A DNA stretch of 64,000 bases. It comes from Octopus bimaculoides (taxonomy: Eukaryota). Every line of letters begins with the position of its first letter. Position 1 is the stretch's first letter. Both the position numbers and the translations under genes were made by a program. This document shows positions 1-64,000 of this stretch, piece after piece. The notes below the pieces were generated by a model that saw only the letters and a list, made by a program, of their open reading frames with translations, ran no database searches and had not been told where the DNA came from. The stretch lies in the NCBI RefSeq assembly GCF_001194135.2, contig NC_068987.1:93880784-93944783 (forward strand), given 5' to 3'.

Positions 1-306
1 AGAAAATAATAGCACTGCAATAACAAGAAGAAGAAGGAAAAAAGCCAAGACAACAGCGTCAACAACAACGTCATTGAAAAAGTAGAAAAAAACATTAGTT
101 GTTCCATCAACAATAACAACAAAACAATTCAGCAAGAAATAAACAAAAATAAATAATCTGCGTAAGGGAAAAAAACAATACATTAAAAACAAATAACAAG
201 AAGGGAAGATCTTCGTTATTTTTAGGGAAGAGTAGTGGGTCCCTCGACATGGATCGAAGTAGGGCCATCATCATCATCATCATCATCATCATCATTCTCG
301 ATGTAT

Positions 307-344
<38 letters not shown>

Positions 345-460
345 TCTATCTATCTATCGTTCTCTCTCACTAAGCACACATACACACCGCTGCTACTACT
401 TTTGTTATTGAGGCTACATTCCCGGATCCCTTCACTTATTATTATTATTATTATCATCAT

Positions 461-1028
461 GGATAACTTCCAGCTGTCCTCGGCCTGGCAGTGCTACCGG
501 GGTGGGGTGGGAGACGTTACCTGTTCGAGATAAACTCTTCAGGCACGGATATGCTGTCAGACGGGCTTGTCCGAGGTACGCGCAGAGTGACGAAACCGTT
601 TTTCACTCACTCGTTCAGTGTCCGGGCATTGCTGACTCGTGAGATTATGTCGAAGAGCTGCTGCTACGTATGGGAGGGAACCCATCTATCAGCCGAATCT
701 GTAGTGATGATTGCGCCGCCGCACTCCTTCAATCAGGCAGGCAAAGCAGTTTTCCTTTGCCTGCTGGCTGTGGTGAAAGAGGTTTTTTGGTGACAGACAC
801 ATTGCTATTTGGTAGAGTTCTCATTCATTTCTTTGAGTTTCACTTTTTAGATATTCGTTTGCTCTGTATATGTCCCTTCCTATTCATTGTAAACCTTATA
901 GACGGATGTTTATTATTTTATTTTGTTTTCTAATTATTTTCTCTTTCCATTATATGTAAATCCCCACACTTTATTTCTGTCTTTCTATCGTACCACTCAA
1001 CCGTCGCCCTGCTGGCAAATTTAAAAAA
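461..1028 (+). mobile_element. Tx1/L1-clade LINE, 5'-truncated 3' end (ORF2 C-terminal zinc-knuckle region plus 3' UTR)
   Basis: Translates to RDKLFRHGYAVRRACPRYAQSDETVFHSLVQCPGIADS*DYVEELLLR...SAESVVMIAPPHSFNQAGKAVFLCLLAVVKEV, a degenerate C-x2-C-x7-H-x4-C motif. Aligns by eye with 59965-60567. The 3' UTR ends ggcaaatttaaaaaa. Confidence 0.88.
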
Positions 1029-1079
1029 TCACCGTCATCATCACCATCACCATCACCATCATCATCATCATCATTATAA

Positions 1080-1545
1080 TTCTTGAATGAGAAAGCAGTG
1101 CATGCCATCAAAATGACACTGGGGTTCAATATACGAAGTCCTGTATACCCAGCATGACTACCCGACTGATAAGGGTACACCAGGCACATGGATCACAACC
1201 ATACGCGATAAGGTGATCACATTTCAAGATAAACAGAGGGTGACCTTGCGGTTGGAGCCCAGTTAGTATTTTGTTCAGGTCGAGTAGCCCATCCGGCTCA
1301 AAAGGTCCCTCAATAAGGGTTGTTCGAGAATGTTGAACGAAATTTCCATGTTTCTAAAGGAGAATTATTCAAACCCTAAAGAATTCCTCTCAACACATGA
1401 CACTGATGTTCCCCCACTACGTCTGCTCGTGATCAGAGATGCATATATCATTAGCTACTAAGTGACAGGTTCAACTGATTAAGGTCAAGCAACTGACAAA
1501 TAAATTTGTGGTATTGAGCGGAATTTTTGCTGCTACCCTGCTTAC
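1080..1545. repeat. Interspersed repeat, unclassified
   Basis: Higher-complexity segment (gagaaagcagtgcatgccatcaaa...gtgatcagagatgca...) that I recall as a common octopus repeat. There is no second copy in the window to confirm it. Confidence 0.4.
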
Positions 1546-4500
1546 TTTCAATGCTCGGTGCTTTGTCATGTTTTTATTGCGCTCTACGTGGCATGTGCGT
1601 GCGCTGCCTAGCAATAACATTTTCTATGTGTGTCGCATATTTTTATATCTTGGAATTTTGGTTTTAAATTCGTCTACATGCCTTTTAGTTTACTTTATTC
1701 TATTATTCATTTCATACTTGTTTATATATTTCATATATAATAACTACTTGAATCGATCGTCTACACCCGAAAGAATACATCGGCAAACAACTTGTAAACT
1801 TGCTTGTAGCTAAATCTAAAATCATTAGCTTTTAAATGACACTTTCAGTAGGAAGAATTTCCCTCGATACAGCTGCTATTTTGCTTTTAAAGACTAAAAT
1901 ATTGTCTCTTATCTCTCGATTCCTAAACTTCCAACGTGCTGTGAAGACAAGAAAAATCACATTCCATGTATTTCCTTCAGATTATAATTATTTCCTTAAT
2001 GAAATGTCTGAGTTAATAAATGACAGGTTATTTCATATTGACGATTTCTAAAAAGAATGAAATAATAGTATGCATGAAAACCACCAGCTGGTAATTGCAG
2101 TAGCTTCGCAAATACGTGCACAATAGAATTTTAATAAGTGAATTCTACGCATTTTGTCCTGGCAGGCCCTTAATTTCAGATTCAAATTACTCACGCGTAA
2201 TATTATAAAGAAAGGATGATCTTCCTTGTTATAGCTGCCATCTTTAGGAAAACGCATTTGAAGCTCAAGCATGAGAAAAAGGAAAGGTGAAAAAGGGGGC
2301 ATAGCATATCTCCGTATCACTGAAAACGGGATGAGATGTTTCATATCACCTCGAAGAACGGTAGTACATAGCTTAACCGATACTTGAAAAGTCGGGGCTT
2401 ATGTTACATGCAGTATCTATCTTATTTTGAACACGTAGAATAAAGCAAGGCAACAGACCAACCCGCTCATATCATTCATGGGATTGTGCAGGTAATCTAG
2501 ATTGGTAGTAAAATTAAAACGTCTCGTTATATATTCGTTTGACCCTCACCCTTCGTACCCCTTCGCTATATTACCCATCGTCTCACTAATACACCCCCAC
2601 TTCAAACATGTCTTTGTTCACCCTCTAGTTGAAAATCCTCATTGAATCGCTTTCCACTTAGTTTTACGATGCAATATAAATTTATAAACGCTGTAAGATA
2701 TTGAAAATCTGCTTTTCTTTTAATGAGATTATTGAATCTTTTGATGAGAATGTTGTGACACTGCTACAACGAGCTATCAAAATCCGTGCTGCTTGATATT
2801 TTACATTGCTTTTATGTATAACTCGCAATATTGACTCAATATTATACTAGCTTGCATAATATGCATTGCAATATCAGCCTGTCATCGACCTTTCGAAACA
2901 ACTGTAAGGATTTGGGTTGATGACATCACGTTGGATACCCATCGTTTGCATATAGATATACACCTTACATCTTTTACCGTCTCTATGTCTCTCTCTTCAA
3001 ACGCACACACACACACACATACATGTGCACACACATCCGCAAATATATATGTGCGTGCGTGTGTGCGTGTGTGTGTGTGTGTTAGTGAGTTTGCAAGGTG
3101 TGTCTTTATATCATCATCATCATCATCCTCATTATCATTATCACCAATACCACCACCACCACCACCATCATCATCATCATCTTATAACTCTTGACAACGG
3201 CAAAACGGAAACACAAACAGCAAACTGGTATTTCCTTGTTTGATTGAAGTCAAGTACAGACCATGGAGCGGGTAGTGGTGGTGGTGGTGGTGGTGGTGGT
3301 GGTGGTGGTGGTGGTGNNNNNNNNNNNNNNNNNNNNNNNNNNNNNNNNNNNNNNNNNNNNNNNNNNNNNNNNNNNNNNNNNNNNNNNNNNNNNNNNNNNN
3401 NNNNNNNNNNNNNNNNNNNNNNNNNNNNNNNNNNNNNNNNNNNNNNNNNNNNNNNNNNNNNNNNNNNNNNNNNNNNNNNNNNNNNNNNNNNNNNNNNNNN
3501 NNNNNNNNNNNNNNNNNNNNNNNNNNNNNNNNNNNNNNNNNNNNNNNNNNNNNNNNNNNNNNNNNNNNNNNNNNNNNNNNNNNNNNNNNNNNNNNNNNNN
3601 NNNNNNNNNNNNNNNNNNNNNNNNNNNNNNNNNNNNNNNNNNNNNNNNNNNNNNNNNNNNNNNNNNNNNNNNNNNNNNNNNNNNNNNNNNNNNNNNNNNN
3701 NNNNNNNNNNNNNNNNNNNNNNNNNNNNNNNNNNNNNNNNNTGGTGGTGGTGGTGGTGGTGGTGGTGGTGGTGGTAGTGTTGGTGGTGGCGGTAGTGGTG
3801 GTGGCATTGACAACTTTGGCTGATGTTGGTAATGATGGTTTAGTCACGTTAATGATAATGATGATGATGATGATGATGGAGATGATGTTGGTGATAATGA
3901 TGCTGGTTATAACGGTGTTCGTCTCTATGATGGTAATGTTGGTGGTGGTCATTACGGGGAAGCTTATGGTGGTAACTAACTCCATAACAGGATACAAAAA
4001 GAAGCCCCGCTTGGAATAGGACAAGTATGTCACAGAGAAAGGAGGGGAATCAAGATGTTTCTCTTGAACTGATCGAATGGTTCCACTCGATAGAAAGTGG
4101 AACTTCTCAATAGAAGGAAACAAAGAATTTTACAAATAGATAACAAAGCAGATAACAAAAACAAAATCAAAATCTAAAGTACGACACAAGAAAAAAAAGC
4201 AGTAAACAAACAAAGAAGAAAAAGAAATGGATTCGGTTTTGGTTGAAGGCCAAAAATTTCGTTGTAGGCTAAATTCGGAGTACAATGGACATAAAGTTTA
4301 TTGTCAAGAAGAATAACCCTTGAATGGTGAATAGATTCAAGAGCTGCGAAGACCATTCGCCAATTCCTGCAGACAACATTTCATTATCGCTTGCAAACAC
4401 ATACTTGTGTGTAAACTGTTCAAACTTGCGCACACATATGCACACATGTACACATACACGCGTACGTGCGCACGCACATATATGCACACATGTACACATG

Positions 4501-4820
4501 CATGCGTACGTGCGCACGCACACACCCCGCCCCAAAAGCCATGCACACGTGTACACACTACGCAAAAGTGCAATGAAACATGCACACATACATAAACATG
4601 TTTATTGGTATGTATTTATGTACATATGTGTCCGTGTTTGCCGGCGCGCGTGTCCGTATGTATGTGTGTGTGCGTGTGTTTATATATATTTATACACACA
4701 CACACATACACAAGCACACACACACACACACGCACATGAACATACAAACAAGTATACATGCCAGCATTTATGCGTTTATACACGTGCAATTTCGGGTTTG
4801 ATTCTTTGACTACGTATTTA

Positions 4821-4852
<32 letters not shown>

Positions 4853-6491
4853 TGTGTGTGTGTGTGAAAGACAGAGAGATAGAGACAAAGAGTGGTGAGA
4901 GATTAAAAGTACATGGACAGAGTTACGTGTGTTTTATGTCCCAGGGTTAAACAAGAAACTGTGAAAATGAGAGGAGAGGGAGAAAATAGATGCAAGTCTG
5001 ACGTGCCAGATGAAAGAAGGAAGCAAAACAAAAAAAAAACTGGCAAATTTCCTAAAACGATGGGTGATTAGTGGAAAGCATGTTTGAATGAATATAGTGT
5101 AAGAGGTGAGCGAGGAAAGAGGGTAGACTTGTATATTCATTGGATGATGGCTAATAACACTGGAATCAATACCACACATGAGGTGCCTATTTCAAGGCTT
5201 GGTGTTCAAGCCTATGCTATTTCCGTATATATTGGTCATTTAGTTGTTTGGGACAAACTGTACCCTAATTCAACAACAATATTCAACAATTCACCAATAA
5301 ACACACCCAGTCGCTCCTTTTCTCTCCCGTTTTCTGTTTTTGTTTTGCAGTCATATATTAATATTTGATATTTTTTCGTTTTCATACAAATATTTTGTGG
5401 AATAAGAATGAAATGTCGCGTTTGTTGTCGCGTTTGTGGTATAAGACCAGTTTTGGGTTTCATCGGTGAATCAGTTCGTTTAATTTCAAATATGCTCTTC
5501 ATGCATTCATTCAGATGAGATTATTTACATTCATTTACATTTACTGAACAAATATTTACACATAAATATATTTACAGAGCCACAATCATAGCCTGTCTGT
5601 AAACTTGATTCAATGATAGTTGGAACAGTTTGAGAAAAGCATCCAATTTACTGGTTACGACCTCTTTACAGAATATAAGATGGAAATACGAATAGAATTG
5701 AAGCAAAACTCATCCATTCAAAACATGTTTGCTGCGTCGTACATGATGTCGAACCGACAATAACGACCAGAGTAACAATATAACACTAATTATGAATAAA
5801 TATGCACACGGAAATTTAACAATATGCATTTAAATTTCATGTGAAATTAACCCGACCGAAGTGGTTTCAATTGACCATGGGTTATAAATGAGATATTTCT
5901 GAACACAAGGGAACAACTGGTGGGCCACGCCATCTTTATAAATCACGAGAGTTTAAGATATTGAATAGTGGAAGATGTAAGATTTATGATTAATTGTAAT
6001 AGATTCATAGATGCAGAAAGGAACTAAAATACGAAAACATTTTCAAGAAATAAGAAATTAAATTTACACAAAAAAGAATTTAAATCTTTCGAGAGAAATC
6101 TGATATTTGTTTGTAAACAACATGGCGACTGATGACTTAGAACGTCGGGGATCTGATCAGTGAAGTAAAGCCAAACCTGGGTCTGCTTAGAAATTTGATG
6201 ACGATTTTTATCTTATTGTACAAACACACACACACACGCACACACACACATTTGTGTGTGTATATTTGTCTATATACGTGTGTGTACGATCTCGCATATG
6301 AAAGATGGTAATCAGTAACAAGATCCCATTTTACTCATTTAAATACTATTAAATTAGCTGACGCCACATATTATCATTTAACTAATATACTGACATAACA
6401 TGTGCTGTGGTTTAATTGTAAATTAATTTACAGGTGCACATTAACAAGCATACTTTTAATATTGTTGTGGAGACTGGTTCCATAGTTAAAC

Positions 6492-6572
<81 letters not shown>

Positions 6573-6879
6573 ACACACACTCACACACACACTCATCGTG
6601 CATTACTTATCTGCTATTCTCACCTGTTTATTGCGTTATATCTGTAGTTATACCTTCCTTCGCTCTTGAGAGTTCCTAATTAGTTATGGAAAACACAGAC
6701 AAATACAGGTGCATCTAATAACATATAACATAAATCCTTGACTTATGAAAATTATCTCTGCTTCTAGATGATTTATCACAATTCCCAAATGGCAATTAAT
6801 ACCGACTCCTTTTTAGAAAGGGAGATAATCTCGAAAGTTAAGGCGACAAGTCATTAAGAAAAAAGAAAAGGCAAGAGTA

Positions 6880-6930
6880 CAATTAGGGAGACATGTTTCT
6901 AGCTTACTAGCCGTCATCAGAAGAACAATT
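6880..6930 (-). ncRNA. Degenerate minimal hammerhead ribozyme motif
   Basis: Minus strand reads CUGAUGA cGGCU-agua-AGCUa GAAAC AU GUC. Core and GUC triplet are intact and stem III is palindromic (ACAUGU), but proximal stem I is unpaired. Confidence 0.4.
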
Positions 6931-7057
6931 GTCCAACCTGCAGAAGCCTAGGGGCTTAGACTTATGCAAAAGAGTGTGGAACACATTTTTCGCCAAAGGA
7001 ATTTGAAGAATTTTAACAAAACTTAGCAGCTAAGACAAATAATCCTTTCTACAATAG

Positions 7058-7258
7058 ACACAAGGTCTGAAATTTTCGGGGAAGGGACTAGTCGATTACA
7101 GCGCCCCTAGAGTTTCACTGGTACTTAATTTATCGACCCCGAAAGAATGAAAGGCAAAGTCTACTGCGACGGAATTTGAACTCAGAACGTAGCTACGGGC
7201 GAAATACTGTCAAGTATTTCGTCCTGCGTGCTAATGATTCTACCAACTCACCGCCTTA
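7058..7258 (-). mobile_element. tRNA-derived SINE with a Meta-like central domain
   Basis: Minus strand has head aaggcggtgagttggtagaatc, B-box-like gagttcaaattcc, and central gcctttcattctttcggggtcgataaattaagtaccag. Related decayed copies lie at 39300-39430 and 57460-57610. The domain name is from recall. Confidence 0.75.
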
Positions 7259-7664
7259 GCTATTAAGAGAAATAACGCCGAGTGACCAGTGGCATAATAA
7301 TCCCAGCATACTTTCACTGGGGCCTTTAATTAATTAAATCTGTTGCAATGAGAGGAAGGCATGTATGTATGTTTCATAATCATAACCATTTAAACTTATA
7401 TACAATTTACTTGATCGATGACTGCCTGAGTTCATTTGTTAATTAATTAGTACGTATTAATTAATTTTTGTACTGATATATATGTAAGTATTCGTGCATA
7501 TATGTAAGTATATATATATATATATATATTTATGCACTATTTTGCGTATATTCTACTGATGAAGGCAAAGCATTTCTTATGCAGAGCCAGAAATCTGGAA
7601 CCTGCAATTATCCAATAATTTTTTTGCTAGTTCATTTTGTCTCTTTGTCTTCTCTCCTGGTAGT

Positions 7665-7973
7665 GGAGGTGCAATGGCTCAGTGGTTAGGGCAGCGGACT
7701 CACGCTCATAGGATCGCAGTTTCGATTCCTAGACCGGGCGTTGTGAGTGTTTATTGAGCAAAAACACCTAAAGCTCCACGAGGCTCCAGCAGGGGATGGT
7801 GGCGAACCCTGCTGTACTCTTTCACCACAACTTTCTCTCACTCTTTTTTCCTGTTTCTGTTGTACCTGTAATTCAAAGGTTCAGCCTTGTCACACTGTGC
7901 CACGCTGAATATCCCCGAGAACTATGTTAAGGGTACACGTGTCTGTGGAGTTCTCAGCCACTTGCACGTTAAT
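7665..7973 (+). mobile_element. tRNA-derived SINE (family B), 3' end runs into a gap
   Basis: A box tggctcagtgg and B box gtttcgattcc. The body gtacctgtaattcaaagg...ctgtggagttctcagccacttgcacgttaat is shared with 20345-20648 and 23578-23903. Confidence 0.85.
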
Positions 7974-8719
7974 NNNNNNNNNNNNNNNNNNNNNNNNNNN
8001 NNNNNNNNNNNNNNNNNNNNNNNNNNNNNNNNNNNNNNNNNNNNNNNNNNNNNNNNNNNNNNNNNNNNNNNNNNNNNNNNNNNNNNNNNNNNNNNNNNNN
8101 NNNNNNNNNNNNNNNNNNNNNNNNNNNNNNNNNNNNNNNNNNNNNNNNNNNNNNNNNNNNNNNNNNNNNNNNNNNNNNNNNNNNNNNNNNNNNNNNNNNN
8201 NNNNNNNNNNNNNNNNNNNNNNNNNNNNNNNNNNNNNNNNNNNNNNNNNNNNNNNNNNNNNNNNNNNNNNNNNNNNNNNNNNNNNNNNNNNNNNNNNNNN
8301 NNNNNNNNNNNNNNNNNNNNNNNNNNNNNNNNNNNNNNNNNNNNNNNNNNNNNNNNNNNNNNNNNNNNNNNNNNNNNNNNNNNNNNNNNNNNNNNACACG
8401 CACACATATATTTAAGTATTTAAAATCACTTTGGCGAAGGATATCGTAACTTGAAACCTAAAGTGTTTGTGGTCTATCCATTTGGCCTATATTTCATTGT
8501 TTCTAGTGCAAGGCACTTGTGTAAGAGAACAACACTTCATATATAAAATTCCACGTGCCGGTTGTAGCAACATTTTTTTTTCTAGCGGACGTAAAGATTC
8601 GGTGTTTATTAACTACAAACAGACGGCAGACTCTTCACCAAGGAACCACACATGACTGAGACAATAAAATACTGTCACTTCCGTATTTTCTCTGTTCGTG
8701 AGGTTACAAAATTGTACCA

Positions 8720-8758
<39 letters not shown>

Positions 8759-9454
8759 GTCTGTGTTTCTCTGTGTGTGCATATATTTATGTGTGTACGA
8801 CCATATGTGCTCAAACATGCATATATAGACACATATATTATAAATATATATATATATATAAGTATGTATGTATGTATACATGTATGTATGTATGTATGCA
8901 TGTATGTATAAGCGTGCGTTTTTTTTATGTTTATCCATGATAAAACAATCTTGCATTAGGCTGTTGACTCTTACATTTCACACGATATGTAAGAGAGTTT
9001 TTTTCCCCCCTTTTTTTGCATCCTAGGGTTCATCTGGAACACATTTTACCCAACAGATTTTGTGCTGTTCTCAATTTAGACACCGACCTTGCTCACATGG
9101 CTCAGAGAAGCATATTCTCGGTTTTTAGATTCTGAAACATATCCCCCACACCCACACCCATACACACATGCACACACGCACAGACTCACGCGTGGACGCG
9201 AGCGCGCGCTGGCAATCGCATGCACAAGTACGCGCGCACAAACTTTGCCCATCACGCGTGCGCACACCCGTTGTTGTTCATGTTTTGCTACCGTTGTAGT
9301 TATTGTTGCTATTGTTGTTGCTGTAACTGTTATCCCATAGTTTGCCCGAATCTGTTACATTCGGAATCCACGTCCTCGACACGGGGTCACAGCTACTTTC
9401 CACAGATATCGAGGACCTGTTTTACAATCCTTACTGTTCCCATTAGAGTATGCT

Positions 9455-9793
9455 GAGACCCCTTCGGTCATGACTGACCATGGGATTGTACCAAGAAAGC
9501 TACCCTCCCAGGCACAAGTCCAAGCAAGGTGGTTTATGGAAGACCAGCAGTCAGCCATGCTTACCAGCCTCCCCCGTCTCCACGTCACCAGTATTATCCA
9601 AGGGAAAGGCAAAGGGGCCGATACAGTTTGGCACCTGTGACGTCGCAATTCATTTCTACAGCTGAGTGAACTGGAGCAACGTGAAATAAAGTGTCTTGCT
9701 CAAGAACACAACACGCAGCCCAGTCCGGGAGTCAAACTCACAACCTCACGATCACAAACTCGACGCTCTAACCACTGAGCCATGCGCCTTCAC
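9455..9793 (-). mobile_element. tRNA-derived SINE with CORE-like domain (family C)
   Basis: Minus strand has A box tggctcagtgg, B-box-like gagtttgactccc, and ttgagcaagacactttatttcacgttgctccagttcactcagctg (shared with the family B head region), followed by a different 3' body. Confidence 0.8.
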
Positions 9794-10104
9794 ATCAATT
9801 AGAGTAGATTTCTAAATTAATGGAACTCATGTAGTTACACTAATCTTAATCAGGGACCTGTTAAGTTTGTAGCTAACCTTCCCTAGGCTACCTTGAAATT
9901 CCCGCTAACGCAGTCTTGAGGCCAGAACCAAAACAATTCCCTTTGTTTATAAAATAAATCACATTCGTTGATGTAGCTTTGGGCCGTTGCTTCAGTATTT
10001 CTTAGTTGGTTTGCCTGTGGCTTTATCGGTTTGGTGCTCCTTTTTCTTCTATTGATGGCGAATGGGCGGAGTTTTAATATGATTTTGTTGTTTTATATCT
10101 ATTA

Positions 10105-10298
10105 TTATTTTCTTTTACTTGTTTCAATCATTTGACTGCGGCCATGCTGGAGCACCGCCTTTAGTCGAGCCAATCGATCCCAGGACATATTCTTTGTAAG
10201 CCTAGATTTTATTCCATCCGTTTCTTTTGCCGAACCGCTAAGTTTCGGTGACGTAAACGCACCAGCATCGGTTGCCAAGCGATGTTGGAGGTGGGAAT

Positions 10299-10340
<42 letters not shown>

Positions 10341-10577
10341 ACGCACGCACACACACNNNNNNNNNNNNNNNNNNNNNNNNNNNNNNNNNNNNNNNNNNNN
10401 NNNNNNNNNNNNNNNNNNNNNNNNNNNNNNNNNNNNNNNNNNNNNNNNNNNNNNNNNNNNNNNNNNNNNNNNNNNNNNNNNNNNNNNNNNNNNNNNNNNN
10501 NNNNNNNNNNNNNNNNNNNNNNNNNNNNNNNNNNNNNNNNNNNNNNNNNNNNNNNNNNNNNNNNNNNNNNNNNNNNN

Positions 10578-10608
<31 letters not shown>

Positions 10609-10763
10609 TAAATATATATATACGACGAACTCCTTTCAGTTTCCATATACCAAATCCACTGACATGGCTGGGGTAAGCCCGAGGCTATAGTAGAAGACAC
10701 TCGCCCAAGGTGCCACGCAGTGGGACTGAACCCGGAACCATGAGGTTGGGAAGCAAGCTACTT
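10105..10763 (-). mobile_element. tRNA-derived SINE (family A) with internal (CA)n/(TA)n; head interrupted by the Tx1 insertion
   Basis: Shares ctttcagtttcc...gaggctatagtagaagacac...cccaaggtgccacgcagtgggactgaacccggaacc with 24911-25070 and 48703-48862. The 3' body (gcggccatgctggagcaccgcc) is shared with 19680-19970. The sequence stops at gggaagcaagctactt and resumes at 15109. Confidence 0.9.
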
Positions 10764-11928
10764 TATTTCATAAATATTTGCCATAAAGGCATTACAAAGA
10801 GGGGACGAACAAGGACAGACAAACATAAAAGGATGAAGTAGCTGTAGTGATTAAAAAATTAACGATTTATAAATACAATAATTTGATTATATTTACAATG
10901 TTCGATTAAAGCATTGCTCATTACAGATGCAATTTGTAATGGCTTTCCTGAAGGATAGGCTTCCGACCACCAGGGTAGACCCCTTGCTTTTTCTTTCCTT
11001 TTTTTTTGTTTTGCCTTCCACTTACCTGGTGCCAAACACTCCCAGCTTCCTCGCCACAGGTTTCCATCTTCTCATGAATCTGTCTCGTGACAGATACCTC
11101 TTCTCCAGCCTGATCTTACTACTGAGGTAGTAACAAAAAAAGTTAACTAACCCCTGGCCAGATACAAAGGTATCCGTCACTATGCCTCTTACNNNNNNNN
11201 NNNNNNNNNNNNNNNNNNNNNNNNNNNNNNNNNNNNNNNNNNNNNNNNNNNNNNNNNNNNNNNNNNNNNNNNNNNNNNNNNNNNNNNNNNNNNNNNNNNN
11301 NNNNNNNNNNNNNNNNNNNNNNNNNNNNNNNNNNNNNNNNNNNNNNNNNNNNNNNNNNNNNNNNNNNNNNNNNNNNNNNNNNNNNNNNNNNNNNNNNNNN
11401 NNNNNNNNNNNNNNNNNNNNNNNNNNNNNNNNNNNNNNNNNNNNNNNNNNNNNNNNNNNNNNNNNNNNNNNNNNNNNNNNNNNNNNNNNNNNNNNNNNNN
11501 NNNNNNNNNNNNNNNNNNNNNNNNNNNNNNNNNNNNNNNNNNNNNNNNNNNNNNNNNNNNNNNNNNNNNNNNNNNNNNNNNNNNNNNNNNNNNNNNNNNN
11601 NNNNNNNNNNNNNNNNNNNNNNNNNNNNNNNNNNNNNNNNNNNNNNNNNNNNNNNNNNNNNNNNNNNNNNNNNNNNNCCGAGAGAGTAGCTGAAGTGCTT
11701 AGTGGCACTCCAATTGCCAGTCCCCCAGCGTAGATCTCTGCTTGATCCAATTACCGATGTCCGTTAAGGACGTTAATTTCGGGAGGTAGAACCGGACGTG
11801 CGGTGACCACACCTGCTCTCCATCCAGGTAGAGCCAGAGGTGCTTCAGCCTTAACGCGAATTTTCGCATCCTCAGCCAAGGCATCTCTAGCCCACCCTTC
11901 AGCGGTTTCTGGCAGCAGACAGAGCGCT

Positions 11929-12960
11929 TCACAAGTGGCTTCCCTCCCTTCCAAAAAAGCGGAAAAGGATTCTTTCCAACTTGTTCATCCACAAATTTGG
12001 GCACGGCACCACGGTCAGATAGTAGGTGATAACCGATGCTATAAACATTTGCACCGGGATAGCACACGTTTGCGCTTCCCCGACAAGTTTGTCCACGACC
12101 CACGCCAACCTTTTCTCTAGCACCTTGACCAAAATCTTTAACTCTGTGTTCAGCAGAGTTATGGGCCTGAAGTTCCCTATTTCGTCCCCCTTGCTCGGGT
12201 CCTTCCTAATCAACGTCACCACCCACCGCCTCGCAGACTTGGCAATTCTCCCATCCTGCTGCCAATTGGCATAGACGCTGGCCAGCAGGCGCACGAACAG
12301 GTCTGGCATACTGTTGTAGAATTGGTAAGGCAGACGATCAAGACCCGGCGACTTCTCCCCAGGGCATTCACCTAGTACCTCGATCACCTCCTCGGTCGTG
12401 ATCGGCCCCTCACAGCATTCCTCCTCTCGGGCCGAGAGACGCGGACCACCAGACAAGAAGTCCCTAAGGGCCTCGCCATGATACAGCGCCCCACCACTCC
12501 TGAACAACTCGGCAACGTGCTTGTGAAGCGCCTTGCACATCTCGTCCCGTCCATCGACCGAACACATATTATCATCGACAAGAGACCTAATTGTGGCATC
12601 ATTGCCACGCTGGGTTTCTACCGTAAGGGCCCATCCGGCAACATTAATTCCCTCACGGCCCAATGCGCGCACTTTAGCCCAAACTCTGCACCCCTCCTGT
12701 TTGGCTTTGAGGTGACGGTCCATGGCCGGTCTCGCTGCCAAAATGTGAGATGCAGAGCCCAACCTCAACGCCTCCTCTAGGTCCTTAACTAGTTGCCCTT
12801 CTAGTCTAGCCTTATCTAATCTTAGCTGACGGCCAAACCTAATAGACTCAAAACGAATGGCTCTCTTAAGAGCGAGCCACCATCGGTTGTTAACCACACC
12901 ACCGGTTAACGCCCTCTGTACTAACCCCTTAATCCGGCTGCGGTATGCCTCGCAAGTCAA
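11929..12960 (-). pseudogene. LINE ORF2 reverse transcriptase N-terminal part fused to post-RT region
   Basis: KSPGLDRLPYQFY...NFRPITLLNTELKILVKVLEKRL...QTCAIP runs directly into VQMFIASVITYYLTVVPCP. No KAFD, QG or YADD motifs are present. Confidence 0.9.
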
Positions 12961-13078
12961 AATCCTCTCTTAACTATACTATCAACGTCCAGTGTACACT
13001 TGACCATTCTATGGTCAGTGTAAGCTACTTGAACGAGCTCTGGACAGCTAAAACTAGGCTTATCTCGAATGCTTATCA

Positions 13079-13684
13079 CTATTCTAAGTAAGATTTGAAC
13101 CTTCCGTCGCCACTCATCCAGGTCCACGCTTGGACGTTCGGATGGGCAAGTCTGTAACGATCTGCCAGCTGAAAAGGCTTAAGCAGATCTACGAGACGTG
13201 AATTTACTTTCCTATGGATCGAGTCAAAGCTATCGATGCGCGCATCAACGATAGCATTATAGTCTCCTAACACCACTAATGTTTTCGACGTCACGAGAAA
13301 GTTCTCTAGGCGCCGATAAAAATCAGTTTGAAATCCTCTAGCACAAGGTGCATAGATCCCGATCAACCTGAAGGCCTTACTGTTGTATGTCACATCAAAG
13401 ACGACGAACCCACCTTCTGGGTCTACATAGACTTTACTTGTCTGCAGAGCCAAGCCTTTTCGAACCAGTACTACTACACCCCAACGCCCTCCGGTCCAGC
13501 TAGAAGACATGATTTTCTCGTAGTCATTCAGGAGAAGCGAGAAGGCTTGTAGACTGTCCAGCTTGGTCTCTGTAGCAACCATCACATGCATGTCGTGTGA
13601 TCTGAGGTCGTCGAGGAAACAAGCTTGCTTCCACTTCGAGCTAAGACCACGCACATTCAAACACCCAAGGTTAAGTGTAGTCAT
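13079..13684 (-). pseudogene. LINE ORF2 apurinic-like endonuclease domain
   Basis: MTTLNLGCLNVRGL...ATETKL...IGIYAP...VLGDYNAI...WTW...SYL, with a frameshifted AYTDH downstream. These are the standard APE/EEP motifs of L1/Tx1 ORF2. Confidence 0.92.
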
Positions 13685-13713
13685 TCAAAACAAAAGAAAA
13701 GCAAGGGTTCTAC

Positions 13714-14302
13714 TTACTCTTTGACTTTTCCTTTTGTTGGTGATGTTGGGGCTGACCTCACCACGTGTGAGGCAGCCCTTTCCTCCTGCTCCTTCAAAAA
13801 CTCCTTCAAATACCGCGGAAGGTCCGGAATGCTCTTGATGGTTTTCGGATGCCTGTCGTTCATTTCCATGAACAGTTGTTCGCTTATCCACGCACAACTC
13901 TCTTCCGTGCCTTCCGGCTGCTGCAACAGCACTGAGTACTTTTGGGCTTTTTCGGCCGTCTCAAATCTAGCATCTATTGTTCCATATGCCCGACCCCTCA
14001 CTATGTACTTTTTGTCTTTGCATATAGGGGCCAAGCATTTTTTCTATTTCGTACGTTTCGAAGTGCTTGAATTTTTTCGATGTAGGACAGCACGTTTTGT
14101 AAACGACTATCCTTCTCTTCATATTGTCAATACTAGAGGAGGGTGAGATCTTTATATCCCCACCTTCCTCTTTCATTCTTTCAAAAAGCTCGGAGAGCTT
14201 CTCCGTTTCTAACATCACGTTTTCACGTGATACAGCGGCTACTGCCGAAAACTTTTTTGCTGGCTCATCCAGCGGTTTTGCTTGAATTATTTCGAGCGCC
14301 AT
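13714..14302 (-). pseudogene. LINE ORF1 remnant (frameshifted)
   Basis: Two overlapping ORFs (13967-14302 and 13714-14034) directly upstream of the ORF2 ATG, with the stop about 30 nt before it. Assigned by position. Confidence 0.7.
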
Positions 14303-14356
14303 ACTCGGTCGAAATCAATTCTTACACACAAAAATGTTCAATTCTTTTCCCTAAAA

Positions 14357-14880
14357 ACGGGAAACCTGTTTTATCGTCTAAAAGAGGATACCAGTTCAAA
14401 TCCTACTCCTCGTTGGGGGTGGGGTGTGTAGAAGTAGTAAAGCCTGTAATGCGCTCACTTTTTCTAAAACGGGAAACCTATAATCTGTTTTTCTTTTCTC
14501 CCTCTTAATGGGGCAATAGTTCAAATTCAGCGGCTTAAGTTCAATTTCCCACACAATACAGAACACATAAAAGACGGGAAACCTATATTTTTTTGTTTTT
14601 TCCTCTTAAAGAGGATACCAGTTCAAATCCTACCACAAGCTTATTTTTTGAAAACGGGAAACCTATAATCTGTTTTTTCCCCCCTCCTCTTAATGACGAA
14701 TATAGTTCAAATAATAAGCCTACAACGGCTGAAGTTCGATTTCCCCCACAGCACAGAACTCATTAAAGACGGAAAACCTATATTGTGTTACTTCCTCTTA
14801 ACGAGGATACCAGTTCAAAAACAAATAACAGTTCAGATGCCACCCCCGCTGGGGGGGGGGGGGCGCAACGATAAGCCTAC
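14357..14880. repeat. Tandem monomer array in the Tx1 5' UTR
   Basis: acgg(g/a)aaacct starts at 14357, 14469, 14574, 14654 and 14769, each followed by a (cct)ctt/cta-aa...agttcaaa block. Units alternate A-B-A-B-A. Confidence 0.85.
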
Positions 14881-15108
14881 AACGGCTTTAAAATGTTCAA
14901 TATTTAGCATACAATGATTCCAAAATGGCTTTACCCAGACAATTCCTTTCTCCCGTCACTGGGGAAAGGCACAAATAATGTCAACATTTCAACAATTTAA
15001 CAATTTTGGACAATTCGAAAATGTTTGACACGTTAGCAATAATTTCAACAACAATCCAATTTTGAACAAAACGTTCCACTCACCAAAAACACGTCCGACA
15101 ACGACAGA

Positions 15109-15150
15109 GGGAGGCAAGCTGTTTACCACACAGCCACTCCAGTGCCTATA
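15109..15150 (-). mobile_element. Displaced 5' head of the family A SINE at 10105-10763
   Basis: gggaggcaagctgtttaccacacagccactccagtgcctata matches the head in the uninterrupted copy at 25038-25067 (gggaagcaagctacttacaaagccactcc). Confidence 0.85.
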
Positions 15151-15382
15151 TTTGTATAATTAGTTAATTTCTCTGGTGATCTACTGAAAGCTATTTGCTC
15201 ATTTTGGTGAAATGTATTTTGAGATGCATTCTATTGTGTTTGTCGATATTTATTGTTTGGTGGGATGGATTCATCGGCGAGAATTCTGTCATATAAGTGT
15301 TTTTGTAGATGGGAGTACATGTGTTTCCATGAGTTTATATATCTGTATATCAACTCGAAGGTTTGTATATTTATTTACTTGT

Positions 15383-15632
15383 GGAGGCTGATTGTTAAGT
15401 GGTTCGGGTGTGGCACTAAAGATTCTAAAATCATAGTTTCAGGTCCTGGACCAGTTGAGTCATTGTGTTCTTGAGCAAAGCATTCCATTGTACCCCGCTT
15501 CTGTCCATTTGACACGCCAAAATGAGTTAATCCGACGAGGGACCGGTGTCTCGTCTCCTTAGGTGGAACATAAACACCACAGAATCCAAAAAAGTAGCGG
15601 GCTTACGAGCCCTTGTCTCGGGAAGGACCTCT
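15383..15632 (+). mobile_element. Degenerate tRNA-derived SINE (CORE-like)
   Basis: Decayed A/B boxes followed by ttgtgttcttgagcaaagcat...ccattt...gccaaaatgagt, similar to the family B/C central domain. Confidence 0.55.
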
Positions 15633-16049
15633 GATTCTATTCGTTTTCATTTGCATACATATAGACTTATATATTTGTGTATCTATGCTTATACACATAT
15701 TAAGTGGGGTATGTGTGCATATGTACGCTTATATAGATCGATGTGTGCGTGAGACCATATAGTTTTGAAGATTTCTGGGAGGAGAAGTCAATCTTAAGAA
15801 TTCATCCAAAGCATGTATTAAGAGATCTTGCTGTTTTCTGTCTTTCATTCGCCACACTTCATTTCCAGTTCCTAAATATGGAGGTAAAAGTACGAAACAT
15901 CGAAGCATCATCGAAGCATCATCTTATAACAGTAATTACAGCAGGATGCACATGACTGATTGCAGTTGGACTCAAACTTGGCTCTTTGAATCAATTTTCA
16001 CTTTCGGTTTGGCGGCCTATTCGATTAAATATATAAACACATACACAGA

Positions 16050-16091
<42 letters not shown>

Positions 16092-16958
16092 TGCACGCAC
16101 GCACGCACACTATACAAATATATATAATTTTGTTCCACGCACCTTAGCATCTAATTTGAAGACTTTATGGAGAGATATGAACAGATACGCATGCAAGATA
16201 TAAAACATGACATCAACATGCATACAAAGTCACTAACTTCTAGACGCTCTTCAGTACAAAAACAAAACACATACACACACAGGCCTTACCACCACCACCA
16301 CCACTACTATTACCATCACCATCATCATCACCATTACTATTATCATCACCATCAACTCCGACACCATCACCATCATCACCACCATCGGCTCTTTTAACCA
16401 ACAAAAAGCTTTAACAACCCGCCCAACTTACAGCTGTCTCTTAGGAAACAGCATCTCACTCGTTGCCAGAGATTGGAGGGTTCGCTCTAATTCCCATCGG
16501 CAGCGGGGGTTGGGCGGACACACAGAGAGTCCCCTTCTTGCCTCCTCCTCCTCCTCATACAACATGATAATATCTTACAATGTCATGGCTATACACATAT
16601 ATATTTATCTGTCATCAATGTTTCACTATACAACTGCTTATCATTTATCTCCATGACATATGCATTATATGCCTCTACATGCACGCGAGTGCGTGTGAGT
16701 GTGTGTGTGAGTGTTTGTATATGTGTGTGTGTGTGTATAATGAGAGAAAAGTGTGTGTCTGTATGTATTTATGTAGACATGCATAAAAACAGCAGAGTGG
16801 GGTTGAAGGTGGAGCGCGGCTTAAACTGTGACGACTCAAACAAACAAAGAAAAATATCTCCTTTCGTATGACAGGACGTAGTATACGTTCACATACAAGG
16901 AGTGCGTGTGTATGTGTGGCTTATCTTAATGTATATGTTCATATGCGCTTGTTAGTGT

Positions 16959-16995
<37 letters not shown>

Positions 16996-17373
16996 AGCTT
17001 AAATAGACATCCTTATATGCAAAACTGTACATGATTGTGTGTGTGTGCGTATATTTTGTGACTGAGTTGGTTAATGTGTATATATGTATCTCTGCAATTA
17101 TAAACACCTACGTTGCGGAGTGCGCTCATGTGTATGTATGTGTGCCTGTAGATGTGTGTATGTGTGGTTGTGCTAAGTTTATATGTCAATGAATAAATAT
17201 TTTGCGAGTTTATTTGATCCTAGCATATATGGATGTATATATGGGTGTATATGTAGATAAATATAAACATAGGAAATGTTGTTTAAAGTCCATTTCAATG
17301 TGTTAAATGTGACTGCGCCAATGTGTGCACTTATATGTCGATGTTGTGCTTTTCTCTGCGTGCAGCATATTCT

Positions 17374-17424
<51 letters not shown>

Positions 17425-17836
17425 ATTATAAAATCTACGAACCTTGTGGAATACAGCTACTCATGATGTCTTGGTCGAAATATTAATTCATGTCGCTATG
17501 TATCAAGTTATTAAAGGCAACCAGACGGCTTGTTAACTGAGTTTGGTGCAGTTGACGTTTGAAAAAAAATGTGCGTTTAGAAAAAGATAGAGAGAAAAAC
17601 ACGGGATAGATAATCAACACCACAGCAAACATAGCTAATGTCTTACGGATATCAAAATTACATGGGCCAGAGTGGAATGGTTTATGATGTGCCCGGTGTT
17701 CTATCTTTACTTGTCGCTAAGAAGCATTTTTCAAAATGCAGACATAAAGAAAAGAGCGCGTTCCTGGAATTTGCAGTCACAGTTTTCGAGGGGAAGTATC
17801 AGACATTTTATTGACCCGATAATATAGAGTTAGGTC

Positions 17837-17990
17837 CATCATTTACATTATTTATATTTGACAGATTTTTGTCCTCATCTTGTTTGTTGTTACCATAACG
17901 TATCGGCTGGGTATATCAGCCGAAACGTGGTGTTAACAACAAACAAGATGTGGACAAATATCCGTCAAATGTAAATAATGTAAATAATGT
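17837..17990. repeat. Long imperfect palindrome (~72-bp arms), probable Penelope-like inverted pLTR remnant
   Basis: catttacattatttatatttgacagatttttgtcctcatcttgtttgttgttacc...cggctg | ggtatat | cagccgaaacg...aacaacaaacaagatgtggacaaatatccgtcaaatgtaaataatg. Confidence 0.8.
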
Positions 17991-18053
17991 ACATCATTCC
18001 TCATCTCTTAAATATACAACTGTATAGATTTGGGTCTTAGAAAAGTTCTTAGT

Positions 18054-18105
18054 CTGATGACGCTCGAAATGTGGAGCAGATAAACACCTGACAACCGGTG
18101 AAGTC
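18054..18105 (+). ncRNA. Degenerate hammerhead-like motif
   Basis: CUGAUGA c GCUC-gaaaugug-GAGC a GAUAAA CACC-ugacaacc-GGUG. Stems II and III pair, but the GAAA strand has an insertion and U16.1 and stem I are lost. Confidence 0.4.
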
Positions 18106-18360
18106 TCTTTTTTATGTTACTTTTCTTGTTTCCCATTTATTTCTCTCGTTGTTCGCATACAAAAGTTTGTCTTCGTATTTCATGGTGTTTTCGTATTTCG
18201 TATTTCATGTTGTTTACCTTTTGTGATATCCTGTGCCCATATATGCATATATATACATATATATGTATGTACATATATGTATGTATATATACCTATATAT
18301 ATATTATTTATATTATATTATATTATATTATATATATATATCTATCTATCTATCTATCTA

Positions 18361-18394
<34 letters not shown>

Positions 18395-18435
18395 CACATA
18401 CATGTATACATNNNNNNNNNNTATATATATATATG

Positions 18436-18466
<31 letters not shown>

Positions 18467-18786
18467 ATATCCAATAGTATGAAGGTGTTTCATGTACAAG
18501 GGTACCAAGGTTCGTTCGTGGGTAACGTACCTGTGCACTTAAAGTGTGTACAGACACTCATGCATTTAATAAATTAAATACAGATTTGTTATTTACGTTA
18601 CGCATTCACAAATATAGTCCAAATACACAGGGTGTTATACGTCAAGGTACACAGGTGTATACTCCGGCAAGCAGTCCACGCTCCATTGCAGACTCAACAC
18701 CTAAAGCAGAGAAGGTTCCAAGTGTGGTATAGGATATAGAACCTCAGCACGTCTGTGTTATTATGCACACGCCACACACACACATG

Positions 18787-18818
<32 letters not shown>

Positions 18819-18824
18819 AACACA

Positions 18825-18868
<44 letters not shown>

Positions 18869-19103
18869 TGAGTGGACAAACGAAATTAGCGCATTCAACC
18901 AAGTTATTGAGAGTTACATGTATGGATCAAAACAGTTTGATTCAAATTCGTTGATACTCCAAGTTTCACGCGTGATGCCACTCGTTAGCCATTTTGAATT
19001 ATACATACATGAATATATACATATATATTCGCGTATGTCTGGTATATACGTACACAGATGAAAAAAATAGATGTTTTGCGATATTTAGAATTCAATAAGT
19101 TGG

Positions 19104-19147
<44 letters not shown>

Positions 19148-19679
19148 NNNNNNNNNNNNNNNNNNNNNNNNNNNNNNNNNNNNNNNNNNNNNNNNNNNNN
19201 NNNNNNNNNNNNNNNNNNNNNNNNNNNNNNNNNNNNNNNNNNNNNNNNNNNNNNNNNNNNNNNNNNNNNNNNNNNNNNNNNNNNNNNNNNNNNNNNNNNN
19301 NNNNNNNNNNNNNNNNNNNNNNNNNNNNNNNNNNNNNNNNNNNNNNNNNNNNNNNNNNNNNNNNNNNNNNNNNNNNNNNNNNNNNNNNNNNNNNNNNNNN
19401 NNNNNNNNNNNNNNNNNNNNNNNNNNNNNNNNNNNNNNNNNNNNNNNNNNNNNNNNNNNNNNNNNNNNNNNNNNNNNNNNNNNNNNNNNNNNNNNNNNNN
19501 NNNNNNNNNNNNNNNNNNNNNNNNNNNNNNNNNNNNNNNNNNNNNNNNNNNNNNNNNNNNNNNNNNNNNNNNNNNNNNNNNNNNNNNNNNNNNNNNNNNN
19601 NNNNNNNNNNNNNNNNNNNNNNNNNNNNNNNNNNNNNNNNNNNNNNNNNNNNNNNNNNNNNNNNNNNNNNNNNGAATTT

Positions 19680-19710
19680 CGATGACGGAAGTGTGTGTAG
19701 AAGACTGTCG

Positions 19711-19748
<38 letters not shown>

Positions 19749-19970
19749 TGTGTTTGTCGGAGTATGTCACCTTCTCCACTGTTTCACAACCGGTACTCGT
19801 TTGTTTACGTCCTCGCAAGGTGGCGGTTTAGCATAACAGACTGATGGAATAAGTATTAGATTTGCAAAGAATATAGAAGTACTGCGCTCGATTCTTTCGT
19901 CTAGAAATTCTTGAAGACGGTGCTCCAGTATGGTCGCAATTCAATTACTGAAACAAGTAAAAGACGAAAT
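19680..19970 (+). mobile_element. Family A SINE, middle and 3' part with internal (TG)n
   Basis: caaccggtactcgtttgtttacgtcc...gacggtgctccagtatggtcgcaattcaattactgaaacaagtaaaag matches the reverse complement of 10105-10290. Confidence 0.75.
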
Positions 19971-20120
19971 ACATCGTAATTGCAAAACAATGGCATCGTT
20001 GCTTCAATCTTTCAAATAAACCGACAAACTTCAGAGCGGCTGCGGTGCCAATTTTTCACTCAGACCCGAAGAATCACCTAAAGACTTTCTTATAAAAAGC
20101 ATCTGGTTTCTGCTTTCTAG

Positions 20121-20250
20121 CACCCTCTCTTAATATATTTATTATACACCCTCTCCTAATATGTTTATTATACACCCTCTGCTAATTTATTTATTATACA
20201 CCCTTTCCTAATATACTTATTATACACCTTTTCCTGGTATTTTTATTATA
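20121..20250. repeat. 26-bp minisatellite, 5 units
   Basis: Unit caccctctcctaatatatttattata starts at 20121, 20147, 20173, 20199 and 20225. Confidence 0.9.
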
Positions 20251-20344
20251 CATCAGCGCTAGATATATCCATACATGCATTCATATATATGAACGAGCCT
20301 GTAGGCGCGAAAAAAAAAAGAAACCGCGTTAAGCTGCGTTGTTT

Positions 20345-20648
20345 TCTGGTTAGGGTATGTAATTCACGACCGTAAAGTTGTGGTTAAATTCCCGGCGACG
20401 CATTTTGTTCATGAGCAAAACACTTATTTCATGTTGTTCCAGTCCACTCAGCTGGCCAAAATGTGTAATACCTGTAATTGAAAAGGTCCAGCCTCGTCAC
20501 ACTCTGACACACTGAATCTCCCTTAGAACTACGTTAACTTAACGCGGGTCTGTGGAGTGCTCAGCCACTTGTGCATTAATTACATCAGCAAGCTCTTCTG
20601 CTGATTGGATCAGCTTGAACGCTCATCGCCGTAACCGACGGAGTGCCA
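20345..20648 (+). mobile_element. Family B SINE
   Basis: gagcaaaacacttatttcatgttgttccagtccactcagctggccaaaatg...ctgtggagtgctcagccacttg...cgtaaccgacggagtgcca. Confidence 0.85.
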
Positions 20649-21447
20649 GTTTTAGTTTATACTCAGCGGTATGCAAAATTATTCCAGCCATTAGAGCTAA
20701 TTGTTAATTTGATTTAAGCTACCTCTAAGTTCACTTCGTGGGAAAAGGTAAGGTCTCAATATTTGTCATCTGTGGGCGATTAATGAAGAGTATATCGTAT
20801 CAAGACAATTTGTAGTTTTGTACGTCTGTAGAGAATAACAAGGCGTGTTCACATTTGTTTTAAAATGCCAGAGAGAGATATACAGAAACTGTAGTTGAAC
20901 TACTATAAATTTATCTTGGGTTTTCGAAGACACGCCGCGTTATTTCTAAATATTCTTCTGTTGTTTGACTACGTCAACAACAAACCCACGGTTAGCAATA
21001 TACGTATATATATATATATATATATNNNNNNNNNNNNNNNNNNNNNNNNNNNNNNNNNNNNNNNNNNNNNNNNNNNNNNNNNNNNNNNNNNNNNNNNNNN
21101 NNNNNNNNNNNNNNNNNNNNNNNNNNNNNNNNNNNNNNNNNNNNNNNNNNNNNNNNNNNNNNNNNNNNNNNNNNNNNNNNNNNNNNNNNNNNNNNNNNNN
21201 NNNNNNNNNNNNNNNNNNNNNNNNNNNNNNNNNNNNNNNNNNNNNNNNNNNNNNNNNNNNNNNNNNNNNNNNNNNNNNNNNNNNNNNNNNNNNNNNNNNN
21301 NNNNNNNNNNNNNNNNNNNNNNNNNNNNNNNNNNNNNNNNNNNNNNNNNNNNNNNNNNNNNNNNNNNNNNNNNNNNNNNNNNNNNNNNNNNNNNNNNNNN
21401 NNNNNNNNNNNNTATATATATATATAATAAATTAAAGTTGTGGAATA

Positions 21448-21487
<40 letters not shown>

Positions 21488-22514
21488 GTCCATGTATGTT
21501 TATATATGTGTGTGCGTACATACATACATACATACTACATACTACATACGTACATACATACATATATACTACATACATACAAACTACACATACTACATAC
21601 ATGCATATATACATACTATATGCATACATACATACATACATACATACTACATGCATACATAAGTACTACATACATACATGCATACATACATATTTACAGT
21701 CAGTTCAATACAATAAAGAATTTTGCAAACCTGAAATACGTTCAGCAAATAATGAACCAATTGTCGCCAGAAACCTCAGAATGTAGCAACCACGATGAAG
21801 ATGTTTGGAATGGCTCGTGTCAACATAATTCGAGTTCCCTCACAGTTCTTCCATTACACAAGAGAGAAGCAGAAATAAGCAAAAGAAACCAGTCATCTGC
21901 TTTCTGTGAGTATCACTATAATTTATGTTTTAATGACTGTGTTGTGGTTTTACTTCCCCCGACAACTTATTGAAGGTGTTAGCAACAAAGTCTTTAGGAA
22001 TATTCTCAAATTAATTCCGAATTGAAACCGCATCACTGCTTCAACTCAATGGATGTCGGTGATTGGAGGTGGTGGTGGTGGTGGTGGTGGTGGTGGTGGT
22101 GGTGGTTTGTGATGCTGTTGTCCTTGTTGTTTGTGTATGATGGGTGTTGGCAGCCTCGGTGAACATCGACAAATCTTTGTCTACACCAGTCGCCATTGCC
22201 ATTCAGAGATACTATTACCTACATTATGAACATATTTATTAGTTTATGGCTTTAACAATACAATCTCTGATCCTTCTGCCCTCCCAGCTACGTTACATTA
22301 GGTTCAGCCAATCCTTTCGCACATTGGCCTAAACGAAACGCTGAAATTAATGTCGTAGCACGAAGAATGATTGCAATATATGAAAAATTAGCAAACACTT
22401 CATATTTTATTGAAAGGAATAAATGAAAGCAAATTGAATATGCAAGCCAAGACAACAATGGAACAATACAATAGAGCATACAGAACAAAGTAACTCTTGC
22501 ATAGATGTATATAC

Positions 22515-22532
22515 GCATATATATATATATAT

Positions 22533-22607
<75 letters not shown>

Positions 22608-22736
22608 GTACTCACGCATACGAACACAAACCAATAAACGGATCTTCAATCTTGAGCCTCATTGTGTTCTTTGGCTGTGCGGCGTATTGTAGTTTTGCGT
22701 CTGCACTATCCTTGAGGCAAAAGATAAACCTACTAT

Positions 22737-22778
<42 letters not shown>

Positions 22779-22930
22779 CACTACCACCACCACCACCACC
22801 ACCACCACTACCGACATCACCACCACCACCACCACAATCACCACCACCAACACCACCACCACCACCACCACCACAATCACCACCACCACCACCACCACAA
22901 CTACCACCACAATCACCACCACCGCCACAA
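22515..22930. repeat. (GT)n followed by (CTA)n/(CCA)n microsatellites
   Basis: Directly visible. Confidence 0.95.
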
Positions 22931-23577
22931 CCAGAATCATCATGATATGTTGCCGCGGACGTAAGGTCATCCTTTTATTCAAGATTATTGTTGCTGCACC
23001 AAGATTCACAGACTGCAAAATATTCAGTCAATCGGTTTCAATAAATAACGTTTCGTGTTGTAATGTTCCCAGTTCTGAGTTCATATTTCACGAAGATCCA
23101 TTTTTCTCTTCTACTATTCCGTGGTAAATAAAACAGAGCTTTCCCTGACGAATGCTTGGGACAATATAATAGTTTTCATACGACTCTGTCCCTATGCCTA
23201 AAATATCGAGTTTTATACATTTACTCAACATCCTTAATGTTAGTCTTAAAGCGCCATGAATTGAGACAAAACTGCGAAATGACACTTGCAATATCATCAA
23301 CCGTATAACGATGGCTGGTAATTTTTCTAATAATGGTATAATAATAGCTGGAATATTTGTTAATGAGTGAGTAATTATTTCCTTTTAATTATATATTTAT
23401 CAAAGATAAACAAACGTAAACATAATAAATATTTACGTAAACATTATAATACATAAACGTATTATAACGTAAACATTAAGTATAAAACGTAAACGTTATA
23501 ATAAAAATGACATAGCCATCGAGAAAAGAAGCCGGAGAAAAAAAAAGAATAAGGATTTTGAACGCTTATAACTAAAG

Positions 23578-23903
23578 TGGAACTCCGTCGGTTACGACGA
23601 CGAGTGTTCCAGTCAATCTGATCAAAAGAACAAGCTGCTCTTGAAATTAAGGAGAATGTGACTGAGTACTCCACAGATACACGTACACTTAATAAATTTC
23701 TGAGGGATAGTCAGTGTGACACAGAATGTGACAAGGTTGGCCCTTTGAATTACACGTACAAAACTCATTTTTGCCAGCTGAGTGGACTGGAGCAACGTGA
23801 AATAAAGTGTCTTGCTCAAGGACACAACGCGTCGCCGGGAAATGAACTCATGACTTTACGACTGTGAATCAAATATCCAAACCACTAAGCCACGTGCTTG
23901 CAC
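23578..23903 (-). mobile_element. Family B SINE
   Basis: Reverse complement of the 20345-20648 pattern, from head gtgcaagcacgtggcttagtgg to tail cgtcgtaaccgacggagttcca. Confidence 0.85.
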
Positions 23904-24054
23904 AAGAACATACATGATACATGCATACATACGTACATACGTGTGTGTGTGTGTGTGTGTTTATATACAATGAATGAACAAAAAATCGGAAAAAGACAAC
24001 AAATGGAATAGGAACTGAAAATGATGTTTTAGATACAAATGAAAAAGGGAAAAG

Positions 24055-24097
24055 TATTTTTGACGATTCGGACGTAGAGTCCTTCATCAGATAAAAA
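24055..24097 (-). ncRNA. Minimal type I hammerhead with one core substitution
   Basis: Minus strand reads uuuuau CUGAUGA A GGAC-ucuac-GUCC GAAU C GUC / aaaaau. A15.1 reads U; stem II is perfect. Confidence 0.65.
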
Positions 24098-24495
24098 AAA
24101 AAGAAACATAAACGAGGACGGTGGTGAAAAGGAAGGAAGAGGAAAGTTAGAGGGTAGTTGAGAATACACTTCCATGGGGAAGAGTTGAAGAGAAAGGATG
24201 AGGCAGGTATTTTCATGCATATAAAGAAGGGTGTCTGTTGAAGGAGAAAGATATGGGGGGAGTGAACGGTTTGGGGTTCGGGTGGTGGGGTGGGGATAAG
24301 TAGATCTGAGTAATGGGAATCGAGGAAGCAGAAAAAAATGGAGACAACGTTGGAGTAGGTGGGAGAAAATGTTACAAAATTGATGAGAGTGGAAAATGAT
24401 GATTCGGTAGATATCCGAAAGTCAAAAGTCAGTTGAGTGTGAAAGAGTAGGTATAACGATGACAAGGAGGAGGAAGAGAACAGAATAAGGAAGAT

Positions 24496-24564
<69 letters not shown>

Positions 24565-24910
24565 NNNNNNNNNNNNNNNNNNNNNNNNNNNNNNNNNNNN
24601 NNNNNNNNNNNNNNNNNNNNNNNNNNNNNNNNNNNNNNNNNNNNNNNNNNNNNNNNNNNNNNNNNNNNNNNNNNNNNNNNNNNNNNNNNNNNNNNNNNNN
24701 NNNNNNNNNNNNNNNNNNNNNNNNNNNNNNNNNNNNNNNNNNNNNNNNNNNNNNNNNNNNNNNNNNNNNNNNNNNNNNNNNNNNNNNNNNNNNNNNNNNN
24801 NNNNNNNNNNNNNNNNNNNNNNNNNNNNNNNNNNNNNNNNNNNNNNNNNNNNNNNNNNNNNNNNNNNNNNNNNNNNNNNNNNNNNNNNNNNNNNNNNNNT
24901 ATATATATAT

Positions 24911-25070
24911 ACGACGGGGCTTCTTTCAGTTTCCATCTACTAAATCCACTCACAAGGCTTTGGTCGGCCCGAGGCTTTAGTAGAAGACAGTTGCCGAAGG
25001 TGCTTTGCAGTGGGAATGAACCCAGAACCATGTGGTTGGGAAGCAAGCTACTTACAAAGCCACTCCTCTC
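24911..25070 (-). mobile_element. Family A SINE, 5' half
   Basis: acgacggggcttctttcagtttccatctactaaatccactcacaaggctttggtcggcccgagg...gggaagcaagctacttacaaagccactcc. Confidence 0.9.
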
Positions 25071-25139
25071 AATGAAATATCATTGAAATTAGGATATATT
25101 TCAATGATATTCTCGTGATATATATTTATATATCAACAA

Positions 25140-26050
25140 TAGCGTCTTTGACCACCACCTTCTTATATTACTTCACGCGATTCCATGCTCCCAATCAACT
25201 TCTGCAGGAGATCAAGTGGAAGCTCTTCCGAGGCCTTCGTTATTACCGTTTCAAGTTCGTCAATAAATGAATACTGCTTGCCTTTTCGGTACACAAAGTT
25301 CATGAGATAATCCCCAGGCATTCTCCATAGGATTAAGGTCGGGACTTCTTGTTGTCTATGGCCTGACTTCAACCCTAATATAGGAAATCCAAAGTTGCCT
25401 TTGCTTTATGAAAAGGAGCGCTGTCCTGCTGAAATATGAAGTTCTCGCCCTGGAGCTTTCTTCCTTATTCGAGCCCTGTGCGCAGCATTGAAACGGCCAT
25501 CCATGATGACATGTGGCAGCTTCCCATTGGCAGATATTGCTCTCCACATCATAAGACCTCCTCCGCAGTTCTCCACTTGGAATAAGTAGAATTTTGCATG
25601 CATTTATCTGTCCAGTAATACTTATAACCGTTGGGCCATCCAAATTCCATTTTTCCTCATCAGCAAACAGAACCCTGGTCCGTTCACCATCCCACGCCAG
25701 ATGCTGCCGAGCAAACTCTCATCTATCAGCTTTGTGGGAAGAACACAATAACGGTCATCCTAGCCACTTCTTCAGGTGGATACCATGGTTCAGAATAACT
25801 CGTTTTCGGTGGATGTCGAGGTTCCTACTCCCGCTGATGCCTAACAGAACAGCAGTGTGACTTCTTCACAACTCTGACAATAGCCCTTTCATCCCTTTCT
25901 GATGTAGCCTTCGGTTGTCCGCCAGCATGAACCCTGTTGTTATCCAGTGGCGGTCTGCTTCACCGAATCTTCTCGGCAATCTTCCAGTTACTCGTACGTT
26001 CCGTTTTCGGTTTCTAGACTCTTCCCTTACTTAATTTCGGAAAACTTTGT
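25140..26050 (-). mobile_element. Tc1/Tc3-like transposase pseudogene
   Basis: Frameshifted pieces VLFADEEKWNLDGP, GGGLMMWRAISANG and SPDLNPMEN match Tc1-family catalytic motifs (FSDEKKFNLDG, SPDLNPIEN). TIRs were not identified. Confidence 0.85.
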
Positions 26051-27268
26051 AGCCTTAGGCATACTGGAAATGTAATATGGAACATGGTAAATACGACTGA
26101 GTCAAATATTTTTCGAAACGATCTGGAAACAAATGAAACTGTATTTGTGGCTTTATAATTCTGAAGTGTTGATATGCTAGTAAAAATTGGAAAATCGGGT
26201 GTCGTAACGTGATAATAAAAATATAAGGTTTATATATCAAAGGATTCACGAAGTACCCATTTATAATATATTATGCCCCTTAGTCCACTTAAATACAAAG
26301 CAAAATTTCTGAATAACTTAAGAAACACATGACTATAACTTTGAATAATTGTTTATATATAAAAGTCTATGACACTTGACTACGAACACAATCACACCTT
26401 GGACCAGTTTCTCCACCCTCAAGTTTACTCAATAACAACATGGCTCAGGTGTGTTATAACGTCGACATTGTTATAGGTTTTTACAGATATACATTTTGAT
26501 ACCAGTTGGTTACAATCGTTATAGTCATTGAGTTTTTTCTTCTTTGCTACACAGGTAAATATCTATAGAGATATATGTCTTAATGCACACACACATATAT
26601 ACGTGTGAATCCGTGCGCATTTACGTATAGAATTTGCATATCTGTGTATACTTGAATATATTTTAACATAAGTACATATATATATTCACGCCCACACTCA
26701 CCACACAGACACACACACACACACACACACGCACACACACGCACACACACACACACACACACATACACACACAACCATAAATACACATATATGTACAAAA
26801 ATACAAACATACGTGCATAGATGTTTAAAGAAATATATGGCTGTCTAAACATATATACATCTTTAACAATTTATTTCTTGCCTTGTTCAAAAGATTTTTG
26901 GATTAGTATAATTCCTAGAGAGAATCTACTACGTTCTGACAGCCAAATAATCGCCATTTCCACCTAGTAGCGTCTCATCCGTCTCCATTTCACTCCCAAC
27001 TACGCACATCCTTTCAATCTGATTGCGTAGATATCAGTCAATATCAAGATTAAATCATCCGATTACAAGTCCATCATCTGCTTTAGGAATAAATACCACC
27101 CTCACTTCCCCATTCTCTTTCTCTCTCTCCTTCTCACTCTTCCCATATATACATGTATATAAACACATACACACGAACGCACACATACACATTCATGCAC
27201 TCATACAAGTATGCATATATATATAAATATGTACGTATATGGTTGTATGTAGCAGTAGTAATAGTAGT

Positions 27269-27334
<66 letters not shown>

Positions 27335-27959
27335 TTCTGTTGTACAAAAATTCCCAACTGCTAAATACATTTTTTGAGAAGTGAGTCGAGCTTAATATAT
27401 GTTAATTTATTAGAGTTAAACATGGAAGACACAGCCTCGTTTTGCTTCTCTTCGATTGAATGACTTTACACAGAAGTGGTTTGGAAAGTCACATGATGTC
27501 TTCCTGCGCAGTGAACGGTTGTCGTTTTTTAGATTGTCGCTTATTGTCAATCAGTATGAGACACGTCTAAGAATTTAGGTGTTGCAGTAAATAAAATTTT
27601 ATTTATTTATTTTATCATTTTTTTTAGACTAGAATAATGTCGTGTAGTGTGGACTGACTCCATATATTATGGAGTTCATACGACGCTGATCCGTTCTTAA
27701 GTGCGTGTAACTCATTTAAACATTCCATGAGACGATGATGAACCCCTTTAACTCTCATTTTCATGTCTTGAAACTCAATGATGTTTCGAAATATGGTGGA
27801 ATTGGTAATAGTTGAGCAAGTTACTCTGAAAGGAATGTGCTGGAAACACAGTTTCGTTTATGGTTGCATTTCTGGTGGAGACATCAACTAAGTGTACAAT
27901 GCGTTCGCTCAACGTTTTCTCAGCATGGAGCCAATCTGTATGCATAAGAAATTACCTGT

Positions 27960-28900
27960 TGACATTATTCTACGAGTGAAGATTAGAGTCAAGAGGTTCC
28001 AAATGGTCGGAGTATTTTTACAGTGTGTCACATGACTTTTAGATATAGTCTTCATTTGATAAAAACAAAATTATAGCAAAGCTAGCCAATGGCCAGTGTT
28101 GAGTATCCAGCAAGGTTGTAGTCAATGGTTTCATCAAACCGGCCATCAATGTAGCATTCTGCCTTGACATTCTGCTTCAGAATATAATTTTCAGAAATGT
28201 GTAGTTGGACTTCAAGTTAAGAATTTGGCCATATTCCCCATTATTAGACTCAGTATTTGCATAGCAAATCTGAGAGTTGTCTTTGTTACCGCTTTCATCG
28301 TATATGTGGATTTTCGTGAGTATTTATGGACTTCATGTTTACAGTCAAATAGGAAGCCCACATCTCCCCTCACTCTCCAAACGTAATCTCACACATTTCT
28401 GCGATTGATTTCCACTTTTGCTAGAATTCCATTGCTTTCGTTCTTACGAAAGGCACCGCACGTTTCATGATTTTCTCCATTGATTACAAATAGATGCAAT
28501 TGTTTAGTGTTGGCATGTGAATCTGCGGAATTGGTATCAGAGAAAATGAAGACAATAATGGGATCTATATTAGTGTTAGGTGTTTTACATGACTTTTTCT
28601 GTATATTTGCGTTTTGCTGCTGCATAAGCGTGGATGAGATCCGAATTAGCAGAACTATTTTTTACTGATATCTCTGTCTACCTAATCACCAAATGCACAT
28701 TCCGACATGCAGTGTCTAGTTGCATAGGAGAACATGGAGACCTGAAATGTATATTTTCCACTGCACAATCAATTACTGTAAGTGTGTAATTTACTGGTAA
28801 ATAAGACAGGGTCGGAGATAGAATATCTCTGTCTGCAAAAGAAAAGAAGGGGAATTGATAACCTCTTGTGTTCACCATGGAATTAAATAAAGATAACTAA
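27960..28900 (-). mobile_element. Highly decayed LINE RT remnant (CR1/Jockey-group-like)
   Basis: In correct order across frames: ILSPTL (motif B' region), tatgca..gacact (YADDT-like), ANTKQLHL (ASKTQ-like), VGFLFDCK, PLTTTL...LASF. Many stops and frameshifts. Confidence 0.4.
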
Positions 28901-30608
28901 ACCTAGATTAGTTCTGACTGTTGGTCGTTATTTACTTTAAAAAAAAACATTTCGTGACTGGCCCTCTTCCATGCGTGTCAGAGTTGCCACTTGTGCTCGT
29001 TTCTCATCAAAATTTGCTTTGTGACAGAACATTCTTCGTTATCCTCACCTTCAGTTTCAAATGGTAGAAAAAGCTGACGATGTTTCAAATGACTAGAAAG
29101 AGTTATCTGTAAAAAGAGTTTGTCTGAAACGCTTTCCTTCGTCGCCACCGACAGCCTTTGTTACCAAAGCCGTCAGACTAAGTAAAATTGCCTGTCCCTA
29201 CATGTCACAAGAGAATATTTAGAAAACTCAGAGTTAAATGAGGAGAATATTTAGAATTAAATGAGTACTGAGAACTAGATCTTCCTCCAGTCGTGTAATA
29301 GAACTCCACAATTCAGCAATATTTAGACACTCAACAAGCGAAAGGAAAAAAACATTTCACCATTCTACGTGGATTTCGAACAGGAATTACAAATAGCGCT
29401 TTAACAGTCTGTAGAGCTTTTCATGAACCAGTAATGACTTTTAACAACCCTAACAAGAGAAAGAATTTCTGAAAGTTACTGTAAGATCTCTGAGACATTG
29501 CACACTATTCGTCATTGATGCCAAGCATCTCCTAAGAGTGCTGTCACTCTCCTATACTCTCTAATCTTCTGTAGAATACTAGCATGGCCGTTCCGCCGAC
29601 AGCATTACCCGACTGATAACCGTATGTGACCAGCTGGCACTTTGTCAGACTTCAAACTTGATCGTCATCCTGTTGGCTTTTGTAGCAACACTTTCCACAA
29701 GACAAGAAGCCTATAAGGTGTTTCAATTTAGTTACTAACGACCTGGTCATTGACTAGTTGCACTGCATTCCATGCTACCAGTAACATTCATAATACATTA
29801 TCACCCTGAAGTGATAATATATTAAAGAGGCAATATAAACGTCTGCCATCTTTGCTAAGGCTATGTACATTCGGAGATAGTCTATCGAAAATCATAGTAT
29901 TTTTACAAGCAAAAGAGAAAGACCAACTTTGTAAATACCAGTCATATAAACGGGACTTATTTGTGGTTTGTGCCCTGAATATGTCGACCAGTTAAATATC
30001 ACTTCCCGGTCTATGGTGACATTTAATTGATAAATTCTCCTTCAAACATCCAGCAACGGTTTGTCTGAGTATAATAACAATTGCAGCAACAGTTAGTAAC
30101 AAAATCAGCAGCAGTTGTTGTATGAGCTAAAACAACCATATGATCTTGGTACACGAACCATACCACCACCACCACCACCACCACCACTACTACCACAAAC
30201 AACAACAACATCAGCAACTACAGTATGCACCACCATGCAGTTGTTAGTTTGTTGCCATAGCAACAAACAACTGCATTTAATGTATGTATGGTAATAACAA
30301 TATTAATGTGAGTTAGTGCAAGTATTATAGCAGCTAGAGCAGATGTGGCAATATCTGTTTGCAGAGGAGCAGCAACATCAGCATCGCCAACAACGACAAC
30401 AAGCATAACAACGTAAACAGAAGCCTAACAATCAAACGTCAGCTGCTGAGGAATTCGCAGAAACAGCTGGAACAACAACAAAAGCAAAATAAATACTACA
30501 ACAGCAACTGTAATAGCAACTGGTACAGGAGTAATAACAACACCATAACAATACCGACAGATAGAACAATAGCAACAAAAACAACGACAAAAGCAACAAC
30601 AATTATAT

Positions 30609-30682
<74 letters not shown>

Positions 30683-30770
30683 GTGATGATGGTGATGATG
30701 ATGGTGGTGATGATGATGATGGTGATGATGATGATGGTGATGATGATGATGATGATGATGATGGCGGTGG

Positions 30771-30837
<67 letters not shown>

Positions 30838-32571
30838 AACGATGATGACGATGAGGACGACGAAGATGATGATAATGATAGCAACAAGTAGTATAATAGC
30901 ACAAACTGCAACATTGATAACCAGTACAATAACAGCAACGGCAACAATAGCACCAAAAATGCTGCAATAGCAACGACTACAACTGCAATCGCAACCATAA
31001 CGGTTTCAATAGCAACAAGTAATAATACATCGCTAACAATTACAAGCGTAATAAGGATAAACATAAAAGCGGCAATTAGCGTGGATTTTAATTAATTTTT
31101 TTTAAATAGACAGAGGAAATGAAATAATTGGTGGGGGTGGGATAGGTTGTGTCGATTATGTGGGTGGGAGTTGCCAGCGTTGTGGCTTGTAGTGCTAGAA
31201 ATAACTGCCAAATTACCTTCAATTCACGCCATAATGACTTGAACGAAAATAATGCTGCATTAGATAATATAGTTTAAGCTGTACTATTCCTGAAAATGAA
31301 GACCAGGAAGCCACAGCTGGAGCACTTACCCCGATTTCCATATTCAAGATTGATAGCAACACTAACAACACTTAGAAAATTGTAACAAATGACAAATAAC
31401 AACAGCAGCAGCAACCAGCTGTTGTAGCAACAGTGGTAGAAGCAACAACAGTGGCACCAACTACAGCACCAACAACACTAGCAGTTGCAGCAACAGCAGC
31501 AGCAGCAGCAGAAGCAACAACAACATGGACACCGGCTGCAGGATCGACAACAGCTGCAGTTGAAGTTGCAGCAACAAATATTGACACCAACTGCAACATC
31601 TGCAGCAGCAACAACAACACTTGTAGAAGTAAATCATCATCATCATCATCATCGTCATCATCACCATCATCATCATCATCATCATCATCGACGTCATCAT
31701 CATCATCATCATCATCGTCGTCATCATCATCATCATCATCATCGTCGTCATCATCATCATCATCATCATCATCGTCATCAGCATCATCATCATCATCATC
31801 ATCATCAGCATCATCANNNNNNNNNNNNNNNNNNNNNNNNNNNNNNNNNNNNNNNNNNNNNNNNNNNNNNNNNNNNNNNNNNNNNNNNNNNNNNNNNNNN
31901 NNNNNNNNNNNNNNNNNNNNNNNNNNNNNNNNNNNNNNNNNNNNNNNNNNNNNNNNNNNNNNNNNNNNNNNNNNNNNNNNNNNNNNNNNNNNNNNNNNNN
32001 NNNNNNNNNNNNNNNNNNNNNNNNNNNNNNNNNNNNNNNNNNNNNNNNNNNNNNNNNNNNNNNNNNNNNNNNNNNNNNNNNNNNNNNNNNNNNNNNNNNN
32101 NNNNNNNNNNNNNNNNNNNNNNNNNNNNNNNNNNNNNNNNNNNNNNNNNNNNNNNNNNNNNNNCATTATCATCACCATCATCATCACCACCATCATCATC
32201 ATCATCGTCATCATCGTCATCACCATCATCATCACCATCATCACCGTCATCATCATCATCATCGTCATCATCGTCATCATCGTCATCATCGTCATCATCA
32301 TCGTCATTATCAGTTACGGCATCAACAAAAATAACAACAACGAATACAACAATCTGTAGATCTGTCAGTAGTAGTAGTAGTAGTAGTAGTAGTAGCAGTC
32401 GTAGTAGTAGTAGTAGTGACAACAGTAGCACCCATTGCAATATTAACAACACCAGCAGTTGCAGAAGTAGCAGCTGCTGCTACCACTGCTGCTGCTGAAG
32501 TGATTGCAGTCGTGATCGAACACTTGGTATTGCAAATTTCGTTTCGTCGTTGCAGCTTTCCCCGTTTCTTC

Positions 32572-32617
<46 letters not shown>

Positions 32618-33104
32618 TACATACATACACACACACACACATACACACGTACGTACACACACACACACATCTCTTATCTACATTTGCCATTCTTATGATC
32701 TTCTTATATCTCTTTCATACACCCTATATTTCTAATTCCCTCTCCCTGCATTACTCTTTCGTTTCTCCCTCTCTCACCTTTGCCTCTCCCCCCCTCCCCT
32801 CTCTCTCGGTTTCAACCATAAAAAGGGGCCAATATTTTTGTCCATCTTTCGTCGACAATCATCTTTCCCTTCCCAAACACCAGGCCCCCAAAACCGGAAC
32901 CCGCTGCTACTACTATGAAATTCTGCTGTTCACCTTTACCAATAAACGAACACGACAGAATAGCAAACTTCGCCTACCGTAGACACTGTTCTACGCTGGG
33001 AACTTTTATTACACCACACACACACACACACGCACACACATTTACATTACTACAGTTGTTATAACAGCCCTGCATTCTATCTCCACTTCACCACAAGGCT
33101 AGCA

Positions 33105-33315
33105 GGGTTCCTATGTGGTCGTTTGACCTGCTAGAACCAGCAGCCACATTCCCATTAAATCACAGAATAATGTCTTACAGGAAGAAAATACGACGGATCA
33201 TGTGAGCCAAGAAACATCGCAACCGAAGAAGAAAGCTTGGGAGATGGTCAAGACTGGATTGATTTATGATCACAGATCTGGTTGTCCAGAGATGACCTGG
33301 GGCTAAACAAGAACA
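33105..33315 (+). repeat. Old interspersed repeat ending in gacctggggctaaacaa (copy a)
   Basis: Motifs gacctgctagaa..agcagcca and gacctggggctaaacaa recur at 33385-33535, 34165-34380, 36715-36770, 38665-38770, 39700-39905 and 60835-60860. Confidence 0.65.
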
Positions 33316-33844
33316 TCAGCAATGTCATCATCATCATCAACATTATCAACAGCAACGACAACGGCAGCAGCAAGTTAAGATGCCTCTATGGGGTCACTTT
33401 ATCTGCTAGAAGTAACAGCCAAATATATATTCTCCAAAGCATTTCTTAAGCAAGGAAAGGACACATTGCATAATGTAGTCTTGCTTAGACATAAAAGAAG
33501 CCGGAATGTCACGTCTGGAACGTCTTTGAACAGACACCATCCCATTGCAGTTTGATTCGGGGCTAATCAACCACGAGAAGAACATGAAGACAAGTGCGCC
33601 GGGACTCCACGTCACTTCATTACAACTGTGACACTCCACAATCAGCTGCTACTCTCCTACTTCTACTCCTGTCCCTGCACCTCCTCCTCCTCCTCCTCCT
33701 CCTCCTACTCCTCCTCCTACTCCTACTACTACTACTACTACTACCTGAACGCTGTATCGAAGTCCAACATACATGTACACCACTGAACACTATACAACAC
33801 AGCATTTCGTTACAAACCTTCTAGTATTTAGTATTGTTTGTCTA

Positions 33845-33877
<33 letters not shown>

Positions 33878-34050
33878 CTGCTACGACTGCTGCTGCTGCT
33901 GCTGCTGCTGCCACTGTTGCTCTTCCAAACTATGCTGCACTGCACTATACAGTAAATTCACTACGACCACCCCCCATCACTGCTACTGTTGCTATTACTG
34001 CAGCTGCCGCCGCCGCCGCCGCCGCCGCTGCTGCTACTACTACTACAACA

Positions 34051-34089
<39 letters not shown>

Positions 34090-34164
34090 GCTACTACTGC
34101 TACTACTACTACTACTACCACTACTAAGACAACAGCAACAACTGAAACAAGAATAAAATCCTTA

Positions 34165-34380
34165 CTACCAGGAACCTCAGAGTGGTCCCTAGCCTACTAG
34201 AAATAATAGTCAAAACGTCTTGAAATGAAAGACTGTCATCTTTAAAAGAGGAAGGACATTGGATAGTGCAGTCCTTATTACATTATGTTAGAAAATGGGA
34301 TGCGATGGTCAGAGCTGGAACGCTTTTGACCGTAAATCTGTTATATTAAGATCTGACCCGGAACTAAATATCAACAACGA
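34165..34380 (+). repeat. Old interspersed repeat, same family (copy c)
   Basis: cctactagaaataatagtcaaa...gaggaaggacattggatagtgcagtcc...gatggtcagagctggaacgcttttga...ctgacccggaactaaatatcaacaac. Confidence 0.6.
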
Positions 34381-34481
34381 CTAATATCCCTGCTGCAAAA
34401 CACGACGTATGTAAATTACACCATCACCATAACAACAGCAACATTAACAAGCACAACAAAAACAACACAAACAACAATAGC

Positions 34482-34518
<37 letters not shown>

Positions 34519-37081
34519 TCGACAACAATAAAAGACCAACACAAGTGACACTGATTCTACAATTCTAAAACAACAACAACATCAAATATCTACATTGACC
34601 CAAACTGTAACACAACAGCGATGAGAATTCTTCGACCACAGCCACAACAGTAATAACAATAACATTAATAAAAATAACAACGATTATTCAAACAGGATAA
34701 CTACTGCTACTACTACTACTACTACTACTACAAGAACAACATACAAACAAGAAAAAAAAAACGTAAACAACGGCCTCAAGAATGCCAGCAGATTCGCAGA
34801 AGTTGGGGGAACGCTGTTGGCGTGCATCTCTGGTAGTTCTTCTATCAATCTCGTCATCACCACCACCACCACCACCACCACCACCACNNNNNNNNNNNNN
34901 NNNNNNNNNNNNNNNNNNNNNNNNNNNNNNNNNNNNNNNNNNNNNNNNNNNNNNNNNNNNNNNNNNNNNNNNNNNNNNNNNNNNNNNNNNNNNNNNNNNN
35001 NNNNNNNNNNNNNNNNNNNNNNNNNNNNNNNNNNNNNNNNNNNNNNNNNNNNNNNNNNNNNNNNNNNNNNNNNNNNNNNNNNNNNNNNNNNNNNNNNNNN
35101 NNNNNNNNNNNNNNNNNNNNNNNNNNNNNNNNNNNNNNNNNNNNNNNNNNNNNNNNNNNNNNNNNNNNNNNNNNNNNNNNNNNNNNNNNNNNNNNNNNNN
35201 NNNNNNNNNNNNNNNNNNNNNNNNNNNNNNNNNNNNNNNNNNNNNNNNNNNNNNNNNNNNNNNNNNNNNNNNNNNNNNNNNNNNNNNNNNNNNNNNNNNN
35301 NNNNNNNNNNNNNNNNNNNNNNNNNNNNNNNNNNNNNNNNNNNNNNNNNNNNNNNNNNNNNNNNNNNNNNNNNNNNNNNNNNNNNNNNNNNNNNNNNNNN
35401 NNNNNNNNNNNNNNNNNNNNNNNNNNNNNNNTATATATATACATATGCATATATAAATATACACACAGACATATGCATATACATATACACATCCACACAT
35501 TCGTACTTAATACAAACCTATATATATATATCGTAGGGGGTGGGGGTTAGCCACACCTTTATTTCTTTCATGAAATTTGGCTTTTTTTTATTTGTTTTTC
35601 TTTGTTGTTTCCCTTTTGCTGTCTTTGACTATTCCTTTTATTAAATGGAATCTCTTGCTTTCTGATTTGCGTTCATTGTTTTTTGTTGTTGTTGTTGTTG
35701 TTTTTTTTTAATCTTTTAAAAATAATCTTTTTACATTCTTGTACATTCTCCGAAATTCTTTAACATTCTTCCACATTTTTCCATATGTCTCCATTGAAAT
35801 TTTCTTTCAATAGTTTTTCTTTGAAAAACTTTTCCTGTATTGCTTCTTCTTCTTCTTCTTCTTCTTCTTCTTCTTCTTCTTCTTCTTCACTTCAAGAATA
35901 CTATTTCTTGTTTTTTGTTTTAACTTTTATTTTTATCTGATTCTACAATATAATATTTCTACCAATATTAATTTAAAAAAAAGTTTTTGATACTTTTCTG
36001 GTTTTTATTGATTTTCGTTATATTCTTATCTTATTCTTTTTATTGTGATTTTGTTTTCATTAACTATAAATGTATCTTCTATCTAATGGAAAGTAAAAAA
36101 GAGAAATTTTAAATTTTTATACTAATTTTATCTACTAACTTTAGTGTAATTTTATAATCAATGTTTTTAGTAAAACTTCCTTTTTCCAATAATTAAATAT
36201 TTTTTGTTTTAAATAATTTTTTATTACGTTTAAATATGTATACTCGCTTCCAATATTCTACTTGTGCTCTGTGTTTATTACGCGAAATATATTTTGTCAA
36301 ATTCAGAATTGTTTCCATCAAAATAACACACAAACACACAAACACACACACTAAAGTACATGCATATCTACACATATGTAGTACTCATCACCACCAAGAC
36401 CTTACTTATATCAGAGCTAACATCAACATCACATAAGACAACCAATTACAACACAGCAAAGCTGAGTAGGGGTCAAAGAGTGGAGCCTATATGTAAACAC
36501 TAATACTGTAATAAAAGTAGCTGTCAATTCACCCTCAAAACATAGACTTTGGTTTTAAAAAAGAAAGAAATAAGAAAAAGTAAATTTGATTAATTTTACT
36601 CGTAAATAAAACGAAAATGAAATGATGATCACTTATGGAACAGATCCATTGGATCATGTGTGACCGGAAATTAAGCAACAAAATAGTTAATAAGGGACAC
36701 ATTTTGCAGGGAGTCAGATTCTTGCTGATTTGCTAGAAATAGAAACCAAATCATCCTGAAACACTGCACAATTATCTCTGAGATAATGGTCCACAAGGAA
36801 TATACCATGTCCTACAAAAGAATGGTTGGAAACTGTTTGTGTAAAACCAAATATCGGGACCAAACAGTAACAATAACAACAGCAGTAGCATTAGTCTCAT
36901 TTACTATCAAAACACTAATCTTTATAGTCACATCCTACATTAAGAACATCCTGGTGCCAATCAAACAGAAATGGTAAATACACAATTTAACATGGTTGTT
37001 TTCGGCAACCTTGACATCGTTCTTACAGAATAGCAGCCGACTACGGATGCACACATGCACACACACGCACACACACATACA

Positions 37082-37118
<37 letters not shown>

Positions 37119-37859
37119 ACACATACACACACAGATACATGCACACGCATGCACACGCATGCACACTCACACATGTTTGATCAAAACATGGTAGCGGTTA
37201 TTTGTCTTACAATTGGGCTTAATTCAGTTCGAATTACGAATTAAGATATATNNNNNNNNNNNNNNNNNNNNNNNNNNNNNNNNNNNNNNNNNNNNNNNNN
37301 NNNNNNNNNNNNNNNNNNNNNNNNNNNNNNNNNNNNNNNNNNNNNNNNNNNNNNNNNNNNNNNNNNNNNNNNNNNNNNNNNNNNNNNNNNNNNNNNNNNN
37401 NNNNNNNNNNNNNNNNNNNNNNNNNNNNNNNNNNNNNNNNNNNNNNNNNNNNNNNNNNNNNNNNNNNNNNNNNNNNNNNNNNNNNNNNNNNNNNNNNNNN
37501 NNNNNNNNNNNNNNNNNNNNNNNNNNNNNNNNNNNNNNNNNNNNNNNNNNNNNNNNNNNNNNNNNNNNNNNNNNNNNNNNNNNNNNNNNNNNNNNNNNNN
37601 NNNNNNNNNNNNNNNNNNNNNNNTTTTTTTTTTCATTTTTTTTTTTGCTATATCAGAAACGATGAAAAACAGTATTTAATTAGCAAAACTTCAATCTCGC
37701 TCCTAACTTTACATATATGTGTGCATCCGTTTGTGTGTGTGTGTCTGTGTGTGTGTGTGTGTGTGTGCGTGTGTGCGCGTGTGTGTTTATTTATAGTTGG
37801 AGTTTGTCTCGAGCCTAAATAGGGCTGAAAGTGTCCCGCGTTTCGGAGGCGCATAAGCT

Positions 37860-38030
37860 ACTAATAGTGCAAACCAGACAGGACGCCAGTTGTTTGGTAA
37901 TTCCCACTCTAGCTACCAATTTGATTTGACTTGACCATTCTAGAATGAAGTGTCTTCCTCGAGGACACAACAGCCACCCTGGGATCGAACTAAGAATCTT
38001 ACCATCGTCAGCTTAATACTCTAACCATTT
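37860..38030 (-). mobile_element. Degenerate tRNA-derived SINE
   Basis: gaatgaagtgtcttcctcgaggacacaac...gggatcgaactaag...ctctaaccatt resembles the reverse complement of the B/C head plus CORE-like domain. Confidence 0.55.
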
Positions 38031-38326
38031 CACAAATACACATATGGTTATATGATACAGCCACACATGCACATAAACTCACACTTACATATATATATGT
38101 ATACATATGCATACAAATATTTATATAATATATAAATATGCACACACACACACACACACACACATACACGCACACACACGCACACACACACACACAAACA
38201 TACAGAATCTATAAAGGTATGGATTCATCAGTTTCACCTCTCTATTCTCATACCTACAGACTTTTCATCGCAAAACAATACAATACAGACTGATTCCACG
38301 TGGGAATGTAATACAAGAGGATATAG

Positions 38327-38375
<49 letters not shown>

Positions 38376-39140
38376 CACTACTATACAGTTTTCTGTGCGT
38401 TTCAACTGTTCTTCAGTTTACAATCGTTGTTTTCGAAATATATTGTATTACAAGATCGAAGTTGTGCGTAAAAATCAATACAATATTCAATATCCGCTGA
38501 TGCGACACTCCACATGGTTCTGCCGTAAACTTCAACACACGCTCGCACACGCACACACACACGCGCGCGCGCACATACGCACACCTTTGTCTACATCCAC
38601 CTGCCTATAATATTGATTACGATGAGCTGCCTACTGCAACAGAGCTATGCTAAAGGAATATTTTACTTTTTAACTTAACCTGCTAAAAATAGCAGCCAAA
38701 TATTCCTCAAATCACACCTTATCTTATTAAAAAGGAAAAAAAAAACACTTTCGAGAATGTAGACTAATACCGAAAGAAAAGAGAAGATTATTTCTTTTTT
38801 TTTCTTTTTGTGTTAAGACTACATTTTTTTTATATAAAGAAAACTGATCTTAGAAGTTAATAAAAGTTATTAACATGCAGGAAAAATACTATTGCTTTGT
38901 ATGAAGGCCCTCAAATGTTCATACAGTTTAGGGAGAGTGAGGAAACTAATTAATCAAATCTCAGTTATATGATTTATATCAATCATCGGAGTATTGATTT
39001 GCGCAGTGAATACCAGGAGCCTATTAATATTACCTTACAATCGAAGGGGACACAATGAATACCGGAAGTCATTTTATAGAATTTCTCTAATGCTTTTTTT
39101 TTTTTATCAGCCACAATAGCAGGCACACGTAGATAGGTAA

Positions 39141-39186
<46 letters not shown>

Positions 39187-39443
39187 CATACTTTCTCTAA
39201 AATACACAAACACAAAAACACCAATTTGTAATAACAATTAAAATAATACTGATATCTATTTTAAATATATTTTGGAAGCAGTGTTGTGTTTGATTCTATC
39301 GCTTAAAGAACTTGAAAATACTTGATCGACCCACAAATCGATGACAAAATAAAGTTGAACCAGACTGTATTTGAACTCTTTACGTAAAGTTTACAGTTCG
39401 CAGAGCCATAAAGCATTTTTTACGATGCACTACCAATACTATC

Positions 39444-39474
<31 letters not shown>

Positions 39475-40465
39475 GCACAATGACAAACCAAAACATGTGT
39501 GAATTTCATTTGATAATCTTTAACATTTGATAATCTTTAACAGAGAGAAGGTAATAAGTAGCAGCAAGTTGCCCGACAATGGAAGAACGGGGACATGCAA
39601 TTTCTTAGAACAGTGAAGGGCTCCCTTAGAAAGGAAATGATTAACCAACCAAAAATAACATTATGAAAACAAATAAATGAGCCAACGAGAGCCTTTCTAT
39701 TTAACTGGTCCATTTACTAGATGTTTCATCTAAAATTCCCTCAAAAAAGGGCAGTAGCATTTTATGACAGTGAAAGACGCAGTTCTAAATACACTATCAT
39801 TTTTTTTTAATAAAGACACGCGCGATAATCCCATGTTGAACTCATTTGGTGCTAGGTCTGTTCAATAAGGATATTTGACCTGTGGCTATATATAAACAAC
39901 AACGACGACAACAATGTGAAAGGAAGATTTAAAAAAGAAATGCCCCCACCTCAAAACTGAAGGATATCGAAGGTAAGTCGATCGATTTGTAATTTTGATT
40001 TGAAATCTATCTTATTGAAAAAAATTAAATTGAATTTTCTATTCAACCTTCTGATAAAATTATTGCTTCTATGTAAGTTGGTGTTGATAATTATTTTACT
40101 ACTATTTAGTGGGGCAAAAACAAAATAACTTTAAGTTCATTTACGCAGCAAAACGTAGGGCACACACAGACACACAGACACACGTATGCACAAGACATCA
40201 TAAAAAAAGAATGGAGACTTATACATCTGAAAAAAGTTTTGAAGATGTCTGATTCTGCATTCTTCTTTCTAACGTCTTGATTCTAGAATCTGTCTGCTGT
40301 ATAAAATGCAATGACGCGAACTCAGGATTTGCCTGTCTAGTAAAATGCTATGTAATTGTTTACCTTAATTCTGTATGTTCCTTCTTGTTCGATATGGTTA
40401 GCCTAATCTGGATTATATCAGAGTGCTAATGAGGTACTTGCCGGATTCCAAATTCCTCTTCCTTT

Positions 40466-40503
<38 letters not shown>

Positions 40504-40513
40504 NNNNNNNNNN

Positions 40514-40555
<42 letters not shown>

Positions 40556-41370
40556 ATGGAAGTCAGTACAACGATGAGAATAAGTATTGCACATTAATGA
40601 GATAGAAAAAGGAAGATTAAGTTTTACCTCAGCTGATGGCTAACAGCATCTTTTACCAAAACCATTTCACCTATGTCTCCTTTCAGTTAAATGCACTACA
40701 AATCCTCTTCGCAGAAATGAGTCTAATGAGACGACCTATCAAATGGTGACATTTATTTCATGATTTCGCGTTGCGATGTTCTGTTATTAGATTTGGTTCC
40801 GTTGAGATCAGCTTCAGAATGACATTCTTTTACAAGTTAAAAACACGACGGGTTACCACAACTTGAATTTCGTCTCCATTTTGCTTATTTAATGCAATTG
40901 TCTTCAAAATGCTTCGAAGCATTGACTATGTTTTCTTCTCTGAAATGTCCATTCAATTGTAATTGCCTGCAAAATTCTACATAAAAGTGTTTCTTAACTG
41001 CGGTCCATACATTTGGTAAAACATTGAAGACATTTTGTTAAAATTTATGAGCAATAAGTTGTTTATATTTCTACAACACAATATTTTAACAATTAGTTTT
41101 AAACAATACATAATTATATCTAATTATAAAATACGATAGGATGTTTTTAAACATCGAAAGATTTTGAGGATTCAATCGAATAAAATAGGAACCAAAGGTG
41201 GATGAGGGCCACTGATCCGCATCAATGTCTCTTTTTCTCAGGTGAGATTTAATCTATTTGTATTATCTTAACTTTGACTTTTATCGGACTTCTCCTCCTT
41301 AGAACAAGATATATGTGAGTTAGGGAGCGCCGCGCACGTGTGAGTATTCAATTGCAGTTTGACTATGCTG

Positions 41371-41427
41371 TCCATAACTTAAAGTTTCGTGTGCGAATAG
41401 GATACGTCCATTTCATCAGATGATGGG
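41371..41427 (-). ncRNA. Decayed type I hammerhead, inverted partner of 41452-41507
   Basis: Minus strand reads CAU CUGAUGA A augg...cac GAAAC UUUAA GUU / AUGG. Core is intact; stem II is damaged. Confidence 0.6.
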
Positions 41428-41451
41428 AACATCTGTCGAATCAGATACGCC

Positions 41452-41507
41452 CCGCATCTGATGAGGTGGACGTGTTCTGCGCACCCACGAAACTTTAAGT
41501 CATGTGG
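41452..41507 (+). ncRNA. Type I hammerhead ribozyme, complete
   Basis: Stem I CCGCAU (41452-57) pairs with AUGUGG (41502-07). CUGAUGA at 41458-64, extra G, stem II GUGG/CCAC with inner GUG/CAC, GAAA at 41489-92, C-UUUAA-G, and GUC triplet at 41499-41501. Confidence 0.85.
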
Positions 41508-41562
41508 AAAATAGTCAGACTATTATAAAAATATATGTAACTCTTACCAGATGTTTTGGGTA

Positions 41563-42140
41563 CTCATCACCATCAAGTTCTCTAAATTGTTGAAGCCGGT
41601 CGTTAAGGTGTCATTCTAGACGCTTTCATAGTCAACCGTTGCTCTGGTCTCTGTTTTCTGTCATGCGCAACAGGGGTGAGGTATTCTGACCTGCCCGATC
41701 CTCAATATTGCCAGGACAGGATTTTCTTTGTCTGCATTTATTTCACCCTACTTCCACTGTGCCTGAAAGCATGGTTGTGGATGGGTGAGTTGTGGCGAGG
41801 TACGTGAGCATGCCGGGCAAGCTTTCGACATTTTACATGCGGAAAGAGTGGTTCCTCTCAGCCAGGGTTTTTATTAACTCGACAAAGCTGTTCGTTTTGT
41901 GCTCCATGTACGTGATGTGTCTTCTGAGGCACTTCAGCTTCAACGCCAGAGTTCTTCGTTCAATATCAACTATAAAGAGTTTTCAGAACCATACAAGTGG
42001 ATCGAAGTCAGCAGGGTCTTTTAAACATTGAGTCTCACTGGAAAACTAATAGAGCTGCTTTTCCATATGGGGTTCAGCTTCATCATAGCAGCAGGGGCCA
42101 AAATGAGATTTTTGATACCTTCTTACGAGATTTGTGTTCT
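41563..42140 (-). mobile_element. RTE-clade LINE 3' fragment
   Basis: Across frameshifts: KTLLTSIHLYGSE, IERRTLALKLKCLRRHITYMEHKTNSFV, TMLSGTVEVG..RQRKS, LLRMTENRDQ. This matches the RTE ORF C-terminus. Ends in a (TGA)-like tail ttgatggtgatgag. Confidence 0.8.
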
Positions 42141-42168
42141 TGCTCAAAGTGCCACGTTGTATATATAA

Positions 42169-42260
<92 letters not shown>

Positions 42261-42743
42261 AAATATATATATATGTATTAATATATAAAGCGTGAGAAAG
42301 AGAGAGAAAGACAAAGGGCGGGAGAGAGACGATGTTTCAGATAAACACGGTTAGGCATTATAGATATAAATATACGTATATACATATATATATATATATA
42401 TAGAAACACATATATACATACAGGCATACATACAAAGATACATATGCAAATATATATCTATATATGCATAAACACATATGTATGTATGTATATATATATA
42501 AATAAATAATTTCGTTTTGGCATTTGGTTTGCAAGATTCTTTATGCGAGTTCGTGTGTTGAAGCATATTCTGTTGTGTCTGGGGAGAGTCATTCTCTTTT
42601 AGTGCCTTATAAAATTTCCACAATGAATAAATAAATGAGTGGAAATTTTACCGGTGAGTGTGTTAAATTATAAGGCATTAATAGAGAATGACTCTCCCCA
42701 GACACAACAGAATATACATATAAATGTATATATATATATATAT

Positions 42744-42747
<4 letters not shown>

Positions 42748-42804
<57 letters not shown>

Positions 42805-42827
42805 TGCATACATACAGACAGGCAGGC

Positions 42828-42908
<81 letters not shown>
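42748..42908. repeat. Compound (GA)n(GACA)n(GATA)n microsatellite
   Basis: Directly visible. Confidence 0.95.
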
Positions 42909-43206
42909 TTCAGCAGATAAACATATATGTACAAGGATAGATTGAGAAACAAATATACTTATATAGAGCATAAAAAACACAGAATACTAAGGAAAGAATG
43001 CATAGCTTTTAAGCTCGACAACTCGTTGTGCATAATAAGCAGATGAAATATGCGCAAACTCATTAAGCAAACATTCTCTTTCATAATTGTGAACATTACT
43101 ATTAATGCGTAACTCCGAGCTTCTAGAAACAGCTGGCAAATTAGAAAGCTATGCATACTCCCCTGAGCATTATGCATTTTTAAATACTCTATGTAAGTTT
43201 ATTTGT

Positions 43207-43246
<40 letters not shown>

Positions 43247-44237
43247 NNNNNNNNNNNNNNNNNNNNNNNNNNNNNNNNNNNNNNNNNNNNNNNNNNNNNN
43301 NNNNNNNNNNNNNNNNNNNNNNNNNNNNNNNNNNNNNNNNNNNNNNNNNNNNNNNNNNNNNNNNNNNNNNNNNNNNNNNNNNNNNNNNNNNNNNNNNNNN
43401 NNNNNNNNNNNNNNNNNNNNNNNNNNNNNNNNNNNNNNNNNNNNNNNNNNNNNNNNNNNNNNNNNNNNNNNNNNNNNNNNNNNNNNNNNNNNNNNNNNNN
43501 NNNNNNNNNNNNNNNNNNNNNNNNNNNNNNNNNNNNNNNNNNNNNNNNNNNNNNNNNNNNNNNNNNNNNNNNNNNNNNNNNNNNNNNNNNNNNNNNNNNN
43601 NNNNNNNNNNNNNNNNNNNNNNNNNNNNNNNNNNNNNNNNNNNNNNNNNNNNNNNNNNNNNNNNNNNNNNNNNNNNNNNNNNNNNNNNNNNNNNNNNNNN
43701 NNNNNNNNNNNNNNNNNNNNNNNNNNNNNNNNNNNNNNNNNNNNNNNNNNNNNNNNNNNNNNNNNNNNNNNNNNNNNNNNNNNNNNNNNNNNNNNNNNNN
43801 NNNNNNNNNNNNNNNNNNNNNNNNNNNNNNNNNNNNNNNNNNNNNNNNNNNNNNNNNNNNNNNNNNNNNNNNNNNNNNNNNNNNNNNNNNNNNNNNNNNN
43901 NNNNNNNNNNNNNNNNNNNNNNNNNNNNNNNNNNNNNNNNNNNNNNNNNNNNNNNNNNNNNNNNNNNNNNNNNNNNNNNNNNNNNNNNNNNNNNNNNNNN
44001 NNNNNNNNNNNNNNNNNNNNNNNNNNNNNNNNNNNNNNNNNNNNNNNNNNNNNNNNNNNNNNNNNNNNNNNNNNNNNNNNNNNNNNNNNNNNNNNNNNNN
44101 NNNNNNNNNNNNNNNNNNNNNNNNNNNNNNNNNNNNNNNNNNNNNNNNNNNNNNNNNNNNNNNNNNNNNNNNNNNNNNNNNNNNNNNNNNNNNNNNNNNN
44201 NNNNNNNNNNNNNNNNNNNNNNNNNNNNNNNNNNNNT
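43247..44237. other. Largest assembly gap (N run); about 17 gaps in total
   Basis: N runs, for example 3317-3741, 7974-8395, 10337-10577, 11193-11678, 19148-19673, 21026-21411, 24565-24899, 31817-32163, 34888-35431, 37252-37623, 50863-51487, 54330-55080 and 58146-58920. Confidence 0.98.
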
Positions 44238-44884
44238 GAGAAAGGAGTTTCAAAAAATTCACATGATCTGAATTTTTTCCCTCATAACTTACTGGAAGAT
44301 GGCCATCTTTTAATGAAAAATTATAGAAATTCCTTTCAAACGGCATAGATTACGATTATAAAGAAATTCATGGGAAAATGGTTTTCGCGAATTTTCCCCA
44401 TTTTTTTAAACCACAGTCTTCGAAATGATTGGGTTGGGTGGGGGCATCTTTGTATGAAAAATGTTTCGAAAACACTTTTTTTTTACACCCCACTCCCTTA
44501 TCATCCTACTCTGGACCTATTTTGGACAATTTTTTTTTTTTGCACTTCAAGACCATGGGAAGAGCATTTTCGGTAAAAATATTTGAAAAAATTGTTAATA
44601 TTTTCAGAGGTTAAGGTGAGTGATTTAAGGGTGATTTGACTGTTGTTTCTAGCGCATCTAAAGACAACTCTCCTCGTTTCTTTACTACTCTCCCTTGTAT
44701 TGATGTTTTTCAATATTTCTTCCCCATAAAAATATTTATATACTATAAAAGAGAAAATTTGAGAAACTATGAATTTTGTGCAACCCCACTTCCTACCTCC
44801 GATGGTTTCTGTTTAGAAATAACAAATATTGGAGAGCCTGAGAAGGTCATGGTCGACATTTTTCCTCAGTGATTTTAAAAAGTA

Positions 44885-45116
44885 CGGAGATGTACTTGCA
44901 GGGCAAGTGACTTCATCTGAGGTCATGTGCTAAAACAAAAACAATTGCAGCCTGGAAGATGTTTTTAAACCATTCAAGAACACACAAAAACCGTTAGGTT
45001 CACTTCAACATTAAGACTTCATTTCTGTCAAAATATTTTCGTCGCTTTGAATCTGCGACTTGTTCACTGACAAAACTTCACAAAAGTGATGCAGCGCAAA
45101 GTTTTGTCAGTGAACA
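44885..45116 (-). mobile_element. Probable Penelope-like pLTR remnant carrying the variant hammerhead and a 17-bp inverted repeat
   Basis: gttcactgacaaaactt (45062-45078) and aagttttgtcagtgaac (45099-45115) are exact reverse complements. The flank tacttgcagggcaagtgac...aaaccgttag is one I recall as a common octopus repeat. Confidence 0.6.
45023..45075 (-). ncRNA. Type I hammerhead ribozyme variant with G3-C8 core (GUGAACA)
   Basis: Minus strand reads UUUUGUCA GUGAACA A GUCGC-agauucaaa-GCGAC GAAA AUAU UU / UGACAGAA. Stems I and II pair fully and stem III is the palindrome AAUAUU. Confidence 0.75.
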
Positions 45117-45992
45117 TCACAGACACAAGCACGCACGCACGCACGCACGCGCATCCACTCACACACATTCATTAATTTTCATGTGTGTGTATATGTATCT
45201 ATGTGTATACGCGCGAGTGTGTATTGGTGCGTGTGTGTGTGTGTGTATGTGTCACTGTTGAAGTTGTGTTTGGAAACTGTGAATAACGTGCAAGTTTCAA
45301 GTACTTGTCGGTAACCTTTTGTTTTTTCTCCTCGTCTTCTAATAGTAATTACCCAACTTTCTAGCCTCTTCTCACAGCCATCTCGTGTTCAAAAATTATA
45401 CGAGTATAGTAAAAATTTTCATTCAATAAATAATATTCTTGCATTATGTATACACTAATAGCGAATTAAAACTTTAAAGAGGAAGTGAGAGACTTTGCAA
45501 ATGAAAATAGAATGCTCTGCAGTGAATGCAATTAATATTTAAATTTGTGATGAATTGGACGCAATGAATTTTTAAATTTGTGAGAAATCGGAGTTTAAAA
45601 AATTCAATAAACCTGAGAAATCGATATTATAGGCAATTTGTTAGAACATGAATTTATAAAACTATTTCCAGACGGTCAACCCTTTAATAATTGTTTTCTT
45701 TAAGTACTTTTGGTAACTGTTACATACCTAATTAATAAGCAGCTTTCTCCATTATAGTATAGATATGGGTGTATATATGTATATATATGTATGTGTGTGT
45801 GTGTGGAGGGGGGTGCGAAGCCTAATCGTGTTTATCTGCATCCCTATGGCCATACCAAGACTCCTGAATTCCTTTTACTTTAATCCGTGGACATAGTCTT
45901 CGATGAAGATTTCAGAATTTTAATTCGAATCAGCTGAGCACTACTACCTGTTTTCTATTTTGAGCATGTCTAGTTTTCACCTTTTGAGTCTC

Positions 45993-46040
45993 CATGCTCC
46001 AGCATGGCCCCAATGAAGTGACTGAAACAAGTGAAAGAAC
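45993..46040 (+). mobile_element. Family A SINE 3' tail fragment
   Basis: tgctccagcatggccccaatgaagtgactgaaacaagtgaaag. Confidence 0.65.
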
Positions 46041-48622
46041 GAAGGTATATATGTATGTACGTATGTATGTAGACAGATAGATAATATGGAGAGTGGTTTG
46101 CGAAATGTGATCTAATCGAAATAATTCTGGGTAGCGAGTGGCATGAATGTGGATGATGAAGACAAATAAAGTCTTTTAATTCCACTAAATTTATACTAAA
46201 TATAATAGTAAATAATATTTGCATATTGAAAACCAGCTTTACTTCGGCAGATTCTGGGCGAATGTCTTTCGGAAGAGTGACCGTTAATAAGAAGGGCGAA
46301 TCAAAAATACGTCAGAATCTTTGGTTCTTGAGAATTCTCGTATGGCTATAAGTTTTTAGGTGCCTGTGTGTACAAAAGTTTATTTCGAGTGTGGATTTAA
46401 CCGTTCAGTCTCCAAGAAATATATGAGAAAAGAACATGACACGATGTAAATTATAATTAAAATACTTTTAATTATGTCGGTTTCCATATCTGTATGCATG
46501 CATATAAGACGGTATCTAAATATGTATATATGTATATATTTATGTATATAGGTATGTAATGTGAGAAAAGTAAGATGATATGCGAATACGTAATTACCAA
46601 AAAGATGAGTATTGACCAAGTGGAAAGTCCCAGCTCTTGTACAAAGAGCAACTACCGCTCTTCGTCGAGAGATTCTTCAAGCAGCGAGATATCAGATTCA
46701 AAAACCAAAATAATCTATCCAATGAAATGAATGAAGTGTCCAGCATTGGTCAAGAATCTAGACAATCATAGGTTTCGAAGCAAGCTTAGGCGAAAGTACA
46801 ACGAATGCACAATGTCTCATAGACTTATTTTGAATATTCTTGATCGCTCCTAACAAAATTTAAGAAGCGAATTCTGCCAGTCATGCCAAAGGGTATATCT
46901 GCTAACAAGCTAAGAGCTTGCCTCACACAAAACTATATTTGGAGACAAGAGACAAAGATCTTCGCCTTTCAACCAGGATAAGATCTCTGTTTAATAAAGA
47001 AGCCACGGAATTTTAGGTTGCATAAGTTTTCTTTCAATCGAAAAATACTGAATGGCCAATCAACCGCGCATCAAAGTCGTCAGCGTTAACCAGACGCACC
47101 CGTCCGTCTCATTCCGAGACAAGATGCAGTCAGCCTAAGAGCTTTTAGAGAATGCAATACATTTATGTTAGAATTGCTTCTATCTTCTGCTGCATGCCAA
47201 TTTAGAATTTCAAAACAATACACGAAATTAAACAGAAATATGGTATTTTTGTAAATCACTAAATTAAAATTATCAATCAACACAATCTCGGGTGAAATGT
47301 CTAAAAGATTGGTGGAGGTTTCTGATATGAGAAAAGTGAAACGCTTTGAGAAATGAAGAACAAAGCGATGAGTTGATCGCAGAAGGAGGACAAGGCGTTG
47401 ATACAATCGTCTTTATATATTGACCGTACAGCTCTGCTGGGTCCTTACGATTACTGATGAGAAGATATGGGTTCCGATATAACCGACAAATAGTTTCATA
47501 AACGTGGGAGCCATTTCCATTTCTACAGAAACCTATATATGTGTGCCTGTGTATGTTTGTTAGTATGTATTTGTGTGTTTATATTCTGAGGGATTAAGTG
47601 AAGAAGTGTATGTATGTGTATAAATGGGACTGAGAGCTGGAAATGTTAAAAAAAGACAATGTTTGTCATAACACTTCTTATCAACCACAAACCTGTTATA
47701 GCAGCTTATAGTTTTTTTCCTGAAACTCCGTTCTTGACCTGTTTCGCCGCCACGGACCTCGGACCTTCGATGCTTTCTTTCTTTTCGTTCATACATTATT
47801 TTCGGTTTCATCGTCTAATAAATTTGCTGAAGATCGCTTGAGAATTTACGAAATTGTCTGAAAACAAACAAAGAAACCGCAACGTTTATAGACTTAGGTA
47901 TTATGAGGGAAATAAATTAATAATGCTGATAACAATGAATATTTGATAAATACAAAGAATAAAAAACAGAAACAGATGAAACTTGCGGGTGTCTGAGTTG
48001 GTAAAAATTGTTGGCCAAATTTCAACAACTGGGACAAATAAAAGGTAAAAGATATTAAATTTTGAAGCTTTTTGGCGATTTTCGATTTTCTTAGTTTTTA
48101 GAACAAAATAGTTTGAAAATTTTAATGATTTTTATGCAGTAACTAGTAAAGAATTAGGTATTCAAAATGCGTATTAGATTAGAAATAAGAGAGAGGGGGG
48201 GGGAGAAAAGAAAAGAGTGTGGAAGAGAGAACAAGGAAGGCGAGTATTAACTACCAATATTAAATAGGGAGGCTTTGGGAAAGTCAGTTACAGGATAATT
48301 TGTTTGTACGGTCACATTGATGCGCGTAGGGTATAACGATTCTCCTGTCGATTTCGATTGATGAGGGCCCAATGGCCTTAGTTATTAGATTAAGTCACAT
48401 AGATTAGTTGTCTTCAGAGGTGAAGGTTTGTGTAGTAACAGCAATATTTATTGAAAACGCTGACGGCAGAAAACTTGTGCAAGTATTTGTCACGAACTTA
48501 ATAAACAACATACCTAAAATCTTTTCAATGAGGTTTCCTCTGTCTTTTGACTTAGTAGATTTGTCACGCTTTAGAGTCAACCCACATTGCCATGTTAAAT
48601 CCGTACCTTTCTCTGCACACAT

Positions 48623-48702
<80 letters not shown>

Positions 48703-48703
<1 letters not shown>

Positions 48704-48862
48704 AACGACGGGCTTCTTTCAGTTTCTGTCTACCAAACCCATTCACAAGGCCTTGCCCAGAGCGAGGCTATAGCAGAAGACACTTGTCCAAGGTGCCATG
48801 CAGATGGAGTGAACTCAGAGCCATGTGTTTTCGAAGCAGACTGCTTACCACGCAGCCACCAC
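48703..48862 (-). mobile_element. Family A SINE, 5' half
   Basis: acgacgggcttctttcagtttctgtctacc...gaggctatagcagaagacacttgtccaaggtgcc...ttaccacgcagccac. Confidence 0.85.
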
Positions 48863-50304
48863 ATTCAGTCTACAGGCATCGCCCAGAGCGTACATTATAT
48901 TTAAACCTGCATTAAATCTTGGCCACATTTTTCTCGTTCGTTGCTGGTTTCCAATGCTTCAATTATTGGTTCGTTGTAATTCTGCAACTCAAGGATTTCA
49001 TGTCGACATGGCTTTTTTTTTTCTCTCGGGGATTTGATTTGTCTGTCTTCAAACTCGACCATTCAAATCAACCTTTTGTTGCTAAAAAGGCTTATAATGT
49101 GTGATTCTGCTGTCAACCAATGACCGATTTCAGCTTTTAATACTTGGTTTATTGTCACTTTTGACCAGTCACGATCTGTTTTAACGTTTGGCGATAATGT
49201 GAAAATTAAAACCTGAAATAAACTTTTACTGATCAAATGCAAAAATAGTGAAAAATGCTTCTTTTAAGCAGAAAGACATTTCATTCTGAGAATGAGTTCA
49301 CGTTATTTGTTGCTTTCTTTCTTTTATATTTGTCTACATTCACAGTAATACACAAAGAACGTTCATCACGTAATTCACCATTTATGATACAACAAGGAAC
49401 TTTAATACTGAACTCTGAAATTTCTCTAAAGCCACAAAATCATTTTCTTATTATTTATCGAACAATTTTCAGCATTTCGCTGTTATTTGAATAAATTTCT
49501 CTGACAAAATATTTTAAAGAAATTTTTGAATGCAAGAAGTGGATTTTGCTAATGTTTTCCAGAATTCCAATTTAATAGAACATCTTACTTCTATTGAAAA
49601 GAATTTTCCGATTCATATCTGTATTCGAAAAATTTTTCGACTCAAGTATCACCTTTATTCTCAAATGTGTTAAGTGCTTCGATATGCTTTAAAAATATGT
49701 TTTCAAATTCCGTGACTTTATAGCTTTCGCCAAAGATTACGGCTAAATATATTTGGAACAGTTCGTCATACATACATACATACATACATACATACATACA
49801 GAAAGACAGACTGACAGACAGACAGACAGACAGACAGACATATGTGTGTTTGTGTGTATGCATATATACCAATATGTGTGTGTGCATAGACACGTACACA
49901 CATACGTACTCACAGAGACAGACACACACACACACACACACACACATACACATACACATATATACAATTGGTTTCCTATGTACACATCGTTGTTGTGATT
50001 GCTGCTGTTGTTTGTAACCTCTGGATGTTCTCGGTGTTAGTGTATGCTTAACCACAACGGACGATCAGGGCAAAACTTGATTGCATTATGTTACAGAGAA
50101 TAAATGTTATCATCAGTTTTCCTGTATTTGCTCAGTAATATCATAACTTGTCACACAACGAAACGTAAGAATGATCAAAAGCACTGTAATGGAAGCAAAC
50201 TGGATGATGAGAAACTACGGGGAGCTCTACACTCAACGGTTGATATACGAACTATGTGTATGTGTGTATGTGTGTGCGTGTGCGTGCGTGCGTGTGTGTG
50301 AATG

Positions 50305-50510
50305 AATGAAGACCTTCACTACCAATCGAACTGGAGGCGCAACGGAAAATTTCTGACAGCCAATGCCAAGAAGAACGGCTTGAAGAAGGCAAAGAAGCTG
50401 CTTTGAAAGCTGAGGTGTCCTACTGAGTCGAAGGGGATCTGGTTTTCCTCAGATGAAAAAAACTTCTGCCAGGACCAGTTCGACAACATCCAGAACAATA
50501 GATGGCTAGC
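50305..50510 (+). mobile_element. Tc1/mariner (maT/DD37D-like) transposase fragment
   Basis: NEDLHYQSNWRRNGKFLTANAKKNGLKKAKKLL*KLRCPTESKGIWFSSDEKNFCQDQFDNIQNNRWLA contains the first catalytic Asp motif FSDEKxF. The subfamily call is from recall. Confidence 0.75.
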
Positions 50511-50665
50511 AATGGTGGTATTGCTGTTTAGAATAACACCTACGCAAATTTTATAAACAATGCATTCAAAACAGATATTTCAAGAATTCAATCACTACAA
50601 TCATCCACAACGGGTCATTTTCAGGACACTTTACCATTTAACATACAACTATCATGGCACTCCCG

Positions 50666-50734
50666 TCTTCTTCTTCTTCTTCTTCTTCTTCTTCTTCTTC
50701 TTCTTCTTCTTCTTCTTCTTCTTCTTCTTCTTCT

Positions 50735-50766
<32 letters not shown>

Positions 50767-50862
50767 TTCGTCGTTGTCGTCTTTGTCATCGTCTTCTTCT
50801 TCTTCTTCTTCTTCTTCTTCTTCTTCTTCTTCTTCTTCTTCTTCTTCTTCTTCTTCTTCTTC
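50666..50862. repeat. (TTC)n/(GTC)n microsatellite running into a gap
   Basis: Directly visible. Confidence 0.95.
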
Positions 50863-51487
50863 NNNNNNNNNNNNNNNNNNNNNNNNNNNNNNNNNNNNNN
50901 NNNNNNNNNNNNNNNNNNNNNNNNNNNNNNNNNNNNNNNNNNNNNNNNNNNNNNNNNNNNNNNNNNNNNNNNNNNNNNNNNNNNNNNNNNNNNNNNNNNN
51001 NNNNNNNNNNNNNNNNNNNNNNNNNNNNNNNNNNNNNNNNNNNNNNNNNNNNNNNNNNNNNNNNNNNNNNNNNNNNNNNNNNNNNNNNNNNNNNNNNNNN
51101 NNNNNNNNNNNNNNNNNNNNNNNNNNNNNNNNNNNNNNNNNNNNNNNNNNNNNNNNNNNNNNNNNNNNNNNNNNNNNNNNNNNNNNNNNNNNNNNNNNNN
51201 NNNNNNNNNNNNNNNNNNNNNNNNNNNNNNNNNNNNNNNNNNNNNNNNNNNNNNNNNNNNNNNNNNNNNNNNNNNNNNNNNNNNNNNNNNNNNNNNNNNN
51301 NNNNNNNNNNNNNNNNNNNNNNNNNNNNNNNNNNNNNNNNNNNNNNNNNNNNNNNNNNNNNNNNNNNNNNNNNNNNNNNNNNNNNNNNNNNNNNNNNNNN
51401 NNNNNNNNNNNNNNNNNNNNNNNNNNNNNNNNNNNNNNNNNNNNNNNNNNNNNNNNNNNNNNNNNNNNNNNNNNNNNNNNNNNNNNN

Positions 51488-51557
<70 letters not shown>

Positions 51558-52113
51558 CATATATATGTTTTTGTCTGACGCCAGGAAAATGAATTTCCTG
51601 CCACTGTAATGCCATTCGCTTTCTTACGGTCTTTACATTTTACCACGTCTTAAACATGCTAAATCTTAAACTAGTTTTTCGGAAACATGCGTACAAGTTC
51701 TACGCTATTTTGAAATTTGGTTCCTACTTCTGGAACTGATACATTTTTTAACTGTTGCTTCACGTGTCATTATGTATGTTATATTTTTTTAAATTTCTTT
51801 TTATTATTTTGCTATCGTTGCTTTTCCTTTCCTGTTACTAGCATATATTTACGAAATTATGATATCATATTAATTAGAATGACATGATTATTTTTTAAAA
51901 TTGAAACCTGTTGTATATATAAACATTCAGAATGTTAATGTATCCAGTCGGTTTCACTTTTAATTGTAATGTTCCACAGAAAACGTTTATCATAAAGATT
52001 TCATAGCATTTATTTATTCTTATATATTTATAGTATTATTTCTTGCATGTTTCTTTCATTGAACTACGATTGTTTGGATTATGTGTACGTGTGTGTGTGC
52101 GTATGTATGTATG

Positions 52114-52144
<31 letters not shown>

Positions 52145-53874
52145 GCATTCATTTATGTATGTATATCTTTAGCTTGTCGCTAACAAAGTAACAAGACGCT
52201 TTTGTTGAAGATTTGTCATTATTGGAACTCTTGGATTTTGTGAATCGGTGAATTGATTGGTTGCATTTGTTACTATTTAGCTGCTCGATTTCACATACAC
52301 ACAAACACACATACATCCATACATACATACATACATGCATACATACATGTGTGTGCATGTTTCTTCCTTTTCAGTTTGTTGATTAATAGATTTGGTACAG
52401 TGTATAATGTGAGTTATTGCAGTGTGTATCTTGGATCTTTCTGTTCTCGTCTCAAATCTGTTTTGTATTATTGGCCTCCTTGTGGTAAGAGACTCTGCCT
52501 TCAAGACTGCATTTAAGTTGCTATGTTTCCAAAGCCAAAGAGCTACAACGATTGGAACAGCATCACGCCTGATCTCTACTTGAAGAGAAGTAAAGTCAAG
52601 GATGGAAAGCTTTCCTTGAAGTCGGTTTACTTACTTCTACCTCTTGCTGTATAATTAAACATGAATCTATGTTCAGAAAGTCTTGTCTTCTCAGAACCCT
52701 GTTGTGAATAAAATAATTAGAAAACCACGTTAAATCGCATGTTACACAATATCTAATTTGGCAACCAAGAACGGAGCCGAAATGCCGTAGTTTCTCCTGG
52801 TAGAAACAGTGACGAAATTTCTCGTTAAGGATATCCTTCCATCTTCAAAGAAGCGAAACAATACACAGTATTTTCATTGAAACTCACTAAAAAAAAAGAA
52901 AGCTGTCTCCTTCTCAGTTGGCCAATAGGTGCAGAATTACAGTTAAGTAACATAGAACACAACACCGAATCACGCTGGCTAGTTGCTTGCATCTACATCT
53001 TGATGGTTCAGGTTGTTATTGTTTTTTAAGATATAGAGAATACAGTGAAAGACTGAAAAGGTAGCAGTGGTAGACTGGGATCAATTGAAGCAGCATCTGT
53101 ATCGCACTTGACGATGAGCTACGACTGCTGGAATGTGGGAAACGAAGTGGGGAAAAGGAAGAAGTGAAGAAAGAAAAAGTGAAGGAAGAAGACGACGATA
53201 ATGGAGGAACTATATTACCAAATTAATTTCTCGTAAATATTTTTTAACGAACCAACCAAGACGTTGAGAATATAATAGGAGAGGACAAGAATGAATGTGT
53301 GAGAGAGGGAGACAAAGAGAGAGAGGGAGAGATGGGGAGAAAGTGTAAGATAAATATTGAGAATGAGAGGGGCTGATTGAAAGGAAGAAGGAAAAAGAAG
53401 AAACAATAAAGTATACACAGATAGAAAGAGAAAGAGAGATGGAAGAGCATGTTTTAGAAGAGAGAAAGAAGAAACCCGGGAGTCCATATCGGTATAAGAG
53501 AGAAATATATATAGAGAGAGAGCGGGAGAGGGAGAACGAGGGAGGGGCAAAAATTGAATTTCAAACTAAAACTTACACTTCGCCTCATTTCGAAAAAGAC
53601 AGAAAGGAAATAACTGCGAATATAAGTGAGAGGAAATTGTGATGATTGTAATGTCTAAATTTAGAATGTTGATTTTTGTTTTATCGCAATAAATGGAGGA
53701 ATTAAGAAGTGCTCCAAGGCGTACACATTTAATCTGCTTCTCAGACGTTTAATCTCTTGCTCAAATTATCGAAATATAAAAGAAATTANNNNNNNNNNGA
53801 AGAAGAAGAAGAAGAAGAAGAAGAAGAAGAAGAAGAAATAAATGATGAGAAGATAGACATTGATTATATATGCA

Positions 53875-53946
<72 letters not shown>

Positions 53947-54152
53947 CATGTATGTTCGTATATATGTAAATACACGTATAATTTATGCACTTGTACATAA
54001 AACATATGTGTGTGTCTATATATATTCGTAGTATATATTACTCAGGACACTTACAAATGCAAACACACTTAAAATACATAACAAAATAATAACACAAATC
54101 ATAATAATAATAATTGCTGTTGCTGCTGTTATCATCATTACTGCATTGTTGA

Positions 54153-54297
<145 letters not shown>

Positions 54298-55080
54298 GGT
54301 AATAATAAAAGAACTGTAATTTTAATCAANNNNNNNNNNNNNNNNNNNNNNNNNNNNNNNNNNNNNNNNNNNNNNNNNNNNNNNNNNNNNNNNNNNNNNN
54401 NNNNNNNNNNNNNNNNNNNNNNNNNNNNNNNNNNNNNNNNNNNNNNNNNNNNNNNNNNNNNNNNNNNNNNNNNNNNNNNNNNNNNNNNNNNNNNNNNNNN
54501 NNNNNNNNNNNNNNNNNNNNNNNNNNNNNNNNNNNNNNNNNNNNNNNNNNNNNNNNNNNNNNNNNNNNNNNNNNNNNNNNNNNNNNNNNNNNNNNNNNNN
54601 NNNNNNNNNNNNNNNNNNNNNNNNNNNNNNNNNNNNNNNNNNNNNNNNNNNNNNNNNNNNNNNNNNNNNNNNNNNNNNNNNNNNNNNNNNNNNNNNNNNN
54701 NNNNNNNNNNNNNNNNNNNNNNNNNNNNNNNNNNNNNNNNNNNNNNNNNNNNNNNNNNNNNNNNNNNNNNNNNNNNNNNNNNNNNNNNNNNNNNNNNNNN
54801 NNNNNNNNNNNNNNNNNNNNNNNNNNNNNNNNNNNNNNNNNNNNNNNNNNNNNNNNNNNNNNNNNNNNNNNNNNNNNNNNNNNNNNNNNNNNNNNNNNNN
54901 NNNNNNNNNNNNNNNNNNNNNNNNNNNNNNNNNNNNNNNNNNNNNNNNNNNNNNNNNNNNNNNNNNNNNNNNNNNNNNNNNNNNNNNNNNNNNNNNNNNN
55001 NNNNNNNNNNNNNNNNNNNNNNNNNNNNNNNNNNNNNNNNNNNNNNNNNNNNNNNNNNNNNNNNNNNNNNNNNNNNNNNN

Positions 55081-55143
<63 letters not shown>

Positions 55144-55990
55144 ATACATACATACTCATACACACATACATAGGCACAGAAATGCATACACACAGAGAGT
55201 ATTGTAACAAATGAGGGAATAACAAGAAGAACAATAATAACGATTGTAAGAAAAGCTAATGGCATTTGTGTGTAGGAAGTGGAAAGAAAGAAATTATTTT
55301 AAATCATTCTTTCGTTCTGCTGTGACAGATTTGATGGCTGCATTAACTAATCTCCTCCTTCAAATTGGAATTACTTTCGCCACTTGAACAGCGACGTATC
55401 TGCTGCTTATTCTTGTTGCTGTTTTTGTTCGTTTTCTGTCTTCTTGTTGATTCTTCTTATCTGCCTTGTTGCTAGGTAACTGAAGCCATAGAAGGGAGGC
55501 GAGCAGGCGGATAGGGAGGTGTTTTCCTTTCTCATCCAGACTACATCAAGTATTACTACAAACGATAGGCTGCTGACGATGTGTGTCTTATGTTGGTCAA
55601 TAAGCTGACGTAATCATCGGATCGTTGTTCCAAACAAATGTCAGTGACACTTCTCTCAGTCTTCACTTTGCTGAAAACTGGTGCCACTGGTGAGGAACTC
55701 TTCTCTCATTAAATGTAAGGACACTTCTCAAACATTGGTTTATGTTTCATCGGACCGACGAGGTATTTTTTCCAATTAAAGAGAATTGAACTCTGATAAC
55801 TTAAAATGTTGTTTTGAATTTAGTATGTAGCACATAGATTCCTAGGATTTGAACTTATACCATCTATATTTAAAGTTAAATCTACTTACCATTAGTATTA
55901 CCATATTTGGTAATGATAACCAATTGAACTTTATCATAATGCCTAATGACACTTTTTCCAGCCAATCGTGTTTGGTGTTAGCTTTGATAA

Positions 55991-56170
<180 letters not shown>

Positions 56171-57459
56171 AAATTTTTGCGCCGCACTGTGAAAAGGGAC
56201 ATTCTCGAGGTTTGTAAGACGCCTATATAATCTCTGAATTTTCGTTTTGATTAAAGATTTCATTAATTGCAGTCGAGTATTATTTGCTATTTGGCCCAAG
56301 TTAACAAAATCTCTCCTAACCGTTAACTCACTCGTTATACTAAACGATCTTGTACTTTACTGCACAGACAGCTCCTTACAAAATTACACATCAAACACTA
56401 AAGTCTATAGGCGTTACTACTTATTGAATCAGAGCTGAAACTATTTCCTTTACACTATATAAGCATTATATTTTCATCAACTGTTAATCCCATAAAGTTA
56501 CTGAAAGTGTAATATACAGAATTGGATTTTTCAGTAATGTGTCTGGGACTAAATTTGCTTGTTTCTTAGATACATCAGAATACAATGTGATGAGAGATTA
56601 CGTTTTCCCAAGCAGTAGAAGATTCAGCCGGTATTAAGGTAATTCTGTTTAAGTGTTGGTGATATCGTATGTCATACTGGATTGCTGGTCATATCACTAA
56701 TTATTTTACTGTCATGTAATATGTCACTACAATCTCGCCTTTTTCTGACTGCTCATATAGGAGGATTTGAACAAAGCACCTCAGATCAATGAAACCTTTA
56801 TCAACAACACAACGTTAATGCTTATATTTTCCAAGCTTTTCACTGATTAAACTTAGATAATCTGAGGAGTTGAATATCGTTGGGGATTAAATGACTTTGT
56901 TAATGACTTCGTTCTGATATGAATTGAGATATTGCGATTACTTGAACTGTTAGAACTTGCAGTCAAATCTCCTTCAAATCTCACATTGCATCGTCTTACA
57001 AAAAGGTGCAACACAAGTGTAACGGCGTAGTGAATATTCAGAGTGCAAAAGGGGTATTTGTTGTGAGGTCAATGGAATTTGAAATGTCTAACATTAGTTT
57101 TGAGGACACAAATCAAGTGACGTGTGTGCTTGTATGTGTGTGTGTGTGTGTGTATGTGTGTATGTGTGTGTATACACATACACATATATGTATGTCTAAG
57201 TGTGCATGTATATATGTGAGAATATTTATCTGTGTATACATACACACACATGCAAATATGCGTGTAGGTACCAGTATGAGCGCGCGCATGCGTGTGTGAA
57301 TGTAAAACTGGTGAAAAGTTCAAATCTCGCCAAGGTCAACTTTATTTTCATGTCTTGGGGTTGATAAACGAAGTTTAAAGATTTTACGTAACATTATATC
57401 ACCATTTGAAATTAAAAGACAAGTATTTCACTGCAAGGAAATATGGATAAATTCTAAAC

Positions 57460-57610
57460 AGATGGCGACGTTTTCATGTAATCGTTTGCGCATCTTTACG
57501 TTCTGAAATCGACTTCTGCTGGGGTCGGCTTTGCATTTCATTCTTTCAAGGTCGTTAAAGAAACAGTTAAGCACACTCCGGTCGATATAATCGACTTACC
57601 ACCTCCCACC
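57460..57610 (+). mobile_element. Degenerate Meta-like SINE
   Basis: tacgttctgaaatc...ggggtcggctttgcatttcattctttcaaggtcg...ggtcgatataatcgactta resembles the reverse complement of 7058-7258. Confidence 0.6.
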
Positions 57611-58097
57611 GTGGGTGCTGGCTAACTTTGGGTTATACTTTTGATATAATATACACGTCGAATTTATAATATTCACGTGATGTAGAATAATTTGTATGAC
57701 GCACACTAAGTTTCCTTCCGATGCACAAAAAAAAAATGGATGAGGACAAGATTATCTGACTAAGCGTTTCACTTTGTAATCACGTGGTGTCTGATTTGAT
57801 ACCGATCTGCGTGACTTTGGGTTTCTCCTACTATATCCGTCTTCTGTTAAATATGTAGGTGTGGGTGTGTATGTGCGTGTGGCTGTCTGTCTGTGTTTAA
57901 CTGAGGATCAGTAACAAGAAATTCACGCAGACTCATTCACTCTACTCAAAAGTATTGAGCACATTTTACAATGAATTGAAGAATTTACACCAGCGTCAAC
58001 TGGTAATACTCTCTCGCTCTTTAAATATGAATGTGTGTGTGTATGACTGTATAGATGTATGTATGTGTGTATATGTGTGTATATATAAATATGTGTG

Positions 58098-58145
<48 letters not shown>

Positions 58146-59073
58146 NNNNNNNNNNNNNNNNNNNNNNNNNNNNNNNNNNNNNNNNNNNNNNNNNNNNNNN
58201 NNNNNNNNNNNNNNNNNNNNNNNNNNNNNNNNNNNNNNNNNNNNNNNNNNNNNNNNNNNNNNNNNNNNNNNNNNNNNNNNNNNNNNNNNNNNNNNNNNNN
58301 NNNNNNNNNNNNNNNNNNNNNNNNNNNNNNNNNNNNNNNNNNNNNNNNNNNNNNNNNNNNNNNNNNNNNNNNNNNNNNNNNNNNNNNNNNNNNNNNNNNN
58401 NNNNNNNNNNNNNNNNNNNNNNNNNNNNNNNNNNNNNNNNNNNNNNNNNNNNNNNNNNNNNNNNNNNNNNNNNNNNNNNNNNNNNNNNNNNNNNNNNNNN
58501 NNNNNNNNNNNNNNNNNNNNNNNNNNNNNNNNNNNNNNNNNNNNNNNNNNNNNNNNNNNNNNNNNNNNNNNNNNNNNNNNNNNNNNNNNNNNNNNNNNNN
58601 NNNNNNNNNNNNNNNNNNNNNNNNNNNNNNNNNNNNNNNNNNNNNNNNNNNNNNNNNNNNNNNNNNNNNNNNNNNNNNNNNNNNNNNNNNNNNNNNNNNN
58701 NNNNNNNNNNNNNNNNNNNNNNNNNNNNNNNNNNNNNNNNNNNNNNNNNNNNNNNNNNNNNNNNNNNNNNNNNNNNNNNNNNNNNNNNNNNNNNNNNNNN
58801 NNNNNNNNNNNNNNNNNNNNNNNNNNNNNNNNNNNNNNNNNNNNNNNNNNNNNNNNNNNNNNNNNNNNNNNNNNNNNNNNNNNNNNNNNNNNNNNNNNNN
58901 NNNNNNNNNNNNNNNNNNNNATATATACATACATAAACATATATATAGAGAGGGAGAGATTGATATATATATATATAGTTCCTATCCATTGCGTATACAC
59001 ACACACACACAAATGTGTGTATGTGTTTGGGTGTGTGTGCGTGTGAGATGGAGATAATGAGTGAAAGAACTGA

Positions 59074-59110
<37 letters not shown>

Positions 59111-59192
59111 AGGAGACAGAGATTATAATGAGAATTACAATAAATATGCTATTAATAAAATTTTCATGAGAGATGCATGAAGAGAGACTCAC

Positions 59193-59320
59193 CTGCGAAA
59201 TCGTATCCATTGCGTTTCAGGCTCGCACACGCCAACACACACAAAGACCTACGGCAACAATACAAACAACGACGGCAGGCAGAGAAGAGAGTAATAGAGC
59301 CCAGCATGTTGTCTGAAACG
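59193..59320 (-). other. Candidate host-gene exon
   Basis: Donor GCAG|GTGAGT (intron GT at 59192-59191). Possible acceptors ttttccatag| (exon from 59320) and gtttcag| (exon from 59312). About 50% GC, non-repetitive, with one frame open throughout. Confidence 0.45.
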
Positions 59321-59504
59321 CTATGGAAAACAGCGGCGGATTTCATTGATGAATAGAGAAAGGAAAGCATGAGAAATCAATTACGACCAATGGAAATGAT
59401 TTCGGTACGACAAGTGCTTCATAGGAAAATGACGTGTTTCTCAACTAATTAGAAAAGCTAGTAGCTATAATATGTATTATCATTATCATCATTATTATTA
59501 TTAT

Positions 59505-59538
<34 letters not shown>

Positions 59539-59544
59539 ATAATT

Positions 59545-60567
59545 GTTATCAACATTATTGGAGAAGGTTCCCGACCTTATCGAGCTGCCCAACGGAGCAC
59601 AACTCCAAGTTGTGGTGGAGGGCAGAAAACCAAGGTGCCACACTTGGGGGCCTAACACACTTTTGAAGGCCCTCTGCCCGCAACAACAACAACAAAATAG
59701 AGCTCAAGGAACGGTGGCTCTGCTACCACCACCACCATCACAAGAAGGCCAAAAGCTTTAACAATAATCAACGCATCGACAGCCATTAAAGAAACATTTT
59801 CAGCAGCAGATTCCCACCACCACTATGGTACCAACGACTGTAGCGGGGGAAACAAGCAGCGCCCGACCTTCCCTACAGACGGGCGACACAGATACACCAT
59901 GTACGCCCGACACTGTCTATTCAGAAGTCGTATCATCCAAGAAGGATTTGTGTTGGGGAGAGGTTATGTGGAACAGCTGCAATCACGTGTGGGACGGATC
60001 CGTCTGTCAGTCGAGTCTGTAGTGATGATTGCCCCATTGCCCTCCTTCAATCGGGCCGGCAAGGCAGTTATCCTTTGCCTGGCGGCTGTAACAAAACAAG
60101 TTGTTTGATGGATAAGGCTGAAAGACATGAGCACAGATACATTCCTCTTTGGTAGAGCTCTCATTGACTTCTTCAAGTTTCACTTGAAAAGGAAATTGAG
60201 AGTGGAGAGCGAAGTGCTGTCCTCGAGTGAGTTTACTGAAAGGTGGGTGAAAGTTGTTAAAATGGCAAGTGTTGGATGGTTCCACTCTAAGTGTAGACCT
60301 GTGAGTCGGAGAGAAGGAAATGGAGAGAGCACTTATTCTTGAAGTTTCAAGGAAATCTTGGGCAGTGGGGTTCCTCCATTATCCCTAGAGATCTTCCTGT
60401 ATCAGGAGCTCCACATCTCTATAATCCTCCCCACCGTTTTTTTTAAAACTTTTGTATGCTATGCATATGTCCCTTCGTTTTCAGTGTATACCTTGTATAC
60501 ATTCTTTCTTTCATTTTTTTCTTATCATTTCATTATATGTAAACCCCCACACTTTATGTCTGTCTTT
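59545..60567 (+). mobile_element. Tx1-clade LINE derivative: ORF1 fragment joined to ORF2 C-terminus and 3' UTR
   Basis: VPDLIELPNGAQLQVVVEGRKPRCHTWG...LKALCP (knuckle-like), then from about 59965 YVEQLQSRVGRIRLSVESVVMIAPLPSFNRAGKAVILCL...FGRALIDFFKFHLKRKLRVE. The 3' UTR matches 880-987. Confidence 0.85.
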
Positions 60568-61392
60568 AATGAGAAATTAAATGAGTTAGAATGTAATTAA
60601 TAAAAAACAATTTATACTGAACTTGAGGACAATGGCAGCGACAAAATTTAATCCATTAATAACGAGAAATTCAGCTACAAACATAAAGACCATATTGAAT
60701 CGTATATTTGAATGTAAGAGTGAGTGGTCAAAGCTAGTGAAACGGCTTTCATCAATGTTCTGTTGGATCCCGTTTAACTTTGAGCTAAACAAATTCTGGA
60801 GTCGACTCGTACTTCTAAGCTCTGTGGGTTTTTTGCTCTATTAAGGCTGATCTGGGGCAAAACAAGTACTGTAGCCACCCGACATTATAACGTCCATAGG
60901 TTTACAGCGCCAGACTAACCATAAACAACTACAACGACCCCCTATGCAGTTGCTTCATTTATTGTAAATAATAGTCAGATCTACCCACAAATCACAACCA
61001 AGAGACAAGACAAACAGCATGGAAAGAAGAGATAACGTAGTCTCACGACCATTTATTATAGGAACAGCAGCAATATCTTCATCAACAACAGCAACAACAA
61101 CAACAACAACACAAACAGCGCAAACATAAATAAAAAGTGAAAATATTTATTAATGGTTAGGTCAAATATAGGTTTTTTGCAAGACAGCAGTTGTATTTCT
61201 GAATATTTTCTCTCCAGAATTTCAGCTACGACTGGATATATCTATTTTTAGGACTCATTGTCGGACAGATTTCGTTTTAGGTATGAAGGTGCAATTGTGT
61301 TTTAGAGAAGAAAATATCTTCATGTCCAAAGACTAAAAAGGTGACGTTCACTGATGATCGTCGGTAGATACCGTACAGGCAAAACTAAAATG

Positions 61393-61549
<157 letters not shown>

Positions 61550-62326
61550 AAATAGTAGGGAGATGTGATAGGCGTTTCACCCTTATTTCTAAAGAGGCTC
61601 ATCTCATTGATTGGCATTATATTTTGGTTTCTGCTGTGCAAAAAATGTTGTGCGGTGTGTCTATGTTTGTGTCTGTTTGTATAAGTGTATGTATGTGCAT
61701 CTGTATGTATGTGAGCGCATGCGTGTGTTTCGAAGGAAGTAAAGTGAAAATGGTTTAGGAAAGAGAATTTAACTGGGTATGTGTAGTGCCGGAAGTCGAC
61801 TGCTATCACTCTGTATCATACACAGTAAACAACATTTAGAAGACTTGAAATAAAACACAGGCAAGAAAACACATTACAACAGCAGCAACAACAACAACAA
61901 CAACAACACTATCACCACCGCCACCAACAGCAACAACAACAACAACAACAGTAACGACAATAGTAAAGTTAAAAATAAAGAAATAGAAGATATAAACAGT
62001 TAATTTAATAAGAAATGAAATTAGGGAGAATCCTTATAGATTGTTTAATTCTATTCCCAACACAACTTATCTACATGATCACTGCTTTATGGCAAATCCT
62101 TTTCTTTCTTTTATTCCTATATTGCTCTTGAATTGTTTAATTCTTTCTTTCTTTATTTTTTTTGTCTGTTTTTGCTTTCTTTATTCCAAGGTTTCCTTTT
62201 CTTTTCCCCGCTACATTTTTATCGTATTTTTATTTTTCTGAGCTTATTTTTTCTTCCCTGGTGCATTTAACTTCCCTTTATACATGGAAGAATTTCAATT
62301 CTCACACAATCGGCTGCTATCTATCA

Positions 62327-62382
<56 letters not shown>

Positions 62383-62398
62383 GATCTATCTATCTATC

Positions 62399-64000
62399 TG
62401 ATAGTAGTTTATGCACCGTCTTTAACAGGCCGGCCAGATTTCTATCGACGTCTAGAGGTTTTCTTGGGAACGTCTCGACCTTTACTTCTAGTGGGGGATT
62501 GGAACGCTACCCTGGACACGCATCTAGATTACGCAGGCAGCAATAGCAATAGAATGGGATGCAAAAACCTCAAAGACCTGCTCAGACGTTTCCAACTGTC
62601 TGACAGGTACCGACTGGACCACCCGAATGTGCCAATGTGGACATGGAGTAACCGCATCGGGTCGTCCAGATCGTACTTAGATAGGGTATTCTGTAGGACA
62701 GTGGATAAGAATAGAGTAGGTTGTCCACAATTCCACATAGTCAGCTACACAGACCACAAATTTGTCACTTGTACGCTTGACGTAGATAAGACACATAGAC
62801 AGGGTCCCGGTTACTGGAAGCTGAACGCGTCGTTCACGGCACGCCAGGCTTACAGGGACCGGATTAGCACTTTAGTTAAGAGAGCATTAACGGGTGCCAT
62901 CATCAACAACAGATGGTGGTATGCCCTCAAAAAAGCAATCAAGTCAGAATCGGTTAGGTACAGTAAGGCCCTAGCGTTAGACCGAAATAGAATAGAGGGA
63001 GACCTAGTTAAGAAATTAGAAGAGGCACTTAGTACTGGCATCGCGTCCAACGTAGTGGCAGCGAGGTTGGCCCTCGACCAACATTTCAACGCCAAACACG
63101 AAGGATGTGTTGTCAGAGCTAGGATGCGTGCTCTGAGGGAGGCCCGAGTAGCGGAGGCGCAACGAGGCAACAGAGCCACCATTAGGTGAAGGGTGCAAAT
63201 TACTCGAGCCTGAAAGGATGTGCGAGGCCTTTCAACAGCGCTTTGCCCGACTGTTCGGGACAACTGGTGGGTCAGAACGCAGAGTAGACTTTAGTGCCTA
63301 CCTGCATGGCCTGCCACGACTCTCAGCAAGAGAGGCGGAGTGTTGTGAAAGACCCATCACAGCCGCGGACGTACGGGATGCGATGGCAGGCTGTAAGGGA
63401 GACAAGTCGCCAGGCTTGGATGGTCTGCCCTACGAACTTTATTGTCATATGCCAGACTTGTTTGGAAGCGTCTTGGCAGCTGTCTACTGCAAATGGCAGC
63501 AAAACGGGAGCATCCCCGTCTTCGTAAAGCGAGGAGCAGTGGCACTACTAAAGAAAGACCCAAACGAGGGGAACATCATAAATAATTTTCGGCCCATCAC
63601 TCTACGCAGATTTGAAAATTTTGGCCAAAGTGTTAGCCGAGAGGTTGGAGCATGTCATCGAGAAAATAGTCGACAGGGCGCAGACGTGCGCCGTGCCGGG
63701 TAGGAATATCCATAACAACCTCCATCTGATCCGCTACATCATGGGCAAGGTAGTTAAGGAACCTGGCATGGGTGGGGCGCTGATCAATTTGGATCAATCA
63801 AAAGCTTTCGATAGGGTAGACCATCACTACTTGGAAGCCGTCCTCATAGCGGCTGGTTTCGGTCCCGTCTTCCGCGGTTGGATCGCTGCCTTATACAGCG
63901 GCATCCGCTCGGTAGTTTGCGTAAACGGTCATCTATCCAGACCTTTCAGCATCATGCGTTCGGTTCGTCAAGGATGCCCGCTCTCGGCCCTTCTGTATGT
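62399..64000 (+). mobile_element. Tx1-clade LINE ORF2 (endonuclease C-half and RT), 5'-truncated, continues beyond the window
   Basis: VYAPS...VGDWNATL...WTW...SYLDRVF...YTDH...GPGYWKLN, KSPGLDGLPYELY, NFRPITL, QTCAVPGRNIHNNL, LDQSKAFDRVDH, VRQGCPLS. Contains frameshifts and small deletions. Confidence 0.93.

What the first reader, a model, noticed from the sequence alone, without database searches (positions are those of the whole stretch)
45023..45075. Hammerhead ribozyme with a compensatory G3-C8 core swap (GUGAACA instead of CUGANGA)
Seen: the minus strand folds as a type I hammerhead. Stem I UGUCA/UGACA extends to 8 bp with one G-U, stem II GUCGC/GCGAC is perfect and followed by GAAA, stem III is the palindrome AAUAUU, and the predicted cleavage follows UUU (between 45031 and 45030). 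The left core strand reads G3 U4 G5 A6 A7 C8 A9. Known: C3-G8 is a Watson-Crick pair in the active hammerhead core, and compensatory G3-C8 double substitutions restore activity in engineered ribozymes. Inference: both positions changed in exactly the compensatory way while all stems stay paired, which suggests a natural covariant that CUGANGA-based searches miss. I recall this repeat being high-copy in octopus, so it may be a family-wide trait. I do not know whether it has been reported.
Basis: partly seen in the sequence, partly recalled or inferred. Interest (0 to 1): 0.9.

Follow-up and report, generated by a model that had tools for sequence, protein, structure and literature searches.

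The report
Hammerhead-like relic with swapped core pair
A 53-base stretch in what looks like an octopod genome has the shape and nearly all conserved letters of a retrotransposon-type hammerhead ribozyme, but with its core C-G pair flipped to G-C; it is probably a fossil of such an element, and neither cleavage nor a repeat family could be shown.

Summary
The motif is real at 45075..45023 (minus strand): helix I of 8 bp, helix II of 5 bp, GAAA, the AAUAUU palindrome and a core reading GUGAACA.

It is rarer than chance: 0.002 per shuffled window for equally good stems with any N3/N8, 0 of 4000 for G3/C8, and 0.01 per decoy core in the real sequence. [quoted passage not shown] A canonical CUGAUGA hammerhead-like inverted pair lies 3.5 kb away.

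Against an active or family-wide ribozyme:
- No Rfam hammerhead hit, even at E<=10.
- No second copy in the window or in any searchable collection.
- No tandem partner for the dimer this architecture needs.
- U17 at the cleavage site.
- The 5' half sits in a 35-bp hairpin about 20 kcal/mol more stable than the hammerhead fold.

Natural 3-8 covariation (U3-A8) is already published, and the engineered G3-C8 swap is partly active.

Most likely this is a retroelement-derived hammerhead fossil that inherited G3-C8 (about 0.55). A chance look-alike inside a foldback repeat is about 0.3. Interest is moderate.

The parts
45023..45075 (-). Whole hammerhead-like motif (type I, minimal helix III)
   Evidence: Direct reading. 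It is the minimum-energy fold of the isolated RNA and one of only two descriptor hits in the window.
45068..45075 (-). Helix I, 5' strand UUUUGUCA
   Evidence: Pairs with 45030-45023 (8 bp, one G-U). It is also part of the 3' arm of the long hairpin.
45061..45067 (-). Left core strand GUGAACA (G3 = 45067, C8 = 45062) in place of CUGANGA
   Evidence: Direct reading. The same GTGAACA occurs in the opposite arm of the inverted repeat at 45110-45116 on the + strand.
45060..45060 (-).
   Evidence: Direct reading; the descriptor needs ins = 1. [quoted passage not shown]
45041..45059 (-). Helix II GUCGC/GCGAC (G10.1-C11.1 closing pair) with loop AGAUUCAAA
45032..45040 (-). G12 A13 A14, then AAUAUU (A15.1..U16.1), a palindrome that cannot form a stable hairpin alone. 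The palindrome extends to AAAAUAUUUU (45039-45030).
   Evidence: Direct reading. A short palindromic helix III is typical of metazoan type-I and PLE hammerheads thought to act as dimers (PMC4209133).
45030..45031 (-). Predicted scissile bond after U17 (45031 | 45030)
   Evidence: Position by hammerhead numbering on the sequence. No cleavage data exist.
45023..45030 (-). Helix I, 3' strand UGACAGAA
45044..45082 (-). 3' arm of a 35-bp hairpin / inverted repeat. It contains helix I 5', the left core and helix II 5'.
   Evidence: Fold of 45044-45130(-): -43.6 kcal/mol, z = -7.1. The perfect 18-nt inverted repeat is 45061-45078 / 45099-45116.
45095..45130 (-). 5' arm of the same hairpin. On the + strand it is a head-to-head partial second copy (AAGTTTTGTCAGTGAACA..) that runs into a microsatellite.
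45128..45252 (.). (CACG)n / (TG)n microsatellite abutting the inverted repeat
   Evidence: Sequence; TRF row 45182-45252.
41442..41521 (+). Context: hammerhead-like motif with a canonical core (CUGAUGA G GUGG..CCAC GAAAC UUUAA GUC|AUGUGG at 41452-41507); one arm of an 80-nt head-to-head inverted pair
   Evidence: Descriptor hit. Rfam Hammerhead_HH9 13.9 bits, E 0.3-0.84, below the gathering score of 52. Inverted repeat, alignment.
41356..41435 (-). Context: diverged inverted copy of the same element (CAU CUGAUGA .. CGAAAC UUUAAGU U|AUGG)
   Evidence: 74% identity between the arms; CUGAUGA and CGAAACUUUAAGU are kept in both.

Best explanation
The motif is a fossil of a retroelement-borne minimal type-I hammerhead, of the kind carried in the pseudo-LTRs of Penelope-like elements (PLEs) and scattered as solo copies in many animal genomes.

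Inferred history: it was laid down as a short head-to-head inverted partial duplication next to a microsatellite. Both arms carry GTGAACA, so its source sequence already had G3-C8 instead of C3-G8. The swap is therefore probably a true compensatory state inherited from a hammerhead lineage, not two random hits in this copy.

Inferred mechanism: as RNA, the minus strand could form helices I and II round the core. It could complete helix III only by pairing its AAUAUU palindrome with a second copy, and would then cut after U17 (45031|45030). The rate should be reduced, given that the engineered G3-C8 swap is only partly active and that U17 is, from memory, a poor cleavage-site nucleotide.

At this locus it is most likely inert. 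There is no partner copy, there is no element ORF, and the 5' half is locked in a 35-bp hairpin whenever the upstream arm is transcribed.

Shown: the sequence, the folds, the rarity against null models, and the match to published PLE-hammerhead traits. Inferred: descent from a hammerhead element, G3-C8 in the source, and any catalysis.
For: - All core positions other than 3 and 8 are canonical (U4 G5 A6, A9, G12 A13 A14, A15.1, U16.1, H17), with 8-bp and 5-bp helices.
- The motif is rare under null models: 0.002 per shuffled window for equal stems with any N3/N8, and 0 of 4000 for G3/C8. Decoy cores on the real sequence give 0.0105-0.021 per decoy, against 1-2 hits for the true core.
- The same window holds a canonical CUGAUGA..CGAAAC..GUC motif, also in a head-to-head inverted pair with its 5' end about 10-14 nt from the repeat axis. 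Dual motifs on opposite strands, and solo motifs taken to come from truncated PLEs, are described for PLE hammerheads.
- Cephalopod genomes carry hammerheads and Penelope elements: 235 Rfam hammerhead_1 hits in the giant squid (PMC6962438). The window is octopod-like, since the best named hit of its LINE fragment is from Argonauta hians.
- Natural 3-8 covariation exists as U3-A8, and C3G/G8C partly restores cleavage in a PLE hammerhead.
- Both inverted-repeat arms read GTGAACA.
Against: - No Rfam hammerhead model reports the motif, even at E<=10 on 81 nt.
- No other copy exists in the window, and none was found in the metagenome scan, the prokaryote-genome scan or the protein collection. Neither family membership nor conservation of G3-C8 is therefore shown.
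- There is no PLE reverse transcriptase or GIY-YIG remnant in the flanks.
- The two hammerhead-like loci share no sequence beyond the core.
- A third foldback repeat of similar geometry at 17827-17999 has no hammerhead, so the inverted-repeat context is not specific to hammerheads.
- One decoy core also gave a strong-stem hit in the real sequence (59841-59779), so the shuffles understate chance.
- The + arm of the repeat lacks helix II 3' and GAAA.
Confidence: 0.55

Rival explanations
1. Chance look-alike. The real feature is a foldback (inverted) duplication of about 35-40 bp beside a microsatellite. It could be a MITE-like or replication-slippage product, and if transcribed a hairpin that feeds small-RNA pathways. 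The downstream 20 nt happen to complete a hammerhead-shaped hairpin with an 8 x 10 internal loop.
For: - The hairpin is by far the strongest structure here: -43.6 kcal/mol, z = -7.1, and 20-23 kcal/mol better than the hammerhead fold in context.
- Without a real helix III, the 'hammerhead' is topologically just a hairpin with an internal loop.
- Other non-hammerhead foldbacks exist in the window (17827-17999).
- One decoy core produced an equally strong hit in the real sequence.
- No Rfam hammerhead hit and no relatives found.
- In a genome of a few gigabases, the shuffle rate implies a handful of chance G3/C8 hits.
Against: - The per-window expectation is 0.002 (any N3/N8), or about 1e-4 for G3/C8.
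- The motif additionally shows the 9/10.1 nucleotide, G10.1-C11.1 and palindromic helix III of PLE hammerheads. By my rough estimate these together have a chance probability well below 1%.
- The hairpin arms are not among the octopus miRNA sequences in the held supplements of PMC9699675, and the hairpin reaches only sub-threshold scores on miRNA models.
Confidence: 0.3
2. One reading: a living, high-copy octopus repeat family whose hammerheads carry G3-C8 family-wide and self-cleave (as dimers), and which CUGANGA-based searches systematically miss.
For: - Everything listed for the best explanation.
- U3-A8 families with about 1,300 hits were missed by the standard descriptor in Schistosoma until they were found by homology.
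- G3-C8 is catalytically competent to a degree.
Against: - Only one copy in 57 kb of non-N sequence.
- No tandem arrangement.
- No relatives retrievable.
- The cleavage-site nucleotide is U17, which I recall as one of the least active NUH triplets (own knowledge, not checked here).
- PLE min-HHRs themselves cleave poorly in vitro and can need the element's protein.
- The 'recalled' high copy number rests on nothing testable here.
Confidence: 0.2
3. A decayed copy of an ordinary CUGANGA hammerhead in which C3->G and G8->C arose independently and neutrally after insertion.
For: Canonical hammerhead relics exist in the same window and are old (74% identity between the arms), so mutated cores are expected in this genome.
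Against: - It needs two specific transversions at exactly the two paired positions, while about 10 other core positions and 13 helix pairs stay intact. My rough estimate is 1e-5 per relic.
- Both inverted-repeat arms already carry G3 and C8.
Confidence: 0.05

Closest known systems
Minimal type-I hammerheads of Penelope-like retroelements (min-HHR; Cervera & de la Pena 2014, PMC4209133)
   Same: - Type-I topology.
- An extra nucleotide between A9 and G10.1.
- A G10.1-C11.1 pair.
- A very short palindromic helix III that implies dimeric action.
- Occurrence as a solo motif and in head-to-head pairs.
- Precedent for covariation at 3-8 (U3-A8) within this group.
   Different: - The core pair is G3-C8, which that paper does not report.
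- There is no PLE ORF or pseudo-LTR in the flanks.
- No family of copies could be shown.
- H17 is U.
Canonical metazoan type-I hammerheads (Rfam Hammerhead_1 RF00163 / HH9 RF02275; Schistosoma, newt and amniote intronic motifs)
   Same: Three-way junction order, U4 G5 A6 .. A9, G12 A13 A14, A15.1-U16.1 and the NUH site. The neighbour at 41451-41510 aligns to the HH9 consensus.
   Different: The candidate scores below reporting level on every Rfam hammerhead model. It has G3-C8, an inserted A, an 8-bp uninterrupted helix I and no recognisable loop1-loop2 contact.
Natural U3-A8 hammerhead core covariants (Perreault et al. 2011, PMC3088659; Cervera & de la Pena 2014)
   Same: The C3-G8 pair is replaced by another Watson-Crick pair with the rest of the core intact.
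   Different: U3-A8 keeps pyrimidine-3/purine-8, whereas G3-C8 inverts it. From memory of Przybilski & Hammann 2007 (paper not held), some hammerhead contexts tolerate any Watson-Crick pair and others prefer Y3-R8.
Engineered C3G/G8C double mutants (Martick & Scott 2006; PAc Poseidon element, PMC11167929)
   Same: Identical core change. The single mutants are dead and the double mutant partly restores cleavage.
   Different: Those are laboratory constructs. This is a genomic sequence with no activity data.
Foldback / hairpin repeats and pre-miRNA-like hairpins
   Same: A 35-bp near-perfect hairpin with a 12-nt loop. It gets sub-threshold hits to miRNA models through shape alone.
   Different: No match to a curated miRNA family at its gathering score, and the arms are not in the octopus miRNA supplements that are held. 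A hairpin alone does not explain the hammerhead core letters downstream.

Membership tests
Hammerhead ribozyme (Rfam clan CL00010) | Helices I and II flanking the core in type-I order | tested here: met
   8-bp helix I and 5-bp helix II. This is the minimum-energy fold of the isolated 53/81-nt RNA.
Hammerhead ribozyme (Rfam clan CL00010) | Conserved core letters C3 U4 G5 A6 N7 G8 A9 / G12 A13 A14 / A15.1-U16.1 / H17 | tested here: not met
   Nine positions match, but C3 is G and G8 is C. The 3-8 Watson-Crick pair is kept in inverted form, and one extra A follows A9.
Hammerhead ribozyme (Rfam clan CL00010) | Score at or above the gathering threshold of a curated covariance model | tested here: not met
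   No hit at the gathering score on the whole window. No hammerhead hit at E<=10 on 701 nt or on 81 nt.
Hammerhead ribozyme (Rfam clan CL00010) | Helix III closing the junction | tested here: inconclusive
   Only AAUAUU is available, which makes no stable hairpin (one search leaves it unpaired). Pairing between two copies is possible in principle, but the two-strand minimum-energy fold was not examined for that helix.
Hammerhead ribozyme (Rfam clan CL00010) | Site-specific Mg2+-dependent self-cleavage | not testable with these tools
   Needs in vitro transcription assays or end-specific RNA sequencing.
Hammerhead ribozyme (Rfam clan CL00010) | Homologues with compensatory changes in the helices | tested here: inconclusive
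   No homologue found in the window, metagenome contigs, prokaryote genomes or the protein collection. The source genome itself could not be searched.
PLE-type minimal hammerhead (Cervera & de la Pena 2014) | [quoted passage not shown] | tested here: met
   A at 45060; criterion quoted.
PLE-type minimal hammerhead (Cervera & de la Pena 2014) | G10.1-C11.1 base pair | tested here: met
   G 45059 pairs with C 45041; criterion.
PLE-type minimal hammerhead (Cervera & de la Pena 2014) | Palindromic 15.2-16.2 and loop 3 | tested here: met
   A15.1 A15.2 U A U16.2 U16.1 = AAUAUU; criterion.
PLE-type minimal hammerhead (Cervera & de la Pena 2014) | Location in a pseudo-LTR of an element encoding RT plus GIY-YIG endonuclease | tested here: not met
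   No such ORF remnant lies between 41.5 and 46.7 kb. The only RT/endonuclease fragments in the window are LINE-type, at 11.7-13.7 kb and 62.2-64 kb. The paper notes that most motifs are solo and presumed to come from truncated elements.
PLE-type minimal hammerhead (Cervera & de la Pena 2014) | Membership of a genome-wide consensus family rich in covariation | not testable with these tools
   No access to the source genome. Only 21 kb of Argonauta hians could be fetched, and it shows only chance-level core matches.
PLE-type minimal hammerhead (Cervera & de la Pena 2014) | A second motif in tandem or nearby (<50 kb) to allow dimers | tested here: inconclusive
   A canonical-core pair lies 3.5 kb away, but it is unrelated in sequence and its helix III palindrome is different. 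There is no tandem copy.
microRNA precursor / hairpin RNA | Match to a curated miRNA family, or a listed cephalopod miRNA | tested here: not met
   Best hit is 26.1 bits against a gathering score of 79 (mir-3479). The arms are absent from the held supplements of PMC9699675.
microRNA precursor / hairpin RNA | Stable hairpin of pre-miRNA size | tested here: met
   35 bp, 12-nt loop, -43.6 kcal/mol. This is shape only and gives no evidence of processing.

The most novel reading that the evidence does not exclude
Octopod genomes harbour a lineage of retroelement-borne minimal hammerheads whose catalytic core uses G3-C8 instead of C3-G8 across the family, and which still self-cleave in dimeric or protein-assisted form. 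That would be the first natural purine-3/pyrimidine-8 hammerhead, and it would mean that CUGANGA-anchored descriptors and the Rfam models undercount hammerheads in animal genomes.
Probability: 0.25. Interest if true: 0.55.

Novelty: new variant of a known kind. Interest (0 to 1): 0.38.

Why it matters
If genome-wide copies confirm it, this would extend the known natural variation of the hammerhead core. Only the U3-A8 covariant has been reported in nature so far, and G3-C8 would be the inverted purine-pyrimidine arrangement.

It would give a natural test case for how the 3-8 pair's orientation affects positioning of G8 in catalysis. It would also show that standard motif searches (CUGANGA descriptors, Rfam models) miss a class of retroelement hammerheads.

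As it stands, the evidence is one fossil copy with no activity data. The practical value is a cheap, well-defined follow-up: one genome BLAST and one descriptor run.

Tried and rejected
**Rfam**
- The gathering-score scan of the whole window gave nothing.
- E<=10 scans round the candidate gave only hairpin-shaped miRNA and snoRNA noise and no hammerhead.

**Looking for a repeat family**
- blastn of 44601-45500 against the window found only microsatellite hits and the local inverted repeat.
- Searches with up to 3 mismatches for each half of the motif found only the motif itself.
- TRF found no tandem array.

**Looking for relatives elsewhere**
- The 20-mer scan of metagenome contigs gave one hit (L001) with unrelated flanks.
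- The 20-mer scan of prokaryote genomes gave one hit in an Acidobacteriota MAG, also with unrelated flanks.
- The 45-aa stop-free frame across the motif, used as a translated probe against 5.8 billion proteins, returned no candidate.
- Exact-protein look-ups of two window ORFs, meant to reach the source assembly, were not on record.
- The only octopod DNA I could reach was 21 kb of Argonauta hians.

**Element context**
- No PLE ORF lies near the motif.
- ARAGORN found no tRNA or tRNA-like SINE head.

**miRNA idea**
- The hairpin arms are not in the held supplements of the octopus miRNA paper.

**Other scans and sources**
- A relaxed descriptor without a helix II requirement gave only chance-level noise: 8 sites against a decoy mean of 3.6 and maximum of 10.
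- The foldback at 17827-17999 was examined as a possible third hammerhead relic and rejected. It has GAUGAGGAC..GUC and CGAAAC boxes, but in the wrong order and with core mismatches, and no Rfam hit.
- The supplements of the Naiad/PLE paper are not held, and Przybilski & Hammann 2007 is not held.

Full report
**What is there**

On the minus strand, 45075..45023 reads UUUUGUCA GUGAACA A GUCGC AGAUUCAAA GCGAC GAAA AUAUU U|UGACAGAA.
- Helix I has 8 bp with one G-U.
- Helix II has 5 Watson-Crick pairs and is followed by GAAA.
- The palindrome AAUAUU follows.
- U17 is at 45031.
- The left core strand is G3 U4 G5 A6 A7 C8 A9.

The isolated 53-nt RNA has this structure as its minimum-energy fold (-14.0 kcal/mol, z = -3.4). 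The same holds for an 81-nt piece.

- An extra A (45060) lies between A9 and helix II.
- 'Stem III' cannot close on its own.
- The supposed repeat unit 44885-45116 has no second copy in the window.

**Is it more than chance?**

I wrote a descriptor that fixes only U4 G5 A6, A9, GAAA, U16.1 and H17. It leaves N3, N7 and N8 free, allows 0 or 1 nucleotide before helix II, and asks for at least 4 bp in helices I and II. It finds two sites in the whole window, both strands: this one, and a site with a canonical core at 41452-41507.

| Null model | Condition | Rate |
|---|---|---|
| 4000 dinucleotide shuffles | Lenient descriptor | 0.25 per window |
| | Helix I>=6 and II>=4, any N3/N8 | 0.039 per window |
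| | Helix I>=8 and II>=5, as here, any N3/N8 | 0.002 per window |
| | G3/C8 with I>=6 and II>=4 | 0.00225 per window |
| | G3/C8 with I>=8 and II>=5 | 0 in 4000 |
| 95 decoy cores on the real sequence | I>=6 and II>=4 | 0.021 per decoy (true core: 2) |
| | I>=8 and II>=5 | 0.0105 per decoy (true core: 1) |

The decoy cores have the same letters in permuted order. I used them because shuffles destroy the hairpins of real DNA. One decoy did give an equally strong hit.

So the motif is unusual for one window. In a genome of a few gigabases, though, the same rates predict a handful of chance G3/C8 look-alikes.

**What the databases say**

No Rfam family reaches its gathering score anywhere in the window. 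At E<=10, on 701 nt and again on 81 nt, no hammerhead model reports the candidate. The canonical-core neighbour at 41451-41510 aligns to the Hammerhead_HH9 consensus (CUGAUGAG..CGAAAC..GUC) at 13.9 bits, far below the gathering score of 52.

**Surroundings**

The candidate's 5' half is the 3' arm of a long hairpin. 45044-45082 pairs with 45095-45130 through 35 bp round a 12-nt loop (-43.6 kcal/mol, z = -7.1), and 18 of those pairs form a perfect inverted repeat (45061-45078 / 45099-45116). This hairpin uses up helix I 5', the whole GUGAACA strand and helix II 5'. With the upstream arm in the transcript, the hammerhead fold is 20-23 kcal/mol worse than the minimum-energy fold.

Read as DNA, the + arm is a head-to-head partial second copy (AAGTTTTGTCAGTGAACA-TCACAGA-CAA) that then runs into a (CACG)n/(TG)n microsatellite. 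It carries the same GTGAACA but has no helix II 3' strand and no GAAA.

At the locus there is no tandem repeat, no tRNA-like sequence, and no reverse-transcriptase or GIY-YIG remnant within several kilobases.

The window is a gap-rich (7,235 N), AT-rich, microsatellite-rich eukaryotic scaffold. It holds LINE-type endonuclease/RT fragments, and the best named relative of one of them is from the octopod Argonauta hians.

**The neighbour at 41.4 kb**

41356-41435 and 41442-41521 are 80-nt head-to-head inverted arms, 74% complementary and 6 nt apart. Each carries CAUCUGAUGA .. CGAAACUUUAAGU. The + copy has a 6-bp helix I, a bulged G before helix II and a GUC site. This is what the literature describes for hammerheads of Penelope-like elements: solo motifs or dual motifs on opposite strands, presumed to come from truncated elements (PMC4209133).

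**Comparison with what is known**

By my rough estimate the three together have a chance probability well under 1% in this base composition. This is the main reason I place descent from a hammerhead above chance.

The same paper, and Perreault et al. 2011, report natural covariation of the 3-8 pair, but to U3-A8. Engineered C3G/G8C partly restores cleavage, including in a Poseidon PLE hammerhead, where cleavage also needed the element's protein and was dispensable for insertion in vitro (PMC11167929). A G3-C8 variant is also mentioned as active in a G17 context (PMC3884650).

I found no report of a natural G3-C8 hammerhead and no paper on octopus hammerheads. The giant squid genome paper lists 235 Rfam hammerhead_1 hits and Penelope elements.

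**Weighing the explanations**

- *Neutral decay of a canonical copy.* This needs two specific transversions at exactly the paired positions while the rest of the core and 13 helix pairs stay intact. Both repeat arms already have G3 and C8. I rate it about 0.05.
- *Chance inside a foldback.* This stays serious, at about 0.3. The hairpin is the dominant structure. A hammerhead without helix III is topologically only a hairpin with an internal loop. Another foldback of like geometry (17827-17999) has no hammerhead. No relatives could be found.
- *A retroelement-type minimal hammerhead fossil whose source already carried G3-C8.* This explains the rarity, the three PLE traits, the head-to-head arrangement shared with the canonical neighbour, and the shared GTGAACA in both arms. 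I rate it about 0.55.
I rate it about 0.2-0.25.

**Function at this locus**

Even if the lineage was catalytic, this copy is probably inert, for four reasons:
- It has no partner for the dimer that a palindromic helix III implies.
- The cleavage triplet is UUU. This is allowed by the NUH rule, but I recall it as among the slowest triplets (own knowledge, not checked here).
- AAUAUU offers only six A-U pairs.
- The 35-bp hairpin forms first if transcription starts upstream of 45095.

**Limits**

None of the collections I could search holds the source genome. Two 20-mer scans gave only chance hits. A translated probe gave nothing. Exact-ORF look-ups were not on record. The only octopod DNA I reached, 21 kb of A. 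hians, is uninformative.

The decisive test, a genome-wide search for copies and a G3/C8 descriptor run against decoys, therefore remains to be done.

**Verdict**

- The family-wide and activity claims are unproven.
- If real, it would be a new variant of a known kind, because natural 3-8 covariation and engineered G3-C8 activity are already known.
- Interest is about 0.38.

Noticed in passing
window 41356-41521 (arms 41356-41435 on the - strand, 41442-41521 on the + strand): A head-to-head inverted pair of hammerhead-like motifs with canonical cores. The + copy reads CCGCAU CUGAUGA G GUGG..CCAC GAAAC UUUAA GUC|AUGUGG, and the - copy is diverged with a GUU site. The arms are 74% identical. Rfam HH9 scores 13.9 bits, below threshold. 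It looks like a relic of a Penelope-like-element hammerhead. No Rfam gathering hit flags it.
   Followed up: partly
window 17827-17909 / 17917-17999: An 83-nt-arm foldback inverted repeat (84% complementary, 7-nt spacer) with the same geometry as the 41.4-kb pair. It contains CGAAAC and GAUGAGGAC..GUC boxes, but in the wrong order for a hammerhead and with core mismatches. No Rfam hammerhead hit; nature unknown.
   Followed up: partly
window 11702-13684 (- strand) and 62242-64000 (+ strand): Two non-LTR (LINE-type) retrotransposon fragments with an Exo_endo_phos endonuclease domain and the start of an RT domain. The best named relative of the first is a hypothetical protein of Argonauta hians (49% identity), which points to an octopod source for the window.
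   Followed up: partly
window 45044-45130 (- strand): The 35-bp hairpin folds better as minus-strand RNA (-43.6 kcal/mol) than as plus-strand RNA (-35.1), because its two mismatches are G-U on the minus strand. It would be a Dicer-sized substrate if transcribed. It is not among the octopus miRNA sequences in the supplements I could read.
   Followed up: partly
whole window: Seventeen N gaps (10-990 nt; 7,235 N in all) and very dense (CA)n, (TA)n and (CTAT)n-type microsatellites. One 990-nt gap (43247-44236) lies between the two hammerhead-like loci, so anything joining them is unseen.
   Followed up: no
window 59779-59841 (- strand): A decoy-core scan (GUA in place of UGA) produced a hairpin with an internal loop, 9-bp and 8-bp helices, in the hammerhead geometry. 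It shows that real sequence yields such shapes more often than shuffles suggest.
   Followed up: no
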